Below are positions 1 through 64,000 of a stretch of 64,000 bases of DNA, piece after piece. How positions within the stretch are numbered: the stretch's first letter is position 1; the number at the start of each line of letters is the position of its first letter. The stretch lies in the sequence record NC_005083.2; one strand, given 5' to 3'. The position numbers were made by a program, and so were the translations under genes. The notes below the pieces were generated by a model. That model did not search any database and was not told where the DNA came from. It saw only the letters and a list, made by a program, of their open reading frames with translations.

Positions 1-52
1 TTCGTTTTGCACCTTCGACTCAAAACAGCGCGATTACATTCGGTGAGTAAAA

Positions 53-685
53 ATGAAGATCAATAAATTTCAAGTAGACGGCAAGCCATTCTTGATGATT
101 GATGACTTTCTACCTAGTGAAGTTGTTGATGAAATCGAGGACACGTTAAAATCAATCAACGATTGGGATCACGCCGACAACATCTTTGACTTCAATACGA
201 TTGTCAAAGACAAAACCGCGATACTGCAAGGTGACCAATATCGCTTGCGAACTGGTGTGTTAGCTGAACTTGCCGAATCGACGCTCGACCGAATTCTTGA
301 AATACTCGAAACTGAATTCGGATGCAAGTACGATAAAGACGTTCTTCGTAAAATCAACGAATGGGAATATGCGTTTCGTTTCAATACATCGTATTATGAA
401 AAAGTAAACGATGAAATGCTGTTTCATTATGACAGCAAAGGCGTAACATTCATGTATATGCCATGCGACCAGCATGACGACGGTACGTATTTCTTCGCTG
501 ACGGTGATCGTGACAAGCACGTATACACTCTGAAGCATAAGCGCGGGTCAGTTGCGATATTCAATGCAAGTGATATTATGCATTGCAGCGCGAAGCCGTC
601 ACCGCTTGATGACTACCGATACACTATGGTATGGCAGTTTGTATTCCCGTCTCATCTTAAACCAATTAGAGAAGTAATCGCATGA
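53..685 (+). CDS. 2OG-Fe(II) oxygenase superfamily protein
   Basis: HxD (FHYDS), distal His (IMHCS) and R-x-T (YRYT) motifs. Confidence 0.75.
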   Translation: MKINKFQVDGKPFLMIDDFLPSEVVDEIEDTLKSINDWDHADNIFDFNTIVKDKTAILQGDQYRLRTGVLAELAESTLDRILEILETEFGCKYDKDVLRKINEWEYAFRFNTSYYEKVNDEMLFHYDSKGVTFMYMPCDQHDDGTYFFADGDRDKHVYTLKHKRGSVAIFNASDIMHCSAKPSPLDDYRYTMVWQFVFPSHLKPIREVIA

Positions 686-1296
686 AATACGAAAAACTTC
701 AAATCGACGGGTGCGCGTTTGTATTGATTGAAGATCTATTGCCAGAAGATTTGGTTGAAAAACTTGATAAAGCAATGAAGAAAGAACTTGCATGGCAACA
801 CGACGACAACATTTTTAAGTTTTGCCATTACGTTAAAGATCGTTCAGCAACTCTTCAAGGTGATATGTTTGAACTTGCCGATGATCCAGAGTTGACTGAA
901 CTTTCAGAACAGCTACTACAACACGTTTTGGATTTCATCAAAGCTGAGTTCAATCACGAGTTCACGATTGAAGAACTAAAGCCGATATTTTCTCGCGAAC
1001 GAATTCACCGATACAAACCGCATTACTACGACAATGCAAAAGGTAACTTGCTGTATCATAAAGATGCGTGGATGACTATTTTCTACATGCCAGATGCGTA
1101 TGCAGATGAAGGCACTCATTTTTATGCAAATGAAGACCCAGAACAGCTTGTTTACACGCTGAAGCACAAACGTGGTATGATTGCGTTATTCAACGGTGAC
1201 ATTCTACACGCACCAGCTAAGATGTCAGAAACAGACACAAATAGAATTGTGTTGACTATGCAATATCATACTCATATTCAAGACATAATCTCATAG
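682..1296 (+). CDS. 2OG-Fe(II) oxygenase, paralog of 53..685
   Basis: YHKD, ILHAP and NRIVLT motifs; shares TLKHKRG and LQGD with upstream ORF. Confidence 0.75.
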   Translation: MKYEKLQIDGCAFVLIEDLLPEDLVEKLDKAMKKELAWQHDDNIFKFCHYVKDRSATLQGDMFELADDPELTELSEQLLQHVLDFIKAEFNHEFTIEELKPIFSRERIHRYKPHYYDNAKGNLLYHKDAWMTIFYMPDAYADEGTHFYANEDPEQLVYTLKHKRGMIALFNGDILHAPAKMSETDTNRIVLTMQYHTHIQDIIS

Positions 1297-1303
1297 GTGA
1301 AAC

Positions 1304-1831
1304 ATGGACAGTCACAGAGCAGAAATCATCCGTTTGAAACGACGTGTGTCTAAGCTAGAAGAATTGGTGAAAACTCTCATGAATCGTGACGTTACACCCC
1401 GTAACGTTTTCGATGAAGAAGACGAGCACATTTCATTACATCCCGTTGATGACACATTCGATATGTTTCGAATCAAGCGTGAGCTATTGCAAGCAATGTC
1501 TCAACAATCTGTGCGTTATCTCGACATTACGTTCGAGAATTATCCTGACGTAGCACGACACAAAGTGTATCAGAATCATCTAATGCAAGATGTCGGTATG
1601 TCAGATGCCGACCGCAAGAAACTTGCAAAGACTCGTTACATGATTGCCGATGAAATGTCAGTGGGTGATGAGTTCGAATGTCCTGGATGTGGTGAGAAAG
1701 TCATTAAGAAATCTTACCAGCATCGTTTCTGTGGTGTGAAGAAACAAGGTCAGAGCAATTGCAAAGATTTTATAAACAATTGGTTTAACCCAAAGCGTTT
1801 AGAACGCACACTTGAATGGCTTGAAAAATGA
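1304..1831 (+). CDS. hypothetical protein with C-terminal Zn-binding motif
   Basis: CPGC...HRFC...C. Confidence 0.55.
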   Translation: MDSHRAEIIRLKRRVSKLEELVKTLMNRDVTPRNVFDEEDEHISLHPVDDTFDMFRIKRELLQAMSQQSVRYLDITFENYPDVARHKVYQNHLMQDVGMSDADRKKLAKTRYMIADEMSVGDEFECPGCGEKVIKKSYQHRFCGVKKQGQSNCKDFINNWFNPKRLERTLEWLEK

Positions 1832-2076
1832 AGACAAGAATAGTAAGATTCGAAGACGGTACGGGAAAATCACTGTATCGCATACAGTTCAAGAATTGGT
1901 ATTGGCCATTCTGGACATTTTACAAACGAATGAATGATGCAGGAAGTGAAGGCATTGTTGAGTGCGAGACTATTGAAGATGCAATTAAATGTCTTCAATG
2001 CGACGCTCAACGAGAACTTCACCGTCATCGTGAGTTCAAAGAAGTTGTGGGAAGTTATGATGATCAAATCTGTTAA
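1828..2076 (+). CDS. hypothetical protein
   Basis: ATGA overlap with upstream ORF. Confidence 0.6.
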   Translation: MKTRIVRFEDGTGKSLYRIQFKNWYWPFWTFYKRMNDAGSEGIVECETIEDAIKCLQCDAQRELHRHREFKEVVGSYDDQIC

Positions 2077-2410
2077 AGCTTTATTCAGCAAACGCAAATG
2101 GAATGTTGTAGGTCGTTCTGAAAATCTCGATTTATGGACAGTGACTACTCGCAGACCACAAGTGAAATGTCGATTACTATTGAAAGAAGATCAGCACGGG
2201 AATCGTGATTATGAACTTGACATGCTCGACGACTCTCCTGTTAATTACAATAGTTCAATTCGCTATTGCATGATTGACCAAATCATCCCGCGTGAATACA
2301 TTCACAAGTTCTTGAAAGGTTGGTCAGTAGACAAAATCAACCGCATTTACGGGAAGACTGTCTTTACCATTGAGAAAACGCCATACGAGTCTTTCAAAGA
2401 CTGGCGTTAA
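2057..2410 (+). CDS. hypothetical protein
   Basis: start moved to in-frame ATG 2057; ends at terminator. Confidence 0.55.
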   Translation: MMIKSVKALFSKRKWNVVGRSENLDLWTVTTRRPQVKCRLLLKEDQHGNRDYELDMLDDSPVNYNSSIRYCMIDQIIPREYIHKFLKGWSVDKINRIYGKTVFTIEKTPYESFKDWR

Positions 2411-2411
2411 T

Positions 2412-2438
2412 AAAAGCCCCTTAATTGGGGCTTTTTTA
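2412..2438 (+). terminator. intrinsic terminator
   Basis: aagcccc-ttaatt-ggggctt followed by T run. Confidence 0.85.
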
Positions 2439-2466
2439 GGTTTGATGAAAATAATTGAAAAAGTTA

Positions 2467-2495
2467 TTGACGAGTGTTTAGAATTTGCCTAATAT
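2467..2495 (+). promoter_or_regulatory. sigma70-type early promoter
   Basis: TTGACG-17-TAATAT with A-rich upstream element. Confidence 0.75.
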
Positions 2496-2530
2496 GTGTC
2501 TATCGAAACGAAACAACGAAAGAGAAAATT

Positions 2531-2860
2531 ATGACTACAATCACATTTACGAGCGACACTCACTTCGGTCACGCTTCTGTATCATCAAATGATTTAGTGA
2601 CTAAGCTGTTCAAAGAGATTCTTCGCAAGAACAACATTAGTTATCGCAAATTGTACCGCGAGAAACGCACGTCAGCGCATCGTAGCAACATTGACGGTAA
2701 GAGCGTACGATTCGTCGGAGTTCGTCATACAATCGCTGAGAAGACGATAGAGAAGGTTCTACGCGAGTTTAACGCTATCATGCCAGATACTTACGTGGCT
2801 GAGTACAACAAGCCATGGTCTCGTTATGCATGTGCATCATTTCAAATTTTTAAGAAGTAG
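2531..2860 (+). CDS. hypothetical protein with metallophosphoesterase-like N-terminal motif
   Basis: RBS agaga before ATG 2531; FTSDTHFGH only. Confidence 0.55.
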   Translation: MTTITFTSDTHFGHASVSSNDLVTKLFKEILRKNNISYRKLYREKRTSAHRSNIDGKSVRFVGVRHTIAEKTIEKVLREFNAIMPDTYVAEYNKPWSRYACASFQIFKK

Positions 2861-2863
2861 ATT

Positions 2864-3211
2864 ATGATTAAAAAAGACGTTAGTCGCCTCACGGTAGGCG
2901 ACATCAATTACGACACCGATTGGACGAGTACTATCATCTTAGATGAAGGCGTCTACAAACTTTCAGGTGTTCAAAAAGACGGTGAGAAACTGCCTGACTT
3001 TGAGCACGAAGAACTTGAGCACGTGATCGCGGTTGTTAATCAATCAATCGCTGATAGAACAAGCGGATCATTCATGCGACAGTTCAATCGCCACATTGTC
3101 ATTGAATCGACAAACAGCTTGCTGCATGTTCGCTTAGGTTACGGTTCGTATGATAGTAAATCACCAATGCATTACTTGCACGAGATTAAAATCGAGGTTA
3201 AAAATGACTAA
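2864..3211 (+). CDS. hypothetical protein
   Basis: ORF in tightly packed run. Confidence 0.6.
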   Translation: MIKKDVSRLTVGDINYDTDWTSTIILDEGVYKLSGVQKDGEKLPDFEHEELEHVIAVVNQSIADRTSGSFMRQFNRHIVIESTNSLLHVRLGYGSYDSKSPMHYLHEIKIEVKND

Positions 3212-3638
3212 AGGTTGGTCAGATTACGAGCTTGAAGGTCGCTCAAAACAAGAACCTGTTCGACACAAGATGCAAGATTCAGTCGATGAAATGTGTCGTA
3301 TTATGCGAGACGAGCATGATCGTTTCAGCGTCTCAACTCACACGGTTGATTTCGACAATGGGATTGAGTTATGGCGCACCGATATGACTTGCATTTGGAC
3401 TGGTAGAACTACTCAAAAGGTATTCACATGGGAACAAGCAAAACAGCTACGTGATGCATATGACGACGGTATGCAGACTAAGAAGACTAAAGCACAAGAA
3501 GAAATCGAACGCAAATTCTTGCGCAAAAAACAACGTCCTCAAGAGCCAGTAGCTGAGAAAAACAGTGATCGTGGCATTGGCGTTGAAATGGTTGGTATTA
3601 AGAAGTCAGATAAACGCTGGTGGGAGTTTTGGAAATGA
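3204..3638 (+). CDS. hypothetical protein
   Basis: in-frame ATG 3204 with gagg RBS. Confidence 0.6.
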   Translation: MTKGWSDYELEGRSKQEPVRHKMQDSVDEMCRIMRDEHDRFSVSTHTVDFDNGIELWRTDMTCIWTGRTTQKVFTWEQAKQLRDAYDDGMQTKKTKAQEEIERKFLRKKQRPQEPVAEKNSDRGIGVEMVGIKKSDKRWWEFWK

Positions 3639-4099
3639 AATCACAAGAAGAATTTGCACGTCATGCAATGCGCGTAAGAGCAGCAGTTGGCTTGTTTGAT
3701 ACAGACATTAGCTTCCAAGAAGCATTAAACGATGATTTGTCTCATCGTGGTCAGCGTGTCATGTCAGCGTTACCAGACAACATTCAGTTCATGTGGCAGA
3801 AACGCGACGAAATGAACGAAAAGATTTTAGCTGAAATCAGTTGCATCGAAAAGCGCATTGACAAAACGCTATGCGAAATCAACGATCCGTTACATGCAAT
3901 CGGAAAATACGTAGCGAAGAAATCAGGCAAGCCTTTTAAAGGCGGCGAAGATATTGTCAAAGTAACGGGTATTACAAGACACCCTCACGTCGATGGGTAT
4001 GCGTTTACTTACAACTACTCAGAAGAAGACGGTAAATTGGCACAATCATACATTCACACGGCTATGGTAATTATCAACTATTCTAGTTTGAAATTATGA
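3635..4099 (+). CDS. hypothetical protein
   Basis: ATGA overlap, ggag RBS. Confidence 0.6.
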   Translation: MKSQEEFARHAMRVRAAVGLFDTDISFQEALNDDLSHRGQRVMSALPDNIQFMWQKRDEMNEKILAEISCIEKRIDKTLCEINDPLHAIGKYVAKKSGKPFKGGEDIVKVTGITRHPHVDGYAFTYNYSEEDGKLAQSYIHTAMVIINYSSLKL

Positions 4100-4566
4100 T
4101 CATTTATGAAAACGGGATCCCCGTCAAGACTCACGAACATCAACCAGAGAGTAAAACAATGTTAGAAAAAGTAAACGAATTTGTAAAAGCAAAGCCACTT
4201 GTATCACTTGCACTTGCCGTTGCAATCGGTGTAATTGGTACTAAAGTGATTCAATCTGACCCACTTGCTGAAAAACCGCTATTGAAATACCGTGTCGTGT
4301 ACGAATACAACAAAGATTACGGTCGTGATTGTGGTGATTTAGGCGACGGTTACTACTGGTACACGCAAGAACTCAACGAAGGCATCATCTTCGATAACTG
4401 GAAGCCAAGTGGTTGGTGTGCAGAAACTGAATCGGGTGCGCGTGAGTTGGCAGAAAGCGCGATTAAAAAGCGCATCGAGACTGAAAACTCGAAAGCGCGT
4501 GTATATCAAGCATGGGCAACTAAGGAAGACTCGGTACGTTTCGAGCCTCTAAAGGTGACTGAATGA
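4096..4566 (+). CDS. hypothetical membrane-anchored protein
   Basis: hydrophobic stretch LVSLALAVAIGVIG. Confidence 0.6.
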   Translation: MIIYENGIPVKTHEHQPESKTMLEKVNEFVKAKPLVSLALAVAIGVIGTKVIQSDPLAEKPLLKYRVVYEYNKDYGRDCGDLGDGYYWYTQELNEGIIFDNWKPSGWCAETESGARELAESAIKKRIETENSKARVYQAWATKEDSVRFEPLKVTE

Positions 4567-4892
4567 TCTCACTAGGTACATTGATTGCACTGTTCGCAGT
4601 GCATTTCATTGCAGATTTCTTCGTACAAACTGAACATCAAGCAATGAACAAGAGCAAAGACATCTGGCCATTAGCTAGACACTGCCTAACATACGCACTG
4701 TGCTTCTTGCCATTTGGTATCCTGTTCGCAATCGTAACTGGTATACTGCACATGGTTGTCGATTACATGACTTCAAGGATGACAAGCTCACTTTGGGCGA
4801 AAGGTGAAACTCGTAAGTTCTTCCAAGTCATCGGGTTCGATCAGTTCTTACATGCAGTTAGTTTAGTAACGATGTACGTAATTTTGAATTAA
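4563..4892 (+). CDS. DUF3307-family membrane protein
   Basis: HFIADFFVQ, RHC..Y, LHMVVD, GFDQFLH motifs. Confidence 0.8.
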   Translation: MISLGTLIALFAVHFIADFFVQTEHQAMNKSKDIWPLARHCLTYALCFLPFGILFAIVTGILHMVVDYMTSRMTSSLWAKGETRKFFQVIGFDQFLHAVSLVTMYVILN

Positions 4893-4906
4893 TTAAAGAA
4901 AAGTGG

Positions 4907-4935
4907 TTGCTCTATGCAGCCACTTTCTGTATTAT
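4907..4935 (+). promoter_or_regulatory. early promoter with -35 inside a hairpin
   Basis: TTGCTC-17-TATTAT then AGCTACATC; hairpin aaagtggttgc/gcagccacttt. Confidence 0.7.
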
Positions 4936-4974
4936 AGCTACATCAAGTGACGAGTTAAACAAAAAGAGAACATT

Positions 4975-5223
4975 ATGAAAATCAATCTTCGCAAACTTCT
5001 AATGTGGTGGGACGAAAACGAACAAGTTGCTGGCGAGTTCACGAACTTCGTGCTTGAGTATGCAATGAAAGCTGGTAGTGACAACTTCATTTCAGATTAT
5101 GCAACTTATCTTCGTGATTCTGGCAAGTACACTGTGCCAAATCTAGCTGACTTAGAATCTCTTCTTCGTCATGCGGGATTGAAATCCGAGTTTGATGGCC
5201 GCCACACTCGAATCGTTCTATAA
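4975..5223 (+). CDS. hypothetical early protein
   Basis: agagaacattATG leader. Confidence 0.65.
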   Translation: MKINLRKLLMWWDENEQVAGEFTNFVLEYAMKAGSDNFISDYATYLRDSGKYTVPNLADLESLLRHAGLKSEFDGRHTRIVL

Positions 5224-5232
5224 GAGGTCAAT

Positions 5233-5652
5233 ATGTTAAAGAAAATATGGCGAGCATTATTTCCAGACCCTGAATGGAAAGTAGCCGCATACACAGCTCA
5301 GAAGTCGTTCGATGTATCTAGCTCTTGGTGTAATAAAGGGGTTATTAAGTGTCGTGCAGTTATTCTAGTAGACAAGCATGACCGCCGACAAGTTAGAGTA
5401 GTATTCGATGAGTACGATTATGGTCGAGAAATATCAGCGTACAATGAGAACTTAATTCGAAAAATCTTATCGAGTAATAGTCTGGCATTGATTCGAGGCT
5501 CGATGAGTACTAGAAAGTTGAATAGCTATGATGGATTTGATCTGTGCGAACACCACGAAGCATTCTACGATTGGGAAACATTCAAGAATAACTTCATTTA
5601 TGGTGAAGTTGATTTATGCGGGAACTTAATTGAGAAAAGCGAAGCGGAATAG
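5233..5652 (+). CDS. hypothetical protein
   Basis: gagg RBS. Confidence 0.6.
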   Translation: MLKKIWRALFPDPEWKVAAYTAQKSFDVSSSWCNKGVIKCRAVILVDKHDRRQVRVVFDEYDYGREISAYNENLIRKILSSNSLALIRGSMSTRKLNSYDGFDLCEHHEAFYDWETFKNNFIYGEVDLCGNLIEKSEAE

Positions 5653-5732
5653 CCAACTGAGGCGGAAAAATTCCGCATCATCTTAGTAGAATTAGTAGTT
5701 TTAGTGAAGTTAGTAATATTAGGAGTATTAGA
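5638..5732 (+). repeat. hairpin plus TAG-iteron element, copy 1
   Basis: near-identical reverse complement at 59964..60060. Confidence 0.9.
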
Positions 5733-6428
5733 ATGAAAAAGCTCGTACTTGTAGCTGCCGCTGCTGTAGCTCTTGTTGGATGTGGTGATTTGCCACGCCT
5801 GGAAACTAAGACAGACAAGAAATTCACCACGGTTAATGCAGTTGTGAACAAAAAAGAGCGTGAAATGATTAACTACTGGATGGCAGATGCTGACGGTAGT
5901 AACTATCTTTACAACAAGCTTTGGACTGCTCTTGCTACTCGTAACAAATACGGTTCTAATGCTGTGCGTCGTTCAGATGATGAAGTTCCGTTCTGTGATG
6001 TCATTGTAGCTCTTGCTAAATCTGAAGAAGATATTCGAAGCACGTACGAGCGTACATTTAATAATCAGTGGCGAACTCAATACGGCATTAGTCTTAATCA
6101 GCAATGTGGCTATACTCCACCAGAAACACTCGAAGAGCAAGCAGAGCGCGTTGAGAAACTTGAAATGCAAGCTGATTTGAAAAAGCGTGAGCAACAAGCA
6201 CAGAGTATTGAAACGCTTGATGACGTTGCCGACGCGACGACTGAGCTACTTGATCCGCATGAGTACGACTATCTGATCGAATCGGCACGCGAGTGTAATC
6301 GAGCCAAAACCAAATTGCTTGAACTAACGCAAGCAGGCAAACCTTTGACACAAGCTGACGGCTCAGATGCACGTAAGCTAATTATCGAATGCAAAATGCA
6401 TAAACTTGAAGTTGAATTGAATAAGTGA
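5733..6428 (+). CDS. lipoprotein, paralog of 18272..18991
   Basis: lipobox LVGC; EVPFCDVI, CNRAK, KLEVELNK shared with paralog. Confidence 0.75.
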   Translation: MKKLVLVAAAAVALVGCGDLPRLETKTDKKFTTVNAVVNKKEREMINYWMADADGSNYLYNKLWTALATRNKYGSNAVRRSDDEVPFCDVIVALAKSEEDIRSTYERTFNNQWRTQYGISLNQQCGYTPPETLEEQAERVEKLEMQADLKKREQQAQSIETLDDVADATTELLDPHEYDYLIESARECNRAKTKLLELTQAGKPLTQADGSDARKLIIECKMHKLEVELNK

Positions 6429-6434
6429 GAAAAC

Positions 6435-7217
6435 ATGTTGAGAACAAATATTGCGATTGAAGAACTGAAAATCCGAATGCATCCGTTCGATCAAGTTGCG
6501 AACGCAAACAACGACGATAGCTCAGTTCGCGACTGGCGCCAAATCCCTGACGTTGCTAATGACAATATCTTGAAGAACTCGGTTCTACCGTCGTGGGTAA
6601 TTCGAGAGTTTCACTGGCGTGATATTTCATTCAATCAACCATCAATGGGTGATCTGCCCGTTGAGTACAAAACAGAAGCAGGTGAAATCGGTAAATGTCA
6701 ATCGCATTATCTCGGTGAACTTGATGATTGCAAGTTCTGGCGCCCTGATATTGTATCTTTGAATGCTCAATTCATTGATTCAAAAGACGTTGATAAAGCA
6801 CTTGCAGAATTGCAAGCCGTTGATGTGTTTGACGCTTCACAAGGATTCGCTGACGGTCGACCTGACCCGGTTAGTCACAATGAACACGGTATAACCGATG
6901 ATGAGCTTGAAGCTGCAATCGTCGAAGCTGAAATGGCAGCGGCTGTGGATGCTTTAAAAGTTGAGTCGCAATCGTTGTTCGATCCAGATCATGTTTATTA
7001 CATGAATGAAAAGTATTATATTATCGGTGACGATCCGTTTGACGAAAATTACTGCTATGCGTTGAATGCTGCAAAATACCCACAGCGTATTGCAAAATCC
7101 CAACTCGTAACCGATGAGCAATACAAAGAAGCTGAAGTTTTGAAGAATCAGTTCCCGCAGATGTGGACTGCTCAAGATTACGCAAAGCTTGCTAAGTTCA
7201 TTCGCAGCAAAAAGTAG
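6435..7217 (+). CDS. hypothetical protein
   Basis: 260-aa ORF with RBS. Confidence 0.65.
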   Translation: MLRTNIAIEELKIRMHPFDQVANANNDDSSVRDWRQIPDVANDNILKNSVLPSWVIREFHWRDISFNQPSMGDLPVEYKTEAGEIGKCQSHYLGELDDCKFWRPDIVSLNAQFIDSKDVDKALAELQAVDVFDASQGFADGRPDPVSHNEHGITDDELEAAIVEAEMAAAVDALKVESQSLFDPDHVYYMNEKYYIIGDDPFDENYCYALNAAKYPQRIAKSQLVTDEQYKEAEVLKNQFPQMWTAQDYAKLAKFIRSKK

Positions 7218-7246
7218 TTTCCGATGCGGGTTGTTACGACATCCCG

Positions 7247-7254
7247 CATAAATA
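7247..7254 (+). promoter_or_regulatory. T4-type late promoter variant
   Basis: CATAAATA overlapping a hairpin with TACG loop (7224..7249). Confidence 0.65.
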
Positions 7255-7286
7255 GTTCTATATGGACTAACAAGGAAATTACGACA

Positions 7287-7817
7287 ATGCCAACTCCTAC
7301 AACAGGTGCGATTTCAATCGGTACCGTTCGTGATTATTTCAGTAGAACCGGCGCTGCTTCATTGTCTCAGTACTACAGAGGCGGCGGTATTGTTCCTGAT
7401 ATTACTGAAAATGCTCACGTACCAACTTCAGGCGCGATTAGCTTGAATGACTTGCGCGGTGTATATCGCTTGTCAACGTATACGACATCATTTACGACAA
7501 CATACAACACCACTGTATCAACATCGAATACGACTTCGCGTAGTACATCAAGAAGTACAACTAGAAGTACTGCATACAGTACAACTCGCTCGACTGCGTA
7601 TACTACTAGTTGGACAACTAGCCGAACTACGTCGGTGACTAAAGGTTCGTATTCGACATCATACACGACTTCTCGTGCTACATCACGTTCAACATCATAT
7701 AGCACGACACGTTCAACAGCTTATACGTCTACGTGGACAACATCATGGACAACCACGTACAACACAACAGTATCAACATCAAACACAACTTCGCGAAGCA
7801 CGCAAGTTGCAGTTTAA
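7287..7817 (+). CDS. Ser/Thr-rich repeat protein, probable virion surface protein
   Basis: aagga RBS; N-terminal PTTGAIS..SLSQYYRGG..PTSGAISLNDLRG module; about two-thirds S/T in last ~114 aa. Confidence 0.75.
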   Translation: MPTPTTGAISIGTVRDYFSRTGAASLSQYYRGGGIVPDITENAHVPTSGAISLNDLRGVYRLSTYTTSFTTTYNTTVSTSNTTSRSTSRSTTRSTAYSTTRSTAYTTSWTTSRTTSVTKGSYSTSYTTSRATSRSTSYSTTRSTAYTSTWTTSWTTTYNTTVSTSNTTSRSTQVAV

Positions 7818-7829
7818 CAGGGTTAAATT

Positions 7830-8048
7830 ATGAGCTACAATGAAGAACACGAGAACCGAATCAACGAGCTTGAGAACAAGGTTTCAAAGCTTGAGTCGAT
7901 AATTGAAAATCTGGTCGAGTCAATGACTTCGAACAGCGAAGCTATTATCGAACATATTGCATCACTTGAGACCGAGAGGGATTCGATTCTTGCATCATAT
8001 GATGACAAACTTAATGAGATCGTGACCAAATATGAACCCAAGCAATAG
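7830..8048 (+). CDS. small acidic coiled-coil protein
   Basis: heptad-like INELENKVSKLESII. Confidence 0.6.
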   Translation: MSYNEEHENRINELENKVSKLESIIENLVESMTSNSEAIIEHIASLETERDSILASYDDKLNEIVTKYEPKQ

Positions 8049-8886
8049 AGAAATGACTGGGTTCAATAACATTTCTCGCACCGGTAAGTTGAAATTACAA
8101 TCCGATGCAGACAACGTCCGTGCCATGTGTATGGACGTTGTTCGTTTATTGAACTCTAAAAATATACCATCTAACTTCGACATCAATCACAATGACGGTG
8201 GTAACATCGGCGTGCATGAATGGGTGTCACAAATCCGCTTCATTCACTTGAAATACATGAACGTTAATTTCCAAACGAAGATTTTCAAGCATGCCTATCA
8301 TAACACTGAAAACGTCGTTGACTATTTTGACACGTTCAAACATTCTGACAAATATCATCTATCAGCGAAGCCTAGATTTTTAGAATATGAAAACGTCGTA
8401 TTTCTATGTGGATCGAATGTACTTGAATTGGCAATTGACTTTGACAAGATTGATACGCTGGTCGAACATTATCCCGATTTAGTGATCAAACCACACCCGA
8501 TTACGACGCTGTATTACATCAATATGCTTAAAACTCGATATGGATCGAAGCGCGTGCTTTCTCAGAAGATCAGCGGTGTTGATGTTCTTAAATCTGCTAA
8601 ACGTGTTTGGCTACCTTCAACGTCTGAGTTCTGGTTTAGTGCCTTGAACTACGACAAAGAAATCGGGTTTATCTCTAAAGATGGTTTCTGTGGAACGTAC
8701 ACGTCAATCATCAACGCAGTATGGGAATTGCATGAAGAAACCGGTGATCCATTGAAAGATATTGTGAATAAAATTATCTCGTCACCTTACTCAGGTCTGT
8801 ATGGTAGTATGGCAGACTTTGAAGAGCATCACGAGAAATACTGTAATGTGATTCTAGAACTAGGGGGTAATTTCGATAATGTATGA
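8032..8886 (+). CDS. capsule-biosynthesis-like (KpsS/GT-B type) glycosyltransferase candidate
   Basis: LVIKPHP motif followed by SGVDVL..AKRV...STSE pattern. Confidence 0.45.
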   Translation: MNPSNREMTGFNNISRTGKLKLQSDADNVRAMCMDVVRLLNSKNIPSNFDINHNDGGNIGVHEWVSQIRFIHLKYMNVNFQTKIFKHAYHNTENVVDYFDTFKHSDKYHLSAKPRFLEYENVVFLCGSNVLELAIDFDKIDTLVEHYPDLVIKPHPITTLYYINMLKTRYGSKRVLSQKISGVDVLKSAKRVWLPSTSEFWFSALNYDKEIGFISKDGFCGTYTSIINAVWELHEETGDPLKDIVNKIISSPYSGLYGSMADFEEHHEKYCNVILELGGNFDNV

Positions 8887-9511
8887 TTATGTAATTCACA
8901 CTTCGATTAGTGACAAAAGTCAGCTAAACCAACTAGTGATGTTTGTCGGGTCTTTCATCGAGACGCACAAAAAAGGTCGCGTGGTCTGCGTGACTGATCT
9001 TGAACTTGATTTCACGATGCCTCGACTGTCATTTGAGAAAAAACTACCCGAAGAGTACGTTTTCATTTCAGTTGACAATCTATTTTTACAAAAAACATAC
9101 GGCGTTGTTAGCTACATTGACAGTGGTACTTGGCGATGTACTTGGCAAAAGAATGATCATGATGATTTCGTCATTAAAAAGCATGGCGAAAGAAGCGGGT
9201 TGATTCACCCTGATATTGCAATTGCAAATTACAATGTTTCGAGACATGGCGATCTCGACATGTATTACAACGCGCTTCGTTACATTGAGAGCGCAATCAC
9301 GATCAACTGCAAAGACTTTGCCCCTGCTGCTGAGAATAAAATCAACAGCTTTTACACGCTTGTATTTCCATGGGAGATTTATTTTCACGTTATGATCACT
9401 TACCAAGAGTATATTGATTCTGAATACGTTGAGCGAGTTCGCGCTAACTGTCATAAGTTCGCACACTCGGTTTATTACAGAAAATCAGGGTTGTTACGTG
9501 ATGGGTTATGA
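8879..9511 (+). CDS. hypothetical protein, possible GT-A glycosyltransferase
   Basis: N-terminal beta-alpha-beta ending VVCVTD; SYIDS resembles DxD region; weak. Confidence 0.35.
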   Translation: MYDYVIHTSISDKSQLNQLVMFVGSFIETHKKGRVVCVTDLELDFTMPRLSFEKKLPEEYVFISVDNLFLQKTYGVVSYIDSGTWRCTWQKNDHDDFVIKKHGERSGLIHPDIAIANYNVSRHGDLDMYYNALRYIESAITINCKDFAPAAENKINSFYTLVFPWEIYFHVMITYQEYIDSEYVERVRANCHKFAHSVYYRKSGLLRDGL

Positions 9512-10184
9512 TGAGATAATTTTAGTATCTGGTCTTGATAGTTTAGTTCTATATGAATTTCTTGAACGAAAGCCACACCCTGTTTACTTTAAATGGGGTT
9601 TTGCTATCGACGACATTGAAATGGCTGCTTTGCCTGAAGAAACAACTATCATAGAAATGCCAGAGATTTTGCATTTGAAACATGATCCGTATGAGTTCAA
9701 GACACCAAGAAATCCCGATTTAATTGGTCGGAATACGTTGATGTTTAACTCAGTTTTCCATGCATTCAGACCAAACGTAATTTATCGCGGGATGTTGAAA
9801 GGTGATGATTTCTATTACGACGCATCGCCTACGCATTCAGATGAAATCGCAGCTATGTGGTCGAAAATGCTGAATAAAGAGTGTCGAATTGAACAACCGT
9901 TCAAAGACAAAACGAAACGTGACATAATGCAAATGGCGGTCGAATACGGTATTGATGCGAATTCATTACAGCATTGTTACAATCGAGAACACAACTGCGG
10001 TCGATGTAGCAAGTGTGTGGATGCACATGTTAATTCTATGTACACCGACAACCCAGACATCATGTGGCTGAAACGAATAGTTAATGACTCGGGTATGGCA
10101 TCATTGGCTAATCACATGTTTGGTGTTGATACAGTTGACAGAATAAAGGAATTTCTAGATGAATTTGATCGAACAGACTGCTGA
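9501..10184 (+). CDS. QueC-like PP-loop ATPase
   Basis: SGLDS, GRN, TKRDI, CY..CGRCSKC. Confidence 0.8.
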   Translation: MGYDEIILVSGLDSLVLYEFLERKPHPVYFKWGFAIDDIEMAALPEETTIIEMPEILHLKHDPYEFKTPRNPDLIGRNTLMFNSVFHAFRPNVIYRGMLKGDDFYYDASPTHSDEIAAMWSKMLNKECRIEQPFKDKTKRDIMQMAVEYGIDANSLQHCYNREHNCGRCSKCVDAHVNSMYTDNPDIMWLKRIVNDSGMASLANHMFGVDTVDRIKEFLDEFDRTDC

Positions 10185-11052
10185 TAAATTCGAGCATAGT
10201 TACCGAGAAGACGTTCAAGGCGTACAGTGGTATTTCGGTAGTCGAACGCATGATTTTTATCTGTATGGAATAGACTCTCTTATTGATAAAGTCAAAGACT
10301 GTGATTTTATTGAAATCAAGCATGTTCAAGAGGGTACGCTGGTTAAACGAGGCGAAGCTGCGGTCACGGTTACGATTACAGATCATAGTCGTATCGCATA
10401 TGGGAACATGATTGAAACATTGTTGTACAATGAGTTGTGGTATTCGAGCACGGTCGGTACGATTTTACACCGTTGTCTTGATGTGTTGCATGAAAACGGC
10501 TATGACGCTCGTTCAGCATACCCTCAAATCGGACGGGCGAGTTCAACGCCAGAACAGTCAGCTAAAGCAAGGGATGTGTTCGCACGTATATTTTATCAAT
10601 CGTCGAATGAGAAAATACCCGTTGCGATGCACAGTGATATTTTAATCAACGGTGAGGAATATTGCATGGAACATTATAACGGCATCATGATTGATACTTT
10701 CGATAAGCAAGCTTGCATTGACTTGATCAACAAGAAAGACTTTCGAGGGACTGTGATGGTTGACTCTCAGCCAATAATTGAAACAATTGAGAGAGTTCTA
10801 GCTGAAACAAAATGCTTTGTTGCACAAGCTGAAAGTGTTACACTCGATGAGTGGATAGAGATAGTGCGACATTTTAAAGGCAATAAGCGAATTTTCTACG
10901 GGATTGGTAGCTTTGCATTTAGCAATATATCACGAGACACATTTGGTTTGATTTACAAAGTGTGTGCAGTTAAGAAAAACGACAACTGGATCGGAGTTTC
11001 AAAGATGACGACAGGTAAACAAACATCGGCTGGTTATAAGGTTATAGGTTAG
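10159..11052 (+). CDS. divergent, shortened NAMPT/NAPRT-like phosphoribosyltransferase
   Basis: EGTLV, ETLL..LWYSSTV.T, GRASS.E, IDTFD, RDTFG..YK motifs align with 14214..15707. Confidence 0.7.
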   Translation: MNLIEQTADKFEHSYREDVQGVQWYFGSRTHDFYLYGIDSLIDKVKDCDFIEIKHVQEGTLVKRGEAAVTVTITDHSRIAYGNMIETLLYNELWYSSTVGTILHRCLDVLHENGYDARSAYPQIGRASSTPEQSAKARDVFARIFYQSSNEKIPVAMHSDILINGEEYCMEHYNGIMIDTFDKQACIDLINKKDFRGTVMVDSQPIIETIERVLAETKCFVAQAESVTLDEWIEIVRHFKGNKRIFYGIGSFAFSNISRDTFGLIYKVCAVKKNDNWIGVSKMTTGKQTSAGYKVIG

Positions 11053-11054
11053 TT

Positions 11055-12044
11055 ATGAATTATTGTATAGCGCCGTTTACATCGCCGTCTATTACACCAG
11101 ACGGTTTTAAAATTTGCAGCATGCCAGGTCAGAAAGTATACCCTGATATTTCATTCTGGAATAGTGATGAAGTGATCAAGATTCGCGAACAGATTATCGC
11201 TGGTGAAATTCCTGAATCGTGCAAGGCATGTCGTAGTATGCGTGACGGGTTGATTGTGTCAAAAGAAAAACCAACTGATACTCATGTTGACTTGAATTTC
11301 AAAGCTCTTTACATTGCGCGGTCGAACAAGTGTGAATATGCTTGTGAAATGTGCAGTTCATCAATCTCACATAGCTATGACAAGAAATACAATGACGGTA
11401 AGTTGGGGATTATTGAGAATGACTTTGATGTTATTCCGTATCTGCACGAAACACAAGCCGTTGCTATTTCGGGCGGGAACCCTGTCATTGACAAAAAGGT
11501 TGCAGAGATTCTTGAGAATCTAGACCCTGACGTGGTAGAACGTTTCATTATTACTTCAAATGGGACAGTCTTTCCAGACAGATTCTTGAATGCAATTAAG
11601 AGATTGAAATGTGACGCGACTTTGATATTCTCTATGGACGGACCGAAAGAGTTTAATGAAGTGGTTCGATCTGGTGCGAAGCAAGAGAGAATCTATCGCA
11701 CCATTAATCGAGTTCTTGACGAGATTGAAGATTACCCAAACTTGCATGTGGCAATTGAGTATACTTTCACGAATAAGTCAATTCATCACTACGTTGATTT
11801 GTATGATGAAATGCTCTTCGAGATCAACCCGAAGCATTTGAAAAACAACTCAGTTAAAGTGATTGCGAATATGTGTACATACCCGCATCACCTTAGCGTT
11901 ACAACTGTTCCCAAAACCGTCATTGATGACATATTGTTCAATCAGTTGCCGTATTTGAGACAGCAACCCAGCCCATTGTCAAATCAATTCAAACTTGGCT
12001 ATGATAAGTTTTTGACTCAGTATCACAACAGCGTGATTATGTGA
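11055..12044 (+). CDS. radical SAM protein with N-terminal Cys (SPASM/twitch-like) segment
   Basis: CEYACEMC, SGGNP, TSNGT, SMDG. Confidence 0.85.
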   Translation: MNYCIAPFTSPSITPDGFKICSMPGQKVYPDISFWNSDEVIKIREQIIAGEIPESCKACRSMRDGLIVSKEKPTDTHVDLNFKALYIARSNKCEYACEMCSSSISHSYDKKYNDGKLGIIENDFDVIPYLHETQAVAISGGNPVIDKKVAEILENLDPDVVERFIITSNGTVFPDRFLNAIKRLKCDATLIFSMDGPKEFNEVVRSGAKQERIYRTINRVLDEIEDYPNLHVAIEYTFTNKSIHHYVDLYDEMLFEINPKHLKNNSVKVIANMCTYPHHLSVTTVPKTVIDDILFNQLPYLRQQPSPLSNQFKLGYDKFLTQYHNSVIM

Positions 12045-13161
12045 TCAGATCATACGCTTTGATATGTGAGTAAAACTCTGGACACGCAGACGATAAATTA
12101 GTTTTCGTCTTCGTGTCTATTCTTTTGTTAAGAACAAAGAATTCAGGGTTGAATTTACAAACACTGTGTTCCAGAGTAAGACATTCAGCAACGTGCTTAA
12201 ATGGTCTAGCCAAATCCTCACGCCCATCTTTTAAATACGCTTCTTCTTTCACTTTGAATCTTGATAATAGCTGGTCTCGAAATGCAACTGGAATGTTGTA
12301 AATTGAGTATGGATTATCAGGCTCACCGACGACATGCACAGACAAACGTACACGTTTACCATCATAAAGCGAATCAAAATCTGAAACCAATGTTTCAAGA
12401 TGTTCAAGAGTCACGTTTGACACGGTCGCAGTGATAACTACATCAAAGTGTTGCTTGATGACTTCAATGTTTGATTTGACTTTTTTGATGTCTGCAAACA
12501 ATCGAATATAATCTTGGTATTCTCGTAGACCGTCGATTGATACGAACACCGTTGATGCATTAGCTTCTTTAAGCGATTTGATGAGATCTGAGCCATCGGC
12601 TAACACTAGTGATGAGCCATTCGTGAAAATATTCACTGCGGCTTTAATGTCGCCTACGTTGCGAAGAACTTCAGGAGCATTTGACGAGCGGGTAATTTCA
12701 CCGCCTAGAATTGTCAATGACGAAAGTCCTTTGCTGATTGTGTTGATTGTCGTACTCAAATCATTGAATCGAGTACTTGAATCTTCTTCATTGAACAATC
12801 TAGCCTTCAAGTCTGATAATTTGCTGTAGCAGTAACGACAAGCTTGATTACATTCATTACTAGGGAATACTTGTAGCCAGCGAACTGAATCAGCGGGCAT
12901 AATAGGTGAAACTTCAGAATCGTGTTCTGTTAGACGCTGTGGGTCATTATCAGTAATGCACATTTGACATGCCTTTGACAGCTTGCTCATGTCGTGGTTT
13001 AGCATTGCTTCACGATAAGCGACAAGCTTTTCATCATTCCAAGCGTCTGCTAGTGTTTTTTCATCAGTAAACCATTCATAATCAGCCGAACAGCAAAACG
13101 TAATTTGATTGTTTGCTCGTGTGATGAACTGCTTGAACGGCATATAACATAGTGGTTTCAT
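12037..13161 (-). CDS. radical SAM protein
   Basis: CNQACRYC, LGGE, FTNGS, SIDG; N-terminal C..CC..C..C. Confidence 0.85.
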   Translation of the reverse strand: MKPLCYMPFKQFITRANNQITFCCSADYEWFTDEKTLADAWNDEKLVAYREAMLNHDMSKLSKACQMCITDNDPQRLTEHDSEVSPIMPADSVRWLQVFPSNECNQACRYCYSKLSDLKARLFNEEDSSTRFNDLSTTINTISKGLSSLTILGGEITRSSNAPEVLRNVGDIKAAVNIFTNGSSLVLADGSDLIKSLKEANASTVFVSIDGLREYQDYIRLFADIKKVKSNIEVIKQHFDVVITATVSNVTLEHLETLVSDFDSLYDGKRVRLSVHVVGEPDNPYSIYNIPVAFRDQLLSRFKVKEEAYLKDGREDLARPFKHVAECLTLEHSVCKFNPEFFVLNKRIDTKTKTNLSSACPEFYSHIKAYDLIT

Positions 13162-13171
13162 GTTTCTGTCC

Positions 13172-13744
13172 TTAGTTAAAAATGCTACTTGTATATATAG
13201 CAGTCTTCAGGGCATTGAAATGATCGTCAACTCTATTCACGTGTATGCATTCAATGTCAAATCTTTCTTGGATTTCTCGGATGTTGTCTAGCGAGTCGTC
13301 GATGAAGTATTTCACCTCATGCAGTTCACACAGCTTCTCGACATACTTTGCCTTCGAGTCGAAGTACTCAATCGAAATCACCTCACTTATCATCCCTGGG
13401 AATAACGCATTTAGATTATACACGCGATTTGACCATGAAGTTCTACTCATGCTGAACTTGGTTAGTGCAATGATGTTATATCGGTCTGAGAGTTCGCGTA
13501 ACGCATCGTAAGCGTCTTCATATGCGGGTATGTACTTTGCACACTCATGTTCATTGTATGCGCCTATAAGCTTTCCTAGTTGCATGTCACTCACGTTAAT
13601 AAATAAAGAGCGTGCATCGGTATCAGTATTTGAACCGTTGATATTCAAATTATCAAGCATGCCTAATTGCATCATGAAGAATGGCAAGTTGGCTTTCCAG
13701 TTAAGCAAAACCCCGTCTACATCTATGATGATCGTCTTTTTCAT
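13172..13744 (-). CDS. HAD-superfamily phosphatase (T4 gp30.2-like)
   Basis: DVDGVL and FIDD motifs. Confidence 0.75.
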   Translation of the reverse strand: MKKTIIIDVDGVLLNWKANLPFFMMQLGMLDNLNINGSNTDTDARSLFINVSDMQLGKLIGAYNEHECAKYIPAYEDAYDALRELSDRYNIIALTKFSMSRTSWSNRVYNLNALFPGMISEVISIEYFDSKAKYVEKLCELHEVKYFIDDSLDNIREIQERFDIECIHVNRVDDHFNALKTAIYTSSIFN

Positions 13745-13877
13745 TACTACCTCGAAAAAAATTAAAATTTTTCGAAAAAAAGTATTGACACTTAGTTTCG
13801 TTCATGTAATACTTATCTCAACTTAACGAAACAAGTTAAACAAACAAGACAACATTTAATCAAAAAAGGAAATACAC

Positions 13878-14114
13878 ATGAAAAACTTCAAATCAATCGC
13901 AACTGCACTTCTTCTAACTATGACTTTCTCTGCTGGTGCTTTCGCACACGGCTCAGGCGGTACGCTAGGTGGTAACCTTGGCATCGAAATGTGCAAAATC
14001 GGAGCAATCAACTGCGGCTTCCCTAAACAAGAAGTTAAAGTTGAAAAAGAAGCACCAAAAGCTGAAAAGGCTGAGGTGAAAGAAGTTAAGCTGGCAACTG
14101 ATCTGACAGCTTAA
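13878..14114 (+). CDS. small exported protein
   Basis: signal peptide ending AFA; aagga RBS; own promoter at ~13785. Confidence 0.65.
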   Translation: MKNFKSIATALLLTMTFSAGAFAHGSGGTLGGNLGIEMCKIGAINCGFPKQEVKVEKEAPKAEKAEVKEVKLATDLTA

Positions 14115-14117
14115 TTG

Positions 14118-14146
14118 AAATGTGCAGATTCGTCTGCACATTTTGT
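14118..14146 (+). terminator. intrinsic terminator
   Basis: aaatgtgcaga-ttcg-tctgcacatttt. Confidence 0.8.
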
Positions 14147-14213
14147 TTAATAACGACTCATCGAGACATATACTAAAGTCTCACACAATCAAGCATAAAA
14201 TGGGAGCCATACA

Positions 14214-15707
14214 ATGCTAAATCTTAATCAAAATATCGCAATCGCAACTGACAGCTACAAAGTTTCACACTGGTCTCAATTCCCTCGTGGTCTAGAGTAC
14301 AGCCAATATTACGTCGAAAGCCGGGGTGGTAAGTTCGACAAAATTATGGTCGATGGTATGGCATACATGTGTCGTATTCTCGAAAAAGGTGTTTCGATGA
14401 ACGATGTCAAGCGTGCGAAACGTCTGTTCAAAAAGCACTTCGGTTCTGAAGTCTTCAATGACAAGGGTTGGGACATCATCGTTAACGAACTGAAAGGCAA
14501 ACTGCCTATTAAGATTCGTGCGGTCAAAGAAGGTACTGTAGTACCAGTTAAACACCCTATCTTGACGATTGAGAACACAGATCCGCGTTTTGGTTGGCTG
14601 CCTGGCTATCTTGAAACGTTCATCTTGCGTGCTCTTTGGTACCCGACAACTGTAGCAACGATCTCGTTCGAAGTGAAGAAAATCATTCGCCAATTCATGA
14701 AGAAGACGGTTGATGATGAACGCATTGCAGAACAAGAGCCGTTCAAACTTCACGACTTTGGTTCTCGTGGTGTATCAAGTGGCGAATCTGCGGCTATCGG
14801 CGGCTCTGCTCACTTGAAAAACTTCTTGGGTACTGACACTGTAGAAGCACTTGTTGCAGTTGAAGAACTTTACGCTGAAGATGTTGAAGACTTCATTGCA
14901 GGATTCTCAATCCCTGCACGTGAACACTCAACAACTACAATCTACAAAGAAGCTGGTGAAGACCAAGCATTCTTGAACTCTATTGAGCAATGGGGTGCTG
15001 CATTATACGCTTGTGTAATGGACAGCTACGACTACGAAGCAGCAATGAATCGTGTCTCGACTGGTCGCTTCAAAGAGCTAATCATCAGCAAAGGCGGTAC
15101 GTTTGTTGCTCGTCCTGACTCTGGTGTGCCTGTAGATGTAGTAATGAAAGGTCTTGAGATTCTTGGTAAAAACGTTGGTTATACAATCAACAGCAAGGGT
15201 TACAAAGTATTGCACCCTAGCTACCGTATCATTCAAGGTGACGGCGTGAACATCGAAGAAATTCGTCGAATCTTGTCTTACATGGAAAGTAAAGGCTGGT
15301 CGGCAGAAAATATTGCATTCGGTATGGGTGGCGGGTTGCTTCAACAACTTGACCGTGATACTCAACGCTTTGCAATGAAAATGTCAGCGGCAATCATCAA
15401 CGGCGAATACGTTAGCGTGTTCAAAATGCCGAAGACTGATCCGACAAAAGCATCAAAAGCAGGTTTCTTGGATTTGATTGCAGTTGATGCAGACAATCCG
15501 AACCCAGCGGCTCGTGGTTACGTGACGTTCTCTTCTGAAGATTACGACAATCGCGTACACCCGAAAAGCGTGATGCAGACAATCTTCGAAGACGGTGTAA
15601 CAGTTGCCGACTTCTCACTAGAAGAAGCGCGTAAACTGTCTGACGTACAAGCTGATTTCCTGAACGAAGGTGAATGGAAAATCGCGAAAAAGATTCAAAC
15701 TGCGTAA
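14214..15707 (+). CDS. nadV: nicotinamide phosphoribosyltransferase
   Basis: TDSYKVSH, LHDFGSRG, AREHS, RPDSG, IQGDG, FGMGGGLLQ..RDT. Confidence 0.95.
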   Translation: MLNLNQNIAIATDSYKVSHWSQFPRGLEYSQYYVESRGGKFDKIMVDGMAYMCRILEKGVSMNDVKRAKRLFKKHFGSEVFNDKGWDIIVNELKGKLPIKIRAVKEGTVVPVKHPILTIENTDPRFGWLPGYLETFILRALWYPTTVATISFEVKKIIRQFMKKTVDDERIAEQEPFKLHDFGSRGVSSGESAAIGGSAHLKNFLGTDTVEALVAVEELYAEDVEDFIAGFSIPAREHSTTTIYKEAGEDQAFLNSIEQWGAALYACVMDSYDYEAAMNRVSTGRFKELIISKGGTFVARPDSGVPVDVVMKGLEILGKNVGYTINSKGYKVLHPSYRIIQGDGVNIEEIRRILSYMESKGWSAENIAFGMGGGLLQQLDRDTQRFAMKMSAAIINGEYVSVFKMPKTDPTKASKAGFLDLIAVDADNPNPAARGYVTFSSEDYDNRVHPKSVMQTIFEDGVTVADFSLEEARKLSDVQADFLNEGEWKIAKKIQTA

Positions 15708-15739
15708 AATGTGACATTGATCACTAAAAATCGTAAATT

Positions 15740-15774
15740 TAGGGTTGCTTCGGCAGCCCTTTTTTCGTATTATA
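15740..15774 (+). promoter_or_regulatory. terminator hairpin overlapping early promoter
   Basis: agggttgc-ttcg-gcagccct-T run; TTGCTT-17-TATTAT then AGCTACATC. Confidence 0.75.
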
Positions 15775-15814
15775 GCTACATCGAAACGAGATACGAAAAC
15801 AAAGAGAGAACATT

Positions 15815-16141
15815 ATGCAACTAACTACTAACATGACTAAAGCGCAAAAAACTAAAGTTGTTGAAGGTTTCAACTTCGAGCGTGAAACAGGTCAAGGTCA
15901 ATATAAGTTCCGTAACGGTTCTTATGCTATGGAAGGATCAGATGTTGCACGTCGATTCAATCTAATCTCTACTATCGTGACTGGTAAGCCAGCGATTATT
16001 CCTGAAGCGACAGTTGCTGATTTTGACCGCATTGTTCTTATGCAAGCAATGACTGATCAGTTCTTAACAATGAGTTCTGGTAAAGCTTCTCTTGAAGAAT
16101 CTAACGAATTTGGTAAAAAAGTGCTTGCACACTTCGCTTAA
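15815..16141 (+). CDS. hypothetical early protein
   Basis: gagagaacattATG leader. Confidence 0.7.
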   Translation: MQLTTNMTKAQKTKVVEGFNFERETGQGQYKFRNGSYAMEGSDVARRFNLISTIVTGKPAIIPEATVADFDRIVLMQAMTDQFLTMSSGKASLEESNEFGKKVLAHFA

Positions 16142-16182
16142 TTCAATTAGAATACTTACATCAACTGAGAAGAGAGAACATT

Positions 16183-16425
16183 ATGAAAGCAACTATCCCA
16201 CAACTTAAAAAGAAAATCAATTCACTTGCTGACAAATACGGTTACGCTTTTGACAAAAACGCACCGTACTACGTAAATGACGGTCGCATCAAAGCAATCG
16301 AAGCTGCAATCATTACTGTCAAAGAAGACGGTGAAGCGAATCCTACTCGTCGTTATGAGATCAGCGAAAAGCAGCTTGTGTCACTGAACAACTGGGTTCG
16401 TGATTTGAAACACAAATATCTGTGA
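16183..16425 (+). CDS. hypothetical early protein
   Basis: gagagaacattATG leader. Confidence 0.7.
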   Translation: MKATIPQLKKKINSLADKYGYAFDKNAPYYVNDGRIKAIEAAIITVKEDGEANPTRRYEISEKQLVSLNNWVRDLKHKYL

Positions 16426-16431
16426 GGTAGT

Positions 16432-16671
16432 ATGTACGCAATACAAGCAACTAGTCATTTCGTTCAATTCGTTCTAAAGAGCGTGAGCGTAAATGGCTTC
16501 CCGAAATACGTGCCAATGTATACGTTTAATTTGGGAATCATAACAACATTCGCAACTCTTGAAGAATGTCAAAAGTTCATCGACGAGTACGATCCCAACC
16601 CCGACGCATGTCTGCCATGGCGTGCATATAAACTACACGATCTTGAAATCGCTCAACTGGAGACAAAATAA
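16432..16671 (+). CDS. hypothetical protein
   Basis: gagg RBS. Confidence 0.6.
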   Translation: MYAIQATSHFVQFVLKSVSVNGFPKYVPMYTFNLGIITTFATLEECQKFIDEYDPNPDACLPWRAYKLHDLEIAQLETK

Positions 16672-17939
16672 TGGGTTCATTTAACACTACTTGCGCAATC
16701 ACTCGTACACCAATTCAAGAAGGCGGTCTTGCGCGTGTCTTTTTCTTAGAAATGGACGCATTTGCAACAAACTATTACGGTCGTCAAGGTCTGTTTAAGA
16801 ACATCATGATGGGATGTGGTTGCTACCCATGGGATAATTTCAAGATCATCGGTTACCCGCTGCTCGGCAAATATGCAGATTACAACAATTACGAGTTTGA
16901 AGATGCAGATATGGCTAATATGACGCTGGCTGCAATCAACAAACGATACGTACCAAATCGAGTAGCTGAAGGTAAGACGCTTGAAGATTACAATGAATAT
17001 CATGATTACATGGAAATCGACGAGATTTCAGACATGAGTCAGCTTCAAGATATGGAACACAGTGGTTCGCTTCGAGTTAAAGGTGCGCATGGTAATGTAA
17101 CTGCGGTTGTTAAAATGGCAATGCATGAAGAAGTGTACCAAATGATGCTTGAAGGTAACGTGACTGAGGGTTGGGGTGATGATGCGAAGACATATTCATT
17201 TGCCGACGACTTGAAACGTCTCACAGATAAGTATAGTGGTTCAGTATCAGGTTTTGATGCATTAACCGAGCAACAACAGAAGCGAATGAATGACATGCGT
17301 GATGAGCTTTACGCTAAGGCTGACGCGGGCGAAATCAATGAACGCACTGGCGAACCATATACTCGTGAACATGCTGACAAGAGCTTCGAACAAATGGTTG
17401 AATGGCTTGCTGAAGACCGTATTGAGCTTGGCGGCGAACGCGCTGAATGGTTTGCACATCAATCTCATAGCCGAGATATGGCAAATCTTAAAGACAATCA
17501 AGAACTACTTCACAAACTAGCTGAAGCAGTCGTAGGTGCAAAATGGTGTGCTCGATGGATGATGTGTAACAACTACGAATTTGCACCTGTGATGACATGC
17601 GGTCAAGATTACGATACTGCTTCTCATGCGTCGCGTCTTCGTAAGCTTGCTGACATCATCGAATCGAAGAAAAACAAATATCACTACGAAGAGCACGTTG
17701 AACTTGATGTAGTTCGTTCTGAGCGCGTTGAACTGTCTCTAAGTAATCTGAAAGAGCGTTTTGCTGATTGGTACGATGAAGATGAACAAGAATATCAAGA
17801 TCTACTGTCAGCGATTGAAAGTGTAAAAGAACAATCAAGCTTTGTTTACGGTGATGGTTCTATTTTCGATAAATTCATTGAAGAATACGACGTTCTACGT
17901 GATGTTGAAGAAAATACACAAATTCATTTCAAAAAGTAG
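16671..17939 (+). CDS. hypothetical protein (acidic, 422 aa)
   Basis: long ORF starting MGSFNTTCAIT, ggag RBS. Confidence 0.7.
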   Translation: MGSFNTTCAITRTPIQEGGLARVFFLEMDAFATNYYGRQGLFKNIMMGCGCYPWDNFKIIGYPLLGKYADYNNYEFEDADMANMTLAAINKRYVPNRVAEGKTLEDYNEYHDYMEIDEISDMSQLQDMEHSGSLRVKGAHGNVTAVVKMAMHEEVYQMMLEGNVTEGWGDDAKTYSFADDLKRLTDKYSGSVSGFDALTEQQQKRMNDMRDELYAKADAGEINERTGEPYTREHADKSFEQMVEWLAEDRIELGGERAEWFAHQSHSRDMANLKDNQELLHKLAEAVVGAKWCARWMMCNNYEFAPVMTCGQDYDTASHASRLRKLADIIESKKNKYHYEEHVELDVVRSERVELSLSNLKERFADWYDEDEQEYQDLLSAIESVKEQSSFVYGDGSIFDKFIEEYDVLRDVEENTQIHFKK

Positions 17940-17999
17940 TTGACAAGGTGCGTGAGTGGCTGTAATATGTCACTCAACGCCTAACGAGAGAACAATATT

Positions 18000-18260
18000 A
18001 TGAAAGATGAAATTACGCTGCACATTAAGAATCATTGGTTGCACCGTCGCGCATATTTCGTACTTTACAATAAACCGATGAAATTCAGAAAGAAAGCATT
18101 GGCTGAGTGGGAAGAAAAACGCAGTGAATTTTGGTACGTAGTTCAACGACTTAATCCTGAGTTTTTCGCGCAGTGTCCTGAAGGTATGCAACCGTATTTG
18201 TCTTGCGTACCAACCCCGCGCAATGGCGCACAATACTTCTACATCAAATTTGACAAATAA
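18000..18260 (+). CDS. hypothetical early protein
   Basis: TTGACA-17-TAATAT promoter at ~17940. Confidence 0.65.
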   Translation: MKDEITLHIKNHWLHRRAYFVLYNKPMKFRKKALAEWEEKRSEFWYVVQRLNPEFFAQCPEGMQPYLSCVPTPRNGAQYFYIKFDK

Positions 18261-18271
18261 GAGAGAACATC

Positions 18272-18991
18272 ATGAAAAAATTAATCGCAATCGTAGCACT
18301 AGCAGCATCAGTAGCAATGACTGGTTGTACTGACACCATCGACAATTCAGCAACTGATCAGCTAAAAGCAGCCATGCCAGTTCTTTCTCAAACTGAAAAA
18401 GATATGCTGAATGTATTCGCTGCTCCGAACTTCTTGAGCCGTTACGACAACATGTATGCAGAAGTGGTCAAAAATCGCGTACACTTCGGTCAGAAGCCGA
18501 TTCCACGAGCAGATACAGAAGTGCCGTTCTGTGATGTAATCGACGCTGTAATCGCAGCAGAGCGCGAAAACAATCTAACAGAACGTGATTACTCACTGAG
18601 CAATCAATGGAAGATGAAATACGGCATCACACTTCTTGAGCAATGTAATCAATCAGACCGTGCTCGTATTGAAATGCAGATCGCTAAAGCAAAAGCCGAT
18701 GCTGAAGCAGCTAAAGATCGAGTAATCATCGAAGAACAAGAATTCAGCAAGAAAGAAATCAAAGCTGAGAAAATCATCGAAGACACCGTTGTAATCAAAG
18801 ATGATGTGCTACTATCACCTGAACTTGTTCGTGAACTACGTGGCTCAGTTAAAGACTGTAATCGCGCTAAAGTCAAGCTAATGAGTGTAGTTGATGCCGG
18901 TGAGCAGCTAACTACAAAGCACTACGACGAAGTTAAAGGTCTAGTTCTACAGTGTGAAATGTTGAAACTAGAAGTCGAACTCAACAAATAA
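18272..18991 (+). CDS. lipoprotein, paralog of 5733..6428
   Basis: lipobox MTGC; shared EVPFCDVI and KLEVELNK. Confidence 0.75.
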   Translation: MKKLIAIVALAASVAMTGCTDTIDNSATDQLKAAMPVLSQTEKDMLNVFAAPNFLSRYDNMYAEVVKNRVHFGQKPIPRADTEVPFCDVIDAVIAAERENNLTERDYSLSNQWKMKYGITLLEQCNQSDRARIEMQIAKAKADAEAAKDRVIIEEQEFSKKEIKAEKIIEDTVVIKDDVLLSPELVRELRGSVKDCNRAKVKLMSVVDAGEQLTTKHYDEVKGLVLQCEMLKLEVELNK

Positions 18992-19007
18992 CATGACTTG
19001 AATCACA

Positions 19008-19035
19008 TAAAAGCCCCTTAATTGGGGCTTTTTTC
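19008..19035 (+). terminator. intrinsic terminator
   Basis: aagcccc-ttaatt-ggggctt-T run, same core as 2412. Confidence 0.85.
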
Positions 19036-19109
19036 GTTTTAGCGGTTGTATGATGAATGGCAATTGCCTAATATAGCTACATCGAAACGACGAACACAAA
19101 GAGAACATT

Positions 19110-19418
19110 ATGATTATCACAGACTTCCACGCATTTGCACGCAGCGACATCGACTATAACGATAACGAGTACTTTTACATCGTAGCTGAACTACCATGCG
19201 GTTTTCGATTCGCACTTCAGGGAACTAATTTCGGTGATGATGGTGACCGAGCAGAACGTTTCGCAGATAAGATTAATAAAGCGGGGCGTATTGACACAAA
19301 TAATTGGTCAGAGATTGACCCTTGCTATGGGTCTGAAGCTCATCAACGAATCGGTGATTTTCATCTAATGAGCGAAGATGAACTCGAACACGGTAGAAAA
19401 ATGGGTTATTGGTTATAA
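19110..19418 (+). CDS. hypothetical early protein
   Basis: promoter TTGTAT-17-TAATAT-AGCTACATC upstream. Confidence 0.65.
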   Translation: MIITDFHAFARSDIDYNDNEYFYIVAELPCGFRFALQGTNFGDDGDRAERFADKINKAGRIDTNNWSEIDPCYGSEAHQRIGDFHLMSEDELEHGRKMGYWL

Positions 19419-19444
19419 AAAAGGGAGCACTAAGCTCCCTTTCT
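19418..19444. terminator. bidirectional terminator
   Basis: A run-gggagc-acta-agctccc-T run between convergent genes. Confidence 0.75.
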
Positions 19445-20496
19445 CATTTCACCATTTTGATTTGAATCTGATTGTCCATGTAAGCCATTTTCTTTTCAAA
19501 TTCAACATCATATTCTGGTCGATGTTCGTATTCGACTGAAAGCATTTGCTTCAGACAACGGTACAATTCCGACTTGTAATACCCTTCTTTCATTCCCTTC
19601 ATCTGTTCATATTGCTTTTTCATAGCAGCTTTGATTATCTTCGGGTCCATGAATTTGATTGACATTTCTCGCGGTGCTTTTACTGTGCCAAAGTCAACAA
19701 ACACCTGAGCCTTTTCAGCTACTTGAATGAAGTCATAAATCGTGTCATAACTCATTCGACTTAGCGTGTGGTGCATACAAACATGTTTGCTATGTTCTTT
19801 TAGCAACGGTACATTTGCAAGCATCAAGTCGTGGTCGATGTTCTGACGAATGTATTCGTTGCGCTCTTTTCCGCCGTCACATGAAATTGTAAACACTAGA
19901 CGATGTTTGTACTTTTTACATATGGCTAGAATCTTCTTCGCAAGTGGCGTATGCAACACAGTACCATTTGTCAGAATGTAAACTTCCGCATTTGTTTCTT
20001 CCATGACTTCAGTCAGAACTTCGACTGTTCTCTTGTCCATGAACGGTTCGCCGCCGTATAGCACAACAGTTTCAACACCCTTCGGGATACTGAAATCGAG
20101 TTGTGTGTAATCGTAATGGTCGTCAATGTCATACAAGTCCATGTATGTTTTGCTATTCTTGCCATAGCACATTCGACACGCTAGGTTACATTTGTTTGAC
20201 ATCAATATTTGAATTGTTCTAGGATGCTCTTCGAGTGCTTCATATTCGAAGTACTTCTGATCAGACAATTCGCCATAACTCATACATTCTTTGCAGTATT
20301 CTGGTAAAGTGTCATACTCAAACATTTTGGCACGATGTTCATTGATGATGTCACTGTGCCACCAGTCTTCAACGTTCGGGAATGGTTCACTTAGCTGAGA
20401 ACAGCAAATGTGATACCCATCAGGTTTTGCGTCACGTGTATTAAAGGGAGAGCCACAAAGTGGTCTCTTCCCGTCTTTAAATCCGAATTTATCCAT
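19444..20496 (-). CDS. radical SAM protein with N-terminal Cys segment
   Basis: CNLACRMC, YGGEPF, LTNGT, SCDG. Confidence 0.85.
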   Translation of the reverse strand: MDKFGFKDGKRPLCGSPFNTRDAKPDGYHICCSQLSEPFPNVEDWWHSDIINEHRAKMFEYDTLPEYCKECMSYGELSDQKYFEYEALEEHPRTIQILMSNKCNLACRMCYGKNSKTYMDLYDIDDHYDYTQLDFSIPKGVETVVLYGGEPFMDKRTVEVLTEVMEETNAEVYILTNGTVLHTPLAKKILAICKKYKHRLVFTISCDGGKERNEYIRQNIDHDLMLANVPLLKEHSKHVCMHHTLSRMSYDTIYDFIQVAEKAQVFVDFGTVKAPREMSIKFMDPKIIKAAMKKQYEQMKGMKEGYYKSELYRCLKQMLSVEYEHRPEYDVEFEKKMAYMDNQIQIKMVK

Positions 20497-20789
20497 TAAT
20501 CTAGCTCATCAAGAAGTGATTGAAATTCCTCGTCGCGTTCAGCGTCGATTGTACCAGTCATCAACTCTGTTAGAGTCTTCAACGACTTGATCTCTGGTGG
20601 TTGAGGGCGTAGATCTTCGAGAATGTGAATGATTGACTCGGCTGGGAGATCGTGATTTACGATCTCATCTGGCAGGTGGTGTTTGTAAACGCAGTCGTCG
20701 CCCCAATCAATAACTACTGCATGTTCCCATTTGTCGATTTCTAGTATTTTAAAATTTGGTTTCATCATAAGCCCCAGAGTTCTTTCCAA
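20496..20789 (-). CDS. hypothetical protein
   Basis: coupled between glycosyltransferase and radical SAM genes. Confidence 0.55.
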   Translation of the reverse strand: MERTLGLMMKPNFKILEIDKWEHAVVIDWGDDCVYKHHLPDEIVNHDLPAESIIHILEDLRPQPPEIKSLKTLTELMTGTIDAERDEEFQSLLDELD

Positions 20790-21766
20790 TGTGTTTTAGC
20801 ATCTTGTCGATACTTCTCAATGTCAAATTTTTGATATTTCTGTTCGATTGCATCATCAATGACGCGAATCAACGTATCATTGTTTATATCAGCACGAATC
20901 ACTGGGAAAATAAAATCCCTTGTGTAAGGTGCGTCATGCTGAACAATACAAGGTATGTACTGACATGCTTCTAATAACGCATATGGCATAATCTCGATTC
21001 TAGACATATGAAGCAAAACTTTACTTTTCATCATATGTGCCATGACTCGCTCACGCCGCTGACAAGTTTCGACTATACAATCAACACCATTCGGGATTCT
21101 TATTGATTCGGTTGTGAATAGACGAATTTTAAGACCGCTGTATGCAAGCGCGTTTAGCATTTCGGGTATCTGCTTACGTTTGTATGCACCTGACACGATA
21201 ATCACGTCAGACTCTTCAGCAGCGTCAATATCAGCTTGTGATATGGACGGAAGCTCAAAAGGTTCAAATGCAGTCACATGTTTGCCACCGATTACTTCTC
21301 GACCCCATTGTGCAATCCCGTTCGATTGAGCAATGTTAGTGACTAATGACGTTGACATCATGTGTCGCCATTGAGGTAAGTTGTAAATTTGATGAATGTC
21401 CATGTATTCGCGATATGAATCTGGTACTATCAAGTCACCGAAATGATGTTGGTTGTAACAACGGCGCTTCGCTTCGATACATGCGCGGAGTGCTTCATAT
21501 GAATGCGTATAGATAATCGCTTCGCTATCAATCGCGTTGATAACCATTGCGTTTGCCTTGTAGTCTTTATAAGACCGTTTCGTTAAAATGAAGTCACACC
21601 CGAAATCCCATTTACTCACGTGCGGACACGATTCGTCTCCGAGTACAATAACTTTGACATCACAGTTTAGTGATTGCATTAAACGAACGTGATCTTGAAT
21701 GAATGTGTAAATACCGCCGCCAATTCCCAACATAAAGTCAGTTACTACGTAGCGAACTTTTTTCAT
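20765..21766 (-). CDS. GT-B glycosyltransferase (GT4-like)
   Basis: GIGGG near N-terminus; SRIE..P...LEA nucleotide-sugar motif. Confidence 0.75.
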   Translation of the reverse strand: MKKVRYVVTDFMLGIGGGIYTFIQDHVRLMQSLNCDVKVIVLGDESCPHVSKWDFGCDFILTKRSYKDYKANAMVINAIDSEAIIYTHSYEALRACIEAKRRCYNQHHFGDLIVPDSYREYMDIHQIYNLPQWRHMMSTSLVTNIAQSNGIAQWGREVIGGKHVTAFEPFELPSISQADIDAAEESDVIIVSGAYKRKQIPEMLNALAYSGLKIRLFTTESIRIPNGVDCIVETCQRRERVMAHMMKSKVLLHMSRIEIMPYALLEACQYIPCIVQHDAPYTRDFIFPVIRADINNDTLIRVIDDAIEQKYQKFDIEKYRQDAKTHWKELWGL

Positions 21767-21835
21767 AAAAAGTGTTGACTCCTACTGTGTTTGTCTGTAG
21801 ACTAATTGTATCTCAAGCAGAATGGGAATTAAACA

Positions 21836-22042
21836 ATGCGACTATTATCTCAAGACTTAGTTCGCTTGCGTGTAGAAGAGCTACCGTTCGTGAATTTAAG
21901 TGTTGAAACGCAGATCAAAATATGCGATTATCTCAACACTCTAGATGATGAGACTATTTACTCGCTTGAGAAGCATACTGAGACACCGCAAGGTGCAAGA
22001 AAACTATTAAACTTTCTATTAAAGAAGATTGGAGACACATAA
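21836..22042 (+). CDS. hypothetical protein
   Basis: short ORF with RBS. Confidence 0.5.
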   Translation: MRLLSQDLVRLRVEELPFVNLSVETQIKICDYLNTLDDETIYSLEKHTETPQGARKLLNFLLKKIGDT

Positions 22043-22043
22043 T

Positions 22044-22520
22044 ATGGCATATGAATCAGTTTTTAACGGTACAAACCGTTACAAAGTTCTACGTGAAGGT
22101 CGTGAATACATCAACAAAGTTGCACATCGTCATGGCGCAGTTGACAAAGGTATTTACGTCACTATGGACTATCACGTGATTGTTCGCATCATGGATCATT
22201 CGTTCCCTGCACGTGTATTTGAAATCATCGTTGGTCGATTGATCAAAAATCACCAAGACGAGATTTTGAAAATCGCGAATATGCCAGCAGAAGAACGACC
22301 GAAGCACATCAATGTGTACGGCAACAAGCCAGATTCACCGTACATGGTTGGCATTACAATCAACAAAGCGCAAACAGGTAAAGTTTATGTGAACTTGAGA
22401 ACGTGCTATAAAGAACGCAACAGCAAATACCGTCAACGCATCATCGAAGCATACAAGATTCGTGTAAAATCTTCTTCAGAACTTGAAGGCGCAGAAAGTG
22501 AGGTTGATTCAGATCAATAA
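22044..22520 (+). CDS. hypothetical protein
   Basis: ggag RBS before ATG 22044. Confidence 0.6.
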   Translation: MAYESVFNGTNRYKVLREGREYINKVAHRHGAVDKGIYVTMDYHVIVRIMDHSFPARVFEIIVGRLIKNHQDEILKIANMPAEERPKHINVYGNKPDSPYMVGITINKAQTGKVYVNLRTCYKERNSKYRQRIIEAYKIRVKSSSELEGAESEVDSDQ

Positions 22521-22552
22521 ATAGAAAACAATTAACAAACGAGGGAATTTTG

Positions 22553-24778
22553 ATGCTTGTAGTGAAGTCTTCTGGCATTACAGAAGAATTTGAAGAAAGT
22601 AAATTGATGCGCGTACTTAGTGACGCATGTAAGAATACGACAATTGATCCACATCAATTACTTGCCCGCGTGAAAGCTCAACTTAGCGACGGGATGACGA
22701 GCAAAGACATTCAAAAGGCAGCGATCAAAATCGCTGCCGATAGCATTTCAGTAGAAGAGCCAGATTATCAATACGTCGCGGCTCGACTGGCTATGTATGG
22801 TCTTCGCAAAGATGTATATGGTCAATTCGACCCTATTCCATTCAAACAACTCATTGAAAGAAACACTGCAATCGAAGTTTACGATTCCGAGATTCTTGAA
22901 AAATGGTCAGACTCAGAACTAGAATACCTGGAATCTCAAGTCAAGCATGAGCGCGACTTTGATTTTGCGTATGCAGGTGTAATGCAATTCAAAGAAAAAT
23001 ACTTGTGCAAAAACCGTGGTACTGGTGCGATTTACGAAACACCGCAATATGCTTACATGCTCATTGCTATGTGTTTGCACCAAGAAGAGAAATACGACCG
23101 ATTAAAGCACGTTATTGACTTTTATAACGCTGTTTCAACTCAAAAACTTTCGCTACCTACACCGATTATGGCAGGCGTTCGTACCCCGACACGTCAATTT
23201 AGCTCGTGTGTGAAAATCGAATCTGGCGACTCGCTGCGTTCGATCAACAAGGTATCTGAAGCTATCGTTGATTACATTAGTAAACGTGCGGGTATTGGCG
23301 TAAACGGTGGTGCAATTCGAGCAGAGGGTTCGGTTGTACGTGCGGGTGAAATTCGTCACACTGGCGTAATTCCTTTCTGGAAACACTTTCAGACTGCGGT
23401 TAAATCGTGTTCTCAAGGTGGTGTACGTGGCGGTGCTGCGACTCTGACTTACCCGATCTGGCACTTAGAAGTAGAAAAGCTTCTTGTTCTGAAGAACAAC
23501 AAAGGTGTTGAAGAGAACCGTATTCGTCATCTTGACTACAGCGTATCAATTAACCGATTGATGATGCAACGCCTGGTTAATAACGAGTACATCACGCTAT
23601 TCAGCCCCGATGAGCGTCACGGTGCGCTTTACGGTGAGTATCACACAAACCCAGAAGAGTTTGAGCGTCTTTACCTAGAGCTTGAAGCTGATCCGAAAGT
23701 GCGCAAGAAACGCATCAAGGCAACTGAACTATTCAGTATCTTTGGTCAAGAGCGTTCAAGTACGGGTCGTATCTACCCGATCTTCGTAGATAACTTGAAT
23801 GCACAGTCACCGTACATCGAAGCAATCAAGCAATCTAACTTGTGTATGGAAATCGCGCTACCGACGTACCCGCTTGGTACTTCATATGAAGAAATCGCAC
23901 TTTGTACGCTTGCTGCTTACAACTTAGGTGCAATCGAATCGCCGAGTGAATTTGCTCGACTGGCGCCAATCGTTATTCGTGCGCTTGATAATCTACTAGA
24001 TTACCAAGATTATCCAGTAGAAGCCGCTGAAAAAGCAAAATATCGTCGCGCATTGGGTATCGGTATCACTAACTTTGCATATTTCTTGGCAAAGAACTTC
24101 GTTGGATACGACTCATCAGCTAAGTATCTCGTGCATGAATGGATGGAAGCAATGTCTTACTACAACATTCAAGCATCAATGATGTTAGCAAAAGAGCGTG
24201 GCGCGAACAAATGGCATCGTAAGACGCGCTGGGCTAAAGGTCAGTTGCCAATTGACTGGTACAATAAAAATGTTGATAAGCTTGTCAAGCCGAATTATAA
24301 TCTAGACTGGGAAGCACTTCGCGCTGACGTAATTCGTTACGGTATGCGAAATGACACCACTTCAGCTTTCATGCCATGTGAAAGTAGTTCTCAGATTAGC
24401 AACAGCACGAACGGTATTGAGCCACCACGTGGTCTAGTATCGACTAAGCAATCAAAAGATGGCGTTTTCAACCAAGTTGTGCCTGAAGTTGACTTGCTGA
24501 AAGATGAATACGGACTTGCGTGGAAAGTTTGCGAAAAAGATAACTTTGGTTATCTGACGCTAGTTGCAATCATGCAGAAGTTTGTTGATCAAAGCATTTC
24601 AGCGAACCAATATTACGATCCTTCTAAATTCCCAAATGGGAAGATTCCGATGGAACGTATTTTTGAAGAACTAGCGTTCTGTAGCCATTACGGTATCAAG
24701 ACTCTTTATTATTCTAACACTCGTGACGGTGCTGACGGCACTGAAGACGGGGAAGACTGTGACGGTTGCAAAGTTTAA
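22553..24778 (+). CDS. nrdA: class Ia ribonucleotide reductase alpha subunit
   Basis: ATP cone, TPTRQFSSC, SQGGVRGG, QSNLCMEI, C-terminal CDGC. Confidence 0.98.
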   Translation: MLVVKSSGITEEFEESKLMRVLSDACKNTTIDPHQLLARVKAQLSDGMTSKDIQKAAIKIAADSISVEEPDYQYVAARLAMYGLRKDVYGQFDPIPFKQLIERNTAIEVYDSEILEKWSDSELEYLESQVKHERDFDFAYAGVMQFKEKYLCKNRGTGAIYETPQYAYMLIAMCLHQEEKYDRLKHVIDFYNAVSTQKLSLPTPIMAGVRTPTRQFSSCVKIESGDSLRSINKVSEAIVDYISKRAGIGVNGGAIRAEGSVVRAGEIRHTGVIPFWKHFQTAVKSCSQGGVRGGAATLTYPIWHLEVEKLLVLKNNKGVEENRIRHLDYSVSINRLMMQRLVNNEYITLFSPDERHGALYGEYHTNPEEFERLYLELEADPKVRKKRIKATELFSIFGQERSSTGRIYPIFVDNLNAQSPYIEAIKQSNLCMEIALPTYPLGTSYEEIALCTLAAYNLGAIESPSEFARLAPIVIRALDNLLDYQDYPVEAAEKAKYRRALGIGITNFAYFLAKNFVGYDSSAKYLVHEWMEAMSYYNIQASMMLAKERGANKWHRKTRWAKGQLPIDWYNKNVDKLVKPNYNLDWEALRADVIRYGMRNDTTSAFMPCESSSQISNSTNGIEPPRGLVSTKQSKDGVFNQVVPEVDLLKDEYGLAWKVCEKDNFGYLTLVAIMQKFVDQSISANQYYDPSKFPNGKIPMERIFEELAFCSHYGIKTLYYSNTRDGADGTEDGEDCDGCKV

Positions 24779-24787
24779 GGTAGATAC

Positions 24788-25912
24788 ATGTCTAAGACGA
24801 TTTTCAATAAAAATAAGGTTGACCATCTTGGTCAACCTCTTTTCTTGGGCGAAGACCCAAACATTTCACGATTCGAAACGGTGAAACACGGCGTATTCGA
24901 ACAGCTTACTGAAAAACAACTTTCATTCTTCTGGCGACCAGAAGAAGTCGATTTGACTCTTGACTCTCAAGAATTTGATCGAATGCCCGAACACTGGAAA
25001 CACGTGTTCACGCAAAATCTGAAGTATCAATCACTGCTAGACTCAGTGCAGGGTCGTGCGCCTAATATCGCGTTCTTGCCTATCTGTAGTGACAACTCGC
25101 TTGAAAACTGGATCACTACGTGGGACTTCAGTGAAACTATTCACAGTCGCTCTTACACGCACATCATGCGCAACTTGTATTCAAACCCGAGTGCGGTGTT
25201 TGACGAAATTGTTCTTGACAAGTCAATCATGGCACGTGCTGAAGCAGTTACCGAGCATTATGACAAGCTAATTGCCGAAACGCAAAAGCTAAATCAGCTC
25301 AAAACTATGAATCTAGATGAAGCTCACATTCTTATGCAAGAGAGTGCAGTGAAAGAAGCTCTTTATCTGTGTATGCACGCAGTAAATGCTCTTGAAGCTA
25401 TTCGATTCTACGTTTCATTCGCGTGTACGTTCAACTTTGCCGAGCAAGGCATTATGGAAGGTAACGCTAAAGTAATGAAGCTGATTGCTCGTGATGAACA
25501 GCTTCACTTGAAAGGTACACAAGCGTTAATCAGCATCTGGCAGAACTACAAAGACGACCCAGAAATGGCAGAAATTTCGCTTCGCCTTCAACCAGAAGCC
25601 GAAAAGATTTTCATGCAAGTCGTTGATCAAGAGAAAGAATGGGCACATTCTCTGTTCTCACAAGGTACAGTTCCAGGTCTAAACGCTCAAATTCTTTGTG
25701 AATATGTTGAATATCTTGCAGATAGTCGTATGCGTTCAGTTGGTTTGAATAGTCCGTACCCTCGACGTAAACACCCACTTCCATGGATTCGTAAGTGGCT
25801 AAATAGTGATTCAGTACAAGTAGCAGCGCAAGAAGCTGAACTTAGTTCGTACCTTGTTGGTCAGATTGACTCGACAGTACGCCCTGAATTCCTAAAAACG
25901 TTAGAGGTGTAA
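24788..25912 (+). CDS. nrdB: ribonucleotide reductase beta subunit
   Basis: FFWRPEEV, ETIHSRSY, EAIRFYVSF, RDEQLH. Confidence 0.98.
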   Translation: MSKTIFNKNKVDHLGQPLFLGEDPNISRFETVKHGVFEQLTEKQLSFFWRPEEVDLTLDSQEFDRMPEHWKHVFTQNLKYQSLLDSVQGRAPNIAFLPICSDNSLENWITTWDFSETIHSRSYTHIMRNLYSNPSAVFDEIVLDKSIMARAEAVTEHYDKLIAETQKLNQLKTMNLDEAHILMQESAVKEALYLCMHAVNALEAIRFYVSFACTFNFAEQGIMEGNAKVMKLIARDEQLHLKGTQALISIWQNYKDDPEMAEISLRLQPEAEKIFMQVVDQEKEWAHSLFSQGTVPGLNAQILCEYVEYLADSRMRSVGLNSPYPRRKHPLPWIRKWLNSDSVQVAAQEAELSSYLVGQIDSTVRPEFLKTLEV

Positions 25913-25913
25913 T

Positions 25914-26213
25914 TTGGTAGAAATATTTGGTTGGGACGAAAGCGATTTTCGCTGCGTTCCTTGCTTGAAAGCAAAACGACTAGCTGAAACACGCGGCATG
26001 ATCTTTGACTTCATCCCGCTTGCAAAAGAAAAGGTAACAGACGCACACAAACACAATCGCGAAGAACTAGAAAGGCGAATGCATGAAATGGGTAAAGAGC
26101 TAAAGACTCTCCCACAAGTGTTCTTCGACGGTGTTCATGTGGGTGGTTTTGACGACTTCAAGGCTAAGATACATTCCATTGAAGAAGCTCGTTGGGATGC
26201 ACGCATCAAATAA
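25914..26213 (+). CDS. nrdC: glutaredoxin (T4 NrdC-like)
   Basis: FGWD...CVPC, TLPQVF..G..VGGFD; TTG start. Confidence 0.9.
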   Translation: MVEIFGWDESDFRCVPCLKAKRLAETRGMIFDFIPLAKEKVTDAHKHNREELERRMHEMGKELKTLPQVFFDGVHVGGFDDFKAKIHSIEEARWDARIK

Positions 26214-26287
26214 TTAAAGAAAAGGGTTGACAGATGTCAGCCCTTTTTTGTATGCTTCGTTTGCTAAATCGACAAAGAGTGAGAAAT

Positions 26288-26860
26288 ATGAAAAAGCTAA
26301 TGACACTGCTTCTAGCAGTTTGCGCGTTCAATGCATCTGCAAGCAATGTATGTCACGTCAAGTTCAACGGTCAAGAACTATCCGAGAAGCAATGGCACAA
26401 TGTTCGTGCTGTGTTCATCAACGGTTGGTACAATGACTTGAGTTGGTCACTTGCTGCTATCGCTATTGTCGAATCTAGTGCTGGTGAGCAAATGATTAAC
26501 AATCGAACGAAAGATTATGGTTTGATGCAAAACAACATCAAAACTGCGACTGCTCGATTGAAACGTTGGGAGAAAGCAGGTCGAGACTTCGGTCCCTATG
26601 ATCTCAACAATCCAGAAGATGTAAAAACAATATTGCTTACTGACCGTACGGTTTCCGTTCAGCTTGCCATTGAAGAGCTTGAATACTGGAAGAAGATACG
26701 CGGTAAAAACAACTGGCGTGAAATCTATGCGAGTTACAATGGGGGTTTTTACAAAGATAAAACATGGGAAGCGCGTGCTGAAAAGTACTCTGAAAAAATC
26801 GTAATGACTATGCGCAAACTAAAACCTTGCAAAGAGCAACTATTGAGAGGGTTATACTAA
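26288..26860 (+). CDS. SLT-family lytic transglycosylase with signal peptide
   Basis: AIAIVESS, YGLMQ, ASYNGG. Confidence 0.85.
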   Translation: MKKLMTLLLAVCAFNASASNVCHVKFNGQELSEKQWHNVRAVFINGWYNDLSWSLAAIAIVESSAGEQMINNRTKDYGLMQNNIKTATARLKRWEKAGRDFGPYDLNNPEDVKTILLTDRTVSVQLAIEELEYWKKIRGKNNWREIYASYNGGFYKDKTWEARAEKYSEKIVMTMRKLKPCKEQLLRGLY

Positions 26861-27045
26861 TGGGACAGATATTAATTTGGGCAACTGCGTGGGCGATTGT
26901 GATGAACAATCAGTGGATGTTGAAAATCTTTTGTGCGTTTGGTTGGCACACGTGGGAATATACGAAAGGCAGTAAGCGCGTATGTAAGCATTGCCAGAAG
27001 CGTCAAAGCCTAATTCGTGTCGGTAATGACACTGAATGGAAATAA
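26860..27045 (+). CDS. small Cys/His protein (DUF1660-like)
   Basis: CAFGWHTW...CKHC. Confidence 0.55.
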   Translation: MGQILIWATAWAIVMNNQWMLKIFCAFGWHTWEYTKGSKRVCKHCQKRQSLIRVGNDTEWK

Positions 27046-27144
27046 ATTAAAAAAAATGAAAAAAGTGGTTGCGTTGGTCTCAAAAATCATTAATATAGAC
27101 GGTGTTGAAGAGAACAACGCAACTAACTAAAGAGAGAACATTAT

Positions 27145-28149
27145 ATGCAAGCTATCATCACTAACGCACTTTACCGCAACACTGAAATCAACGGCACTTA
27201 CACTCTAATCGAGAAAGTTTGGAATAGCTCAGACGCAGCACCAAAAAATGGTCGTATGAAAATCATGCTTGACGGTGCAGTACGTACTATTCGCGTTAAC
27301 AAAGAAGACGTGCAATACGTTGATGAAGCTGACGCATCACAAACAGCAATCCCTGCACTTGCACCAGTGATTGAAGCTGAAACTGAAGAGCAAATCGCAC
27401 AACGCATCACTGAAGCGTTTGAAGCAATGGACATTTTCACAGTAGGTGCTATCGCTGGTCACGTTAAATCGCTGATTATCTCTGGTGCAGCAGGTGTTGG
27501 TAAGACGTTCACACTTGAGCGCGAACTAAACAAAGCTCAAGATCGCGGTGACATCAACTTCAAGAAAGTTGCTGGTACATGTTCTGGTATCGGTCTGTTC
27601 ACTAAGCTTTGGGAATGTCGCAACCCAGGTGATGTTCTTCTTCTAGATGACGTAGACGTTTTCAAAGACGAAGATCAGCTAAACCTTCTTAAAGCAGCAC
27701 TAGACACTGGTGAAGAGCGTTGGGTTTCTTGGATGAAAGCAAGTTCTTACCTAGAAGAGCAAGGTATCGAACAAGAATTCTTGTTTGAAGGTACAGTAAT
27801 CTTTATCTCAAACAAAGACTTCGACCGCGAACTTGATGCAAACACAAAGTTATCACCGCACTTCAGCGCACTGATTTCACGTAGCATCTACCTTGATCTT
27901 GGTGTTCACACTAAAGAAGAAATCATGGTTCGCATCAAGCAAGTTGTTACAGCAACTACAATGCTCGAAGATCTTGGTCTAAACGGCGAGCAGATTGCTG
28001 AAATGCTAGTGTGGATTGAAAAGCACATGCTTGAACTGCGTACACTATCACTACGCACATGTTTACACATTGCAGACATGATGCTAACATCGCCTACTAA
28101 ATGGGAAATGCTTGCGAAGATGACTATGCTATCTAAGAAGCGTAAATAA
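27145..28149 (+). CDS. AAA+ ATPase
   Basis: GAAGVGKT, LLLDDVD, FISN, ALISR; early leader. Confidence 0.85.
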   Translation: MQAIITNALYRNTEINGTYTLIEKVWNSSDAAPKNGRMKIMLDGAVRTIRVNKEDVQYVDEADASQTAIPALAPVIEAETEEQIAQRITEAFEAMDIFTVGAIAGHVKSLIISGAAGVGKTFTLERELNKAQDRGDINFKKVAGTCSGIGLFTKLWECRNPGDVLLLDDVDVFKDEDQLNLLKAALDTGEERWVSWMKASSYLEEQGIEQEFLFEGTVIFISNKDFDRELDANTKLSPHFSALISRSIYLDLGVHTKEEIMVRIKQVVTATTMLEDLGLNGEQIAEMLVWIEKHMLELRTLSLRTCLHIADMMLTSPTKWEMLAKMTMLSKKRK

Positions 28150-28194
28150 ACTCTTTGAGGGGCTGAAAAGCCCCGTTTTTCATATGAGGGATAT

Positions 28195-29481
28195 ATGCAA
28201 CGTACACTATCAAGTATCGTTAATGACGAAGCGTTAGAATACGCTATGTATACCATCGAGAACCGCGCACTGGCAAACGGGATTGATGGACTTAAACCTG
28301 TTCAGCGATTTGTTCTGTACAACGTGATTAAAGACGCTAGTACATCGTTTGACAAGGTCGCAGCGTTAGGTAGCTCAGTGTCAAAGATTGGTTACAATCA
28401 CGGTGAGACTTCGGCACAAGACGCTCTAGCACTAATGGCAGCAGAATGGCAGAACAATGTCCCGATTGTACAAGGTCGCGGCAACTTCGGTTCTCGAATG
28501 GTTAAAGAGTCGGCTTCTGCTCGTTACGTTTATGCAAAACTGCATGACAATTTTGATCTGTACTTCAAAGACATTCACTTGTCGCCTGAACATAAAGATC
28601 TCGAACACGTACCGCCACAGTTTTATGTGCCTGTACTTCCGATGATTCTCATGAACGGTGTTCAAGGGATTGCGACGGGTTTCGCGTGTAACATTCTACC
28701 CCATGACCCTGAGTGGGTTAAGAAAGCTGTTCTTGAATATCTAGCGGGTAAAGAAATCAGTGAACCAGTTGTTAAGTTCCCTGAGTTTTACGGCAAGATT
28801 GAAAAGCTCGAACATAACAAATATGCTCAGATTGGTACAGTTGAAATTAGCGGTCTGACTGCGGTTGTTACTGAAATCCCGACAGGGTTCGATCACGCGA
28901 AATACATCATTGAACTTGACAAACTCGTTGAGAAAGGTAAAATCAGTAGCTACGTAGACGAGACTAGCGAAACGTTTCAGTTTCGTGTGCGATTCAAACG
29001 TGGCGCGAAGATGACTGAAGAATCTGTAATCAAGACTCTGAAGTTGCAAAGCACATTCACGCAGAACATCAACGTCATCGACGAGAACTATCAAATTCGT
29101 CATTTTGACGACGTGAGAGAACTTGTGAAGTGGTTTGTTGATTTTCGCATGTCGTTCTTACCTAAACGCATTCAAGACTCGACAGAGCGCACAGAGAAGC
29201 GTGCTTCTCTAGCAATTGCAAAAGTTGAGTTTATCAAACGTGTTGTTTCGGGTACAATTATATTATTCGGTAAGAAGCGTGCTGAAGTAGCAGCAGAACT
29301 TAAAGCCGATGAAGCATTTTCTGAGCATGTTACAGAGCTTCTAAATATGTCGGTCGACAAAATGACTGACGATGAGATTGCTCGGCTTGAGAAAGATGCC
29401 ACAGTGGCTCAGAAAGAACTTTCTTACTGGCAGAAAACAACTGCTCAGAAAGAGTTTATCAAAGACATCAAGGCAATATAA
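28195..29481 (+). CDS. 52: DNA topoisomerase II medium subunit gp52
   Basis: DGLKPVQR, YNHGE, GNFGSR, SARYVY. Confidence 0.95.
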   Translation: MQRTLSSIVNDEALEYAMYTIENRALANGIDGLKPVQRFVLYNVIKDASTSFDKVAALGSSVSKIGYNHGETSAQDALALMAAEWQNNVPIVQGRGNFGSRMVKESASARYVYAKLHDNFDLYFKDIHLSPEHKDLEHVPPQFYVPVLPMILMNGVQGIATGFACNILPHDPEWVKKAVLEYLAGKEISEPVVKFPEFYGKIEKLEHNKYAQIGTVEISGLTAVVTEIPTGFDHAKYIIELDKLVEKGKISSYVDETSETFQFRVRFKRGAKMTEESVIKTLKLQSTFTQNINVIDENYQIRHFDDVRELVKWFVDFRMSFLPKRIQDSTERTEKRASLAIAKVEFIKRVVSGTIILFGKKRAEVAAELKADEAFSEHVTELLNMSVDKMTDDEIARLEKDATVAQKELSYWQKTTAQKEFIKDIKAI

Positions 29482-29723
29482 TGAATATTATCGTCGAAAA
29501 CGGCAACATTTTGCCGACTGATCAAGCGACGTTATTTGCTGACGAAGAAGTATTGAGAGTGCCTGGCACTTTCAATCTTACTGACTTGGTTTGTCATCTT
29601 GGTCTTTACAAATCAAAATCACAAGCCAGACAAGCGAATCGTGTCGGTGAAATTCCGACTGGTTACACTGAATTTAAAGGCAATAAGAAAACGCCTTTGT
29701 ACGTCTGGAATCCAACAGAGTAA
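29481..29723 (+). CDS. S4-like RNA-binding domain protein
   Basis: L..LGLYKSKSQARQ resembles TyrRS C-terminal S4 motif. Confidence 0.5.
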   Translation: MNIIVENGNILPTDQATLFADEEVLRVPGTFNLTDLVCHLGLYKSKSQARQANRVGEIPTGYTEFKGNKKTPLYVWNPTE

Positions 29724-29731
29724 GGTAAATT

Positions 29732-30613
29732 ATGCAGGTAAGATGGACAGAAATGTTTTACAGCATTCAAGGCGAAGGGAAATACACTGGTCAAGCTAGT
29801 TTGTTCTTTCGCTTCTGGGGTTGTAACTTAGAATGTCACGGCTTCGGGCAAGAAGATCCGACGAATAAAGATACATGGGTATTAGACTTCAAAGACTACG
29901 ACCCGAAAGCGAACAACGTGACTTCAGTCGAAGATCTGCCTGTATGGACTCGTGGATGTGACTCTTCTTACACGTGGGCTAAAAAGTATGCTCATCTTGC
30001 TTCAAAGTCTGAAGTCGCAGATGTATGCGAAGCAATGCTTGAGAAACTGCCTAATCGAGTTTGGGGAGATATTCATTGGGTAATTACAGGTGGTGAGCCG
30101 ATGATGAATCAAGCTCAAATCATCGAAATGATGAATTACTTCATCAAAATTGACAATTATCCAAAACATGTCACGATTGAAACTAATGGTACGCGAGAAC
30201 TCAAGCCAGAATTTGCAGAGCGTTGGGCGCTAATTCAGTGGAATACGCATCGTAATGTTCACTTGAGTTTCAGCGTGTCGGCTAAGTTGTACAACGTAAC
30301 TGGCGAAGTGCATGAAAAAGCAATCAAGCCAAAAGTTGTCAACCAGTATGCACGCATCGGAGAAGTCTGGCTAAAGCCAGTCGTCGTAGACAAGGAAGCG
30401 TGTTGGGACGAGCTTGATATTGTGATCGCACAGTTCAAAGCAGAACGCAACTTACACAACGTTCCGGTGTATATCATGCCATGTGGCGCTACTCAAGAAG
30501 AGCAAGAGCAAGATGGTTATATGGCGTCAATCGCAGGGAAAGCATTGGCGCGTGGTTACAACGTTTCTGTACGAACTCACGTATGGATTTGGGGTAACGC
30601 GGTGGGCACGTAA
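29732..30613 (+). CDS. queE: 7-carboxy-7-deazaguanine synthase (radical SAM)
   Basis: EMFYSIQGEG, RFWGCNLEC..CDS, TGGEP, IETNGT. Confidence 0.88.
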   Translation: MQVRWTEMFYSIQGEGKYTGQASLFFRFWGCNLECHGFGQEDPTNKDTWVLDFKDYDPKANNVTSVEDLPVWTRGCDSSYTWAKKYAHLASKSEVADVCEAMLEKLPNRVWGDIHWVITGGEPMMNQAQIIEMMNYFIKIDNYPKHVTIETNGTRELKPEFAERWALIQWNTHRNVHLSFSVSAKLYNVTGEVHEKAIKPKVVNQYARIGEVWLKPVVVDKEACWDELDIVIAQFKAERNLHNVPVYIMPCGATQEEQEQDGYMASIAGKALARGYNVSVRTHVWIWGNAVGT

Positions 30614-30648
30614 GTGCCCTTTTATTCCCTTTGAAGTGAGAAATTATT

Positions 30649-30903
30649 ATGATTCTATTTGGTCACGTGGTTGGTACAATCGGTATGATTCTAATCTGTC
30701 TAGCATTCTGGATGGTGACGAGTGAAAAATATAAGCCTACCGATGATAAGTACTTGTGGACTAATATGTCAGGTGCTATACTGCTTACGATTAGCTTGCT
30801 AATCAACTTCAATCTTGGTAGCTTCATGATTGAGCTATTCTGGATTTACATTAGCGGCACCGCGCTATACAAGAACTACAAATTGCGAAAAAACGCTAAA
30901 TAG
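30649..30903 (+). CDS. small multi-TM membrane protein (CBU_0592-like)
   Basis: GTIG, YLWTNMSGAILL, IELFW pattern. Confidence 0.65.
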   Translation: MILFGHVVGTIGMILICLAFWMVTSEKYKPTDDKYLWTNMSGAILLTISLLINFNLGSFMIELFWIYISGTALYKNYKLRKNAK

Positions 30904-30968
30904 TAGTTGATAAGCTTGTCGATTCGTGTATAATCAACTGCGAATCGACAAACAAACTGGAGAATCTA

Positions 30969-31127
30969 ATGTCTAAAAATAAAAAGCCAAGCAATAAGCC
31001 ACAAAACTTCGTTGCAAAGCACATGAATACTTTCAATCATGCTTCAGTTGAAGAAGATAGAAAGAAGAAATCAAAGCGTTTAACTAAGCGCAAAATGAAA
31101 CACAAAGGGAAAGCCTATGATGAATGA
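30969..31127 (+). CDS. small basic phage protein (not in ORF track)
   Basis: MSKNKK..NFVAKHMNTFN..DRKKK..KHK, ggag RBS. Confidence 0.7.
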   Translation: MSKNKKPSNKPQNFVAKHMNTFNHASVEEDRKKKSKRLTKRKMKHKGKAYDE

Positions 31128-31416
31128 TGTTTTAGCTGGTATACCCATGCCGCCTCAGAAACCCAAGTTCATCCCAGAATCTGACGACCATCAATTCTTT
31201 CACGATTGTGCTGGGTTTGATTGGTTCTATCAATTCAGTGATGATCACAGCGTATATCTTCGCGGTGAACGTGAATTGTCTAAGCTAAAGTCGCGAATGA
31301 CAAACGAACGCAGAAATAAAATCTATGAAGCGTGGTGTCAGTATATGTTCAGCGGTCCCAATTTCGGGCTAGAGCAACACCCTGAACCAAAGTGGGAAGA
31401 TTTTAAAGATGCATAA
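31117..31416 (+). CDS. hypothetical protein
   Basis: coupled ORF. Confidence 0.6.
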   Translation: MMNDVLAGIPMPPQKPKFIPESDDHQFFHDCAGFDWFYQFSDDHSVYLRGERELSKLKSRMTNERRNKIYEAWCQYMFSGPNFGLEQHPEPKWEDFKDA

Positions 31417-31678
31417 AGATGTACTCGGCAATGTAATCGAAATGAAAGATATTGTGTTTCGTCTTTCGAAAGAGAGATTATGCGTCGAACCGTGCATCGT
31501 AACCGGGTTTACACAGTACAAAGTGCTGTTAAATGATGGTCTTCAATGCGACCCAAATCGTGTCGTAGTTGTGACCGAACAAATTCAAAATAACGGTATC
31601 GACTTGTGGTCAAACACACTCGAATTCAAATATCGTGAGTATATCATCAAAGGCTATAAACGCCTGCAAAATAAGTGA
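31409..31678 (+). CDS. hypothetical protein
   Basis: coupled ORF. Confidence 0.6.
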   Translation: MHKDVLGNVIEMKDIVFRLSKERLCVEPCIVTGFTQYKVLLNDGLQCDPNRVVVVTEQIQNNGIDLWSNTLEFKYREYIIKGYKRLQNK

Positions 31679-31685
31679 GAAAAAC

Positions 31686-31958
31686 ATGACATTCTTTCAA
31701 AAACTAGTAGCAATCTTCACCAACACTCCTCGTCCAACAGAAGACATTCTGGAAGACATGAATCAGAAAGCGAACGAACTTCGCGCACGTGCTCAATTTG
31801 ACCAAGAACAAATTGAAGCAAACGAAGCTGAAGAGCGTCGCGCACGTGAAGAAGTAGAGCGTCGTGCGCAAGAACTAGCAGCGCGAAATGCCGTTCATGC
31901 GCAGTCTAAAGAGCGTGCAGAACGTGTTGCGAAGCGAGTTGAAGAATTCACTGCGTAA
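31686..31958 (+). CDS. coiled-coil hypothetical protein
   Basis: in-frame ATG 31686 with RBS. Confidence 0.6.
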   Translation: MTFFQKLVAIFTNTPRPTEDILEDMNQKANELRARAQFDQEQIEANEAEERRAREEVERRAQELAARNAVHAQSKERAERVAKRVEEFTA

Positions 31959-32072
31959 TGTTCTAGAAACGTAACATAATCCCTAAAAAGCCCCGTTAAT
32001 GTGCTAATTCAGTAACATTATCACGGGGCTTTTTTGTGTCTGTCATAAATACAAATAAAATGTGAGGATGCA

Positions 32073-33191
32073 ATGAAAAATCTAAAATCTTTTATGGAAG
32101 AACTTCAATCATTGAACGAAGTCTTCATTCGTGGCGGTCGACCACGAAACGGGTCTAAGGTTCTTGCGAACGGCAAGAATATTTGGGTGTGGAATAGCGA
32201 TAGAGAGTTCGAACGTCTAGCGCCATTTATCAATCGTGAACTCGGAACCGACTTTGAAGAAGAGTACGATCTAGACTCTTGGTACGAAGAGGGCGCACAA
32301 GCGGTATACGCGACGATTGAAAACGGCAAGCTAGATATGCAAGGGCAATCATCTTATCGCCCGTCTGTAGCGTCTGACACGCTTCGCAAGACTATTAAAG
32401 CCCTTAACCTGAACGGCGTGACTCGTCGAACGCAATCATTTAACCCTGATTACGATGAAGTTGAGCACGATTTCGAGACCGACCGTCGAGAATTCAACAA
32501 GAAACTGTCTCAGAAGACGTTCTATCACGGTACATCGACTACGTTCATCGAATCAATGTTGAAATTTGGTCTGAAACCGAATCCGAATGAAACGCAATTC
32601 GATAATATTGAACATGCTGATAAAGTCTTTATTACAACAGAACTTGACAAAGCAATGTTCCACGCGACACACTCAGCGAACCGAAACAACTCGTTCCCTG
32701 TGATTATCGAGCTACGTATTCCAGACGAAAGCAAGCTTGTATCTGATTATGACGTTGTAATTGATGTTCTAGGCGCTAATTCAGAAGAAGCATCCGAGCT
32801 TGGGTATGCTGACATCTTCTATCAAATGCCACATTCGCGTGGTGACGGTACGAAGTATCACAGAGACGACATCGAAAGTCGATTTGGTAAACGTCTAGGG
32901 GGATTGAGTACTCGCATCGGTATCTTCGGGTACAAAGGTCGAATCCCTGCAAGTCATTTCAATTTCATCTACGCTGACGGTGACGTGATCGAAGAGTCAA
33001 TGCCAGAAATGTATTGGGAAATGGACGGCGAATTCGACATGGCAGAAATGCGTACTGAATCAGTCAATCACCGTTCGTTCGACTACTGGGATCAATTCAA
33101 ACCCACTAAATTCATTGCTCACTTCGAAGAACTTTGGGATGATCTCAAAGATGAATACGAAGACGAGGAAGAAGACGAAGATTGGGACTAA
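32073..33191 (+). CDS. putative head-packaged protein with ADP-ribosyltransferase-like domain
   Basis: late promoter CATAAATA ~32044; MKNLKSFMEE leader; FYHGT..GLKP..VFIT..PVIIEL. Confidence 0.65.
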   Translation: MKNLKSFMEELQSLNEVFIRGGRPRNGSKVLANGKNIWVWNSDREFERLAPFINRELGTDFEEEYDLDSWYEEGAQAVYATIENGKLDMQGQSSYRPSVASDTLRKTIKALNLNGVTRRTQSFNPDYDEVEHDFETDRREFNKKLSQKTFYHGTSTTFIESMLKFGLKPNPNETQFDNIEHADKVFITTELDKAMFHATHSANRNNSFPVIIELRIPDESKLVSDYDVVIDVLGANSEEASELGYADIFYQMPHSRGDGTKYHRDDIESRFGKRLGGLSTRIGIFGYKGRIPASHFNFIYADGDVIEESMPEMYWEMDGEFDMAEMRTESVNHRSFDYWDQFKPTKFIAHFEELWDDLKDEYEDEEEDEDWD

Positions 33192-33232
33192 ATACTAGGG
33201 AGCAATAACGCTCCCTTTTTTAGGACTGAATC

Positions 33233-33718
33233 ATGTATAAATGTAAACATTTCAAAATCCAAGAGCTTGTAACTCCACAAATGCACGCTGCATGGGGTGA
33301 AAGATGTTGGTCACTTTTCGACGACCGTCTATTACGCACGCTAGACGCGCTCAGAGAACGTTTCGGTCCCTGCACCATAAACGATTGGAGTTGGGGCGGA
33401 TCGTTCAAATACAGCGGTTTCAGAGACGAAAACTTCTACGGATCGACACAAAAGTACCTTGATAGCCGTTCTCAGCACAAATACGGTCGTGCAGCCGACT
33501 GCAAATTCAGAAATCACACCGCAGATCAAGTGCGTAAATACATCTTAGAGAACCCAGAAGAATTCCCTTATGTGAAATTCATTGAATGTAGCCCGCTTGC
33601 AAACGGAACATCTATGTCATGGGTTCACATCGACGTACGTAACAGCGAAGATGTTCAATGTTGGTCTCCAAAAGAAGGCTTTATTGATGCTGACGAAGTA
33701 ATCCGCAGAAAACTTTAG
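33233..33718 (+). CDS. peptidase M15 family, probable endolysin
   Basis: SGFR, SQHKYGRAAD, WVHID. Confidence 0.85.
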   Translation: MYKCKHFKIQELVTPQMHAAWGERCWSLFDDRLLRTLDALRERFGPCTINDWSWGGSFKYSGFRDENFYGSTQKYLDSRSQHKYGRAADCKFRNHTADQVRKYILENPEEFPYVKFIECSPLANGTSMSWVHIDVRNSEDVQCWSPKEGFIDADEVIRRKL

Positions 33719-33782
33719 TTTATCTGCCGATACATTGCCGTTACTATAAATCTGTCAAACAACACAACAAAAGGTCTACTAC

Positions 33783-34490
33783 ATGGGCAAAAAGAAGAAC
33801 TCTGAAGAACGCACACTACAACGCATTGAGTTACTGACCTTCAACCAAGAGCAATACGCGGCTGCATTGCAGGAAGAAGTCGGTGAAGACGGCTCAGGTG
33901 CATTTGTATTTGCGATTGGTTCTGCGGGTACAGGTAAGACATGGCTTGCAACGACTCTAGGTGCAGACATGTACTCAGCTTTTGACTACACCGAATTCAT
34001 CATCTTGAAGCCGACGCTTTCATGCGGTGAAGAACTCGGTTACTTACCCGGTACTCTTGAAGAAAAGATGGAACCTTGGATTCAAACAGTAACGCAGCCA
34101 TTGAAAGACCGACTAGGCGCAGATAAATTCAAATGCGACTGGAACAAACGCATTCACGCTGAACCTATTCAATTCGTTCGAGGCAAGACATTCGACAACT
34201 GTTTCATCGTCGTCGATGAAGCTCAGAACTTAACTAAAACTGAAATTCAGACCATCATGACTCGTATCGGCGAGAATACGAAAATGGTTTTCTGCGGCGA
34301 CTTGAAACAAGACGACCATAAGATGATCTATCGTACTGGTCAGAAAGAAATCAGTGGTCTAGCGTGGATGGTAAATGAAATTCGTAATCAGCAACGCTCA
34401 GGCATCGAGATTATTGAGTTCACAAACAAGGACGTAGTTCGTTCTGGTGCTTGTAAGCTTGCTCTTGACATCATCGACAAGGCTCAATAA
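33783..34490 (+). CDS. phoH: PhoH-family ATPase
   Basis: GSAGTGKT, LGYLPG, RGKTFD, DEAQNL, GDLKQ. Confidence 0.93.
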   Translation: MGKKKNSEERTLQRIELLTFNQEQYAAALQEEVGEDGSGAFVFAIGSAGTGKTWLATTLGADMYSAFDYTEFIILKPTLSCGEELGYLPGTLEEKMEPWIQTVTQPLKDRLGADKFKCDWNKRIHAEPIQFVRGKTFDNCFIVVDEAQNLTKTEIQTIMTRIGENTKMVFCGDLKQDDHKMIYRTGQKEISGLAWMVNEIRNQQRSGIEIIEFTNKDVVRSGACKLALDIIDKAQ

Positions 34491-34798
34491 TGGGAAAAAT
34501 GATTGTAAATCAGACTGTGAAAATCACTGATACAGGCAATTTCAATACACTAGTCAAGCACTGGTATTCAGTCGGCGGAACTAACGATTCGGTTGAGCTT
34601 CAATTAGAAGTCGGCGAAATCGTTAACATCAAGTCGTTCCAAGACCCAACAGTTCCTGGTGGCGTGTATTCTCACATCACAAAAACTTCGAAACATTACA
34701 CGAACGTGCTAGGCGTTTTAATTCAAGACCGTAATTCACCGGATTACGACATGAAGAAAGACCGACATAGAATTCAGGTAACTTCGAAACTCAATTAA
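34490..34798 (+). CDS. hypothetical protein
   Basis: coupled to phoH; terminator follows at ~34802. Confidence 0.6.
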   Translation: MGKMIVNQTVKITDTGNFNTLVKHWYSVGGTNDSVELQLEVGEIVNIKSFQDPTVPGGVYSHITKTSKHYTNVLGVLIQDRNSPDYDMKKDRHRIQVTSKLN

Positions 34799-34866
34799 CA
34801 AAGCGCCTCCGGGCGCTTTTTTTGTTTAGAACTCCCTAAACTTACATTAAAATATCTAGACGGGAG

Positions 34867-35088
34867 GTGTCGATGAAAGACAAGCAACAATTGAAAGTTC
34901 GATGTTCTATTCATATCGCAGAACAACTAATGCAGTTACCCGAATTTCGTGACATGTCGGTTACGAAAATCTTCCAAACACTATCTACAGATTATCTCAA
35001 CAAGAGTGCGTTTCAGCACGTCGGGGCGATTAATGGAAAGAGCAGAAATCATCATTCCTACGAAAAGTGTAAGGAATGCGGGGTATGA
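34867..35088 (+). CDS. hypothetical protein, possible small DNA-binding
   Basis: ggagg RBS. Confidence 0.45.
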   Translation: MSMKDKQQLKVRCSIHIAEQLMQLPEFRDMSVTKIFQTLSTDYLNKSAFQHVGAINGKSRNHHSYEKCKECGV

Positions 35089-35764
35089 GTTCGAAGTGAT
35101 CGATACTAGCAAACTCGATCACTATCACGTGCGCTGTGTTACAAACACACTGTACGATAATAGAATCAAAGGGTCAAAACTAGATGGGTTCAGAGCAGAA
35201 ATTACGCTAATGGACGCGGAATCACTAGTTTTTTTAAACTCGATGAATCTATATGCTAACTTCACTGAATCTAACAGAGCAAACAACGGCATGAAGCGTA
35301 TCAAATCGGCAAGATACGACTATCATCATTATTATCAGCAACAAGAAGATTGGTTCAAATCAATATTACGTCAACACAAAATCAAAGTGAAATATCCAAA
35401 CGGAGAGACTCGCGAGAAATTACCGATGTTCTACACGTGCGGATTGCGACTTTCGAACGTTCGACGTTCAGCGGATAAAGCATGTGCAATGCTCGTTCTA
35501 GATGAGAATCAAAAGCCGAAGCTGTATGCATTTGCAATAGGTAAACTTAGGTATGTTGTAGACGCTTATGACAAGACCGCTAACCTAAACTGTCCAGCGC
35601 AGATCGGGAAGAAGACGGTTGACGTTATTGAGTGTTTAGACTATAATGATGAAGACGATTGGAATGATGAAAATGAACTCGAAGAAGTTCACAAAAAGAT
35701 TGTTATTCCAGATGTATCCGATTTAGATAAAGTATTAATGTCGTTAGACGAAGAAGAGTTTTAA
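35033..35764 (+). CDS. hypothetical protein
   Basis: long ORF with acidic tail; start uncertain. Confidence 0.6.
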   Translation: MERAEIIIPTKSVRNAGYEFEVIDTSKLDHYHVRCVTNTLYDNRIKGSKLDGFRAEITLMDAESLVFLNSMNLYANFTESNRANNGMKRIKSARYDYHHYYQQQEDWFKSILRQHKIKVKYPNGETREKLPMFYTCGLRLSNVRRSADKACAMLVLDENQKPKLYAFAIGKLRYVVDAYDKTANLNCPAQIGKKTVDVIECLDYNDEDDWNDENELEEVHKKIVIPDVSDLDKVLMSLDEEEF

Positions 35765-35767
35765 TTT

Positions 35768-36067
35768 ATGAAAGAAGTATCAACAACAACTTACAAAAGC
35801 ACTCCAGAACTGGCTCTTGATATTGCAGCATATGCATCACTGTTAGTCAAGATGGGATATGATGAGTGTGTCACAAATCAGAAACTCTTTGTTGAAATGT
35901 GCAATGAAGCAGGATTTAGAACCACAACGGGCAAAGAATTCACGCAGATGTCTTTTCGACAAATGTTTGCTCGTCTTCCGCAAGGGACTAAGCGCGAAGT
36001 TCGTGAATCGTTCTCGTGGGGTAATGTCCCGCAAGGTGAATCAATTTTAGAAAGCATTTATGTTTAA
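35768..36067 (+). CDS. hypothetical protein
   Basis: coupled ORF. Confidence 0.55.
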   Translation: MKEVSTTTYKSTPELALDIAAYASLLVKMGYDECVTNQKLFVEMCNEAGFRTTTGKEFTQMSFRQMFARLPQGTKREVRESFSWGNVPQGESILESIYV

Positions 36068-36075
36068 GGTAAATT

Positions 36076-36372
36076 ATGAATTTTGGAAATGCACTTGAAT
36101 CTTTAAAAGCCGGTCGAAAAATATCACGCGAAGGTTGGAATGGTAAGGGTATGTTTATCGTTCTTATGCCAGCACTTTACTTGCCGCCTTTTAGCACGCA
36201 AGACACAATGCGAAAAGTCAATGATCGAACTGCAAAACACATCGGCGAAGATACGCCATTAGACAGTCAACCGTATATTGCAATGTTCACGGCTGAACAG
36301 AAATGGCAACCTGGGTGGGTAGCGTCTCAAGCTGATATTTTAGCTGAAGATTGGGTCGTTCACGACGAATAA
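36076..36372 (+). CDS. DUF2829 / Tad2-like anti-defence sponge protein
   Basis: MNFG.AL..LK.G..I.R.GWNGKG...GW.ASQ.DILAEDW. Confidence 0.85.
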   Translation: MNFGNALESLKAGRKISREGWNGKGMFIVLMPALYLPPFSTQDTMRKVNDRTAKHIGEDTPLDSQPYIAMFTAEQKWQPGWVASQADILAEDWVVHDE

Positions 36373-36375
36373 AGA

Positions 36376-36410
36376 AAAGGGAGAGTACAACTGTTACTCT
36401 CCCTTTTTTT
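36376..36410. terminator. bidirectional terminator
   Basis: aaaagggagagta/tactctccctttt. Confidence 0.85.
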
Positions 36411-36412
36411 GG

Positions 36413-36988
36413 TCACTGTACTTTCTTAGTTCGCTTGTCAATCTCTTGAACTTTACTTTCAAGATTGTCAATACGAGTATTAAGCATTTCTCCATCTTTC
36501 CCCGTAAAGCGGTCAGTTGAATCAATGTTAATCAATGTCTCGACTCTGGCTAAATCAGTCTCAATCTTAGAGTAACGTGAATGGGTACCGTCTATCTTAG
36601 TAATAATGGCGTTCTGAGTGTTTTTAATACTCTCCACTGAGTTTACTAGATTTTTGTCGCCCAACTCTGACGCACTCCTCAATGCTCTTACTTCGCTCTC
36701 AAGACTACCATAGTTTACAAGCACTTGATCTTGCTTTTTAACGATAAGAGCTTGCGCTCCTTCTAAGCCAATCAGTTGTTGTGCCTGCGTTGCGTTTGTT
36801 AGTTTGATGTCAGTTATTTCTTGCATGATTTTAGCGTTTTGAGCAACTGCGGTTTTACCTTGTTCTTGGACAACTTGTAATGCTTCTTGCATACTACCGT
36901 AGTTTGTCGCAACGCTCATTGAGGTGATAGCCAGAGGGATAAGAATAGTACCTATAACAGCTAACAAAAATTGCGCCATTTTACTCAT
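36413..36988 (-). CDS. late membrane-anchored coiled-coil protein
   Basis: single N-terminal TM; TATAAATA upstream at ~37036. Confidence 0.6.
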   Translation of the reverse strand: MSKMAQFLLAVIGTILIPLAITSMSVATNYGSMQEALQVVQEQGKTAVAQNAKIMQEITDIKLTNATQAQQLIGLEGAQALIVKKQDQVLVNYGSLESEVRALRSASELGDKNLVNSVESIKNTQNAIITKIDGTHSRYSKIETDLARVETLINIDSTDRFTGKDGEMLNTRIDNLESKVQEIDKRTKKVQ

Positions 36989-37038
36989 AGTATTGGTTCC
37001 TATGTTGGTTTATCTTATTCTCTGACTGTCAGGTGTAT

Positions 37039-40000
37039 TTATAAACGAAGCAACTTCTTCCACCATGGGCGTTTAAGCTCTTGTACTTCGTTCTGAAGCG
37101 TGTCTACTTTTTCATTAAGCTCTTTAATAGCTTCAATCAAAAGACCGTTCATATTGCCGTACGCGACTGATAGAATACGATCTTCGTCGTCACTTTCCAT
37201 CACTGCTTCTGGCAGTACTTTTTCCACTTCTTGCGCAATCACACCCGTTTCACGAATATATTCGTCGGAATCGAATGAACTACGCTTGTCATATGTATAC
37301 CCGTTTAATTCACCTACTTTATTGAGTGCATTGTCAATAAGCTTGATGTTTTTCTTCAAACGTCGGTCCGAGTACGCTGTCACGTTACCCGGCGCAGTGA
37401 AGTTACCAGTTGAATACTGGAATGACCATTGCTTAGTCGTTGAGCTATTCAGCGACGAAACGATCTGAGCCGTATGCGCTCCTGAAGAACTCAAAATTGC
37501 ACCGAATGAGTGCTGATAACGACCACCCGAGTGGTTAATATCACCTTTCATAAAAGCATGATATTCACTAGTACCCGAACTTGATTTGTAGTGATAAAAT
37601 GGGGCTTGTGACGTGTAATGCGAAGCATACGAATAAGATGCCGCAGATCCGTAAGCCGTCATCCTACCCGTAGACAACAATGCACTTTGAACTGTTACAT
37701 CAGTAAAGTCATTCCCATAGTTGACAATCAAGTTTGACGTTGTACCTACTAATGCTCGCTTATCACGAATCTTGAAATCTTGACCGCCATTTGAGCTAAT
37801 CAAAGAAGACCCGAGATAGGTTGCTGTGGTAGCAGTCGTAGCCGATGTCGCCGTCGTAGCGTTGCCACTCAGAGAACCCACGAATGTCGGCGCTGTTACA
37901 CTATGCGCAAACACCGCAGTTCCGTTTTCGTTCAATCTGAAATCATCAGATGCACTACCGTTGTATCTAAACGCCATGACACCGTTTTGATGGTCAAGCT
38001 GCCAGTAGTTATCGCTGTACGTACTGTCCATCAAGTTCAACTGAACGTTTGTGTGTCGAATCGTCAACTGTCCATTGATCGTATCCCCTGCTTTGCTAAC
38101 CGCACCAATTTCAGCCAATGACCATGCAACGTTAGCAGATCCGTTTACTGATTTGCCAGTATTACCGATTGTCAATGTACGAGCATTAGCCCATGTCGTT
38201 GCTGTACTTGCATTCCCACTCAGTGGGCCTACAAAGCTACCACTCATAGTCCCACCGATAACTGATATATTACCAGACGAATTGCAGTCTAGGCGAATGT
38301 CATAATCAGCCGTGCTATTAGTCGTGTGGAAATCAATATATCTCGCAACTTCAAGCACACCAGCAGATGTAACTTTTGCTAGGTATTTGTTAACAATCCC
38401 TGCGAATGTTTGAGTTGTCGAGAACTCGGAATTTTGTGCAAATCGAGCATCGGATTCAGATTCAGTGTAGTACCGACCATCGTGAGTATGAGAGTCATTT
38501 GCCACAGTAACTGTCATTGTCGCATTTGAGCTACCGTCAAACGAAACTGCGCCACTTACATCGCCGTTTAGCGTCAGCGTACGAGCAGTAGTCCATTTGT
38601 CAGCATTTGGATGATAACCGTCATGAAACACATTGTTGCTTCCGTATTTCAAAACCCCATCAACTGAAGACAATACCCCGTCAATACCCCAGAAATTTGA
38701 GTGATAGTTGCCGCCCGTATTGACAAACTCATGGTAAACTTCAACAGTATAGTTCGATGTGTGCCATGTCGAAACAGCAGGATCGCCATCTACATCAATG
38801 AAGAAATTGATTCTATTACTACTTGCCGCAGATTGAGTAGTATTAACAACCGTCCATGCACCGTTGATATTAGTGAATGTCGCGCTAGATGCCGAGTCAG
38901 TAGTTCCAGTGCCCGTAATTACAGCTCGTACACGGATAGAACCTTGCGTAATCGCAGCCCCATTTTGGTCTAACAACTTAGCAGGAGCATTGATGTTTAC
39001 TGCATAGTCTCGGCGATACTTGTACATCCCTCCGTAGAAATCACCCGTGATCTCTTTAGCTGTCCATGTTACATTACTCGTACCATCTACTGACTTACCA
39101 GTGTTACCGATTGTCAACGTCCTTGCAGTTGTCCATTTATCAGCATTCGGGTGATAAGCATCGTGAAACACACGTTGGTTTACTTTCGCGAAAATCTCAC
39201 CTTCAACTTCAAGACCAGCAGGTGATGCAATTGAGCCATTATCACGAATGATCAATGCTTGACCGTTGCCACCAGCCGTGTTAATATCACCGTCAGTGAT
39301 CTCGTGAATCAACTCAAGGTTTTGACCAGCACTTGTAATCCAGTTGATGCCTGAATTGTTGTTTGCGTAATCAGTTTCATTGAAACTCAAACGCCCGCCA
39401 GCTTTGCTAATTGCAACGTTACCAGTGAACGTATCGCCAGCCACGTTAGCAAAACGAGCATCAGATTCTGTTTCAGTGTAGTAACGACCATCATGCGTGT
39501 GTGAATCGTTCGCTACAGTCGCTGTAACGGTCACAGTTGCGTTAGCCGACCCATCAATCGTCATAGACGCAGAACCGCTTACATCGCCCGTTAGAGTCGT
39601 TGTGAGCGTGCGTGCAGTTGTCCACTTATCAGCATTTGGATGATAACCGTCGTGAAACACATTGTTATCTTTGTACTTGATCGCAGTTGTATTAACAACA
39701 AACCCACTTGCAGTCGCTGAACCGACTTGCAACGTACCATCAGTACGAACTAGAGACGAGCCGAAGTATACCCCAGTTGTAAATGCGGCTTGGTCATTGA
39801 TTCTCAACCATGAATCAAATCCGCGAAATGCAGTTTTCGCGTTGATGTCAATGTTCTCAATGCCGAAGTTTGCTGCCGTTGCATCAATACGAAATCGAGT
39901 TGTCGCTGTATCATTTTCACGTAAACTAAAATTACCACCATCGTTGATCAGATACCAACGCTTTGTACCGTCATTATCTTGAAGCAACAGACGCGGAGAA

Positions 40001-40296
40001 CCACCTCGAATCTCAATTTCATTCGCCGTATTTGTCAGTTTACCCGTCATCGTATCGCCGATCTTTTGAACGTAGCCACCGCCCGCAATCGGGGCAAATC
40101 GAGCATCAGATTCAGCTTTTGTAAATGCAGAAGTCGTCCCACCGTTACCTAGTTCGCCTGGCAGTGGTGTGTCGTGTTCTGTGTAAATTTTGTAGCCTTG
40201 GTAGCGGATAGTCTCGCCTTGCGGGTCAAAGCGAAGATTTCCTCCGTGCCAGACTATATTACCACCAATTGCGGTAGTTGATCTTAGTTCTGCCAT
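37039..40296 (-). CDS. long tail fibre distal subunit with peptidase S74 chaperone
   Basis: ADKWTTARTL repeats; SDRRLK..GVIAQEV..YGNM; late promoter CATAAATA ~40326. Confidence 0.88.
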   Translation of the reverse strand: MAELRSTTAIGGNIVWHGGNLRFDPQGETIRYQGYKIYTEHDTPLPGELGNGGTTSAFTKAESDARFAPIAGGGYVQKIGDTMTGKLTNTANEIEIRGGSPRLLLQDNDGTKRWYLINDGGNFSLRENDTATTRFRIDATAANFGIENIDINAKTAFRGFDSWLRINDQAAFTTGVYFGSSLVRTDGTLQVGSATASGFVVNTTAIKYKDNNVFHDGYHPNADKWTTARTLTTTLTGDVSGSASMTIDGSANATVTVTATVANDSHTHDGRYYTETESDARFANVAGDTFTGNVAISKAGGRLSFNETDYANNNSGINWITSAGQNLELIHEITDGDINTAGGNGQALIIRDNGSIASPAGLEVEGEIFAKVNQRVFHDAYHPNADKWTTARTLTIGNTGKSVDGTSNVTWTAKEITGDFYGGMYKYRRDYAVNINAPAKLLDQNGAAITQGSIRVRAVITGTGTTDSASSATFTNINGAWTVVNTTQSAASSNRINFFIDVDGDPAVSTWHTSNYTVEVYHEFVNTGGNYHSNFWGIDGVLSSVDGVLKYGSNNVFHDGYHPNADKWTTARTLTLNGDVSGAVSFDGSSNATMTVTVANDSHTHDGRYYTESESDARFAQNSEFSTTQTFAGIVNKYLAKVTSAGVLEVARYIDFHTTNSTADYDIRLDCNSSGNISVIGGTMSGSFVGPLSGNASTATTWANARTLTIGNTGKSVNGSANVAWSLAEIGAVSKAGDTINGQLTIRHTNVQLNLMDSTYSDNYWQLDHQNGVMAFRYNGSASDDFRLNENGTAVFAHSVTAPTFVGSLSGNATTATSATTATTATYLGSSLISSNGGQDFKIRDKRALVGTTSNLIVNYGNDFTDVTVQSALLSTGRMTAYGSAASYSYASHYTSQAPFYHYKSSSGTSEYHAFMKGDINHSGGRYQHSFGAILSSSGAHTAQIVSSLNSSTTKQWSFQYSTGNFTAPGNVTAYSDRRLKKNIKLIDNALNKVGELNGYTYDKRSSFDSDEYIRETGVIAQEVEKVLPEAVMESDDEDRILSVAYGNMNGLLIEAIKELNEKVDTLQNEVQELKRPWWKKLLRL

Positions 40297-40367
40297 GTTA
40301 TTCTCTCATTGAGTACGTTTATCATGTATTTATGAAGATACAAAAAAAGCTCCCGAAGGAGCTTTTA

Positions 40368-43300
40368 TTAACTTAGTAGTGCTTCTAGTCTAGCGATTCG
40401 TTCTTCAAGAGCTTCGCGTTTGCGCTTCTCTTCTTTGATACCCTCGATCAATAGACCAACCATATTTCCGTATGCAACTGCATAGTGACCATCAGCATCG
40501 CCACCGGATTCAACAACAGCTTCTGGTAGAACTTCAAGAACTTCTTGAGCAATTACACCAGTTTGTCGCGGACATTCAACGTCTGTACGATCATATGTGT
40601 AACCATTCAGACGGTCAATCTTCTCAAGCGGATTTGTGATTCGCTCAACGTTAGTCTTGACTCGCGCATCCGAGTATGCTGTAATATTACCAGCAGATTG
40701 AATGCTTTGATAGTAGTAGAAACCACTTGTCGCATCAGTTGAGTTATGAATCCATGATGTATTACGAGCTCCGAAATGCCATGTCTTACCGTTATCAGAA
40801 CGGAAAAGCCAGCTACCTTCGTTCGATGAGTTCTGCATGTATCGTGTAGTATCGCCACCCAATGCAATGACGTTCTTAACCATCAGGTTACCGCCAGTCG
40901 TCAAAGACATTGCCCCATCAGTCGCTGCGTCACCCTCATCACGCCACAAGAATCCACGATCCGTATCGTTGTTCATTGTGAACGTCATTGCGTAGTCATT
41001 CAACCAACCAAAGGATTGTCCGCTTGCCATGCCGATTGTATATGAACCACTAGACCACACTCGAATCTTATCATAAGAAGAAACACCAGTTGAGATCAAT
41101 GTCCCATTGACTGTGAAGCTTCCATCAGAATGAGTATGATTGTGTGAATCATTCGCAACCGCAACAGATAATGTAACGTTTGCGCTACCGTCGATTGAAG
41201 CAGAACCACTTACATCGCCGTTCAGAGTCAGAGTACGAGCCGTAGTCCACTTATCTGCCAACGGGTGATAAGATGAGTTGTAGTTCGCACGCCATCCCGG
41301 TGAATAGCTAGACCCATTATCAATGTAGATGAATTCTTGTCTAGTTGTCGCACCAGAAGCAGTTGTCGGTGTAATAACTTTGATTGTGCAGTTTGTAGTT
41401 GAAGTACCATGAACTTCAATCACAGAACCCGCAGTCCCAAACACACCAAAACCAGTGTCTACCGTCACCTGAGCAGCATATGACCAACTACCACGACATG
41501 TCCAATACCAAGTTGAGAACGCGCCTTGTGCAGACAGCAATGAAATAAATTCAGCAGTCGTTACTCGATTATTTGTCCCAAATGAAATTTGACCTGCACC
41601 GTTAGTGCCTGTAACCTCTTGAGGAGACCATGATACGTTAGCTGTACCGTTTACAGACTTGCCAGTTTTCCCGATTGTCAACGTACGAGCAGTTGTCCAC
41701 TTCGTCGCTTGTGTAGCTGAAGTCGCAGATGTTGCAGTCGTAGCGTTACCACTCAATGCCCCGATGAATGTCGGTGCTGTGATATTCACAGTCGATGTAA
41801 TTGAAGTACTCTTAACTGAAAATTGTTTATTGTCAGCTAGTATACCACCGACGCCAAGAACAACCTCGCCTGCCGTGTTTGAGTTGTGCAAATACACCGC
41901 AGTGCGGTTACCAATCAATCCAAATTTATCAACTTTAACCGTTTCAGATGCAGGAGCCGTATTGCCAGCAGAGTCAGTGATGATCAATGATGAACTCATC
42001 GTATCACCAGTTTTCTGTACGTAGCCGCCGCCCGCAATAGGTGCGAATCTCGCGTCTGCTTCAGTCTCGGTGTAGTATCGACCATCGTGCGTATGTGAGT
42101 CATTAGCAACCACAACAGACAAGGTAACGTTTGAGCTACCGTCGATTGAAGCAGAACCACTTACATCGCCGTTCAGAGTCAATGTTCTTGCAGTTGTCCA
42201 CTTATCAGCCAATGGGTGATATTCATCATCGAAGATCTTCATCCACGCTGAACTAACACCAGACTCTCGACGCTTCCACCATAGGCGATTACTATTCTGA
42301 CCCATAGCAAGAGTCATTGCATAACCGTTACCGTTGTTGTGCTCAGTATGAACACCCCACATCCAACCAGTTTCTTCAGCAGGCTTACCCGTGATTGAGC
42401 TATTTACATCAATGAAACCGCTTCGTTGGTAATCATCAATGTCACCGGAAGATAGCTGCATCGAGCCGATTTTGCCGCCAGATGTTCCACCAAAACCGTA
42501 AACCACGTTACTTGACTGAGCTTGTGTAGTAGGTACATTCAAGTAACCAGTCATCGTATCGCCAGTCGCGTTTACGAAACGAGCATCAGATTCTGCTTCG
42601 GTGTAGTAACGACCATCGTGAGTATGAGAGTCGTCAGCAACTGTAACTGCGAGTGAAATATTCGAGCTACCATCAAACGAAACTGATCCACTAACATCAC
42701 CAGATAACGTCAACGTTCTTGCAGTTGTCCACTTATCAGCTTCTGGGTGGTAGTCGGTGTGGTACATATAAACCCAGTCTTCCCACACGTCTGCGTATCT
42801 CGTACGAAGTGCAATTGTACCTGAGTTGCCGCTTATACCATATGGGTAAGCAACTTGAGTCGCGTTAGTAGTCGAACCATATGTCATTGTCTGAGCATAC
42901 CAGTAACCAGTAAACCCAGAAGGTCGATTTAAACCTTGTGATAACTTGTTGTAAAAGCCACCTCGATAAAGAGTATCCCAGTCAACTGTGGTATCAACAC
43001 CCGATAGAGTACGCCCCGTCGCGATATATTCAGGGTTACTTGCGCTCAGACCAACTTCAGCGTATGTTGTATGATTTGGAACAACTGTATTGATAGTGAC
43101 GTTTGAACTACCGTCAATTGAAACTGAACCAGTTACTTCGCCTGATAGAGTAAGCGTTCTTGCAGTCGTCCATTTATCGGCATTTGGGTGATAGTTGTCT
43201 GCAAAAATTCGCTGCGTTGTGTTTAGATAACCAATACCGTTGATAACAACGTTGTTGTTTGATCTAGAACCGTACATGACAACCGATTCAGAATTCGATT

Positions 43301-43643
43301 CACGTCTGATAATCTGCCATTGATTGACATCGCCATCATAGTGATAACGAACCCCGTGATTTCCGTTGTCCTCAGTCAAGTATAGACTTGCATCGGTGTT
43401 TGCAGTACTGCTCAAGTGCAATTGCGCAGTCGATTTGGCGATTTGCAAATCGCCACTCATGACATCACCAGCACGTTTAACAACAGACTCGGTTAAATCT
43501 GTATGAGGGTCTGGCTTGTCATTTTCTGTATAAAGTTTGTAGCCATTGTAAAGTACTGTTTCTCCTTGCGGATCGAAACGCAAATTACCGCCATGCCAAA
43601 CTATGTTACCGCCAATCGCGGTTGTTGAACGTAATTCTGCCAT
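40368..43643 (-). CDS. second long tail fibre subunit with peptidase S74 chaperone
   Basis: same N-terminus MAELRSTTAIGGNIVWHGGNLRFDPQGET; SDARVK..GVIAQEV. Confidence 0.88.
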   Translation of the reverse strand: MAELRSTTAIGGNIVWHGGNLRFDPQGETVLYNGYKLYTENDKPDPHTDLTESVVKRAGDVMSGDLQIAKSTAQLHLSSTANTDASLYLTEDNGNHGVRYHYDGDVNQWQIIRRESNSESVVMYGSRSNNNVVINGIGYLNTTQRIFADNYHPNADKWTTARTLTLSGEVTGSVSIDGSSNVTINTVVPNHTTYAEVGLSASNPEYIATGRTLSGVDTTVDWDTLYRGGFYNKLSQGLNRPSGFTGYWYAQTMTYGSTTNATQVAYPYGISGNSGTIALRTRYADVWEDWVYMYHTDYHPEADKWTTARTLTLSGDVSGSVSFDGSSNISLAVTVADDSHTHDGRYYTEAESDARFVNATGDTMTGYLNVPTTQAQSSNVVYGFGGTSGGKIGSMQLSSGDIDDYQRSGFIDVNSSITGKPAEETGWMWGVHTEHNNGNGYAMTLAMGQNSNRLWWKRRESGVSSAWMKIFDDEYHPLADKWTTARTLTLNGDVSGSASIDGSSNVTLSVVVANDSHTHDGRYYTETEADARFAPIAGGGYVQKTGDTMSSSLIITDSAGNTAPASETVKVDKFGLIGNRTAVYLHNSNTAGEVVLGVGGILADNKQFSVKSTSITSTVNITAPTFIGALSGNATTATSATSATQATKWTTARTLTIGKTGKSVNGTANVSWSPQEVTGTNGAGQISFGTNNRVTTAEFISLLSAQGAFSTWYWTCRGSWSYAAQVTVDTGFGVFGTAGSVIEVHGTSTTNCTIKVITPTTASGATTRQEFIYIDNGSSYSPGWRANYNSSYHPLADKWTTARTLTLNGDVSGSASIDGSANVTLSVAVANDSHNHTHSDGSFTVNGTLISTGVSSYDKIRVWSSGSYTIGMASGQSFGWLNDYAMTFTMNNDTDRGFLWRDEGDAATDGAMSLTTGGNLMVKNVIALGGDTTRYMQNSSNEGSWLFRSDNGKTWHFGARNTSWIHNSTDATSGFYYYQSIQSAGNITAYSDARVKTNVERITNPLEKIDRLNGYTYDRTDVECPRQTGVIAQEVLEVLPEAVVESGGDADGHYAVAYGNMVGLLIEGIKEEKRKREALEERIARLEALLS

Positions 43644-43707
43644 TAGTTTCATTCCATTTATTGAAATTTTTCATATGACAGTATTTATTATGCCGTAAAA
43701 AAGGGCG

Positions 43708-44232
43708 CTATTTGCGCCCTTTACGATTTGCCTTATTTGCTTTTCTTTTTGCTCTACGCAACTCTTTGCGTTTTGCGATTTTGTCTGCACGTCTAACTGC
43801 ATCATAATCCGCAGCACACGACGCAGCAAACGCATCAGGCTTGAAAACGGGTTCTTGGCCCACGTATCCCAAGATAGTGCCCTTAGCTTCGTTATACGCA
43901 ACGTGTGAACGATGGGATGGGTCTGGGTTGATGTCAACGTGAACTTCAAACCCACGAGTACCACACATTGGCTTAACACGCAGAGCAGTTTCACCTGCTT
44001 TATAGACTTCATTCATCAAACGACTACGAATACCATCTTTACACGACATGTACGCTGGTTCAGTTTCGATAGATTTGAATACTTGAGCGCCTTTGCTACC
44101 CTCAAGGTGAATGATGATTACAGTAGCGTAACTAATCATATCACTCTTACGCTTGCTATCACACCCAACATAAATCGTACTGTTCGGATGACTGTTATTG
44201 ATAGCTGTTTCAATTGCTTCCCAATCGAACAT
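43708..44232 (-). CDS. RNase H-like protein (DUF458/YkuK family)
   Basis: IYVGCDS, RLMNEV, EVHVDIN, KPDAFAASCAAD. Confidence 0.8.
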   Translation of the reverse strand: MFDWEAIETAINNSHPNSTIYVGCDSKRKSDMISYATVIIIHLEGSKGAQVFKSIETEPAYMSCKDGIRSRLMNEVYKAGETALRVKPMCGTRGFEVHVDINPDPSHRSHVAYNEAKGTILGYVGQEPVFKPDAFAASCAADYDAVRRADKIAKRKELRRAKRKANKANRKGRK

Positions 44233-44282
44233 TTTCACCTCTGTACAAAAAAGGGCAGCACAATGCCGCCCTTATCACTTAT

Positions 44283-45719
44283 TTAAAAGCTGTAGCGTTC
44301 AACGCCTACAGTTTTCAGCATGATCTTGACTGGCTCAAGCTCACCACCCAACAGTGAAGTCAGGATAGATGGGCTACAACCCGATACCAGTGCAGTACCC
44401 GCTTCGCCAGCTTTAACCGGAACGTTGCCAAGACGACCACGAATGTTCCAGAAGACTAGTTGTGGCATTTCATAGCCAGCACGTGCGTACATAGCTTTGA
44501 TTGCGTCGAAGTTTGCACGTTCGCCACGACCGTACCAGCCACCACCAGTATTTGCTTGGTCGAATTCCATGTCGCTCATGATAAGCAACTTAGTCGGCAT
44601 TTCTTCTTGTGAAAGATTTGCACGTTTCGCACGTTCTAACAGAACGTTGAAGCACTTACCGATGTTTGTGCTCATGTCTTCGCCTGATCGATTCATGTTG
44701 TCAAGACGCTCTTTTAGTGAGCTACCGCGTAACTGGTGGAAGTGCGGATCGCTTGAGAACGAAATGAACTGATCTTTGAAGATGCCTTCATTGCGTTCAG
44801 CAACATAGATGCCAAGAGACATTGCAACTTGCTTACAAGTCACACCTGAACGATCTGCACCTGCGTTGATTGGCGTGCTCATAGAGCCAGACACGTCAAC
44901 AACTGGGATGATGCGCTCATCAGAGCCTTCCATGTAGTTCGGCAGGGCTTTCCATTGCTCGTTCGCTACAGACGCATTACCATGACTAACGCTCTTAACG
45001 ACATCATATGGGAACAAGGCACCAGCGTTGATCTTCGCTTCACCTTTTTGAAGCGACTCGATGTAGCTTGTGTAACGAACAGAAGCGTTACGACCGAATG
45101 CTTTTTGATAACGAGCAGACGCTACAGATGGCAACTTACCGAAGTCGATTGCATCCCATTCTTGCGCACACATCTTCTGTTCAACAGTGTCAGACAAAAG
45201 TGCTAGAATCTTACGCCACTGCTTCGCAGTTACACCAAGAGACTTGATTGTGCGCTTGAACACATGACCGTTTTTGCTGTTCTCGCGTGGGAACCACTTC
45301 GCAGCGAGACCGTTCTTGTCGTTTACAATCGCATTTGACCACAGTGTGATCGCGTCTTTTTCAAGTCTTGTGCCGAAAGCAGAAATCAAGTCGTCGAAGC
45401 GACCTAGTTCTGGAATTTTCGACATTACAGCACGAGCTACGTCAGGCTGCTCATTACAAAGCTTAGTGAATAGAGTACGGAAAGTACCACGTTCACCCGC
45501 ACCACCGCGAACATCACGAGACCACAAAAGAATGCGTGTCGCTAGTTCTGGGTTTTCTGCAAACGCACGACCGAACAGTGTTTTAGACTGATCGTTACCA
45601 CGCATAGCAGCAATACCGAAGAACAAGTTTAGACACTCGTTACCTGAAGTGCTGTGAGTAACTGCACCGTTTGCTGTACGTGAATCGTTTGATTGCATAG
45701 CGTTCATAAATGCTGACAT
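44283..45719 (-). CDS. DUF2828-family TROVE-like plus vWA protein (Ro60-like)
   Basis: RDVRGGAGER, GRFDDL, AAKWFPRE, VDVSGSM, SDMEFD, LVFWN. Confidence 0.85.
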   Translation of the reverse strand: MSAFMNAMQSNDSRTANGAVTHSTSGNECLNLFFGIAAMRGNDQSKTLFGRAFAENPELATRILLWSRDVRGGAGERGTFRTLFTKLCNEQPDVARAVMSKIPELGRFDDLISAFGTRLEKDAITLWSNAIVNDKNGLAAKWFPRENSKNGHVFKRTIKSLGVTAKQWRKILALLSDTVEQKMCAQEWDAIDFGKLPSVASARYQKAFGRNASVRYTSYIESLQKGEAKINAGALFPYDVVKSVSHGNASVANEQWKALPNYMEGSDERIIPVVDVSGSMSTPINAGADRSGVTCKQVAMSLGIYVAERNEGIFKDQFISFSSDPHFHQLRGSSLKERLDNMNRSGEDMSTNIGKCFNVLLERAKRANLSQEEMPTKLLIMSDMEFDQANTGGGWYGRGERANFDAIKAMYARAGYEMPQLVFWNIRGRLGNVPVKAGEAGTALVSGCSPSILTSLLGGELEPVKIMLKTVGVERYSF

Positions 45720-45754
45720 TGTTTATTCCTCATATTAAATTGCTGTAAAATGTC
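45715..45754 (-). promoter_or_regulatory. CAGCAA-motif hairpin sequestering RBS and start codon
   Basis: gacatt-tta-cagcaa...gagga...aATGtc on minus strand. Confidence 0.7.
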
Positions 45755-45810
45755 GTTTTGATGTGATGATTATACACGGATTTGAACCCGTGTAAACACT
45801 TTTTTCAATT

Positions 45811-46125
45811 TTATCGAAAATTCATTCGAGTTAGATTCGTACCGTTTTCGTGAATCTCAACTAGCACGCGACCGCCCGTTTCATAAGACGTTCGGATAGA
45901 ACGATAACCATGCTCTTCGAAGAATGTACGAATAATAGTCGCACCACGCTTGTCTTTATCAGCAGCGTGAATGGGCACTTTTACGATGATAGGGAAACTA
46001 GACCCCGACTCAACTGCGTGCATGAATTCTTTCTCACATTCGCTCGTGTAATGCTCGGTAAGAATTCGTTTTTCTTCTGCTTCACGAGCGTGAATTTGTT
46101 GTTTGAGATCATTATGATTAATCAT
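45811..46125 (-). CDS. hypothetical protein
   Basis: coupled ORF. Confidence 0.55.
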   Translation of the reverse strand: MINHNDLKQQIHAREAEEKRILTEHYTSECEKEFMHAVESGSSFPIIVKVPIHAADKDKRGATIIRTFFEEHGYRSIRTSYETGGRVLVEIHENGTNLTRMNFR

Positions 46126-46457
46126 TGAAACCCCGCTTGTTTGTTTTCTCGAATTGTCAATTTGACAAAAGAATATGAGTAATCTCTCATATCACGCGGA
46201 TCTCCAGAGTAATGTCCGAACTGTGCATCGAAGTTATGAAAACCCTCGCGTCGCATGACGCCTTTGATGAGAGACATCATTTCATCACAACATTCATTGC
46301 GGTCAACATTCACCTGAATCGTGATTGGAAACTGAAACCCAGCAACGCCCCCGATTTTACGTTCGATTGCTTTGCGCATTTCAACTACGAAGAGTTCTTC
46401 ACGAGTTGAGCGATTCTGTTTGACTTTTTGAATTAATGTATCGTATAAATTACCCAT
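46122..46457 (-). CDS. hypothetical protein
   Basis: start moved to ATG 46457 (agga RBS). Confidence 0.55.
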   Translation of the reverse strand: MGNLYDTLIQKVKQNRSTREELFVVEMRKAIERKIGGVAGFQFPITIQVNVDRNECCDEMMSLIKGVMRREGFHNFDAQFGHYSGDPRDMRDYSYSFVKLTIRENKQAGFQ

Positions 46458-46824
46458 CAATATATTCCTTAATCGGCTTAGAAAAGTGACGAATACAAGA
46501 ACTGTCAAGTCGTTTACGACCATCACCATCTATATCAGGTAGTGTGTATTCGTCATTAAACGGCTGACCGCTTTCTTTCGCAATCTCATAGGCATCGGCT
46601 CGATTGAAGTATTCACCACAATAGTTGATAAACCCCTGACCGCGATCCCCGAGTTCGTTTCGATGTTCATATGTACAACCTAGTTCTTTCAATAACTTAA
46701 AGACTGATTGCATGTTTCGACCGAAATGGCAGCTATCAGCAACAACAATGTCGCGCACTTCACCGTTCGGTAGTGTCACTCGAATTGCATTAGCAGCAGA
46801 CGATATTACATTGACGTGCGACAT
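46450..46824 (-). CDS. conserved phage hypothetical protein
   Basis: QGFIN..GEYFNR..A..IAKESGQ motif. Confidence 0.65.
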   Translation of the reverse strand: MSHVNVISSAANAIRVTLPNGEVRDIVVADSCHFGRNMQSVFKLLKELGCTYEHRNELGDRGQGFINYCGEYFNRADAYEIAKESGQPFNDEYTLPDIDGDGRKRLDSSCIRHFSKPIKEYIDG

Positions 46825-47162
46825 GTATCGTACCTCATAAAAATTGAACCAACGCGCTTATACTGACCAGAGTGAGAAAGCAACAGAGCCATTTTACTAT
46901 GACCAACGGGATTGCTTGTCACTAGAACAACAGTGCGCGGAAAATTACGATGATCAATCGCATGAGAGAGAATATCATACCCCTCTCTACCAACATCATC
47001 ACCTAGGTCATTGTCCATGAATAGAGTGATGTCAGTTAGATTTGTGTGCTTGACGAAATTCATACCGTCTTCGAATGTACGAAGAACTAGCTTTTCATCG
47101 TCGCGTACGTAATCTGACGTGAACTTATTAATGTCACGCAGATCATCAATCATAACGTACAT
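46806..47162 (-). CDS. cyclic-phosphate-processing receiver (cREC)-like domain
   Basis: IDDLR..RTFED..MDNDLG..GYDIL. Confidence 0.7.
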   Translation of the reverse strand: MYVMIDDLRDINKFTSDYVRDDEKLVLRTFEDGMNFVKHTNLTDITLFMDNDLGDDVGREGYDILSHAIDHRNFPRTVVLVTSNPVGHSKMALLLSHSGQYKRVGSIFMRYDTCRTSM

Positions 47163-47224
47163 AATATTTCTCTTTCGTTAGTGTTGATAAATACATCATA
47201 CAGGTTCAACAAACGGAAGTCAAC

Positions 47225-47596
47225 ATGAACGACGAAAAAATTATTTCTTTTGATGAATATCTAAATGAAGGGTGGTTTGAAAGGCAATGGGCTAGATATA
47301 AGGCAGGTGAAGATGCACGCAGCATAAAGAAACTAGCTAAGATGCATACCAAGATTCTGCACATCGAACAGAAAGCAAAGCAAAACAAATACCGATACGA
47401 AGCCGTACGGTTCAACTACGAACACATCAAAATGAATGTGCTCGATGCCAAGAAGCTAATTAACAAGCTGCGATACAAAAAAGGGATTAGTCAAGAGCTA
47501 GTTCAGGCAATGGATAAACTAGACATTGAACTTGATAGACTCAACGACTTTGCCGTTGAGGGATTGCATGAGCTAATGATTCAACATAAGCTATAA
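47225..47596 (+). CDS. putative internal head protein
   Basis: GATAAATA upstream; leader SFDEYLNE. Confidence 0.55.
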   Translation: MNDEKIISFDEYLNEGWFERQWARYKAGEDARSIKKLAKMHTKILHIEQKAKQNKYRYEAVRFNYEHIKMNVLDAKKLINKLRYKKGISQELVQAMDKLDIELDRLNDFAVEGLHELMIQHKL

Positions 47597-47627
47597 AAGA
47601 AAAGCCCCGTTTTTGGGGCTTTTTTGT

Positions 47628-47840
47628 TTAATGTGAGTGGCGTAACTTCTTTTCGATCATTCGATCTACAATCGTGGAGTACATAAGATGCTCTTTGTAG
47701 TATTTCTCATCAACTCGGTTGCACTGGAATTGTCGAAAATCTTTGCGTAAGCGGGCAATGAATTTATTAAGTGCTTTGCGCACTTTGCAAACTTCAGACA
47801 GTTCCATGCTTTTTAGTGTATCTTCAGAAAGTATTTCCAT
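47628..47840 (-). CDS. hypothetical protein
   Basis: gagg RBS. Confidence 0.55.
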   Translation of the reverse strand: MEILSEDTLKSMELSEVCKVRKALNKFIARLRKDFRQFQCNRVDEKYYKEHLMYSTIVDRMIEKKLRHSH

Positions 47841-47869
47841 GATTGTTCACCTCTTAGTTAATAGAATAC

Positions 47870-47914
47870 GGGAGACACGGGAATCGAACCCATTGCCTTG
47901 ACCACATATCTCCC
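47870..47914 (-). ncRNA. minimal tRNA-like remnant (acceptor plus T arm, no anticodon arm)
   Basis: gggagat/gtctccc stem; gggTTCGAttccc. Confidence 0.5.
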
Positions 47915-47938
47915 ACTGAGAGTTACGCCAATCTGAGG

Positions 47939-48169
47939 TTAGTGTGCTAGACGCATCAAACGGCGCATACGTTCGCGTTCAGATAAATCTTCCAAATTTT
48001 CTTGTTTCACCTCTTTGATTTCTTCTTCGGGTTCTTCAGCTTCCTTTTTGATTTTTTCAGCATCGGGACCGATGTTTTTCCAAAGCGAAGCATTTCGCCA
48101 GTTATCGTTAAAACCATTACCTAAACCGCGCCCTTCACGCGCATGAGATTTTTGATGAATGTTTTTCAT
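47939..48169 (-). CDS. hypothetical charged protein
   Basis: coupled ORF. Confidence 0.55.
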   Translation of the reverse strand: MKNIHQKSHAREGRGLGNGFNDNWRNASLWKNIGPDAEKIKKEAEEPEEEIKEVKQENLEDLSERERMRRLMRLAH

Positions 48170-48375
48170 TATTCGTTAGATTTCTTTGTTACTTGTCTTG
48201 CTACGCCAACAGCAGCAGCACCAGCAGCTACTTTAGCACCTGTTTTTGCCGCCTTACCGGCTTTTTTAGCGCCCGACTTGATACGATCTTTTACAGAACG
48301 TTTCTTTTTCTTTTTGTCTTCTGGGCGCGACTCTTCGATTTCTGACATGAATTTGTCAAAGGTTTTCTCACTCAT
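48169..48375 (-). CDS. small basic putative internal head protein
   Basis: CTAAATA upstream; TFDKFMSE leader; Lys/Ala-rich. Confidence 0.55.
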   Translation of the reverse strand: MSEKTFDKFMSEIEESRPEDKKKKKRSVKDRIKSGAKKAGKAAKTGAKVAAGAAAVGVARQVTKKSNE

Positions 48376-48412
48376 GACCTATCTCCAGTTAATTGAGTTC
48401 ATTTGTATTTAG

Positions 48413-48817
48413 TCATGAGAAAATGTGTTTTCGGCTCAACTGCACATCAAATTCATTTTCGAAGCGACAGCGTTCAGTCCCGTAAAGTACATCATCAAGC
48501 GTGAATCGTTTTCGCTTTCGTGTGTGAAGGTTCATATAACGCTCTAGAGCAGTGTCTGAGTCGAATTCAATACGTTCACAACGTCTTTGTTCGGATGTCT
48601 GTGAATAATCGCTTACAGTGCGATACAGAAACAATCCGCGTACCACTACTGCGTTAAGTGTATTTGAACTTTTGATTGTCACGCCGTCAATATTTTCATA
48701 ACGACTCAAGGTAAAGATTATCTCTGAGTCTGGCATTTCAGCGACGCGCTTCATTTTGGATATTGATGTTCGTTTGTTTGATTTGTACATAGTTATCACC
48801 TCATAATGACTGTACAT
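48413..48817 (-). CDS. hypothetical protein
   Basis: ORF; start uncertain (gagg RBS before a later ATG). Confidence 0.55.
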   Translation of the reverse strand: MYSHYEVITMYKSNKRTSISKMKRVAEMPDSEIIFTLSRYENIDGVTIKSSNTLNAVVVRGLFLYRTVSDYSQTSEQRRCERIEFDSDTALERYMNLHTRKRKRFTLDDVLYGTERCRFENEFDVQLSRKHIFS

Positions 48818-48878
48818 GATTTATCATGCGCTATAAACAAAAAAACCTGCTCAAGGCAGGTTCTAATGTGCAATACAC

Positions 48879-49125
48879 AGACATTCGAGAATTGTTTTAT
48901 CGTCTTTCCTTAAATCTCAATTGACTATCTCGATGTTTCTCATCAAGAGAATACCCATGATTCGGCATGAGACCTATTTCGTTTAACAGTACGAACACCG
49001 TCTTAATGGTCATTTCCTACCACGAGAATGCGACAGGCTCACGTCATCACTGAGAAAGCAGCTAGTGCGCCTCATTACTATTAAAGTTTGCTTCTTTGAT
49101 TAGTAATAGTTGCTGTACAATGTCT
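48879..49125 (-). ncRNA. CAGCAA-motif structured RNA (~250 nt)
   Basis: agacatt/aatgtct closing stem; gta-cagcaa; attacta/tagtaat. Confidence 0.6.
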
Positions 49126-49136
49126 TATTGCGAATT

Positions 49137-49225
49137 TGGCGGAGATACTGGGAATCGAACCCAGAGAACGCTATTAACGTCCGACACCTTAGCAGGGTGC
49201 TGTCATACCTTTAGACCATATCTCC
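49137..49225 (-). tRNA. tRNA-Ser(GCT)
   Basis: cloverleaf, long variable arm, CCA. Confidence 0.92.
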
Positions 49226-49230
49226 GTAGA

Positions 49231-49410
49231 TCATTTCTTACCACGCTCTGCTTTGCTAATCTCGACAGCAGCGATTTGCGCGTTGGCTTCTTTCTCAGTG
49301 TCATGAGTACCAAGTACTCGACCTTTAGATGAAAGAGCAACCCATTTGTCGCCACGCTTCTCGACTTTCTCAACAAGCTTGTGATATTCATCAAATGTTT
49401 TAAGTTTCAT
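49231..49410 (-). CDS. 59-aa putative internal head protein (not in ORF track)
   Basis: TATAAATA ~49436; gaggg RBS; MKLKTFDEYHKLVE..GDKW..LGTHDTEKEANAQIAAVEISK. Confidence 0.75.
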   Translation of the reverse strand: MKLKTFDEYHKLVEKVEKRGDKWVALSSKGRVLGTHDTEKEANAQIAAVEISKAERGKK

Positions 49411-49665
49411 GTGTCATCCCTCAGTTAGTTTATTGTATTTATAACTGAACGACTTTTAAACAGTGGCATGCTGCTCCCATGCTCAGACACATATTTGCTC
49501 TTAATGCAGGCGTGTGCCACGCGCAGCGCAGATCCCATTCGATAATTTAATGACCAGCGGGACTCTTAGCAGGTCTACACATAGCCTTTCAGCTATATCT
49601 TCTTTTAAGACCATAGTGTCGTACGGTCTAATCACTCTCTTTCGATTCGCGTTGCTAAGTGAATT

Positions 49666-49742
49666 TGGTGCCCAACCCGAGATTCGAACTCGGATCATCT
49701 AGTGTTTGAAACTAGCGCCTCTGCCAATTGGACTAGTTGGGC
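49666..49742 (-). tRNA. tRNA-Leu(CAA), short variable loop
   Basis: ctagt-ttCAAac-actag, ACCA. Confidence 0.9.
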
Positions 49743-49858
49743 TTGAATAAGCTGCCGCAACTCTTTAATCCCTAACGCCTGTCAGCTTTCGCTCGGCTGA
49801 GACCGTTTTTCAACGGCGGTAGTCTAGCTTCGTGTAGAACGCGGCTTATGCTAGAGTT

Positions 49859-49935
49859 TGGTACGCACGGGCGGATTCGAACCGCCATCCCTGAGATTTT
49901 AAGCCTCATGCCTCTGCCAATTGGACCACGTGCGC
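49859..49935 (-). tRNA. tRNA-Leu(TAA), short variable loop
   Basis: tgagg-ctTAAaa-tctca. Confidence 0.9.
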
Positions 49936-49937
49936 AG

Positions 49938-50011
49938 TGGAGCCCGAACAGAGAATCGAACTCTGACCGCGGGATTTGCAATCCCTCATACTTCCATTAT
50001 ACGATTCGGGC
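49938..50011 (-). tRNA. tRNA-Cys(GCA)
   Basis: ttGCAaa loop, TCCA. Confidence 0.9.
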
Positions 50012-50114
50012 AATTTGTTAGTGCATTGCATGGACTACTGGCGATCTTAATGGGTATCTCAAGCATTCAGAATTCCCATGCGCTACTACAATGCTTTTTT
50101 CGCTAAATGCACTT

Positions 50115-50192
50115 TGGGGTGACAGACGGGGATCGAACCCGCATCTTCCGGAATCACAACCCGGGGGTATTTCCACTTCACCCACTGCCACA
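50115..50192 (-). tRNA. tRNA-His(GTG)
   Basis: ccggg-ttGTGat-tccgg, CCCA. Confidence 0.88.
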
Positions 50193-50245
50193 CCAAAGTA
50201 CACTTTGGGATGTTTACGACATCAAACGAATGCGCTCCCTGTGCA

Positions 50246-50485
50246 TTAATCAGTTTTCTTTAAGTAGATACTATCAGGCGATAGCTCTCTCGTAAACATA
50301 TTTTTGAAATAAATTTCGATGTCATCAGAAGTTGTTGAAGACTCAATTTCAAGAGCACGTTCTAAAATCTTACCGCGTTTATAACCAGCGCGCCAACAGT
50401 CAAACATAAGTCTGTCCATGCGTTTCAGTTTTTCAATTTGGTTTTGATTTACGTATTCGTGAGTTTCAAGTAATACAGGCGTCAT
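50246..50485 (-). CDS. hypothetical protein
   Basis: gaga RBS, between tRNAs. Confidence 0.5.
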   Translation of the reverse strand: MTPVLLETHEYVNQNQIEKLKRMDRLMFDCWRAGYKRGKILERALEIESSTTSDDIEIYFKNMFTRELSPDSIYLKKTD

Positions 50486-50508
50486 AATTTATTTCTCATC
50501 ATAAAGAA

Positions 50509-50582
50509 TGGTAGTCCCTAGTGGAATCGAGCCACTTCTTTCTCTGTGTAAAAGAGACGTACTGCCATTATACTAAGGGACC
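50509..50582 (-). tRNA. tRNA-Val(TAC)
   Basis: tctct-ttTACac-agaga. Confidence 0.9.
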
Positions 50583-50587
50583 AAAAT

Positions 50588-50661
50588 TGGAGCGGGTACA
50601 CGGACTCGAACCGAGACGAACGACTTGGAAGGACGTCATGCTACCATTACATCATACCCGC
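50588..50661 (-). tRNA. tRNA-Gly(TCC)
   Basis: ctTCCaa loop. Confidence 0.9.
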
Positions 50662-50848
50662 ATTGTTAATCTGAAGCGTCGAACAAATCACGTATTGCAC
50701 GCAGATTCGTAAGCTCTACAGTAAGTGTTCTTATAAAGAACGGGTTGGTCTCTTTCGCGAGACGATTTTCAACACAGCGAATCTTATCGCGTATGTTGCC
50801 CTTGCTTAGTGTAAAGTAGTCATGCTTCTTATCCTCTTTGCTTGAATT

Positions 50849-50924
50849 TGGTGGAGACACCGATACTCGAAATCGGATCTAATGGCTTATGAGACCATTG
50901 CTCTACCACTTGAGCTACATCTCC
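50849..50924 (-). tRNA. tRNA-Met/Ile2(CAT)
   Basis: atggt-ctCATaa-gccat. Confidence 0.88.
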
Positions 50925-51154
50925 AAAATCAGTAATTAACTCATTTAATCGCACACGGGCTGACACCATATATTCATGGTCTGAGCGAGGAACCACATAG
51001 TGGGTACTATTACCTCATCTTAGTTTTGATTGTTTTACATGACGATAACTAGAAACGTTCATAATAATGCCACGCGATACTTCCTGTATCACGGCTAACT
51101 GAGTTAGCATATCGTGCCTTGCGGCTGTAGTGTCGTTTCCGACGAATTAAGTAC

Positions 51155-51367
51155 AGACAATACCGAAGTGTTTTTTCGTCTTTGACATGAATCGGAGTTG
51201 ACTATCTTGTTATTCACAACAAGCAAATATCGTCTGTTTCAGCGACGCGCCTATCTGACTATTTCTAGACAGAGAGAATCTTTCCTTTCAAGCTGCACCG
51301 AAGCACCGCCCAGGTTAAGATCATTACCATTTTAAGTAAGATTTTAATTTGTTGCTGTATATTGTCT
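51155..51367 (-). ncRNA. CAGCAA-motif structured RNA (~210 nt)
   Basis: agacaat/attgtct closing stem; ata-cagcaa. Confidence 0.6.
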
Positions 51368-51428
51368 CTCAAACCATGCTCGTGATATGCCGAAGCAAGT
51401 ATCATTCGGCGCATGATAGAGCTTAATT

Positions 51429-51504
51429 TGGCATCCCCAGAGGGATTCGAACCCACAACCCACGACTTAGAAGGTCGTTGCTCTTCCAATTGAGCTATGA
51501 GGAC
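51429..51504 (-). tRNA. tRNA-Arg(TCT)
   Basis: acgac-ctTCTaa-gtcgt. Confidence 0.92.
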
Positions 51505-51580
51505 GTTGAAAGTATTCGATCCATGAGCTATTGCGCAGACGATGGTAGTAAAGAGACTCTGCACTCATGTGATCGAAATT

Positions 51581-51655
51581 TGGTGGACACGCAGGGAGTC
51601 GAACCCTATCTTCCTCATTGCAAGTGAGGCGCTTTCCCAATTAAGCTAACGGCCC
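51581..51655 (-). tRNA. tRNA-Ala(TGC)
   Basis: cctca-ctTGCaa-tgagg. Confidence 0.9.
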
Positions 51656-51666
51656 AATGTTCGTTT

Positions 51667-51876
51667 TTACAACTGTGTGATTGAGATATGATCCCAGCCG
51701 TATAAACCTTCAAGTTCTTCAATAGGCTCACAAACAATGTCAGAAATATATTCAGCAACTTTTGCTTCAATTTCTTCATCAGATAGCTTTTCATCAATTG
51801 CAAAAGCATCTTCATTATTGTTGCCACCGAAATAGCCACCAATGTCATATTCACACCATACTGAAATATAGTTCAT
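51667..51876 (-). CDS. acidic hypothetical protein
   Basis: gaga RBS before ATG 51876. Confidence 0.55.
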   Translation of the reverse strand: MNYISVWCEYDIGGYFGGNNNEDAFAIDEKLSDEEIEAKVAEYISDIVCEPIEELEGLYGWDHISITQL

Positions 51877-51900
51877 GTTATTCTCACAGTTGTTTGAAAA

Positions 51901-51976
51901 TGGTGCCCTGACACGGATTTGAACCGCGAACCTGCTCATTACAAGTGAGCTGCACTGCCAATTGTGCTATCAGGGC
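51901..51976 (-). tRNA. tRNA-Thr(TGT)
   Basis: gctca-ctTGTaa-tgagc. Confidence 0.92.
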
Positions 51977-51982
51977 GTTACT

Positions 51983-52095
51983 GAGTGTTATTACTTGCGT
52001 CGTCCAGACCAGAGATACCAACTCTGAAAGGGAATCGAACCCCAAACATTTCTTTTCGTAAGAAGAATATTAGTAATTGTTTGCTGAAAACACTC
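51983..52095 (-). ncRNA. CAGCAA-motif RNA enclosing a T-arm
   Basis: gagtgtt/aacactc; tt-cagcaa; attact/agtaat; gggTTCGAttccc. Confidence 0.65.
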
Positions 52096-52104
52096 TTCGG
52101 TATT

Positions 52105-52178
52105 TGGCAGGGGATAACGGATTCGAACCGGTACTGCGTGAGTCAAAGTCACGTATGCTGCCTTTACATCAATCCCCT
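52105..52178 (-). tRNA. tRNA-Gln(TTG)
   Basis: cgtga-ctTTGac-tcacg. Confidence 0.92.
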
Positions 52179-52197
52179 ATTATTCTTAAATTATCTT

Positions 52198-52273
52198 TGG
52201 CGGAACCGACGGGTTTCGAACCCGCTACCTTCTCCGTGACAGGGAGACATGCAACCACTTACACCTCGGCTCC
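52198..52273 (-). tRNA. tRNA-Asp(GTC)
   Basis: tctcc-ctGTCac-ggaga. Confidence 0.92.
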
Positions 52274-52495
52274 CCAAAGACAACTTAACGTTGCTTTGTG
52301 CTCGTGCAAACCAAACACTAGCTGAACGACTTCTTGATTTCTTAGTTGTACTACACATTCCCTCGCTAAAGGGCGTCATCGTTCTTGTTTTTAACAAATG
52401 CTATGAAAGTGAGATCTTGCTATGCAGGAGGTTTCAAATCTCTGCACACAAGCAGACATCGCAACCAACGCTCTCAAACATTGTCATGGTCAAAC

Positions 52496-52571
52496 TGGCG
52501 CCTTATGTTGGACTCGAACCAACGACTCTCTGGTTAACAGCCAGACACTCTACCGACTGAGTTAATAAGGC
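52496..52571 (-). tRNA. tRNA-Asn(GTT)
   Basis: tctgg-ctGTTaa-ccaga. Confidence 0.92.
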
Positions 52572-52577
52572 AAAATA

Positions 52578-52652
52578 TGGCGGGCGTGGAGAATTTCGAA
52601 ATCTCGACCTGACGGTTAACAGCCGTCTGCTCTGCCTCTGAGCTACACACCC
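52578..52652 (-). tRNA. tRNA-Asn(GTT), second copy
   Basis: gacgg-ctGTTaa-ccgtc. Confidence 0.92.
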
Positions 52653-52664
52653 TTTAAATTAAAC

Positions 52665-52722
52665 AGCAATCCTTTTCTCTTTTTCCAAATAAAAGTTTTG
52701 TATTGTTTGCTGAAAGATTGCT
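52665..52722 (-). ncRNA. short CAGCAA-motif RNA
   Basis: agcaatc/gattgct; ttt-cagcaa. Confidence 0.6.
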
Positions 52723-52730
52723 TAATTCTG

Positions 52731-52925
52731 TTACGACGTAAACTGCTCGACTTTACAAGAGTCAACATCGTCAAACTTTTCGATTCGTTTAGCTAACATT
52801 TTAGCCTTTCGCTCAATCGAGCGATCTTCGTAACCGAATTCAGATTTGTTATTGTCACAAGCTAATGCGCTCGACTTGACAACAGTCGAATCATTCATTA
52901 CCATCACTAGTCTGTACATAAACAC
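52731..52925 (-). CDS. hypothetical protein
   Basis: gagg RBS. Confidence 0.5.
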   Translation of the reverse strand: MFMYRLVMVMNDSTVVKSSALACDNNKSEFGYEDRSIERKAKMLAKRIEKFDDVDSCKVEQFTS

Positions 52926-52935
52926 CTCTGATAAT

Positions 52936-53009
52936 TGGCAGGGACATAGAGATTCGAACTCTAACGAACGGGTTTGGAATCCGTCATGCTGCCGTTACAT
53001 CATGTCCCT
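52936..53009 (-). tRNA. tRNA-Trp(CCA)
   Basis: ttCCAaa loop. Confidence 0.88.
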
Positions 53010-53015
53010 AAAATT

Positions 53016-53089
53016 TGGTAGCCCCAGACAGACTCGAACTGTCAACGTGCGATTATCGGTCGCGTGTTTTACCGTTAAACTATGGAGCT
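53016..53089 (-). tRNA. tRNA-Ile(GAT)
   Basis: gcga-ccGATaa-tcgc. Confidence 0.88.
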
Positions 53090-53153
53090 AAAGTGAGCAC
53101 ATTTCAGTGCTCGTGTTAATCGGTTAAGTGACTAAACTTCCCGGTTAACTAAT

Positions 53154-53252
53154 TGGCGGAAGACTAGGGATTCGAACCCTAACATCACCTCCCGGTGACC
53201 GACGGTTTTCAAGACCGTTGCCGCTACCCAGAATCTTTCGGCTAAGCCTTCC
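53154..53252 (-). tRNA. tRNA-Ser(TGA)
   Basis: acggt-ctTGAaa-accgt, long variable arm. Confidence 0.88.
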
Positions 53253-53259
53253 ATTAATT

Positions 53260-53334
53260 TGGTAGCGAGTGCCAGAATCGAACTGACCTAAACTAGCTTA
53301 TGAGACTAGTGAGTTCACCAGAACTCTAACTCGC
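53260..53334 (-). tRNA. tRNA-Met(CAT)
   Basis: ctagt-ctCATaa-gctag. Confidence 0.85.
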
Positions 53335-53437
53335 AATTATTCAACAGCTTGCGTTCTTTGGTCTGTTTATCGCTGTCTGAACTGAGTTCGCCGAGCGATC
53401 AATAGATTAAGTTGAATTGCAGTATGCAAGCTAAATT

Positions 53438-53523
53438 TGGTGGAGCGTAGAGGAATCGAACCTCTCTTCCCATTACGGGACACGGATTTACAGTCCGCTG
53501 CCGCACCTTGCGGCTTACGCTCC
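53438..53523 (-). tRNA. tRNA-Tyr(GTA)
   Basis: gcgga-ctGTAaa-tccgt, long variable arm. Confidence 0.92.
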
Positions 53524-53529
53524 AGAATT

Positions 53530-53603
53530 TGGTACTCGATACGGGAGTCGAACCCGTCCTACTTCCTTGAAAGGGAAGTGACCTACCGATAGTCGAATCG
53601 AGC
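53530..53603 (-). tRNA. tRNA-Glu(TTC)
   Basis: cttcc-ctTTCaa-ggaag. Confidence 0.92.
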
Positions 53604-53666
53604 ATTAAATTGTATATTGATTTGCAAGCTAATCAACTCGCAAAGCGATACACAATGTATCTAATT

Positions 53667-53743
53667 TGGTACGCCGCCCTGGACTCGAACCAGACACCTG
53701 AGAGTTAAAAGCTCCCTGCTCTTCCATGATGAGCTACCGACGC
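53667..53743 (-). tRNA. tRNA-Lys(TTT)
   Basis: gggag-ctTTTaa-ctctc. Confidence 0.92.
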
Positions 53744-53754
53744 ATTATAAAATC

Positions 53755-53829
53755 TGGTGGGTCGCAAGAGATTCGAACTCTCACCGTTCTGGTTAAAAGC
53801 CAGATGTACTACCGTTATACGAACGACCC
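53755..53829 (-). tRNA. tRNA-Lys(TTT), second copy
   Basis: tctgg-ctTTTaa-ccaga. Confidence 0.92.
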
Positions 53830-53835
53830 AGAATG

Positions 53836-53910
53836 TGGTGCACCCCCTCGGAATCGAACCGAGCACTGCGGGACTTCAATCCGCCGCTTTTCCTGATAAG
53901 CTAAGGGTGC
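53836..53910 (-). tRNA. tRNA-Phe(GAA)
   Basis: ttGAA loop; imperfect top pair of anticodon stem. Confidence 0.85.
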
Positions 53911-53911
53911 A

Positions 53912-53989
53912 TGGTACGCAAGAAGAGATTCGAACTCTTAACTTCTGGTTTCTAAGACCAGTGCCTCTGCCAGATTGGGCTACTTGCGC
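53912..53989 (-). tRNA. tRNA-Leu(TAG), short variable loop
   Basis: ctggt-ctTAGaa-accag. Confidence 0.9.
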
Positions 53990-54024
53990 ATTGTTTGTTT
54001 TTGAACGTTACTTCGTTCTTCTTC

Positions 54025-54146
54025 ATTGTACATGATGTTTATATCGTTGTAAACATCTTTTTTGAAAAACTTTTCATTAACTTTTGAATGATATTTCGCT
54101 TTTCTCTATTGTACATGATGTTTATATCGTTGTAAACATCTTTTTA
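54025..54146 (-). promoter_or_regulatory. duplicated 39-bp early-type promoter
   Basis: identical repeats 54025..54063 and 54108..54146; GTTTAC(A)..TACAAT on minus strand. Confidence 0.8.
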
Positions 54147-54300
54147 AATTTATTTTGAAGAACTTAACGTTTTCATTTTTCTATGTGTTAATCTTAACAC
54201 TCGCTCAAGACATCTTAAACACTAATTTGTGAAAAAGTTCGTTAAATTCTATCATCACGACAGTACTTAACGAGATACGGTCCTAAGCGTATCAAATTAA

Positions 54301-54428
54301 TTCAGAATGGTGAGACTTGAACTCACTTCGAGTAATAGCGTAAACTAACAGTTGTTGCCAGAGGCTATCAATTATTCTCTACCGAGTATGTTGCAACTCT
54401 GCATTTCCCCATTTCTAGGCATTCTGAA
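54301..54428 (-). ncRNA. tRNA-like RNA with large anticodon-position insert
   Basis: cagaatg/cattctg acceptor; gtgagTTCAAgtctcac T arm; no 7-nt anticodon loop. Confidence 0.6.
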
Positions 54429-54431
54429 ATA

Positions 54432-54507
54432 TGGCACCCCACAGAAGATTCGAACTTCTAACCTGCGCCTTCGTAGGACGCTGCTCTTCCAATTGAGCTA
54501 GTAGGGC
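54432..54507 (-). tRNA. tRNA-Arg(ACG)
   Basis: ctACGaa loop. Confidence 0.92.
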
Positions 54508-54514
54508 ATTAAAC

Positions 54515-54591
54515 TGGTCCGTGACAAGCGATTCGAACGCTTAACTTCTCCGCCCCAAACGGAGTACTCTACCAGATTGAGCTAGTCACGG
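54515..54591 (-). tRNA. tRNA-Pro(TGG)
   Basis: ctccg-ttTGGgg-cggag. Confidence 0.92.
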
Positions 54592-54600
54592 ATTTTAAAT

Positions 54601-54674
54601 TGGTCGGGACGAAGAGACTCGAACTCTTACCACATGCTCCCAAAGCATGAACGCTACCTTTACGCCACGTCCCG
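54601..54674 (-). tRNA. tRNA-Pro(TGG), second copy
   Basis: catgc-ttTGGga-gcatg. Confidence 0.92.
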
Positions 54675-55042
54675 TTTGTTCTTTAACTTTGTTTATCATA
54701 CTCTGCTTTCAAAGTACCTTAAACAAAATTTTTGATTTTCTTTCGCCCATAAAAAAGGACGCTACGTGCGTCCTCAAGTATACTTCTATGTTATACTATT
54801 GGACTACGTTTGTGGAGACCACTCTTGTTTCGCACACGGATTCGCTAGATACACGAATTCTGAGCGCAGAAAATCGCTGCGTAAAATCATATCAGAATGT
54901 GTATTCGAATGTGTCATGGAAACTCTCTAAACGTTAAAATAAAAATGTTTTTGTTTGTATAATAGTACTTATAACACCAAATTTGACGATTTGCGGTATT
55001 TTCGCAGAAAATTGAAAAAAACTTCAACTTTCTGCGATTTTC

Positions 55043-55288
55043 TTATCGACCTAGGTGTTTTCGCTTGTTCATTTCAACGAGGATTTCATCGTTGTAATGA
55101 CGGTTCAGTTCAACATACTTCTTGTGCTGATCTGAAGTCAACTCGTTGGTGTCATTCAGATGTTTCAAGAATCCAAGAGGTTTGCGAAACGACTTGCGAT
55201 ACTCGTTCAGACGCTCGTCAGTTAGATTATGCAGTTGTTTCGGAGTCAGTAACGTTTTATTGATGTCAAAACTCATGTTGTACCTCAC
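55043..55288 (-). CDS. hypothetical protein
   Basis: gagg RBS; start uncertain. Confidence 0.5.
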   Translation of the reverse strand: MRYNMSFDINKTLLTPKQLHNLTDERLNEYRKSFRKPLGFLKHLNDTNELTSDQHKKYVELNRHYNDEILVEMNKRKHLGR

Positions 55289-55300
55289 TTATTATAAAAT

Positions 55301-55416
55301 TGGTAGTCGGGGCTGGATTCGAACCAGCGACCACGTGCTTAACAGGCAATTGAAGGAGTGCTGGAGCGATACTTGTCAGTATCATTCTTCGTGCTCTACC
55401 ACTGAGCTACCCGACT
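55301..55416 (-). ncRNA. tRNA-mimic RNA (GACA hairpin, CAGCAC)
   Basis: acceptor, D arm, T arm, ACCA; gatact-GACA-agtatc-gctc-CAGCAC. Confidence 0.8.
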
Positions 55417-55421
55417 ATGAA

Positions 55422-55943
55422 TTATTTAACTTTGAACTTCAAATTACGCCAGTCAAAGTTTCGTTTGTTCTTTGTGTTGTAGAACGTGCCCCAATCAATA
55501 GCAATCGGACAGTTCTTACTACCTACACGAGCGATAAAGACATCGTGAGTCTCGCTGTAACGCTCTCTAAGCTCTTTTAAACGCTTATCGTAGTTAGCGA
55601 TATACTCTGCACACGCTTTGTTGTAAGCTGCTTTAGAGAAGCGTTCGTCACTCGAAAATACATTACCCAGATAAGGTCGAATAACACGAACTCGTTCTTT
55701 AGACCAACCCATACTAAAGCTGTTTTCAATCTCACCTGAGATTTCACCAGTCTTCTTACATCTAGCAAGAATGACCCAGCAACGTTCACGCCGAAAATCT
55801 TTTCGTACGTACACGTTAACGTGCTTGTCAATGTACTCTTGATAACGAGCGTTATACTCAGCACGCAGTTTATTGCGCACTTCAGGCGACATTGCAGCCC
55901 GTTCTTCTTTCGAAAACGCTTGTGCGAATTTCAATGGTTTCAT
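55422..55943 (-). CDS. hypothetical basic protein
   Basis: gagga RBS before ATG 55943. Confidence 0.6.
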   Translation of the reverse strand: MKPLKFAQAFSKEERAAMSPEVRNKLRAEYNARYQEYIDKHVNVYVRKDFRRERCWVILARCKKTGEISGEIENSFSMGWSKERVRVIRPYLGNVFSSDERFSKAAYNKACAEYIANYDKRLKELRERYSETHDVFIARVGSKNCPIAIDWGTFYNTKNKRNFDWRNLKFKVK

Positions 55944-55956
55944 TATAATTTCCTCT

Positions 55957-56196
55957 TGGCGCCGCTCGTGTGAATCGAACACACGTCAAACACAACACCT
56001 CGTCCACCCAATTAGAGTTTCGAAGTAAGAGCTAATCAGCATTTCGGAGCAGTCGAGCGTTATTTCTACGAGTGAGCTTTCGACAACTCACACGCACTTT
56101 CTACCCGGTCCCAGTGATTCGGTACCAACGCAGGTTGCGAACCTACGTCTGCACTAATGCTGGGAAAACACTGCGTATTGTACACCAGTTAGCGGC
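55957..56196 (-). ncRNA. 240-nt RNA with tRNA-like termini
   Basis: gccgct/agcggc-GCCA; gtgtgTTCGAttcacac; several internal hairpins. Confidence 0.7.
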
Positions 56197-56198
56197 AT

Positions 56199-56429
56199 TT
56201 AAAGATAGCTATCAAAGACAGCATCATCAACTTCTTCAATATTGATGTCAGCGTAACACTCATTCGCAATTGCTTGAATTTCATCTATTGAAACTGTACC
56301 TGCGTACAATACAACAGCGTCGTTCGGAATCACGACATCACACATGTATTTGTTAAACATTGCAGTTCTGAAATCAGAATCAACAGAGTAACCGTGCATT
56401 GATGTGATAACTAGCAATTTATGTGACAT
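56199..56429 (-). CDS. hypothetical protein
   Basis: gagga RBS; own promoter upstream. Confidence 0.6.
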   Translation of the reverse strand: MSHKLLVITSMHGYSVDSDFRTAMFNKYMCDVVIPNDAVVLYAGTVSIDEIQAIANECYADINIEEVDDAVFDSYL

Positions 56430-56508
56430 AATGTTTTCCTCGTGTAGTTGATAATGTGTATACTACACGTTGATGAAACGCCTGTCAACAACTTTTTCAA
56501 ATTATTTT

Positions 56509-56585
56509 TGGTAGCCCCTCTCGGATTCGAACCGAGAACCTGACGATTATGAGTCGTCTGCTACTACCGTTACAGCTAAGGGGCT
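56509..56585 (-). tRNA. tRNA-Met/Ile2(CAT)
   Basis: gacga-ctCATaa-tcgtc. Confidence 0.9.
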
Positions 56586-56952
56586 ATCGTTCTAGAAATC
56601 TACCGACTTTAGCAGCGAAGATGTTTGCTTCTTCTGCAATCAAAGCAGTTGATTTCATTTGATGAAAAGCGTCTTGTTGATGCAGAACATCTAGTTTACC
56701 AGCGCATTTCATCAGTTCTTTTACTGATTGCATAATCTCAATGTTATCAAGCTGACTAGTATCAGGGTGATGATTTAGATTATCTAAGATAGGGAGTACT
56801 TGTTGATAGCAACCCATACCGATGAAGTTTATCATAAGTCTGTACTGCATTTCAACAGCAAATGTACAATATTTTCGAAGATTGCGTTTTACAATCTCAC
56901 AGCGATGCAAGATACAATCAAGTTCGTCATTTATGTCATCAAACTTATTCAT
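56584..56952 (-). CDS. hypothetical protein
   Basis: gagg RBS before ATG 56952. Confidence 0.6.
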   Translation of the reverse strand: MNKFDDINDELDCILHRCEIVKRNLRKYCTFAVEMQYRLMINFIGMGCYQQVLPILDNLNHHPDTSQLDNIEIMQSVKELMKCAGKLDVLHQQDAFHQMKSTALIAEEANIFAAKVGRFLER

Positions 56953-56966
56953 AAAACCTCGAAAAT

Positions 56967-57090
56967 TGGTGGAGAGTGATGGATTTGAACCACCGACCAA
57001 AAGATTTACCTAGTTATTAAGGTTTGCAGCATGAATGCTTGTCAGTATTCTTTAACATTCTTTTGCTCTACCAGACTGAGCTAACTCTCC
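56967..57090 (-). ncRNA. tRNA-mimic RNA (GACA hairpin, CTGCAA)
   Basis: ggagagt/actctcc-ACCA; gaatact-GACA-agcattc-atg-CTGCAA. Confidence 0.8.
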
Positions 57091-57096
57091 ATAATT

Positions 57097-57214
57097 TGAG
57101 GGTGAAGTACAGGACTCGAACCTGCGACCTCCGGCGTGCATGTAAATGCAGAATGAAATCTTATCAGACTTCGTTTTTTGAGCCGGCATTCTAACCAACT
57201 GAACTAACTTCACC
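57097..57214 (-). ncRNA. tRNA-mimic RNA on an Asp-like shell (GATA hairpin, CTGCAT)
   Basis: ggtgaag/cttcacc; ccggc/gccgg; gaagtct-GATA-agatttc-att-CTGCAT. Confidence 0.8.
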
Positions 57215-57326
57215 ATAGTGATCAACAGCCCTCAGAATACCCGCAGTCTACACCCTATAATAAGGGACTATACTGAGTCGTTTAATGAGTCGGATAACTC
57301 AACTGTTAATCAAATTGTTAAAAACA

Positions 57327-57460
57327 TATAGTTGCGGGTGCAGGATTCGAACCTACATCACGATCTTATGAATGATATGCGAAATTGATTGCCGTACAGA
57401 TTCTTATCAGAATCAGTTTTGTGCTACGTGTGCTACCACTTACACCAACCCGCAACTATA
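57327..57460 (-). ncRNA. tRNA-mimic RNA (GATA hairpin, CGGCAA), extended acceptor
   Basis: 13-15 bp terminal stem; gattct-GATA-agaatc-tgta-CGGCAA; aggTTCGAatcct. Confidence 0.8.
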
Positions 57461-57529
57461 TGCTTTCGGGATGCTTACGCAGGTTCTTCTCTACGTAAGC
57501 ACAGATCCTCAATGTATATTTTGCCTTAG

Positions 57530-57718
57530 CTAATCACAACACAACCCAATATCGTGCGCTTTAATTACGGGATTGATGACCCGTTCGCATGTGATTAGCG
57601 TAAAAGTATGATTACGCACCTTTTCTTCTTCAATGTCCAAGGCAAAGAGGACTATGAATACCAGTGCGAGAAGATATACAATCAAATTGCTCACCTCGCT
57701 TAATAAGTGAGAGTACAT
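57530..57718 (-). CDS. small membrane protein
   Basis: hydrophobic LIVYLLALVFIVLFAL. Confidence 0.45.
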   Translation of the reverse strand: MYSHLLSEVSNLIVYLLALVFIVLFALDIEEEKVRNHTFTLITCERVINPVIKAHDIGLCCD

Positions 57719-57845
57719 TGGTCGAGTGTAACGGAATCGAACCGTTCCCACGATCTCCCTATGATATGCGTAAATTGGTTGCTGAATATAATCATGTCTG
57801 ATTACAGTATGCTACGTGTGCTGCCACTACACCAACACTCGACCA
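57719..57845 (-). ncRNA. tRNA-mimic RNA (GACA hairpin, CAGCAA), paralog of 57327
   Basis: taatca-GACA-tgatta-tatt-CAGCAA; aacggTTCGAttccgtt. Confidence 0.8.
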
Positions 57846-57857
57846 ATATACTCTCGA

Positions 57858-58007
57858 TATTTTAAATGTGCGCTACTTGCACGCCGACTGAGCGAATTTT
57901 AACTCAGCTAGTTTTTGTTTGAGACATCGTCCGCTAAGACTATTCTCTGCATGCCAGAACTTATACTGGCTCTATGTATTCATTTCGGCTAACGCACATT
58001 TAAAATA
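57858..58007. ncRNA. structured element closed by a 16-bp perfect stem
   Basis: atattttaaatgtgcg/cgcacatttaaaatat. Confidence 0.5.
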
Positions 58008-58010
58008 TTA

Positions 58011-58114
58011 CTCATCTTCAGAGAAGAGACAGAAACGATGAGTCTAGTCTGTTTAATCAATGTTGTTCATCTTCAAGAAGAGGCGAGAACGATGAACTTA
58101 GCTCGCTTAATCAA
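58011..58114. repeat. two ~50-nt tandem units with crossed covarying stems
   Basis: ctcatc/gatgag plus acaga/tctgt; ttcatc/gatgaa plus gcgag/ctcgc. Confidence 0.75.
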
Positions 58115-58258
58115 CTGTGTTAATCTTATCAGCTTCTCAGCGAAAGTCAACATCTTTTTCAAATATTTCATCGAGTTGAAAGTTTGTTTTCTGTCTCTCG
58201 ACTCGATGAAATACATTCTACATCCTTTTCAGATGAAGTCAACAACTATTTTAACTTT

Positions 58259-58513
58259 TTAAACGGAAATGATAATGCCGCTTTCAGTCTCACCTCGTTC
58301 AAGCGCAGCGTGCTTGATCTGAAGTTGTGATACTGCTTGCTGAAGTTCAATAATAGCTTTGTCATAAAGCTTGTTGTTCTCTTTAAGCAAAGCAATCTGA
58401 TCGGTCTGCATACCAATGATGTACGTTAGTAGAACAACGTTCTCATCAGTCGTCAGCGTTTCAGGCGCTTCATTGTACTTCTTCAGCACCGCTTCGGTAG
58501 ATAGATCAGTCAT
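58259..58513 (-). CDS. coiled-coil hypothetical protein
   Basis: coupled to gp57B. Confidence 0.6.
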   Translation of the reverse strand: MTDLSTEAVLKKYNEAPETLTTDENVVLLTYIIGMQTDQIALLKENNKLYDKAIIELQQAVSQLQIKHAALERGETESGIIISV

Positions 58514-58961
58514 TATTAGCAACCCATTCTAGATCTAATGGTTCGATATATTCATCGACAAGGCGAACCTCTGTATTGATGAACATAGGGGTAATTACGT
58601 CGTCATAAGACAATGTGACGTGCGGAGTATAGTCAGGGTAATCGTGAGTACCACCGATAGAGATAAGGTCTTCGTGACGTTCTACAAGAGCAGGACATGA
58701 CATCTTAGCAACGACCGCGTGTTTACCGTCTTGCGTTTTCCAACAGTCAACTTGTTCAACAGTGGCAACGAAAGTGGTATCTACAACGGGCACATCAATT
58801 TGCTTACGACTATAAAGCACAGTCACGTGGAATTTATCGGGATCTAACGGATTTTTTAGACGAAGCGTTTTTTGCAAGCGAACTAGTTCTTGCTTACTTG
58901 CTTCGTCTAATTTGATACCAACGTAAGTTCCCTGACTCTCAAGGAACTTAGATAGTTTCAT
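58506..58961 (-). CDS. 57B: gp57B, 2H phosphoesterase / RNA-ligase-like
   Basis: HVTVLYS and PHVTLSY 2H motifs; synteny. Confidence 0.88.
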   Translation of the reverse strand: MKLSKFLESQGTYVGIKLDEASKQELVRLQKTLRLKNPLDPDKFHVTVLYSRKQIDVPVVDTTFVATVEQVDCWKTQDGKHAVVAKMSCPALVERHEDLISIGGTHDYPDYTPHVTLSYDDVITPMFINTEVRLVDEYIEPLDLEWVANND

Positions 58962-59227
58962 TATTCAGCTTCTTTCTCTTTTTCGCCGTCGCCTTCTACA
59001 GGGCGTTCAGCTTTACCGGTTAGATAAGCGACTTCATCAACATAGTTCTGTAGAGAACTTGCTTTTTCTTGATCGAAGTCTAGCAGTTGAGCTAGTACAC
59101 CAACGAATTGACCAAATGAATTGCGTTCAGCTTGAAGTGCTTCTTGCAAGTCAAATGTACGAACTTTCAGATCTTTGATTTGCGCGTCTTTCTGTTCGAT
59201 TACTTGTTCTGGAGTTTGTTGTGACAT
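58961..59227 (-). CDS. 57A: gp57A tail fibre chaperone
   Basis: IKDLKVRTFDLQE resembles T4 gp57A; synteny. Confidence 0.75.
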   Translation of the reverse strand: MSQQTPEQVIEQKDAQIKDLKVRTFDLQEALQAERNSFGQFVGVLAQLLDFDQEKASSLQNYVDEVAYLTGKAERPVEGDGEKEKEAE

Positions 59228-59236
59228 TTCTTCACC

Positions 59237-59875
59237 TTAAAATAATTTGTTGATTTGTTCATGTAGTTCTTCAAGAGAACCATTATTGTCTATTTGAATT
59301 GCATCTTTGATAAAACCCAATTCAGTATCGCTAACGTGATTAGATGCAAGCGAACCTTCTCGGTTAACTTGAAGCATCGTGCCACCAAGCTCTTGTACCA
59401 ATTCTAATTCGTTTTGAAAACGAACATCAGTGATTATAAACACCAAATCCGGGTTTTTAAACACTAGCTCATTGTATTTATTACGTGCGTAATTGATCCA
59501 ATGTTGATCATCAAGCGAACGTGCAACGTCAGTGCCAGTCATTTGCAGTAAATCACGAATGCTGAACAGTTTCGTGTGAGGGAGCAACGTGTAGTAGACA
59601 TAATCATAATCAGCGTCTACATTCGCGTACTCACAACAAGTCAAAACAAGTTCAATTGCTTCGTCGAGGGTAAATGTCGGGACTTCTCTATCAAAATTGT
59701 TTTGCCCGTCGATGTCTGCATACTCATAGCCATATTCTTTCAATCCAATGTACAAACCCTCTTTAATCGGGTCTGCAAACTTGTAAATGTAAGCATTATC
59801 ACTATGAATATCTTGAATGGCTTGAGCTACAGTATCTTTGCCTGAGCGTTTTTGTCCATTTATTCCTATTATCAT
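59237..59875 (-). CDS. 1: dNMP kinase gp1
   Basis: GQKRSGKDT, FADPIK, RDLLQ..GTD, DVRFQNE. Confidence 0.92.
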   Translation of the reverse strand: MIIGINGQKRSGKDTVAQAIQDIHSDNAYIYKFADPIKEGLYIGLKEYGYEYADIDGQNNFDREVPTFTLDEAIELVLTCCEYANVDADYDYVYYTLLPHTKLFSIRDLLQMTGTDVARSLDDQHWINYARNKYNELVFKNPDLVFIITDVRFQNELELVQELGGTMLQVNREGSLASNHVSDTELGFIKDAIQIDNNGSLEELHEQINKLF

Positions 59876-59963
59876 AATGAGTTACCAGTCAATAGTGTGT
59901 TTCGTCTCTTGATTATACGACGAAAGTGCTATCTTCTAAACATGCACCAGCCATACTAGTTTC

Positions 59964-60060
59964 TCTAATATTTCTAATATCCCTAACTTCACTAAAACTA
60001 CTAATACTACTAAGATGATGCCCAATTTTTGGGCCTCAAATCCAAACCTGCCGCTTCGCT
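59964..60060 (-). repeat. hairpin plus TAG-iteron element, copy 2
   Basis: reverse complement of 5638..5732 with compensatory stem changes. Confidence 0.9.
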
Positions 60061-60074
60061 CTAGATTCAGATAC

Positions 60075-60100
60075 AAAAAAAGCCCCGATAGGGGCTTATT
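60075..60100 (-). terminator. terminator after gp3
   Basis: aagcccc-tatc-ggggctt-T run on minus strand. Confidence 0.8.
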
Positions 60101-60108
60101 GCTTGTGT

Positions 60109-60642
60109 CTAACCCATATAGGGTGTGATGACTTCTTCTTTGCCATCGACTTTATGGATCATTTCAAAGTATGAGTATTCAAACTCAACATCACACGTTA
60201 CAGTTTCAACATCACCTGCTTCAGTGTAGTTCCATTCAATAGCACTTAGAGACTTTGGAAACGCATTGACAAAGCGATACGTTGCAACAATCTTGTCTTT
60301 GTTATTGTCTAAAACATGAAGCAACATAGTAACTGGAACAATCCCGTCACTTGTACTAGCACCAGTTGGGTTATTCATAGTGATTAACCACTTGTATAAC
60401 TCAGCATAAGTACGCATTTCTTCATCGACCAGAAACTGAATCGACAGGTCATCGTAAGATGTACCAGAACCTGCTACATGGTTGTTAGCTAGTTTGGCAT
60501 ATTTGGGACCTCGTGTAATACTTGCAATTTCCATATTAACACCCGGGATAGTGGCAGTTTGAATCTGCCACTGAAACGTTTGTGTTGCGTTGTTATCTGG
60601 GATGTCGATTCGGAAATTATTCTTCATCGTCAAGTTTTTCAT
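60109..60642 (-). CDS. 3: tail tube terminator gp3
   Basis: IPG, YDDLSIQFLVDEEM..Y.ELYKW, F.NAFP..LS. Confidence 0.85.
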   Translation of the reverse strand: MKNLTMKNNFRIDIPDNNATQTFQWQIQTATIPGVNMEIASITRGPKYAKLANNHVAGSGTSYDDLSIQFLVDEEMRTYAELYKWLITMNNPTGASTSDGIVPVTMLLHVLDNNKDKIVATYRFVNAFPKSLSAIEWNYTEAGDVETVTCDVEFEYSYFEMIHKVDGKEEVITPYMG

Positions 60643-62612
60643 TAGTTCACGTTACCTCTTGTAGACGGAATCTTAGCTTCACCGCTTGTAGTCAATGGAC
60701 GAGTGAAGTTGGTTGTATTTTGCACTGAGCTTACAGCGTTGTTGACGAAGTTCGTCCCAACTTCTTTTGTTTGCTGTGCTGCTCTGTATGCTGCTTCACG
60801 CGCTGCTACAGCTTCTAAGATTACTGAACGCTTAATCTCTTGGAATGGCTTAATCAACCCTTCTTCAATCATACGTTGTCTCTCAGCAGCAACGATAGCG
60901 TCTTCTTGCATTTGCTTCTTCTCAACTTCAGCCGCTAGGAACTTGTCTAGGGATTCAGTTGAACTTGCTAATGACTCGACAGGTCGTTTGATTGCATCGG
61001 CAGCGTTCTTAGCACCGTCTATAACCGCTTGTGCTGTATTCTTAGCACCGTCTACGATCATATCCCCTGCTTTCCCTAGATAGTCAGTTTGATAGCGTGC
61101 ATTGAGTCTGTCCTTGACTTCAGCCTTGCTTGCGTCAATACGCGCTCGGTTGCCTTCGATGTCTGCGCCAGCAATGAACTTCTCCATGCCTTCTGACTTC
61201 AGAAAATCAGGTAGTGCATTTAATGCATTCACGACGAACTCTTTAACGTTTAACATTAGGTCATCTATTGCTAACATAAGAAGTCTGAATGAGTCAGGAA
61301 TTGATAGCCAACTTGCAATGATCTTATTAACCGCATTGACATACATTTGAAACGCACTTCTAACGAAAGAAGTTACTTTCTCGAAGCCAGATACGATTCC
61401 CTCAACTGCGCCTTCTGGTACAGCGTCTTTGATGTTTTCACCAACGATTCCAAACCATTCACCAATCCCTCGAACCATATCCGTGAACCAGTTCGAGATT
61501 ATACTGAATAGCATTGCTCGTTTTTCGGGGTCGCTAAAAATGTTCTTCAGTGCGGCGAAGATTCTGTCTAGCTCTTCTTCGAAGATTTTGTAAATACCAT
61601 AACCTGCAACCATTGCAACTAGAGCCGCTGGGTTTAGCATTATCGCAACCATTCTACCTAGACCTAAGAATAATTGACGAACAACAGTCCACATCCACCC
61701 TTTTATAGTGCCGCTCATATCAGTAGCAAGAGCTTGAACTATATTACCTGTTCCTTTACTAAACTTACCGAACCCTAGAAGAATGTTAGATGCGATTTTA
61801 CCGAGCGTTCCGAATTTCGTTGCAGTCGAAGCAGCCATTGCCATTGATGTACTGAATGTTACCAATTGACCGCCTAACATTACTAACCCAACACCGACAA
61901 GTCTGAATAATTTAGCAATCCAGCCTAGTTTTTCACCAGCAAGGTGATTCGCGATACGTCGCAGATCACTAGCTTGATTGCGCTGAACTTTCATATTCTC
62001 TTTGTAGCGTAGTTGTTCAGTCTTACGATTGCGAGTTTCGGTAACGACTTGATACGCGAAAATTTTCTTGTACAATGCGCTTATAAAGCCCACAGTCAAC
62101 GGAGCGTTGTTACCCGCACCGTTCTGTAGAAAACTGTTTAAATCGTCGGCAGCCGTCTTCTGAAGCCCTATAACGCGCTTCATGTCGTTGACTCTAAAGA
62201 TCAGACGTTCAAACCAACGATTAAAGCCCTCCTGCATACGTGCGAACTGCATTTTTGCAGTTAAGCGCATTTCTTGAATGCCACGATCAATACGAGACAA
62301 ATGTCCTTTAAAGTCAAGAGTAGTCTTGATAATATCCGTTAGTGATATAATCGAAGCACGAACTTTATTGGAAGTTTGCTCAAAGTTTTCGATAACGCGC
62401 TGAAACAGATTCTTTTGCTGCGCCACCGCCTTTTCGTTTGTTTTAAACACCGACTGCATAGTTTCGAGCATAGACGTGGTCGTAATATCAATGTTGTTGA
62501 TATGACGAGCGACACGCTGCATCGTATAAACTTCAGGTCGGTCTTCTTGTTGGAGAATGATATGATCTAATCTTCCGATTATCTCATTCATTTTCTTGTC
62601 GTCAGCCGCCAT
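60642..62612 (-). CDS. baseplate hub / tape-measure protein (gp29-like)
   Basis: 656-aa helical protein with hydrophobic centre, inside baseplate operon. Confidence 0.6.
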   Translation of the reverse strand: MAADDKKMNEIIGRLDHIILQQEDRPEVYTMQRVARHINNIDITTTSMLETMQSVFKTNEKAVAQQKNLFQRVIENFEQTSNKVRASIISLTDIIKTTLDFKGHLSRIDRGIQEMRLTAKMQFARMQEGFNRWFERLIFRVNDMKRVIGLQKTAADDLNSFLQNGAGNNAPLTVGFISALYKKIFAYQVVTETRNRKTEQLRYKENMKVQRNQASDLRRIANHLAGEKLGWIAKLFRLVGVGLVMLGGQLVTFSTSMAMAASTATKFGTLGKIASNILLGFGKFSKGTGNIVQALATDMSGTIKGWMWTVVRQLFLGLGRMVAIMLNPAALVAMVAGYGIYKIFEEELDRIFAALKNIFSDPEKRAMLFSIISNWFTDMVRGIGEWFGIVGENIKDAVPEGAVEGIVSGFEKVTSFVRSAFQMYVNAVNKIIASWLSIPDSFRLLMLAIDDLMLNVKEFVVNALNALPDFLKSEGMEKFIAGADIEGNRARIDASKAEVKDRLNARYQTDYLGKAGDMIVDGAKNTAQAVIDGAKNAADAIKRPVESLASSTESLDKFLAAEVEKKQMQEDAIVAAERQRMIEEGLIKPFQEIKRSVILEAVAAREAAYRAAQQTKEVGTNFVNNAVSSVQNTTNFTRPLTTSGEAKIPSTRGNVN

Positions 62613-62779
62613 TATTGTTGTTCCTTATTCTTTTCTTGAATGTAATGTATAAGCTGTGCGGCATAGATTTCACGCTCGAATAGAACCATCGTTTCTAAGT
62701 CGTGAAGAGAAAAATTGCCATGAGTGATCATGGCAAAGTTTTCCTTGTAATACTCTTCAAGTGAGTATCTACCGAGCAT
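62612..62779 (-). CDS. 51: baseplate hub assembly protein gp51-like (55 aa, not in ORF track)
   Basis: SLEEYYKENFAM..SLHDLE.M..FEREIY; follows gp26. Confidence 0.8.
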   Translation of the reverse strand: MLGRYSLEEYYKENFAMITHGNFSLHDLETMVLFEREIYAAQLIHYIQEKNKEQQ

Positions 62780-63627
62780 TATACGAAAAAATCTTCGATG
62801 CCTCTTAGCGTAACTTTCTCGTGATTACCACACTTAGGACATTTCACGTCAACGTATGTCGTGATGCGTGGAACTGAATCGACGAATGTCTGAACTTTTT
62901 TGAATGCTGCCGTATCAAGTTCGCCCATGATGTTCACAAGCTGCCCTTGCTCTTCAAGTTCTTCTTTGGTGTAAACAGTATCACCAACATGAACTTCTTT
63001 AATTGATTCAACCGCAATATTGAACAGACCTTGTGGTGTATTCGGGTCGTTGTTCTCATACACTCGAATTGTCGGGTGTTGGAGTTTGATAACAACTTTT
63101 GGGTTGACTCGAACTGTATCTTCACCTGTAAATTCAGGCACGAAAGCAGCTTTCAAGTCGATGTTGGTTCTGATACGCTCACCGCATAAGTGCTTCTCAG
63201 GTGCAAACACTGCTTCAATCGCTTCTTCGTTTGATTGATTCATAATCTCGGCAAAAATATCATCAGCAGATTTAGCCAGTTCAGCCTCTTCTTCTTCAGA
63301 AAGCTTTTGAAGTTCTTCTTCGGACTTCGGAGCACAGCAGTTGTATTCTGCTTGAATGTTAGTCACACCGTTACTGTTCATATACATATGCAGAAACAGA
63401 TACTCAGAGTCACCAACCGTCAGGTCATCCATTTTGATGTCAGATACAATGCAGTTTTCAAGACACTGTTCGATTGCGTCAATCTTCTCATCAGATTCAT
63501 TTGCGATAAGCAATGCTTTATGCTCTTTTGCAAGCATTGCACGCAGTTTAATTTCTTCACCAGTTGATGGTAGTTTTACAGTATATTGTGGCGCAGCAAG
63601 TACGCTAATATCAAATGCTTTAGTCAT
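62779..63627 (-). CDS. 26: baseplate hub subunit gp26
   Basis: P.Y.VKLPSTG..IK.RAML.KEHK.L; CPKCG..LRGIEDFF. Confidence 0.88.
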   Translation of the reverse strand: MTKAFDISVLAAPQYTVKLPSTGEEIKLRAMLAKEHKALLIANESDEKIDAIEQCLENCIVSDIKMDDLTVGDSEYLFLHMYMNSNGVTNIQAEYNCCAPKSEEELQKLSEEEEAELAKSADDIFAEIMNQSNEEAIEAVFAPEKHLCGERIRTNIDLKAAFVPEFTGEDTVRVNPKVVIKLQHPTIRVYENNDPNTPQGLFNIAVESIKEVHVGDTVYTKEELEEQGQLVNIMGELDTAAFKKVQTFVDSVPRITTYVDVKCPKCGNHEKVTLRGIEDFFV

Positions 63628-63638
63628 GATGTTTTACC

Positions 63639-64000
63639 TTAGAATAGACCTGAAATGGCTTCAGCGCCTGTATTGAAAAAGCTGTTATATGTTTTCTCGA
63701 AGTTTTGAGTAATACCCAGTTTATCCGAGATTGTGCTTGATAGATCTTCAGTCATGTATGTTGCGCTTTCGTAAACAAACTCGACTTCGAATTCAGCCAC
63801 TGCGTTGTTATTCTCGTATCCTAACTGAACCCCACCTACTCGAATTGGATACGCATTCTTCAAGCTAGTCATCGTAACCATTTCTGCGTTACGATTGTAT
63901 GTGTAAATCTCAATTGTTCGAGCATAGTTCGAGAAGAAACCGACTTGAGCAGAATCATTCGAATAAATCTGCTTAAACCAACCAAGTAACATTTTACGTT
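63639..64000 (-). CDS. tail-tube-fold baseplate protein (gp54/gp48-like), 5' end outside window
   Basis: NAYPI.VG.VQLGYE..EFEVEFVY. Confidence 0.7.
   Translation of the reverse strand, partial: RKMLLGWFKQIYSNDSAQVGFFSNYARTIEIYTYNRNAEMVTMTSLKNAYPIRVGGVQLGYENNNAVAEFEVEFVYESATYMTEDLSSTISDKLGITQNFEKTYNSFFNTGAEAISGLF

What the first reader, a model, noticed from the sequence alone, without database searches (positions are those of the whole stretch)
48879..52722. Four free-standing CAGCAA RNAs of 58-250 nt interleaved with tRNAs
Seen: 48879..49125, 51155..51367, 51983..52095 and 52665..52722 each start with a 7-bp closing helix (agacatt/aatgtct, agacaat/attgtct, gagtgtt/aacactc, agcaatc/gattgct) followed after 2-3 nt by CAGCAA. 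Two continue with an attact/agtaat helix. The 51983 copy encloses a T-loop hairpin (gggTTCGAttccc), a permuted topology like YrlA. Inference: one protein-binding handle attached to different RNA cargo domains.
Basis: partly seen in the sequence, partly recalled or inferred. Interest (0 to 1): 0.8.

Follow-up and report, generated by a model that had tools for sequence, protein, structure and literature searches.

The report
Shared-handle RNAs in phage tRNA cluster
Vibrio phage KVP40 hides at least five unannotated small RNAs among its tRNA genes that all carry the same stem-plus-CAGCAA 'handle'; the same handle sits beside a Ro60-like (DUF2828) gene in many unrelated phages and closely resembles the orphan Class I RNAs of Dictyostelium, which points to a widespread RNA-protein particle I could not find described.

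Summary
The window is Vibrio phage KVP40 (record 124001-188000). The four elements exist exactly as described, on the minus strand, in unannotated gaps of the tRNA cluster.

- **More copies.** I found a fifth free-standing copy (53346-53432, CUGCAA variant). A 40-nt mini-copy covers the Shine-Dalgarno sequence and AUG of the DUF2828 gene. Hairpin-capped copies sit inside four over-long tRNA-like genes.
- **Same handle elsewhere.** The handle is an A-U and G-C closed 7-bp stem, 2-3 nt, C(A/U)GCAA, and a G after the 3' arm. It recurs on the gene's strand beside DUF2828 genes in metagenomic viral contigs, in bacterial and archaeal MAG contigs, and in cultured Escherichia, Listeria, Campylobacter and Mycobacterium phages. 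The stems covary freely.
- **Controls.** The T4 and T5 tRNA regions show no convincing handle, and the stretches examined hold no DUF2828.
- **Protein.** The DUF2828 model matches full-length Ro60 structures.
- **Best reading.** These are Y-RNA-like partner RNAs of a Ro60-like protein, with variable cargo that is partly tRNA-like, plus an autoregulatory operator. Binding is inferred, not shown.
- **Known families.** No Rfam family covers the handle. The only resemblance, below threshold, is to Dictyostelium Class I RNA, which shares the same architecture.

The parts
48879..49125 (-). Handle RNA A (247 nt): AGACAUU-gua-CAGCAA ... AAUGUCU-GU. It is the last RNA of the tRNA cluster. It is a paralog of B and shares B's 3' module.
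   Evidence: Orthologs of 149-271 nt occur in nt-1, 6E35.1a, 1.081.O and ValKK3. F86 has the CUGCAA variant.
48842..48864 (-). Intrinsic terminator-like hairpin with a T-run, directly after A.
51155..51367 (-). Handle RNA B (213 nt): AGACAAU-aua-CAGCAA ... AUUGUCU-GU.
   Evidence: In F86 the stem changes on both sides (AGGCAAU/AUUGCCU).
51983..52095 (-). Handle RNA C (113 nt): GAGUGUU-uu-CAGCAA, then a hairpin, a T-arm (GGGUUCGAUUCCC) and a D-arm-like hairpin (CAGAG-UUGGUAU-CUCUG), closed by AACACUC. It lies between tRNA-Gln and tRNA-Thr in all relatives examined.
   Evidence: Both the T-arm and the D-arm-like stem covary.
52665..52722 (-). Handle RNA D (58 nt), the minimal form: (A)AGCAAUC-uuu-CAGCAA ... 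GAUUGCU-GU.
   Evidence: Stem changes on both sides in relatives: AGUAAUC/GAUUACU, and AGAAUGU/GCAUUCU in 1.081.O. Model R1 scores it 51.8 bits, but it was in the training set. Rfam Dicty_Class_I gives 27.4 bits over the full length.
53346..53432 (-). Handle RNA E (87 nt), not in the finding: AGCUUGC-aua-CUGCAA ... GCAAGCU-GU. It lies between tRNA-Tyr and tRNA-Met.
   Evidence: R1 hit of 19.3 bits, E 0.02; conserved in nt-1, ValKK3, VS1, phi-Grn1 and TCU-VP03.
45715..45754 (-). Mini-handle in the DUF2828 leader: GACAUU-uua-CAGCAA-uuuaauauGAGGAAuaaac-AAUGUC. The loop holds the Shine-Dalgarno sequence and the 3' arm holds the AUG. Proposed translational operator.
   Evidence: (R1 15.4 bits, E 0.22). 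Conserved in 6E35.1a, VS1, 1.081.O, TCU-VP03 and VH7D. Analogous hairpins lie just before the Shine-Dalgarno sequence in distant loci L035, L044, L058, L059 and L040.
44283..45719 (-). KVP40.0300, a 478-aa DUF2828 protein (PF11443 + PF25043). It has a Ro60-like fold and is the proposed binding partner.
55304..55416 (-). Over-long tRNA-like gene ('tRNA-Pseudo-3'). Its anticodon region holds a 7-bp hairpin with a GACA loop, then cuc-CAGCAC, which reads as a hairpin-capped handle variant.
56970..57090 (-). Over-long tRNA-like gene ('tRNA-Pseudo-4') with a 49-nt insert that contains ...CAUUC-aug-CUGCAA.
57101..57213 (-). Over-long tRNA-like gene ('tRNA-Pseudo-5') with the insert GAAGUCU-gaua-AGAUUUC-auu-CUGCAU.
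57718..57842 (-). Fourth over-long tRNA-like gene, unannotated in KVP40. Its insert reads UGUAAUC-agacau-GAUUAUA-uu-CAGCAA. Annotated as tRNA-OTHER in phi-Grn1.

Best explanation
The elements are a family of small non-coding RNAs co-transcribed with the phage tRNAs. I infer they are released by tRNA-end processing, because they abut tRNAs.

**The handle.** All share a terminal handle: a 7-bp stem whose outer pairs are A-U (or U-A) and an invariant G-C, a 2-3 nt linker with a conserved U, single-stranded C(A/U)GCAA, and an unpaired G after the 3' arm. I propose that this handle is the docking site for the phage's Ro60-like DUF2828 protein (KVP40.0300). The RNAs would then play the part that Y RNAs play for Ro60.

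**The cargo.** The variable interior would recruit or mimic other partners:
- nothing in D;
- a T-arm plus D-arm elbow in C;
- a shared 3' module in A and B;
- a whole tRNA body in the over-long tRNA-like genes.

**The operator.** The copy of the handle that wraps the Shine-Dalgarno sequence and AUG of the DUF2828 mRNA would let the protein repress its own translation once free RNA partners are saturated.

**Shown versus inferred.** Shown here: the RNA family, its covariation, its genetic linkage and strand bias, and the Ro60-like fold. Inferred: transcription as discrete RNAs, binding by DUF2828, and autoregulation.

**Downstream role.** It is unknown. Its neighbours are tRNA, tmRNA and RNA-ligase genes, and a preprint reports that a Ro60-like protein encoded upstream of the tRNA genes in a Felixounavirus counters the Ppl defence system. 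Both point to RNA quality control or counter-defence.
For: 1. **Observation and local conservation.**
2. **Covariation.** In 52 short handles, 6 of 7 stem pairs change on both sides (112 cells). 98% of cells are paired, against 28-50% when the partner is slid.
3. **Forward linkage.** In 80 IMG/VR loci chosen only for DUF2828, pattern hits number 163 on the gene strand, 63 on the opposite strand and 32-50 in shuffles. Density is 8.6 per 10 kb in the 800 nt after the stop, against about 0.5 background. 47 of 80 loci have a handle within 800 nt of the gene. Model R1 finds 93 hits, all on the gene strand.
4. **Independent set.** In 80 bacterial and archaeal MAG loci, 36 of 37 hits are on the gene strand. 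Most lie within about 700 nt of the gene, and up to four stand in tandem.
5. **Cultured phages from four host phyla.** Handles directly flank the gene in Escherichia phage humlepung, Listeria LP-125, Campylobacter PC14 and Mycobacterium LeBron.
6. **Reverse test.** Of 66 motif-anchored loci, 19 hold DUF2828 within the few kb available, all 19 on the same strand.
7. **Negative controls.** The T4 and T5 tRNA regions show no convincing handle, and no DUF2828 lies in the stretches examined.
8. **Leader copies.** A handle lies over or beside the DUF2828 ribosome-binding site in KVP40 relatives and in loci only about 50% identical.
9. **Neighbours.** None of the seven other KVP40 genes tested (six neighbours and 57B) is found in more than 2 of the 160 other loci.
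10. **Fold.** The only full-length PDB matches to the DUF2828 model are Ro60 proteins: 9l5y, 1yvr and 2i91, with E from 5e-7 to 5e-6 and TM 0.45-0.57.
11. **Prior work.** Bas63 gp130 is Ro60-like, lies upstream of the tRNA genes and counters Ppl. The authors suspected unidentified Y RNAs (preprint 10.1101/2024.10.10.617714).
Against: - No expression or end-mapping data were available, and no binding data exist.
- The handle stems are weak on their own (-3 to -10 kcal/mol).
- Most motif-anchored handles sit in tRNA arrays, a median of 8 nt from a tRNA. 47 of 66 have no DUF2828 in the DNA held, so linkage to tRNA arrays is at least as tight as linkage to the gene. Whole-genome co-occurrence was not measured.
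- Some DUF2828 loci show no handle within 10 kb, for example Aeh1 (L065), and most Lachnospiraceae loci show none within the 5 kb examined.
- The handle bears no resemblance to the known Ro60-binding helix of Y RNAs, and no YrlA or Y_RNA model matches A-E.
- The 52 training sequences were chosen for pairing, so the percentage paired is partly circular. The strand bias, the position bias and the independent sets are not.
Confidence: 0.7

Rival explanations
1. The handle belongs to tRNA-array biology, not to DUF2828. It would be a spacer or punctuation RNA recognised by tRNA-processing or tRNA-repair enzymes (RNase P, E or Z, 5'-end repair, ligases), or by another phage factor. The link to DUF2828 would arise only because that gene also tends to sit next to tRNA arrays.
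For: - Motif-anchored handles lie a median of 8 nt from a tRNA or tmRNA. 43 of 66 have one within 300 nt, always on the same strand.
- The 7-bp terminal stem has the length of an acceptor stem.
- In Dictyostelium a Thg1-like 5'-end repair enzyme acts on Class I RNAs (PMC5041481).
- RtcB-like and RNA ligase genes lie near the locus in Listeria phage LP-125.
Against: - In LeBron the handles lie next to DUF2828 with no tRNA annotated in the 11-kb stretch examined. tRNA content of the cyanophage-like loci L013-L030 was not checked.
- Copies of the handle sit over the DUF2828 ribosome-binding site.
- The large tRNA arrays of T4 and T5 have no convincing handles.
Confidence: 0.17
2. The handles are purely cis-acting mRNA or DNA elements: stabilisers or terminators in the 3' UTR, leaders, or promoter-like DNA sites of the DUF2828 operon and the tRNA operon. 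They would not be free-standing RNAs.
For: - Many copies lie directly after the DUF2828 stop codon or in its leader.
- One sigma-70-like match (GAGACA-16-TAAAAT, 9 of 12) overlaps the handle of B.
Against: - The stem covaries while the single-stranded motif is fixed, which is an RNA-level constraint.
- No T-run follows the 3' arm.
- Copies occur in tandem arrays, between tRNAs kilobases from the gene, and enclose structured cargo up to 270 nt.
- Promoter-like matches in the region are only modestly above the shuffled expectation (32 against 20.3 +/- 4.5).
Confidence: 0.07
3. The elements are remnants of small mobile elements or homing-endonuclease debris, and the 7-bp inverted repeats are terminal repeats.
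For: - There are several copies with inverted ends in a region where relatives carry HNH or homing endonuclease insertions.
Against: - Orthologs sit between the same tRNAs in genomes whose element sequence is only about 75% identical to KVP40's.
- The repeats change on both sides in place.
- The motif is strictly strand-specific relative to transcription.
- The same architecture is seen across host phyla.
Confidence: 0.03

Closest known systems
Ro60 with Y RNA / YrlA ribonucleoproteins, including phage versions (mycobacteriophages, Thermus phage phiLo; PMC4201824, PMC12135203)
   Same: - A ring-type HEAT plus vWA protein, with the Ro60 fold as top match.
- The protein gene lies next to, and on the same strand as, one or several small RNAs.
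- Those RNAs pair their 5' and 3' ends in a stem and carry a variable, partly tRNA-like second module.
- Neighbours include RNA-repair genes.
   Different: - The protein belongs to Pfam DUF2828 (PF11443 + PF25043), not TROVE. Sequence search finds no Ro60.
- The RNA handle is a short stem plus single-stranded CAGCAA. It is not the bulged Ro-binding helix or the GNCGAA motif.
- Rfam YrlA and Y_RNA models do not match A-E.
- Many copies are embedded in tRNA arrays.
Dictyostelium Class I RNAs (Rfam RF01414; PMC7919456)
   Same: The architecture matches point for point:
- length about 55-62 nt for the minimal form;
- a terminal 6-7 bp stem whose structure, not sequence, is conserved;
- an invariant 5' G paired to a C;
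- a preceding A and a following U-G(U) tail (AAG...CUGU);
- a conserved single-stranded (U)UACAGCAA directly after the 5' arm;
- an A-rich variable interior and low GC.

This is the only non-tRNA Rfam family to align over the full length of a handle.
   Different: - Scores of 27-28 bits are below the gathering score of 41.5.
- The linker is 1 nt shorter.
- The phage RNAs sit in polycistronic tRNA or DUF2828 contexts, whereas Class I RNAs are single genes with a DUSE promoter.
- The phage family includes long-cargo forms.
- The known Dictyostelium binder is the RRM protein Rnp1A.
- I could not test whether Dictyostelium has a DUF2828 protein.
Stable RNAs of unknown function in the T4 tRNA cluster (rnaC, rnaD) and the T5 tRNA cluster (RNAI, RNAIII, RNA1, RNA2, RNA3, RNAIV, RNA2H, RNAX)
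   Same: - Small stable RNAs interleaved with phage tRNAs.
- Some are tRNA-like.
- T4 rnaC and rnaD occupy the same syntenic position, at the 3' end of the cluster, as KVP40 element A.
   Different: - They have no stem-CAGCAA handle, and model R1 finds nothing.
- No DUF2828 gene lies in the T4 and T5 stretches examined.
Translational operators that mimic a protein's RNA ligand (T4 RegA, gp32 and gp43; ribosomal-protein operators; the MS2 coat-protein hairpin). From established knowledge.
   Same: A copy of the presumed RNA ligand overlaps the Shine-Dalgarno sequence and AUG of the protein's own mRNA.
   Different: Here the operator role is inferred from sequence only.

Membership tests
Dictyostelium Class I RNA (RF01414) | Short terminal stem that joins the 5' and 3' ends, conserved in structure but not in sequence | tested here: met
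Dictyostelium Class I RNA (RF01414) | Conserved 11-nt motif (Rfam consensus CCUUACAGCAA) directly after the 5' arm | tested here: inconclusive
   CAGCAA is invariant in the model's training set, and U(U)A often precedes it. The linker is one base shorter, and the first two C are not conserved.
Dictyostelium Class I RNA (RF01414) | Length 42-65 nt | tested here: inconclusive
   D is 58 nt, and most short phage handles are 50-63 nt. A, B, C and E are 87-247 nt.
Dictyostelium Class I RNA (RF01414) | Mature ends AAG... and ...CUGU, with the G paired to the C | not testable with these tools
   The DNA reads AAG...CUGU in A and D, with variants (GAG or UAG before the stem) in B and E. The G-C pair and the following G are invariant in 52 sequences. 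The RNA ends are unmapped.
Dictyostelium Class I RNA (RF01414) | Score at or above the Rfam gathering threshold (41.5 bits) | tested here: not met
   27.4 bits for D and 28.2 bits for L014. No hit at the gathering threshold in 7 loci rich in handles.
Dictyostelium Class I RNA (RF01414) | Independent gene with a DUSE promoter element about 60 nt upstream | not tested
   The phage copies abut tRNAs or the DUF2828 ORF, so the transcription context is clearly different.
Y RNA / YrlA (RF00019, RF02553) | Encoded close to a Ro60-type gene and on the same strand | tested here: met
   Met for the Ro60-like DUF2828 gene.
Y RNA / YrlA (RF00019, RF02553) | Ro60-binding helix or motif, as captured by the Rfam models | tested here: not met
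   No Y_RNA or YrlA match on A-E even at E up to 5. The only YrlA hit (29.8 bits, gathering score 69) spans two adjacent tRNA-like genes.
Y RNA / YrlA (RF00019, RF02553) | tRNA-like module (T and D arms) | tested here: inconclusive
   Present and covarying in C. The over-long tRNA-like genes carry the motif. No tRNA-like module was recognised in A, B, D or E.
Y RNA / YrlA (RF00019, RF02553) | Physical association with the Ro60-type protein | not testable with these tools
   Needs RIP, CLIP or EMSA.
Ro60 / TROVE proteins (for KVP40.0300) | HEAT-repeat ring followed by a vWA domain | tested here: met
   AlphaFold2 model with pLDDT 77 and pTM 0.73. Full-length Foldseek matches are Ro60 proteins only.
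Ro60 / TROVE proteins (for KVP40.0300) | Sequence-level membership (TROVE Pfam domain or a detectable match to Ro60) | tested here: not met
   Pfam gives PF11443 + PF25043. phmmer against PDB finds no Ro60. NCBIfam gives no hit.
T4 rnaC/rnaD and T5 stable RNAs | Sequence or structure similarity to those RNAs | tested here: not met
   Only the genomic setting is shared.

The most novel reading that the evidence does not exclude
Dictyostelid Class I RNAs, so far described as unique to social amoebae and of unknown mechanism, may belong to the same RNA class as these phage handle RNAs. In that case their conserved stem plus UACAGCAA would be the docking site of a DUF2828 / Ro60-like protein. The class would be an ancient or horizontally spread ribonucleoprotein shared by phages of many bacterial phyla and a bacterivorous eukaryote.
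Probability: 0.3. Interest if true: 0.92.

Novelty: new variant of a known kind. Interest (0 to 1): 0.85.

Why it matters
- **A missing partner for a common protein.** DUF2828 has thousands of detected homologs in the protein database and occurs in 710 cultured-phage records. These include Felix O1-like, Listeria P100-like, Campylobacter and cluster L mycobacteriophages. No RNA partner has been reported for it in the literature I could search.
- **A link to counter-defence.** A preprint reports that a Ro60-like protein of Felixounavirus Bas63, which I take to be the DUF2828 homolog (not checked directly), counters the Ppl defence system. Its authors could only guess that Y RNAs hide among the tRNAs.
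- **A concrete, searchable RNA.** The handle gives candidates in E. coli K-12 phages. It also explains unannotated gaps and 'pseudo-tRNAs' in phage tRNA clusters, and predicts an autoregulatory operator.
- **A testable idea for Dictyostelium.** The match to Class I RNAs offers a direct hypothesis for a 20-year-old orphan RNA class.

Tried and rejected
- **Folding energy.** Single-sequence folding energies are not significant.
- **Rfam.** At gathering thresholds only tRNAs and tmRNAs match. In E-value mode there is no YrlA or Y_RNA match on A-E.
- **T4 and T5 RNAs.** T4 rnaC/rnaD and the T5 stable RNAs share the setting but not the handle.
- **Coding.** The ORFs over the elements are short or run through tRNAs. 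Ortholog lengths differ by numbers that are not multiples of three.
- **Promoter or MotA-box reading.** Only one 9-of-12 sigma-70-like match overlaps an element, at B.
- **Other neighbours as partner.** KVP40.0299 (PF04308), 0301-0304, 0310 and 57B are each found in at most 2 of the 160 other DUF2828 loci.
- **Sequence searches with DUF2828.** NCBIfam gives nothing. PDB gives only weak armadillo-repeat matches.
- **Literature.** I found no paper linking DUF2828 to an RNA. Avesson 2011, which lists four Class I RNA-binding proteins, is not held.
- **Dictyostelium DUF2828.** I could not determine whether Dictyostelium encodes DUF2828, because no named eukaryotic search was possible.
- **Other motif variants in the window.** CAGCAT, CAGCAC, CCGCAA and others gave only doubtful candidates, for example 50962-51134.

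Full report
**Identity and setting**

The window is Vibrio phage KVP40 (NC_005083.2), record positions 124001-188000, in the same orientation. The finding lies in the tRNA cluster. All tRNAs are on the minus strand: ARAGORN finds 28, and Rfam adds one more tRNA plus three over-long tRNA-like genes. The four elements lie in gaps with no annotated feature. The synteny matches T4: dNMP kinase, 57A, 57B, tRNAs, then small stable RNAs at the 3' end.

**Checking the observation**

Read on the minus strand, the elements are:
- A: AGACAUU-gua-CAGCAA...AAUGUCU
- B: AGACAAU-aua-CAGCAA...AUUGUCU
- C: GAGUGUU-uu-CAGCAA...AACACUC
- D: AGCAAUC-uuu-CAGCAA...GAUUGCU

All are exact. Between 48 and 58 kb the sense strand holds five CAGCAA, and four have such a helix. 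Shuffles of the whole strand give 1.5 hits under a laxer rule. A is followed by an intrinsic terminator. Folding energies alone do not stand out.

**More copies in the window**

- I built a covariance model (R1) from short handles found elsewhere. In the window it finds D, a new element E (53346-53432, AGCUUGC-aua-CUGCAA...GCAAGCU, E 0.02), the DUF2828 leader, and the 5' part of C. E is conserved in five relatives.
- The leader of KVP40.0300 reads GACAUU-uua-CAGCAA-uuuaauauGAGGAAuaaac-AAUGUC. The Shine-Dalgarno sequence lies in the loop and the AUG in the 3' arm. This is conserved in relatives that share about 77-97% protein identity.
- Four over-long tRNA-like genes (three annotated as pseudo-tRNAs and one unannotated at 57718-57842) carry an insert in the anticodon region. 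In three of them it reads: a 7-bp hairpin with a 4-6 nt loop (GACA, GAUA or AGACAU), 2-3 nt, then C(A/U)GCA(A/U/C). Pseudo-4 has a shorter stem with a longer loop before aug-CUGCAA. In effect the handle's open ends are capped by a loop and the tRNA body becomes the cargo.

**Close relatives**

Relatives examined were nt-1, 6E35.1a, F86, 1.081.O, ValKK3, VS1, phi-Grn1 and TCU-VP03.
- A, B, C and D keep their places between the same tRNAs, while the interior length varies (A: 149-271 nt).
- Stems change on both sides. D is AGCAAUC/GAUUGCU in KVP40, AGUAAUC/GAUUACU in several relatives and AGAAUGU/GCAUUCU in 1.081.O. B is AGGCAAU/AUUGCCU in F86.
- F86 uses CUGCAA in its A-, B- and D-type copies.
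- A and B are paralogs. They share a 3' module whose inner helix covaries (GAGA/UCUC against CCGA/UCGG).
- C holds a T-arm and, two bases later, a D-arm-like hairpin. Both covary and both keep conserved loops (GUUCGAWUC and UUGGUAU).

**The protein**

KVP40.0300 (478 aa) is PF11443 + PF25043 and falls in PHROG 850 'RNA-binding protein'. It has thousands of homologs. Sequence searches find no Ro60. An AlphaFold2 model built from a 30-sequence alignment (pLDDT 77, pTM 0.73) matches Ro60 structures over its full length, and matches nothing else beyond the vWA domain. The Ro60 matches are Thermus phage phiLo 9l5y and Xenopus 1yvr and 2i91.

**Linkage tests**

1. *Loci fetched only by DUF2828 similarity (80 IMG/VR loci, 46-55% identity).* A simple stem-plus-CAGCAA scan gives 163 hits on the gene strand, 63 on the other strand and 32-50 in shuffles. 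Hits concentrate in the 800 nt after the stop codon: 8.6 per 10 kb against about 0.5 background. 47 of 80 loci have a handle within 800 nt. Several loci carry a 30-36 nt handle hairpin just before the Shine-Dalgarno sequence of the gene.
2. *Alignment of 52 short handles.* The invariant positions are the 5' G, a linker U, CAGCAA, the C that pairs with the G, and the G after the stem. Six of seven pairs covary. One caveat applies: these sequences were selected for pairing.
3. *Model R1 on 88 phage loci.* It gives 93 hits at E <= 0.1, all on the gene strand.
4. *Independent set of 80 bacterial and archaeal MAG loci.* 36 of 37 hits are on the gene strand. Most lie within 700 nt of the gene, and up to four stand in tandem.
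5. *Cultured phages.* 710 phage records encode the protein. Handles flank the gene in each of these:
   - Escherichia phage humlepung, a Felixounavirus: four copies at the head of its tRNA array.
   - Listeria LP-125: three tandem copies upstream of the gene.
   - Campylobacter PC14: two copies upstream.
   - Mycobacterium LeBron: three copies filling the gap downstream.
6. *Reverse test.* A handle-only DNA pattern retrieved loci in which 74 of 88 matches also pair at the two unconstrained stem positions. 19 of 66 loci hold DUF2828 in the few kb available, all on the same strand. 43 of 66 have a tRNA or tmRNA within 300 nt on the same strand, with a median gap of 8 nt.
7. *Controls.* The tRNA regions of T4 and T5 have no convincing handle, and no DUF2828 lies in the stretches examined.
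8. *Other KVP40 genes.* None of the seven other KVP40 genes tested is found in more than 2 of the 160 other loci.

**Comparison with known families**

- No Rfam family reaches threshold on any handle.
- The one full-length resemblance is Dictyostelium Class I RNA (RF01414): 27.4 bits on D and 28.2 bits on L014, against a gathering score of 41.5.
- The published description of Class I RNAs reads as follows: 42-65 nt, a 6-bp terminal stem conserved in structure only, an 11-nt motif after the 5' arm, an AAG start, and a CUGU end with C pairing the invariant 5' G. They are reported as unique to Dictyostelia (PMC7919456). This fits the phage consensus closely.
- A Thg1-like 5'-end repair enzyme acts on Class I RNAs (PMC5041481).
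- Phage Ro60 with Y-like RNAs is known for TROVE-type proteins (PMC4201824, PMC12135203), but with a different RNA motif.
- A preprint reports that Bas63 gp130 is Ro60-like, lies upstream of the tRNA genes and counters the Ppl defence. Its authors speculate that some tRNA genes are Y RNAs.
- I found no paper that links DUF2828 to a defined RNA.

**Interpretation**

Shown here:
- a widespread, strand-specific, covarying RNA handle;
- its genetic linkage to a Ro60-fold protein;
- its embedding in tRNA arrays.

Inferred:
- the RNAs are released from tRNA polycistrons;
- DUF2828 binds the handle;
- the leader copy is an autoregulatory operator;
- the variable interiors adapt the particle to different partners.

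The main rival is that the handle serves tRNA-array processing or repair independently of DUF2828. The tight spacing to tRNAs favours that rival. The gene-adjacent copies in a locus with no annotated tRNA (LeBron), the leader copies, and the T4 and T5 controls disfavour it.

**Limits**

- No expression data were available.
- Whole-genome co-occurrence was not measured.
- Some DUF2828 loci lack detectable handles in the flanks examined: Aeh1 within 10 kb, and most Lachnospiraceae loci within 5 kb.
- The Dictyostelium link rests on architecture and a sub-threshold score.

Noticed in passing
window 55304-55416, 56970-57090, 57101-57213, 57718-57842 (minus strand): Four tRNA-like genes of 113-125 nt have intact acceptor, D and T arms but a 45-50 nt insert in place of the anticodon loop. 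In three of them the insert holds a 7-bp hairpin with a GACA, GAUA or AGACAU loop, followed by 2-3 nt and C(A/U)GCA(A/U/C); the fourth (56970-57090) has a shorter stem and a longer loop. The fourth gene listed (57718-57842) is unannotated in KVP40, and the GTG start of ORF KVP40.0319 overlaps it.
   Followed up: partly
window 52578-52652, 53154-53239, 53260-53335, 51584-51655: ARAGORN and/or Rfam call tRNAs here (second Asn, Ser-UGA, Met). They are missing from the KVP40 RefSeq feature table or listed only as pseudo (tRNA-Pseudo-1 at 51584-51655).
   Followed up: no
window 50925-51154 and 50962-51134 (minus strand): About 230 nt of unannotated sequence lies downstream of B. It includes a doubtful degenerate handle (GACACUA-cag-CCGCAA...UGGUGUC). 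Other unexplained non-coding gaps are 49412-49665, 52274-52495 and 53990-54431.
   Followed up: no
window 51667-51939 (minus strand): A 90-aa ATG ORF lies between tRNA-Pseudo-1 and tRNA-Thr. It is not annotated in KVP40. Relatives annotate a small CDS at the equivalent place.
   Followed up: no
window 43708-44238 (minus strand): KVP40.0299, directly downstream of DUF2828, is annotated with PF04308 (RNase H-like). The pairing is kept in close relatives and in 1.081.O but not in distant DUF2828 loci (2 of 160).
   Followed up: partly
L041 8605-9054, L050 16119-16481, L067 16534-16891: Phage-encoded tmRNA genes lie within a few kb of DUF2828, tRNAs and handle RNAs in three metagenomic viral contigs.
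   Followed up: no
L041 12394-12654: A pattern-defined handle whose closing stem encloses a complete tRNA (Rfam hit at 12545-12616), so a whole tRNA may be the cargo. L041 and L043 each carry seven handles.
   Followed up: no
L292 (Listeria phage LP-125) 7855-9066 and 10626-11506: RtcB-like tRNA-splicing ligase and RNA ligase genes lie 1-4 kb downstream of DUF2828 and its three tandem handles. This is an RNA-repair neighbourhood like that of bacterial rsr-yrlA-rtcBA.
   Followed up: no
L072 1652-3687: The DUF2828 match spans 2036 nt for 478 query residues, so the gene seems to carry an insertion of about 200 codons (intein, intron or extra domain).
   Followed up: no
short handles in L014, L018-L025 (e.g. 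L018 9921-9978): Many short handles repeat AGCAA two more times in the interior (CAGCAA...AAGCAA...UAGCAA). This hints at more than one binding unit per RNA.
   Followed up: no
L085 2982-3017: A sub-threshold match to the DUF805b RNA motif (30.1 bits, gathering score 35.6) lies 90 nt downstream of a handle.
   Followed up: no

What the first reader, a model, noticed from the sequence alone, without database searches (positions are those of the whole stretch)
55301..57845. Five tRNA shells whose anticodon arm is replaced by a conserved GAYA-hairpin + CNGCA module
Seen: minus-strand elements at 55301, 56967, 57097, 57327 and 57719 keep an acceptor stem, D arm and T arm, but carry a ~50-60 nt insert in place of the anticodon arm. 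Each insert has a 6-7 bp hairpin with a GACA/GATA loop followed exactly 10 nt later by CAGCAC, CTGCAA, CTGCAT, CGGCAA or CAGCAA. Stem sequences differ yet remain paired (gatact/agtatc, gattct/agaatc, taatca/tgatta, gaagtct/agatttc), and the shells look like different tRNA ancestors. Known: bacterial Y RNAs (YrlA) fuse a tRNA-like D/T/acceptor domain to a Ro60-binding stem. Inference: these are Y-RNA-like tRNA mimics bound by the nearby TROVE/vWA protein, possibly decoys for host anticodon nucleases or part of RNA repair.
Basis: partly seen in the sequence, partly recalled or inferred. Interest (0 to 1): 0.95.

Follow-up and report, generated by a model that had tools for sequence, protein, structure and literature searches.

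The report
Phage tRNAs with Ro-protein docking arm
Five tRNA-shaped genes of vibriophage KVP40 each carry the same small extra RNA arm; that arm also sits on the mRNA leader of the phage's Ro60-like protein and beside that protein's gene in many unrelated phages, so these RNAs are most likely the protein's partners (phage 'Y RNAs'), a pairing I could not find described.

Summary
The window is Vibrio phage KVP40. The five minus-strand elements are real, and three are annotated as tRNA pseudogenes. All five carry a 6-7 bp hairpin with a G-N-N-A loop, followed 10 nt later by CNGCA. One part of the description is wrong. In E1, E2, E4 and E5 the anticodon arm is not replaced. A 41-50 nt arm is inserted into it, and deleting the arm in silico restores a canonical cloverleaf.

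The arm is a conserved module found in at least 82 distinct tRNA-like genes of uncultured phages. A circularly permuted, free-standing form lies on the same strand within 500 nt of homologues of the KVP40 DUF2828/DUF7788 gene. In KVP40 this form sits in that gene's own 5' leader, over the ribosome-binding site and start codon. The protein's predicted fold matches Ro60 (TROVE ring plus vWA with MIDAS). Rfam has no family for the module.

Best reading: these are Y-RNA-like tRNA mimics docked by the Ro60-like protein, and the leader copy is a feedback operator. Binding, expression in KVP40 and biological role are untested. Splicing of the arm is the main rival. Two recent papers guessed that such phage proteins have Y RNAs among nearby tRNA genes or transcripts; none identified them.

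The parts
55301..55416 (-). E1: tRNA-shaped RNA with encoded CCA, annotated tRNA-Pseudo-3. The insert at 55349-55389 lies between tRNA positions 28 and 29. The hairpin is at 55368-55383 and CAGCA at 55359-55363. The retained anticodon arm is CG|TGC CUGUUAA GCACG.
56967..57090 (-). E2: tRNA-shaped RNA with CCA, annotated tRNA-Pseudo-4. It has an intact 5-bp anticodon stem (AAAGA/UCUUU) and loop AUGUUAA. The 47-nt insert at 57005-57051 follows the loop. The module stem has one A.C mismatch.
57101..57213 (-). E3: tRNA-shaped RNA, annotated tRNA-Pseudo-5, with no encoded CCA. The stem CCGGC/GCCGG closes a 46-nt loop (57136-57181) that holds the module. No anticodon-like loop is present.
57331..57456 (-). 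E4: tRNA-shaped RNA, unannotated in KVP40, with no CCA. The insert at 57377-57426 lies between positions 28 and 29. The retained arm is CG|AUC AUUCAUAA GAUCG, an 8-nt loop.
57719..57845 (-). E5: tRNA-shaped RNA with CCA, unannotated in KVP40. The insert at 57766-57814 lies between positions 28 and 29. The retained arm is CG|AUC AUAGGGA GAUCG.
45706..45761 (-). Free-standing (circularly permuted) copy of the module in the 5' leader of the Ro60-like gene: AAAAC-GACAUU-uua-CAGCAAUU-N17-AAUGUC. The loop contains the Shine-Dalgarno sequence GAGGA and the 3' stem strand contains the AUG. I infer it is an autoregulatory operator.
   Evidence: 33.1 bits, E = 0.0012; same leader in phage 1.081.O
45769..45797 (-). 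Promoter-like GTTTACA, about 16 nt, then TATAAT, immediately upstream of the leader copy. Read by eye and not covered by a scan.
   Evidence: same arrangement in phage 1.081.O
44283..45719 (-). KVP40.0300, 478 aa: a Ro60-like protein (DUF2828 helical-repeat ring plus DUF7788 vWA domain with a DxSxS MIDAS motif). It is the proposed protein partner.

Best explanation
E1-E5 are structured tRNA mimics. Each has acceptor, D and T arms, and four of the five keep an anticodon-like arm. Each carries one added arm that is a docking site for the phage's Ro60-like protein KVP40.0300. In function they are the phage's Y RNAs.

The docking module has three parts:
- a 6-7 bp helix whose last two pairs are C-G and U-A;
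- a G-N-N-A loop (G-A-Y-A in the five KVP40 elements) closing that end;
- at the other end, 3-4 nt and then single-stranded CWGCAAYC.

The fixed 10-nt distance from loop to CNGCA suggests a protein that measures the helix.

The same module, opened at the loop end and closed at the other end, lies in the protein's own mRNA leader across the ribosome-binding site and start codon. Protein not occupied by the tRNA-like RNAs would then shut off its own translation.

Shown: the anatomy, conservation and covariation of the module; its linkage to the gene; the Ro60-like predicted fold.

Inferred: binding, feedback control, and the role of the RNP. My best guess for the role is counter-defence or tRNA-directed conflict, with the protein tethered to a full tRNA look-alike whose 'anticodon' is free to vary.
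For: (1) The same tRNA-plus-module genes lie within 1 kb of a DUF2828+DUF7788 gene in three unrelated phages: Cronobacter S13, Aeromonas APT65 and Synechococcus BUCT-ZZ01.

(2) A model of the free-standing form found 52 matches in 983 kb. All 52 are on the gene's strand and 44 of 52 lie within 500 nt of the gene. They fall in 39 of 80 IMG/VR loci. About 31 of the 52 were not seeds.

(3) At least 7 loci have the copy abutting or overlapping the Shine-Dalgarno sequence or start codon.

(4) Reverse tests:
- Of 58 viral loci with a tRNA-embedded module, 15 hold the gene within the stored stretch. Of 22 pattern matches without the hairpin, none do.
- Of 12 free-standing pattern matches with a perfect stem, 7 hold the gene, against 1 of 104 without a perfect stem.
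- In cellular genomes the same pattern behaves as chance: 16 of 120 matches have the hairpin and none has the gene.

(5) Stem covariation is strong in both forms. Acceptor stems also differ compensatorily between orthologues.

(6) The predicted fold matches Ro60 from Thermus phage phiLo, D. radiodurans and Xenopus (E = 3e-8 to 4e-6, TM 0.48-0.59).

(7) In mycobacteriophage LeBron a family member is followed by a sub-threshold YrlA-like match (39.8 bits).

(8) No protein neighbour is conserved next to the gene; only the RNA is.

(9) Literature:
- Bas63 gp130 is Ro60-like, lies upstream of tRNA genes, and counters the ppl defence system (10.1101/2024.10.10.617714).
- Listeria phage CKA15_055 is Rsr-like, and three very highly transcribed non-coding regions lie within 2 kb upstream (PMC12282133). 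Three tandem copies of the module lie in that region.
Against: - No direct evidence of binding, and no evidence of expression or RNA size in KVP40.
- In KVP40 the gene is 9.6-12 kb from the five elements.
- Only about half of the 80 homologous loci show a motif within 6 kb. The one Felixounavirus examined (wV8) shows none.
- The seeds of both models were picked partly by pairing, and for the free-standing form also by nearness to the gene. This inflates the covariation and position statistics for the seeds themselves.
- Removing the insert restores perfect tRNAs, which is also what an intron would look like.
Confidence: 0.6

Rival explanations
1. The inserts are introns of a new, protein-dependent kind. 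They are cut out and the halves joined, giving ordinary phage tRNAs: E1 and E2 Asn(GUU), E5 with anticodon AGG, and so on. The Ro60-like protein would act as a chaperone or recognition factor.
For: - Deleting the insert in silico gives canonical cloverleaves that ARAGORN calls, for E1, E2, E4, E5 and for elements of other phages.
- 49 of 82 elements have an encoded CCA.
- E2's insert is compatible with the canonical 37/38 intron position.
- KVP40-like phages carry a 2H phosphoesterase ('RNA ligase') gene nearby. The Listeria phages have RtcB about 1.3 kb from the gene.
Against: - The same module occurs outside any tRNA, in mRNA leaders and downstream of the gene.
- The insert position varies from 26/27 to 29/30, or lies after 38. 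E3 yields no anticodon loop.
- 'Anticodon' triplets differ between near-identical shells, and some loops have 8 nt.
- E1 and E2 would only duplicate the two normal Asn tRNA genes.
- There is no ribozyme or group I signature.
- No endonuclease or ligase is consistently adjacent to the gene.
Confidence: 0.15
2. They are working tRNAs that keep the extra arm, are aminoacylated and decode. The arm would serve to mark or protect phage tRNAs through the Ro60-like protein.
For: - The L-shape elements are complete. U33, A37 and A38 are conserved: loop-flank difference is 0.04 per site.
- CCA is encoded in many elements.
- The arm leaves the body near position 26. From my own knowledge of tRNA structure, this is roughly where the long variable arm of class II tRNAs emerges, so the ribosome might tolerate it.
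Against: - Triplets change among near-identical bodies, for example GUC, GUU and UCU.
- There are 8-nt loops and unusual anticodons (AGG, UCA).
- E3 has no anticodon loop.
Confidence: 0.12
3. The module is an RNA processing or stability signal, or a site for some other factor. Its nearness to the DUF2828 gene would reflect shared transcription units, not binding.
For: The copies lie in leaders and 3' regions of one operon-like context, often in tandem arrays. The tRNA-embedded copies in KVP40 are about 10 kb from the gene.
Against: - The linkage holds across phages of Gammaproteobacteria, Cyanobacteria and Firmicutes with otherwise unrelated neighbourhoods.
- The motif predicts the gene in reverse searches.
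- The protein belongs to a fold known to bind adjacent non-coding RNAs.
Confidence: 0.08
4. They are dead tRNA genes disrupted by a small mobile insertion, as the GenBank 'pseudo' label implies.
For: GenBank marks E1-E3 as pseudogenes.
Against: - Distinct shell types are each conserved from KVP40 to a cyanophage and an Aeromonas phage.
- Acceptor and module stems change in a compensatory way.
- At least 82 distinct intact elements exist in viral contigs.
- A promoter-like sequence (read by eye, not scanned) sits directly upstream of one S13 element.
Confidence: 0.03

Closest known systems
Bacterial Ro60 (Rsr) with YrlA-type Y RNAs (Rfam RF02553; Chen et al. 2014, PMC4201824)
   Same: A TROVE-ring plus vWA protein is encoded beside small RNAs that contain tRNA-like D, T and acceptor elements. 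Several RNA paralogues occur per genome.
   Different: - The protein is a far-diverged family (Pfam DUF2828/DUF7788, not TROVE).
- The RNA motif is a helix plus GNNA plus CWGCAAYC, not the GNCGAAN0-1G helix.
- In YrlA the RNA ends form the Ro-binding stem and the acceptor is closed. Here the acceptor is open, often has CCA, an anticodon-like arm is kept, and the docking module is an internal extra arm.
- The YrlA model does not match (29.8 bits against 69).
Mycobacteriophage 'Ro-like RNA binding protein' with an adjacent YrlA-like RNA (for example LeBron gp53)
   Same: Same protein family as KVP40.0300 (31.5% identity over the full length), with a non-coding RNA immediately downstream.
   Different: The RNA there is YrlA-like (39.8 bits, below the gathering score). 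It is not the CWGCAAYC module and not a full tRNA with an inserted arm.
Bas63 gp130 (Felixounavirus) and Listeria phage CKA15_055
   Same: - Both are Ro60-like phage proteins next to tRNA genes.
- gp130 was found experimentally to counter the ppl defence.
- CKA15_055 lies downstream of very abundant non-coding transcripts.
- Both author groups guessed that Y RNAs hide among nearby tRNA genes or transcripts.
   Different: - Neither paper identifies an RNA motif.
- In the Felixounavirus relative wV8 I found no copy of the module.
- In CKA15 I find three free-standing copies between a promoter-like sequence and the gene.
- That Bas63 gp130 belongs to this family is my inference from its gene context and from 46% identity of other Felixounavirus homologues.
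Ribosomal-protein and T4 translational operators that mimic the protein's main RNA ligand
   Same: A copy of the ligand motif sits over the Shine-Dalgarno sequence and start codon of the protein's own mRNA.
   Different: This is inferred from sequence only. No repression has been measured.
Archaeal and eukaryal intron-containing tRNAs
   Same: There is an insertion in the anticodon arm, and its removal restores a cloverleaf.
   Different: - The positions are mostly 26-29.
- No splicing endonuclease is known in these phages.
- The same sequence occurs outside tRNAs.
T4 stable RNAs C and D (species 1 and 2) in the tRNA cluster
   Same: They are small stable RNAs of unknown role encoded within a T4-type tRNA cluster. 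RNA C has a T arm and an acceptor-like end.
   Different: They have no module: neither model matches the T4 locus L004. I saw no DUF2828 homologue annotated in the T4 locus I looked at.

Membership tests
YrlA / Y RNA (RF02553) | Match to the Rfam covariance model at or above the gathering score (69 bits) | tested here: not met
   29.8 bits. The match runs from the T arm of E3 to the D arm of E2, so it is an artefact of two adjacent tRNA-like genes.
YrlA / Y RNA (RF02553) | Encoded in the same genome as, and usually beside, a Ro60-type (TROVE + vWA) protein gene | tested here: met
   The gene is 9.6-12 kb away in KVP40 and under 1 kb away in S13, APT65 and BUCT-ZZ01. The Ro60-like fold is supported.
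YrlA / Y RNA (RF02553) | Ro-binding helix formed by the RNA's 5' and 3' ends, with the conserved GNCGAAN0-1G motif (PMC4201824) | tested here: not met
   The ends form a tRNA acceptor stem. The conserved motif is a helix plus GNNA plus CWGCAAYC, placed internally.
YrlA / Y RNA (RF02553) | tRNA-like D arm, T arm and acceptor-like stem | tested here: met
   Rfam tRNA matches of 49.8-55.5 bits for E1-E3. ARAGORN calls all five.
YrlA / Y RNA (RF02553) | Physically bound by the Ro60 orthologue | not testable with these tools
   Needs RIP, CLIP or EMSA.
Ro60 / TROVE protein family (for KVP40.0300) | Ring of helical repeats followed by a vWA domain with a MIDAS motif | tested here: met
   AlphaFold2 model with pLDDT 78.5 and pTM 0.77. 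The top 7 PDB matches are all Ro60/TROVE over the full length. D275, S277 and S279 are invariant.
Ro60 / TROVE protein family (for KVP40.0300) | Sequence match to Pfam TROVE or to solved Ro60 proteins | tested here: not met
   Pfam gives DUF2828 and DUF7788 only. A sequence search of the PDB finds only designed armadillo-repeat proteins.
tRNA (RF00005) | Cloverleaf match at or above the gathering score | tested here: met
   E1-E3 score 49.8-55.5 bits against a threshold of 29. E4 and E5 are found only by ARAGORN intron mode or after insert removal.
tRNA (RF00005) | Uninterrupted 5-bp anticodon stem with a 7-nt loop in the gene as encoded | tested here: not met
   A 39-50 nt insert lies in the stem or loop of all five.
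tRNA (RF00005) | Anticodon conserved among orthologues | tested here: not met
   The triplet differs at 0.50 per site, against 0.27 for the shell and 0.04 for the loop flanks. Some loops have 8 nt.
tRNA (RF00005) | Aminoacylation and decoding | not testable with these tools
   -
Intron-containing tRNA | Removal of the insert restores a canonical tRNA | tested here: met
   True for E1, E2, E4 (8-nt loop) and E5, but not E3.
Intron-containing tRNA | Self-splicing (group I) core, or a canonical 37/38 position with a bulge-helix-bulge | tested here: inconclusive
   No group I or other ribozyme match. Only E2 fits position 37/38. Bulge-helix-bulge geometry was not modelled rigorously.
Intron-containing tRNA | Spliced product observed | not testable with these tools
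   Needs RNA-seq or northern blots.

The most novel reading that the evidence does not exclude
A widespread phage ribonucleoprotein in which complete tRNA look-alikes, with conserved loop geometry but fast-changing 'anticodons', are tethered through an added arm to a Ro60-like ring. The RNP would serve as bait, decoy or sensor against host tRNA-targeting or other defence systems, and the protein's level would be set by a mimic of the arm on its own mRNA.
Probability: 0.25. Interest if true: 0.9.

Novelty: new variant of a known kind. Interest (0 to 1): 0.78.

Why it matters
The DUF2828/DUF7788 protein family is large. A tblastn search found it in 710 of 50,697 deposited phage records, including Felix O1-like, P100-like, cluster L mycobacteriophage, Campylobacter and T4-like phages. 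It has at least 7,878 protein clusters in metagenomes. One likely member has an experimentally found counter-defence phenotype. No RNA partner has been defined for it.

This finding offers a concrete, sequence-defined RNA ligand and a candidate operator, so the family's function becomes directly testable. It would also:
- reclassify the recurrent 'pseudo-tRNAs' and 'tRNAs with introns' in phage annotations as a functional RNA class;
- extend the Ro60/Y RNA principle to a new topology, a full tRNA with an added docking arm;
- raise the question of why the 'anticodon' of these mimics varies so fast.

Tried and rejected
- **T4 stable RNAs C and D as homologues.** I fetched and read them. They have no module and neither model matches them.
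- **Existing Rfam families.** Gathering and E-value scans of the window and of 18 other loci found only tRNA, one group I intron, one sub-threshold ROOL match and one sub-threshold YrlA match.
- **The YrlA hit in the window.** It is an artefact of adjacent genes.
- **Single-sequence folding.** The z-scores are only -1.2 to -2.9 and the minimum-energy folds are unreliable, so I did not use them as evidence.
- **A conserved protein partner next to DUF2828** (nuclease, ligase). None was found among 147 neighbours.
- **The module in Felixounavirus wV8 and Aeromonas phage Aeh1 flanks.** Not found. The wV8 88-nt 'tRNA-OTHER' reads by eye as an ordinary long-variable-arm tRNA with a GUA (Tyr) anticodon.
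- **A permissive regular expression for the free-standing form.** It gave 300 hits against about 165 in shuffles, so it was too noisy and I replaced it with covariance models.
- **A bare 14-base sequence pattern.** Most matches are chance unless the stem is also required.
- **Pseudogene reading.** Rejected on conservation and covariation.
- **Papers I could not obtain.** The KVP40 genome paper and two Y RNA reviews are not held. The supplement of Chen et al. 2014 is not held.
Full report
**Identity and observation**

The window is Vibrio phage KVP40 (AY283928.2; window position = record position - 124000). It holds the phage's tRNA cluster. ARAGORN finds 28 ordinary tRNAs, all on the minus strand.

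The five flagged elements lie at the upstream end of that cluster. Rfam's tRNA model matches E1, E2 and E3 at 49.8-55.5 bits, each with a 45-54 nt insertion in the anticodon region. ARAGORN in intron mode calls all five. GenBank lists E1-E3 as tRNA-Pseudo-3/4/5 and leaves E4 and E5 unannotated. The near-identical phage phi-pp2 annotates all five as tRNAs of various kinds.

E2's stem has one A.C mismatch. A covariance model of the module hits exactly these five sites in the 64 kb window and nothing else.

**Correction to the anatomy**

The anticodon arm is not replaced in four of the five elements.

- In E1, E4 and E5 the insert (41, 50 and 49 nt) sits between tRNA positions 28 and 29. It splits a 5-bp anticodon stem whose 3' strand is continuous. 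E1, for example, reads CG|TGC CUGUUAA GCACG.
- In E2 a complete stem (AAAGA/UCUUU) and the loop AUGUUAA come first, and a 47-nt insert follows the loop.
- E3 alone has no anticodon-like loop.

When the insert is deleted in silico, ARAGORN calls canonical tRNAs:

| Element | ARAGORN call after insert removal |
|---|---|
| E1 | Asn (GTT) |
| E2 | Asn (GTT) |
| E4 | tRNA with an 8-nt loop |
| E5 | Pro (AGG) |

Elements from other phages behave the same way. So these are whole tRNA shapes with one added arm.

**The arm is a conserved module found far beyond KVP40**

A blastn search found related elements in three unrelated phages: Cronobacter phage S13, Aeromonas phage APT65 and Synechococcus phage BUCT-ZZ01. 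Distinct shell types are each shared between KVP40 and one of these phages.

The module consensus is:

- an A-rich lead-in;
- a 6-7 bp helix ending in C-G and U-A;
- a G-N-N-A loop;
- 3-4 nt, then CWGCAAYC.

Orthologues in KVP40 relatives exchange the whole stem while keeping it paired. In E5, for example, TAATCA/TGATTA becomes CTTACT/AGTAAG. On 31 modules, 96.8% of cells pair, all six pairs show double changes, and 0 of 500 shuffles do as well.

Of the 80 loci listed, 58 had the full hairpin, although only two of its six pairs were fixed by the pattern. Pooled with the loci fetched earlier, these stretches gave 82 distinct elements of 105-140 nt (all but one 105-128) with an intact T stem and acceptor stem. 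Of these, 49 have an encoded CCA.

The same pattern in bacterial and archaeal genomes behaves as chance. Only 16 of 120 matches have the hairpin, and their flanks lack the consensus.

**The protein**

The ORF at 44283-45719 (KVP40.0300) matches Pfam DUF2828 and DUF7788 and PHROG 850, 'RNA-binding protein'. Sequence search finds no solved relative.

An AlphaFold2 model (pLDDT 78.5, pTM 0.77) gave seven top PDB matches, and all seven are Ro60/TROVE proteins matched over the full length:

- Thermus phage phiLo Ro60;
- D. radiodurans Rsr;
- Xenopus Ro60.

The E-values are 3e-8 to 4e-6 and the TM-scores 0.48-0.59. The next matches are vWA domains. The MIDAS residues D275, S277 and S279 are invariant.

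The family is large. It has at least 7,878 protein clusters and homologues in 710 deposited phage records of many hosts. The mycobacteriophage members are annotated 'Ro-like RNA binding protein'.

**Linkage of RNA and protein**

In S13, APT65 and BUCT-ZZ01 the tRNA-plus-module genes lie within 1 kb of a DUF2828+DUF7788 gene.

Around 80 homologous genes in IMG/VR I found a second, free-standing form of the module: AAA-[AG-N5]-yua-CAGCAAUC-N7-40-[N5-CU]-G-N-N-A. It is a circular permutation of the tRNA-embedded form. The helix and both conserved single strands are the same. The helix is closed on the CAGCAAUC side and open on the GNNA side.

A covariance model built from 21 such copies gave 52 matches in 983 kb:

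- all 52 are on the gene's strand;
- 44 of 52 lie within 500 nt of the gene, a zone that makes up about 4.5% of the searched space;
- they fall in 39 of 80 loci.

About 31 of the matches were not seeds, and these again show fully compensated stems.

At least seven copies abut or overlap the gene's Shine-Dalgarno sequence. In KVP40 the leader copy (45706-45761) has the Shine-Dalgarno sequence in its loop and the AUG in its 3' stem strand, downstream of a GTTTACA/TATAAT promoter-like sequence. Phage 1.081.O has the same leader.

Tandem arrays also occur: four copies in APT65, three in Listeria phages CKA15 and LP-125, and two in L081.

Two reverse tests agree:

- The gene is present in 15 of 58 stored stretches that carry a tRNA-embedded module, against 0 of 22 without the hairpin.
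- It is present in 7 of 12 stretches with a perfect-stem free-standing motif, against 1 of 104 without.

No protein-coding neighbour of the gene is conserved.

**Caveats on these statistics**

- The seeds for the free-standing model were chosen for pairing, for strand and for lying within 1.5 kb of the gene. The seed-based covariation count and part of the position bias are therefore circular. The non-seed matches and the reverse tests are not.
- The stored stretches are short (1-15 kb), so 15 of 58 is a lower bound on co-occurrence.
- About half of the homologous loci show no copy within 6 kb. The one Felixounavirus examined (wV8) showed none.

**Interpretation**

I think the module is the docking site of the Ro60-like protein. 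E1-E5 would be its Y-RNA-like partners, and the leader copy a feedback operator.

- The logic for the operator is the one established for ribosomal-protein and T4 translational repressors. This rests on my own knowledge and was not tested here.
- A family member in mycobacteriophage LeBron is followed by a sub-threshold YrlA-like match (39.8 bits against 69). This ties the family to classical Y RNAs (Chen et al. 2014, PMC4201824).

The role of the RNP is not established. Three pointers exist:

1. Within groups of near-identical shells, the 'anticodon' triplet differs at 0.50 per site. The shell differs at 0.27 and the loop flanks (positions 32, 33, 37, 38) at 0.04. Some loops have 8 nt. This fits a mimic that keeps anticodon-loop geometry without a fixed decoding identity.
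2. Bas63 gp130 is a Ro60-like protein directly upstream of tRNA genes. A knockout screen found that it counters the ppl defence system (10.1101/2024.10.10.617714). That gp130 belongs to this family is my inference from gene context and from 46% identity of other Felixounavirus homologues.
3. In Listeria phage CKA15 the homologue is found in virions, and three very highly transcribed non-coding regions lie within 2 kb upstream (PMC12282133). The one region with published coordinates coincides with a ROOL-like RNA. The three module copies lie in the unannotated 395 nt between a promoter-like sequence and the gene.

**Rivals**

Splicing of the insert is the serious rival, because removing it restores cloverleaves. 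Five observations count against it:

- the module occurs outside tRNAs;
- the insert positions vary;
- E3 gives no anticodon loop;
- the triplets are variable;
- E1 and E2 would be redundant with two normal Asn tRNA genes, and no linked nuclease or ligase was found.

Other rivals are working tRNAs that keep the arm, a processing signal unrelated to the protein, and pseudogenes. They are treated in the rival list. The pseudogene reading is contradicted by conservation and compensatory change.

**Novelty**

Rfam 15 has no family for either form. Eight full-text searches found no description of the module or of tRNAs with this arm. Two recent papers guessed that Y RNAs might hide among tRNA genes or transcripts near such proteins, without identifying them.

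I file this as a new variant of the Ro60/Y RNA kind. The protein fold and the principle are the same. The RNA motif, the topology and the proposed autoregulatory copy are new.

Noticed in passing
L217 971-1522 (Listeria phage LP-125); the same region in CKA15 is L341 about 989-1480: A ROOL-like RNA (Rfam RF03087, 87.4 bits, just under the gathering score of 99.1) lies between two tRNA genes about 1 kb upstream of the Ro60-like gene. It coincides with the most highly transcribed region reported for CKA15 (record 26,236-26,727), which the authors had first annotated as three small ORFs.
   Followed up: partly
window 43708-44238 (-) and 46806-47162 (-): The Ro60-like gene is flanked by an RNaseH-like PF04308 protein immediately downstream. 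This neighbour is conserved in phages 1.081.O and D480. Four ORFs upstream lies a cREC_REC 'cyclic-phosphate processing receiver' domain protein, a domain its Pfam description names for cyclic-phosphate processing. Neither is a conserved neighbour across the wider family.
   Followed up: partly
window 51581-51655 (-): KVP40 tRNA-Pseudo-1 scores 44.9 bits with Rfam's tRNA model but is not called by ARAGORN. Its loop reads CUUGCAA (anticodon UGC, Ala) with a possible G3:U70. It could be the phage's otherwise missing Ala tRNA, with a weak acceptor stem.
   Followed up: no
window 58506-58961 (-) (gp57B homologue); L089, L090, L091: The gp57B homologue just upstream of the five elements is annotated in newer relatives as 'RNA ligase / cyclic nucleotide phosphodiesterase' (2H phosphoesterase). 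The same gene borders the T4 tRNA cluster.
   Followed up: no
L340 about 575-600 (Vibrio phage D480): In D480 a homing endonuclease gene has replaced the upstream region of the Ro60-like gene. The core UUACAGCAAUG now overlaps the start codon itself, and I could find no pairing partner for a stem.
   Followed up: no
L006 2200-2480 (-) (Aeromonas phage APT65); L341 2150-2440 (+): Free-standing modules occur as tandem arrays (four and three copies) between a promoter-like sequence and the Ro60-like gene. Each copy has a different but fully paired stem.
   Followed up: partly
L028, L029, L038 about 9250-9950 (+); L062 8267-8382; L084 5358-5485: Other long (112-149 nt) tRNA-like genes with Leu/Ser-type D arms and different inserts lie 2-4 kb downstream of DUF2828 homologues. 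They do not match either module model and may be a further variant.
   Followed up: no
L081 11708-11934 (+): A group I intron (Rfam, 71.5 bits) lies in an IMG/VR phage contig that also carries the Ro60-like gene.
   Followed up: no
PMC12282133, Table 1: The CKA15 homologue (CKA15_055) was detected in purified virions with 57% sequence coverage, although it is not a structural-module gene.
   Followed up: no

What the first reader, a model, noticed from the sequence alone, without database searches (positions are those of the whole stretch)
55957..56196. 240-nt RNA with tRNA-like ends and encoded CCA
Seen: the 5' gccgct pairs with 3' agcggc-GCCA, there is a canonical T arm, and about 170 nt of internal hairpins (gtagg-ttcgca-acctgc, gtgagt..gctcac) plus a CAGCAT segment. 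It lacks tmRNA alanine identity and clear group I intron P7 elements. Inference: a large tRNA-anchored ncRNA, possibly another member of the CAGCA family.
Basis: partly seen in the sequence, partly recalled or inferred. Interest (0 to 1): 0.65.

Follow-up and report, generated by a model that had tools for sequence, protein, structure and literature searches.

The report
New tRNA-like RNA in phage KVP40
An unannotated, about 240-base RNA gene in the tRNA cluster of Vibrio phage KVP40 folds like the top half of a tRNA carrying a large conserved three-armed insert, belongs to no described RNA family, and always sits just in front of one family of unknown phage proteins.

Summary
On the minus strand (56196 to 55957) of what is Vibrio phage KVP40 lies a 240-nt element with a 6-bp acceptor stem (plus an A.G seventh pair), a canonical T arm (G53-C61, loop UUCGAUU) and, in KVP40, an encoded GCCA. 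It is unannotated. ARAGORN finds nothing there, and Rfam has no hit within it beyond a sub-threshold beta_tmRNA match over its 3' end. Homologues occur in 49 KVP40-like phage records and five metagenome contigs. On 17 sequences, 96.7% of pair cells are standard (78% shuffled, about 40% slid) and 41 of 66 pairs show double changes. The fold has no D stem: a 9-nt linker with invariant GG, then a 12-bp helix replacing the anticodon arm, three internal arms, then the T arm. This resembles the tRNA-like domain of tmRNA. It is not a tmRNA (no G3.U70, no tag frame). It is not a 'CAGCA family' member, because CAGCA is a KVP40-lineage substitution and the hairpin module is absent. It does not qualify as a YrlA Y RNA. 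CCA is not conserved. The RNA always directly precedes the ribosome-binding site of a KVP40.0317-family gene (262 clusters, no annotation). I read it as a tRNA-style-processed RNA coupled to that gene. Function and expression are untested. Earlier scan notes covered neighbouring RNAs, not this one.

The parts
55957..56196 (-). Whole tRNA-like RNA (240 nt; RNA position 1 = window 56196)
   Evidence: Sequence. The covariance model R1 finds a single copy in the window at 258 bits.
56190..56196 (-). Acceptor stem, 5' strand (GCCGCUA). It is preceded by A-U, so U is at position -1 in all homologues.
   Evidence: Pairs covary: GCCGCU/AGCGGC, GCCGCC/GGCGGC, GCCGUC/GACGGC, GGCGGG/CCCGUC and GCCCGCA/UGUGGGC. 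The 5' flank matches that of true KVP40 tRNAs.
56181..56189 (-). 9-nt linker ACUGGUGUA with invariant GG. It is a D-loop analogue; there is no D stem.
   Evidence: G11 and G12 are invariant. No covarying local stem was found.
56168..56180 (-). P2, 5' strand. This 12-bp helix with one bulged U takes the place of the anticodon stem.
   Evidence: It pairs with 55987-55998. Swaps AU to UA and AU to GC occur at three pairs, and 100% of cells are paired.
56109..56165 (-). Arm P3: outer stem CCCAG/CUGGG, conserved internal loops (ACAUUA and GAAUCAC) and a terminal hairpin. It contains the non-conserved CAGCA.
   Evidence: 13 of its 20 pairs show double changes.
56054..56107 (-). Arm P4, with a hairpin whose 6-nt loop GUCGAA (56079-56084) is invariant in the KVP40 clade, followed by the conserved GAAAUAA.
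   Evidence: All 15 pairs show double changes in A6. The loop is not kept in the distant members L168, L165 and L157.
56008..56039 (-). Arm P6: an 8-bp stem with a 16-nt almost invariant loop, CUCUUACUUCGAAACU.
   Evidence: The stem is 100% paired, with a UA-to-AU swap. The loop's UCU(U/G)A start and AAAC end are kept even in the distant members.
55987..56007 (-). Conserved joiner GUGGACGAG, then the P2 3' strand GUGUUGUGUUUG.
55968..55984 (-). T arm: 5-bp stem closed by an invariant G-C pair, loop UUCGAUU.
   Evidence: 4 of 5 pairs show double changes. The loop is invariant in the clade apart from one U-to-G in phage 1.081.O.
55957..55967 (-). Acceptor 3' strand GAGCGGC, discriminator G, and CCA.
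   Evidence: The discriminator varies (G, A or C), and CCA is replaced by ACA, UCA or ACG in other lineages.
55422..55956 (-). Shine-Dalgarno AGAGGAAA, which starts directly after the CCA, and the true ATG (55943) of KVP40.0317 (173 aa). This is the gene family that always follows the RNA.
   Evidence: The annotated GTG start at 55982 lies inside the RNA.
56460..56488 (-). Sigma-70-like promoter (TTGACA, 17 nt, TAGTAT) that could drive ORF 0318, the RNA, ORF 0317 and pseudo-tRNA-3.
   Evidence: Consensus scan only. The next strong terminator-like site is at 54775-54755.

Best explanation
This is the gene of a new, clade-restricted tRNA-like non-coding RNA. Shown: it has a covarying acceptor stem, a canonical T arm and an invariant GG linker, which together make a tRNA 'elbow' without a D stem, as in the tRNA-like domain of tmRNA. 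A 12-bp helix replaces the anticodon arm. That helix carries three covarying arms with near-invariant loops. In every sequence that includes the 5' end, the RNA begins after a U at -1, as real tRNAs of the same cluster do. Its 3' end touches, or in L165 lies nine bases from, the ribosome-binding site of the following ORF. That ORF is a KVP40.0317-family gene, or a small ORF placed before one. Inferred: the RNA is transcribed with its neighbours. RNase P cuts it at G+1, and it is trimmed at the 3' end like a tRNA. The CCA is encoded in KVP40; elsewhere it would have to be added or is dispensable. This yields a stable RNA and also frees the downstream message. The insert then most likely serves as a binding platform, with the 0317-family protein as the leading candidate partner. 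It is not a decoding tRNA and probably is not aminoacylated.
For: Structure: 96.7% of pair cells are standard on 17 sequences, against 78.3% shuffled and 34-46% slid. 41 of 66 pairs have double changes, and 0 of 500 shuffles reach the observed values (alignments not fitted to the model give 93.9%). Not a known family: no Rfam match at gathering score; with E up to 10 only a 14.8-bit beta_tmRNA match over the 3' end of the KVP40 copy, and nothing on the RNA strand in four homologue loci searched to E 5; no ARAGORN call. tRNA-like processing context: the 5' flank is A-U then G in all 13 homologues printed, as in many KVP40 tRNAs, and 29 of 30 tRNA genes there encode CCA. In nt-1, CZ01 and L161 the RNA follows a tRNA-Met by 10-15 nt. 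Link to the downstream gene: the RNA lies directly 5' of a 0317-family gene, or a small ORF plus that gene, in six KVP40-clade lineages and in L161, L164, L168 (56.6 bits, E 1.5e-18), L157 (E 5e-6) and L165 (5'-cut). Those proteins are down to 42% identical. The protein family is large and unannotated: 262 clusters, no Pfam hit, no PDB fold match.
Against: No transcript evidence could be obtained. The three RNA runs laid held no phage reads. So expression, the RNA ends, RNase P cleavage and stability are all inferred. CCA and the discriminator base are not conserved, which weakens the idea of a mature tRNA-like 3' end. Contig L167 keeps only a 60-nt acceptor-plus-T-arm minihelix at the same place. 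This suggests the tRNA-like end, a processing signal, may be the essential part, and that the insert is dispensable in some phages. Binding of the 0317 protein rests only on gene order. Its model shows no recognisable RNA-binding fold apart from a weak HMG-box-like N-terminus (Z about 4).
Confidence: 0.45

Rival explanations
1. It is a purely cis-acting leader. The tRNA-like fold is a punctuation and stabilising signal for the downstream 0317-family message. The insert, especially the pyrimidine-rich P6 loop CUCUU, modulates access to the adjacent Shine-Dalgarno sequence. There is no free-standing functional RNA.
For: The 3' end abuts the ribosome-binding site in every KVP40-clade lineage, whatever lies upstream, and lies nine bases from it in L165. 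L167 keeps only the minihelix before the same gene. KVP40 has a second acceptor-plus-T-arm minihelix at 47866-47914, about 25 nt before another ORF's ribosome-binding site. The P6 loop CUCUU can pair with AAGAG of the ribosome-binding site (read from the sequence).
Against: About 180 nt of three covarying arms with near-invariant loops is far more than a processing signal needs. The proposed loop-to-ribosome-binding-site pairing is only 4-5 bp and cannot be tested by covariation, because both sides are conserved. In the nt-1 clade the ribosome-binding site changes to GGAGAA while the loop stays the same.
Confidence: 0.25
2. It is a Y-RNA-like partner of the phage's Ro60-like protein: a non-permuted counterpart of bacterial and phage YrlA, which combine a tRNA-like domain with a GNCGAA Ro60-binding motif.
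For: The KVP40 protein at 44283-45719 (minus strand) carries DUF2828 and DUF7788, and its model matches Ro60/TROVE structures. The top 13 PDB hits are all Ro60, with probability 1.0 and TM 0.49-0.59. YrlA RNAs have a tRNA-like domain plus GNCGAAN0-1G (PMC4201824). A Thermus phage Ro60 binds CGAA-bearing Y-like RNAs (PMC12135203). The GUCGAA loop is invariant in the KVP40 clade. All seven RNA-bearing phages tested encode the Ro60-like protein.
Against: The gene lies 10-15 kb away, not within 4 kb. Phage Aeh1 has the Ro60-like gene but no such RNA. The flanks of the gene, up to 10 kb each side where the contig allows, also lack the RNA in 79 other phage loci. GUCGAA is replaced by GUGAAG, GUUUAA or another loop in the distant members. 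The motif sits in a hairpin loop, not in a terminal stem. Rfam YrlA does not hit. A six-letter motif with one free position is expected about 0.2 times by chance in 240 nt (my arithmetic).
Confidence: 0.1
3. It is a tRNA decoy. The acceptor, T-arm and elbow mimic soaks up or misdirects a host factor that recognises tRNA shape, such as a tRNA-targeting defence nuclease or a modifying toxin. It would act alongside the phage's large tRNA set.
For: The RNA has an intact tRNA elbow and acceptor but no anticodon. It sits inside a 30-gene tRNA cluster.
Against: There is no direct evidence. A decoy would not need a conserved 180-nt insert or a fixed position before one gene family.
Confidence: 0.08
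4. It is a degenerate or specialised tmRNA that enters stalled ribosomes.
For: The end domain has the tmRNA layout: no D stem, a GG linker, and a long helix running straight into the T arm. Another phage with the same Ro60-like gene carries a true tmRNA at the head of its tRNA array (75 bits to RF00023).
Against: There is no G3.U70 in any lineage. The discriminator varies and CCA is not conserved. No frame with a conserved tag or stop exists. ARAGORN does not call it. The Rfam tmRNA models give only 14.8 bits over the T arm, against a gathering score of 84.
Confidence: 0.03

Closest known systems
tRNA-like domain of tmRNA (Rfam RF00023 and relatives)
   Same: Both have an acceptor stem plus T arm, no D stem, a short GG-containing linker in place of the D loop, and a long helix (P2) that leaves where the anticodon stem would be and encloses a large internal domain.
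   Different: This RNA has no alanine identity pair, no tag reading frame, no detectable pseudoknots and no conserved CCA. It is 240 nt rather than roughly 350. The tmRNA models score far below threshold.
Phage T4 stable RNAs species 1 and 2 (rnaC, rnaD)
   Same: Both are unexplained stable-RNA genes of more than 100 nt inside a T4-type phage tRNA cluster. rnaC also ends with a canonical T arm.
   Different: The covariance model finds no sequence or structure homology in T4. rnaC has only a weak terminal stem, and the sizes are 139 and 119 nt. That the T4 RNAs are processed by tRNA enzymes and lack a known function is my own knowledge, not tested here.
YrlA-type bacterial and phage Y RNAs (RF02553; PMC4201824)
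   Same: Both mimic tRNA with a T arm and elbow. Both have a short CGAA-containing conserved motif. A Ro60-like protein is encoded by the same genome.
   Different: YrlA is circularly permuted relative to tRNA, with its ends in the Ro60-binding stem. It is 80-130 nt long and lies within 4 kb of the Ro60 gene. Here the ends form the acceptor stem, the gene is 10 kb away, and the motif is not kept in distant members.
KVP40 'pseudo-tRNAs' with a hairpin-CNGCA module in the anticodon arm (tRNA-Pseudo-3, -4, -5)
   Same: They share the same cluster and strand, and the same idea of a tRNA shell carrying a foreign insert in place of the anticodon loop.
   Different: Those genes keep a full D arm and anticodon stem, score 50-55 bits to the Rfam tRNA model, and carry a 45-54-nt module. 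This RNA has no D arm, a 182-nt unrelated insert, and no such module.

Membership tests
tRNA (RF00005) | 7-bp acceptor stem and a T arm with a G53-C61 closing pair and a UUCRANN loop | tested here: met
   There are six Watson-Crick pairs. The seventh position is A.G, G.A, U.G or A-U, depending on lineage. The T arm is canonical and covaries.
tRNA (RF00005) | D arm, anticodon arm with a 7-nt loop, and recognition by tRNA finders | tested here: not met
   There is no D stem and no anticodon loop. ARAGORN and the Rfam tRNA model do not call it.
tmRNA | tRNA-like domain without a D stem, joined to a long P2 helix | tested here: met
tmRNA | G3.U70 alanine identity pair and a 3' ACCA | tested here: not met
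   Pair 3:70 is C-G in all sequences. The discriminator is G, A or C. The tail is CCA in the KVP40/ValKK3 clade and, among the others, only in L165.
tmRNA | Internal tag reading frame with a conserved stop | tested here: not met
   No frame or peptide is shared between lineages.
tmRNA | Match to the Rfam or ARAGORN tmRNA models | tested here: not met
   The only match is 14.8 bits to beta_tmRNA over the T arm, against a gathering score of 84. ARAGORN finds none.
YrlA / Y RNA | tRNA-like domain | tested here: inconclusive
   The T arm and elbow are present, but the topology is not permuted and there is no D arm (PMC4201824).
YrlA / Y RNA | GNCGAAN0-1G motif in or near the terminal stem formed by the 5' and 3' ends | tested here: not met
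   GUCGAA exists, but in an internal hairpin loop, and it is lost in L168, L165 and L157.
YrlA / Y RNA | Encoded within about 4 kb of the Ro60 gene on the same strand, and a match to RF02553 | tested here: not met
   It is on the same strand but 10.2 kb away. RF02553 does not hit the element.
YrlA / Y RNA | Physical binding to Ro60 | not testable with these tools
   This needs pull-down or gel-shift experiments.
KVP40 'CAGCA' module RNAs | 6-7-bp hairpin with a UGAYA loop, then 3-4 nt, then a conserved CNGCA | tested here: not met
   The module is seen in pseudo-tRNAs 3, 4 and 5 but not here. CAGCA is present only in the KVP40 lineage.
T4 rnaC / rnaD | Homology to the T4 genes | tested here: not met
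   Model R1 hits only tRNAs in T4.
tRNA gene with a group I intron | Complete tRNA exons flanking an intron with a group I core | tested here: not met
   There are no D-arm or anticodon-stem exon halves and no group I Rfam hit.

The most novel reading that the evidence does not exclude
The RNA is the RNA subunit of a previously unrecognised tRNA-mimicking ribonucleoprotein. Its protein partner would be the KVP40.0317 family, a widespread, wholly unannotated family of about 120-170-residue proteins found in phage tRNA arrays. The particle would use its tRNA elbow and acceptor end to dock on the host's tRNA or translation machinery during infection.
Probability: 0.2. Interest if true: 0.8.

Novelty: new variant of a known kind. 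Interest (0 to 1): 0.6.

Why it matters
Phage tRNA clusters are usually treated as codon-supply devices. This cluster also holds a large, strongly constrained RNA that keeps only the parts of a tRNA read by processing enzymes and shape-recognising factors, and replaces the decoding arm with a conserved 180-nt domain. The RNA has gone unannotated since the KVP40 genome was published in 2003, and the annotated start of the neighbouring gene even overlaps it. It defines a new structured-RNA family with good covariation support. It is tied to a protein family of unknown function that is common in phage tRNA arrays. That gives a concrete, testable entry point into what tRNA mimics such as T4 species 1 RNA do for large phages, which is an old open question.

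Tried and rejected
1. Rfam was run at gathering and at permissive thresholds, on the window and on four homologue loci. No family matched.

2. ARAGORN gave no tRNA or tmRNA call.

3. Exact-pattern scans with the conserved core found only VH7D in IMG/VR, and nothing in JGI metagenomes or in 185,579 prokaryote genomes. A looser 15-base pattern gave 50 IMG/VR matches, one of them the VH7D record; the model rejects the other 49 as chance.

4. Public RNA-seq: no RNA run is on record as holding the stretch, and the three RNA runs laid held no reads. This says nothing about expression.

5. T4 rnaC and rnaD, Aeromonas phages Aeh1 and 65: no homologue.

6. A small peptide starting at the apparent AUG: the A and U are positions -2 and -1, and the frame is broken by a one-base insertion in D482 and F86. 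Rejected.

7. Tag peptide: none.

8. Hammerhead-like reading of CUGAUUAG...CGAAAC: rejected. The catalytic G is a U, there is no stem II, and the covarying P6 stem uses those bases.

9. Pseudoknots between unpaired segments: no covarying candidate. The complementary loops (GUCGAA, UUCGAA, T loop) are invariant and so untestable.

10. Function of the 0317 protein: Pfam gave only a sub-threshold Colicin D hit (E 0.076). PHROGs lists it as unknown function. Foldseek, VIA-align and the protein atlas gave no convincing match.

11. The region upstream of the 0317 homologue in L158 is not detectably related. It has only a terminal stem and a P6-like hairpin, judged by eye.

12. The KVP40 genome paper (PMC180978) is not held, so I could not check whether it mentions this RNA.

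Full report
IDENTITY AND PLACE. The window is Vibrio phage KVP40, a T4-related Schizotequatrovirus (window position + 124000 = position in AY283928.2). The finding lies on the minus strand, running from 56196 to 55957. It sits inside the phage's tRNA cluster, where ARAGORN tRNA genes and Rfam gives 31 matches, all on the minus strand. The element fills the gap between ORF KVP40.0318 (stop codon at 56199) and KVP40.0317, and nothing is annotated there. The deposited GTG start of 0317 (55982) lies inside the RNA. The real start is almost certainly the ATG at 55943, which follows the ribosome-binding site AGAGGAAA. Later phage records annotate the ATG.

THE OBSERVATION.
- GCCGCU pairs with AGCGGC.
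- The seventh acceptor position is an A.G apposition.
- The discriminator is G, and CCA is encoded.
- The T arm has a closing G-C pair and the loop UUCGAUU.
- The two named hairpins and a CAGCAU are present.
The single-sequence fold is only modestly better than shuffles (z -2.93). The argument therefore rests on comparison with homologues.

HOMOLOGUES. BLASTN finds the element in 49 phage records, all Vibrio phages of the KVP40/nt-1 group, at 100% down to 69% identity. I fetched representatives of six lineages: KVP40/phi-pp2, ValKK3/VH7D/phi-ST2, D482, F86, nt-1/VS1/QD01/CZ01 and 1.081.O. The covariance model later added five metagenome contigs:
- L161 (203 bits)
- L164 (201 bits)
- L168 (56.6 bits, E 1.5e-18)
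- L157 (20.6 bits, E 5e-6)
- L165, cut off at its 5' end (14.6 bits)
The RNA is absent from T4, Aeromonas phages Aeh1 and 65, 185,579 prokaryote genomes and JGI metagenomes, as far as the pattern scans and the model can see.

STRUCTURE. RNAalifold, an exhaustive scan for compatible helices, and hand curation converge on one fold. In order from the 5' end it consists of:
- an acceptor stem;
- a 9-nt single-stranded linker with invariant GG;
- a 12-bp helix P2 with one bulged U;
- three arms, P3, P4 and P6;
- a conserved joiner;
- the 3' strand of P2;
- two nucleotides;
- the T arm;
- the 3' acceptor strand.
On the MAFFT alignment of 11 sequences, 93.9% of pair cells are standard. The shuffled-partner control gives 78.1%, and slid partners give 37-47%. 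38 of 66 pairs show changes on both sides. On 17 sequences aligned to the model, the figures are 96.7%, 78.3%, 34-46% and 41 of 66 pairs. That alignment leans towards the structure by construction. Every helix has compensatory changes. Acceptor examples are GCCGCU/AGCGGC, GCCGCC/GGCGGC, GCCGUC/GACGGC, GGCGGG/CCCGUC and GCCCGCA/UGUGGGC. This is a real structured RNA.

WHAT KIND OF tRNA MIMIC. The acceptor stem, the T arm and the invariant GG linker together preserve the coaxial 12-bp minihelix and the elbow of a tRNA. There is no D stem and no anticodon loop. The helix leaving the elbow encloses 182 nt. This is the layout of the tRNA-like domain of tmRNA. Membership of tmRNA fails on every other defining feature:
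- Pair 3:70 is C-G everywhere.
- The discriminator is G, A or C.
- No reading frame or stop codon is shared.
- ARAGORN does not call it, and the best Rfam tmRNA score is 14.8 bits against a gathering score of 84.
One of the 79 other phage loci that encode the same Ro60-like protein carries a true tmRNA at the head of its tRNA array. Phage tRNA arrays can therefore host such genes, but this is not one.

THE 'CAGCA FAMILY'. Earlier scan notes (s1-156179, s1-156407, s1-156050) describe a module shared by neighbouring KVP40 RNAs: a short hairpin with a UGAYA loop, then 3-4 nt, then CNGCA. I confirmed that module in pseudo-tRNAs 3, 4 and 5. The 240-nt RNA has no such hairpin. Its CAGCA exists only in KVP40 and near-identical isolates; phi-pp2, VH7D, D482, F86, nt-1 and 1.081.O read CAACA, GAACA or CGACA. 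It is not a member of that family.

CCA AND PROCESSING. 29 of 30 tRNA-type genes in KVP40 encode CCA. The 240-nt RNA has CCA in the KVP40 and ValKK3 clades and in L165, but ACA, UCA or ACG elsewhere. The encoded CCA is therefore not a family feature. Together with the variable discriminator, this argues against a conserved aminoacylation role.

The 5' flank is A-U before G+1 in all 13 sequences printed. This is the same leader end as many genuine tRNAs of the cluster and has the U at -1 that RNase P favours (the RNase P preference is established knowledge). In nt-1, CZ01 and L161 the RNA follows tRNA-Met by 10-15 nt. In F86 a good TTGACA/TAAGCT promoter-like pair lies about 20 nt upstream (read). 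In KVP40 a consensus-like promoter lies upstream of ORF 0318, and the next strong terminator-like site is 1.2 kb downstream. Co-transcription followed by tRNA-style excision is thus plausible, but it is inferred. The three RNA runs laid held no phage reads.

LINK TO THE DOWNSTREAM GENE. The context upstream of the RNA varies: an ORF, a tRNA, a promoter or another small RNA. The downstream context does not. The 3' end abuts the ribosome-binding site of a KVP40.0317 homologue, or of a 28-69-codon ORF followed by one; in L165 nine bases lie between. This holds for six KVP40-clade lineages and for L161, L164, L168, L157 and L165, whose proteins are down to 42% identical to 0317. In L167 the same place holds only a 60-nt acceptor-plus-T-arm minihelix.

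The C-terminal two-thirds of the 0317 protein belong to a large family: 262 clusters at E up to 0.001. The family has no Pfam domain and no match in PDB. Gene order is therefore the strongest functional clue. It is compatible either with an RNA-protein pair or with a cis-acting leader.

THE Ro60 LEAD. KVP40 encodes a DUF2828/DUF7788 protein at 44283-45719 on the same strand, 10.2 kb away. Its predicted structure matches Ro60/TROVE proteins: the top 13 PDB hits are all Ro60, probability 1.0, TM 0.49-0.59. Bacterial and phage Y RNAs of the YrlA type combine a tRNA-like domain with a GNCGAA motif (PMC4201824). A Thermus phage Ro60 binds CGAA-bearing Y-like RNAs (PMC12135203). The GUCGAA loop of arm P4 is invariant in the KVP40 clade.

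The lead weakens on testing:
- Aeh1 has the Ro60-like gene without the RNA.
- The flanks of the Ro60-like gene (up to 10 kb each side, less where the contig ends) in 79 other phage loci lack the RNA.
- The loop is not kept in L168, L165 or L157.
- The topology is not that of YrlA.
- RF02553 does not hit.
I keep this explanation as a rival at about 0.1.

VERDICT. This is a real, unannotated, well-supported new family of tRNA-like RNA with a tmRNA-type end domain and a conserved three-arm insert. It is genetically coupled to an unknown phage protein family. Its kind, a tRNA mimic in a phage tRNA cluster, is known (T4 species 1 RNA, YrlA, the tmRNA end domain). Its architecture and its gene linkage are new. 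Expression, processing and function remain to be shown.

Noticed in passing
window 47866-47914 (minus strand): A 49-nt match to the model consisting only of an acceptor stem (GGGAGA/UCUCCC), a GG-containing linker and a canonical T arm, with no CCA. It lies about 25 nt before the ribosome-binding site of a 70-codon ORF (47628-47840). Phage 1.081.O gives a like-sized 47-nt match elsewhere in its genome (17.5 bits; its sequence was not read).
   Followed up: partly
window 55304-55416, 56970-57090, 57101-57213 (minus strand): Three tRNA-shaped genes (annotated tRNA-Pseudo-3, -4, -5) with full D and T arms and 45-54-nt inserts in the anticodon arm. Each insert carries a hairpin with a UGAYA loop followed by CNGCA. 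Like-sized tRNA-shaped genes (110-123 nt) are annotated at the matching places in the related phages.
   Followed up: partly
window 55943-55982 (minus strand): The deposited start of KVP40.0317 (GTG at 55982) lies inside the RNA. The ATG at 55943, behind AGAGGAAA, is the start used in later phage records.
   Followed up: yes
window 43708-47162 (minus strand): A cluster of RNA-metabolism-like genes next to the tRNA array: an RNase H-like protein (PF04308), a protein that folds like Ro60/TROVE (DUF2828 + DUF7788), and a cyclic-phosphate-processing receiver domain protein (PF20274).
   Followed up: partly
L005 about 1370-1490 (Vibrio phage D482): Between tRNA-Met and the 240-nt RNA homologue, where KVP40 has ORF 0318, D482 has about 120 nt closed by an 8-bp terminal stem (GUCCUACG/CGUAGGGC) followed by ACCA. 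This may be another small RNA with a tRNA-like end.
   Followed up: no
L050 8605-9054: A phage contig that encodes a homologue of the Ro60-like protein carries a bona fide tmRNA (RF00023, 75.4 bits) at the head of its tRNA array. It also has two sub-threshold matches to Dictyostelium Class I RNA.
   Followed up: no
L167 950-1009: In one metagenomic phage contig, the place before the small ORF and the 0317-family gene holds only a 60-nt acceptor-plus-T-arm minihelix. Its 3' end has the same sequence as that of the full-length distant member L157.
   Followed up: partly
L158 1229-1425: Upstream of another 0317-family gene lies a 197-nt non-coding stretch. It has a terminal stem (GUGGGG/CCCCAC), a GC-rich hairpin where the T arm would be, and a hairpin whose loop (UUCUUCAGUAAACC) resembles the P6 loop. 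The model does not detect it.
   Followed up: partly
window 55422-55943 (minus strand), protein residues 27-80: A sub-threshold Pfam match of the 0317 protein to Colicin D, a tRNA-cleaving toxin domain (E 0.076, 13.8 bits against a cut-off of 25). The fold searches do not support it.
   Followed up: partly
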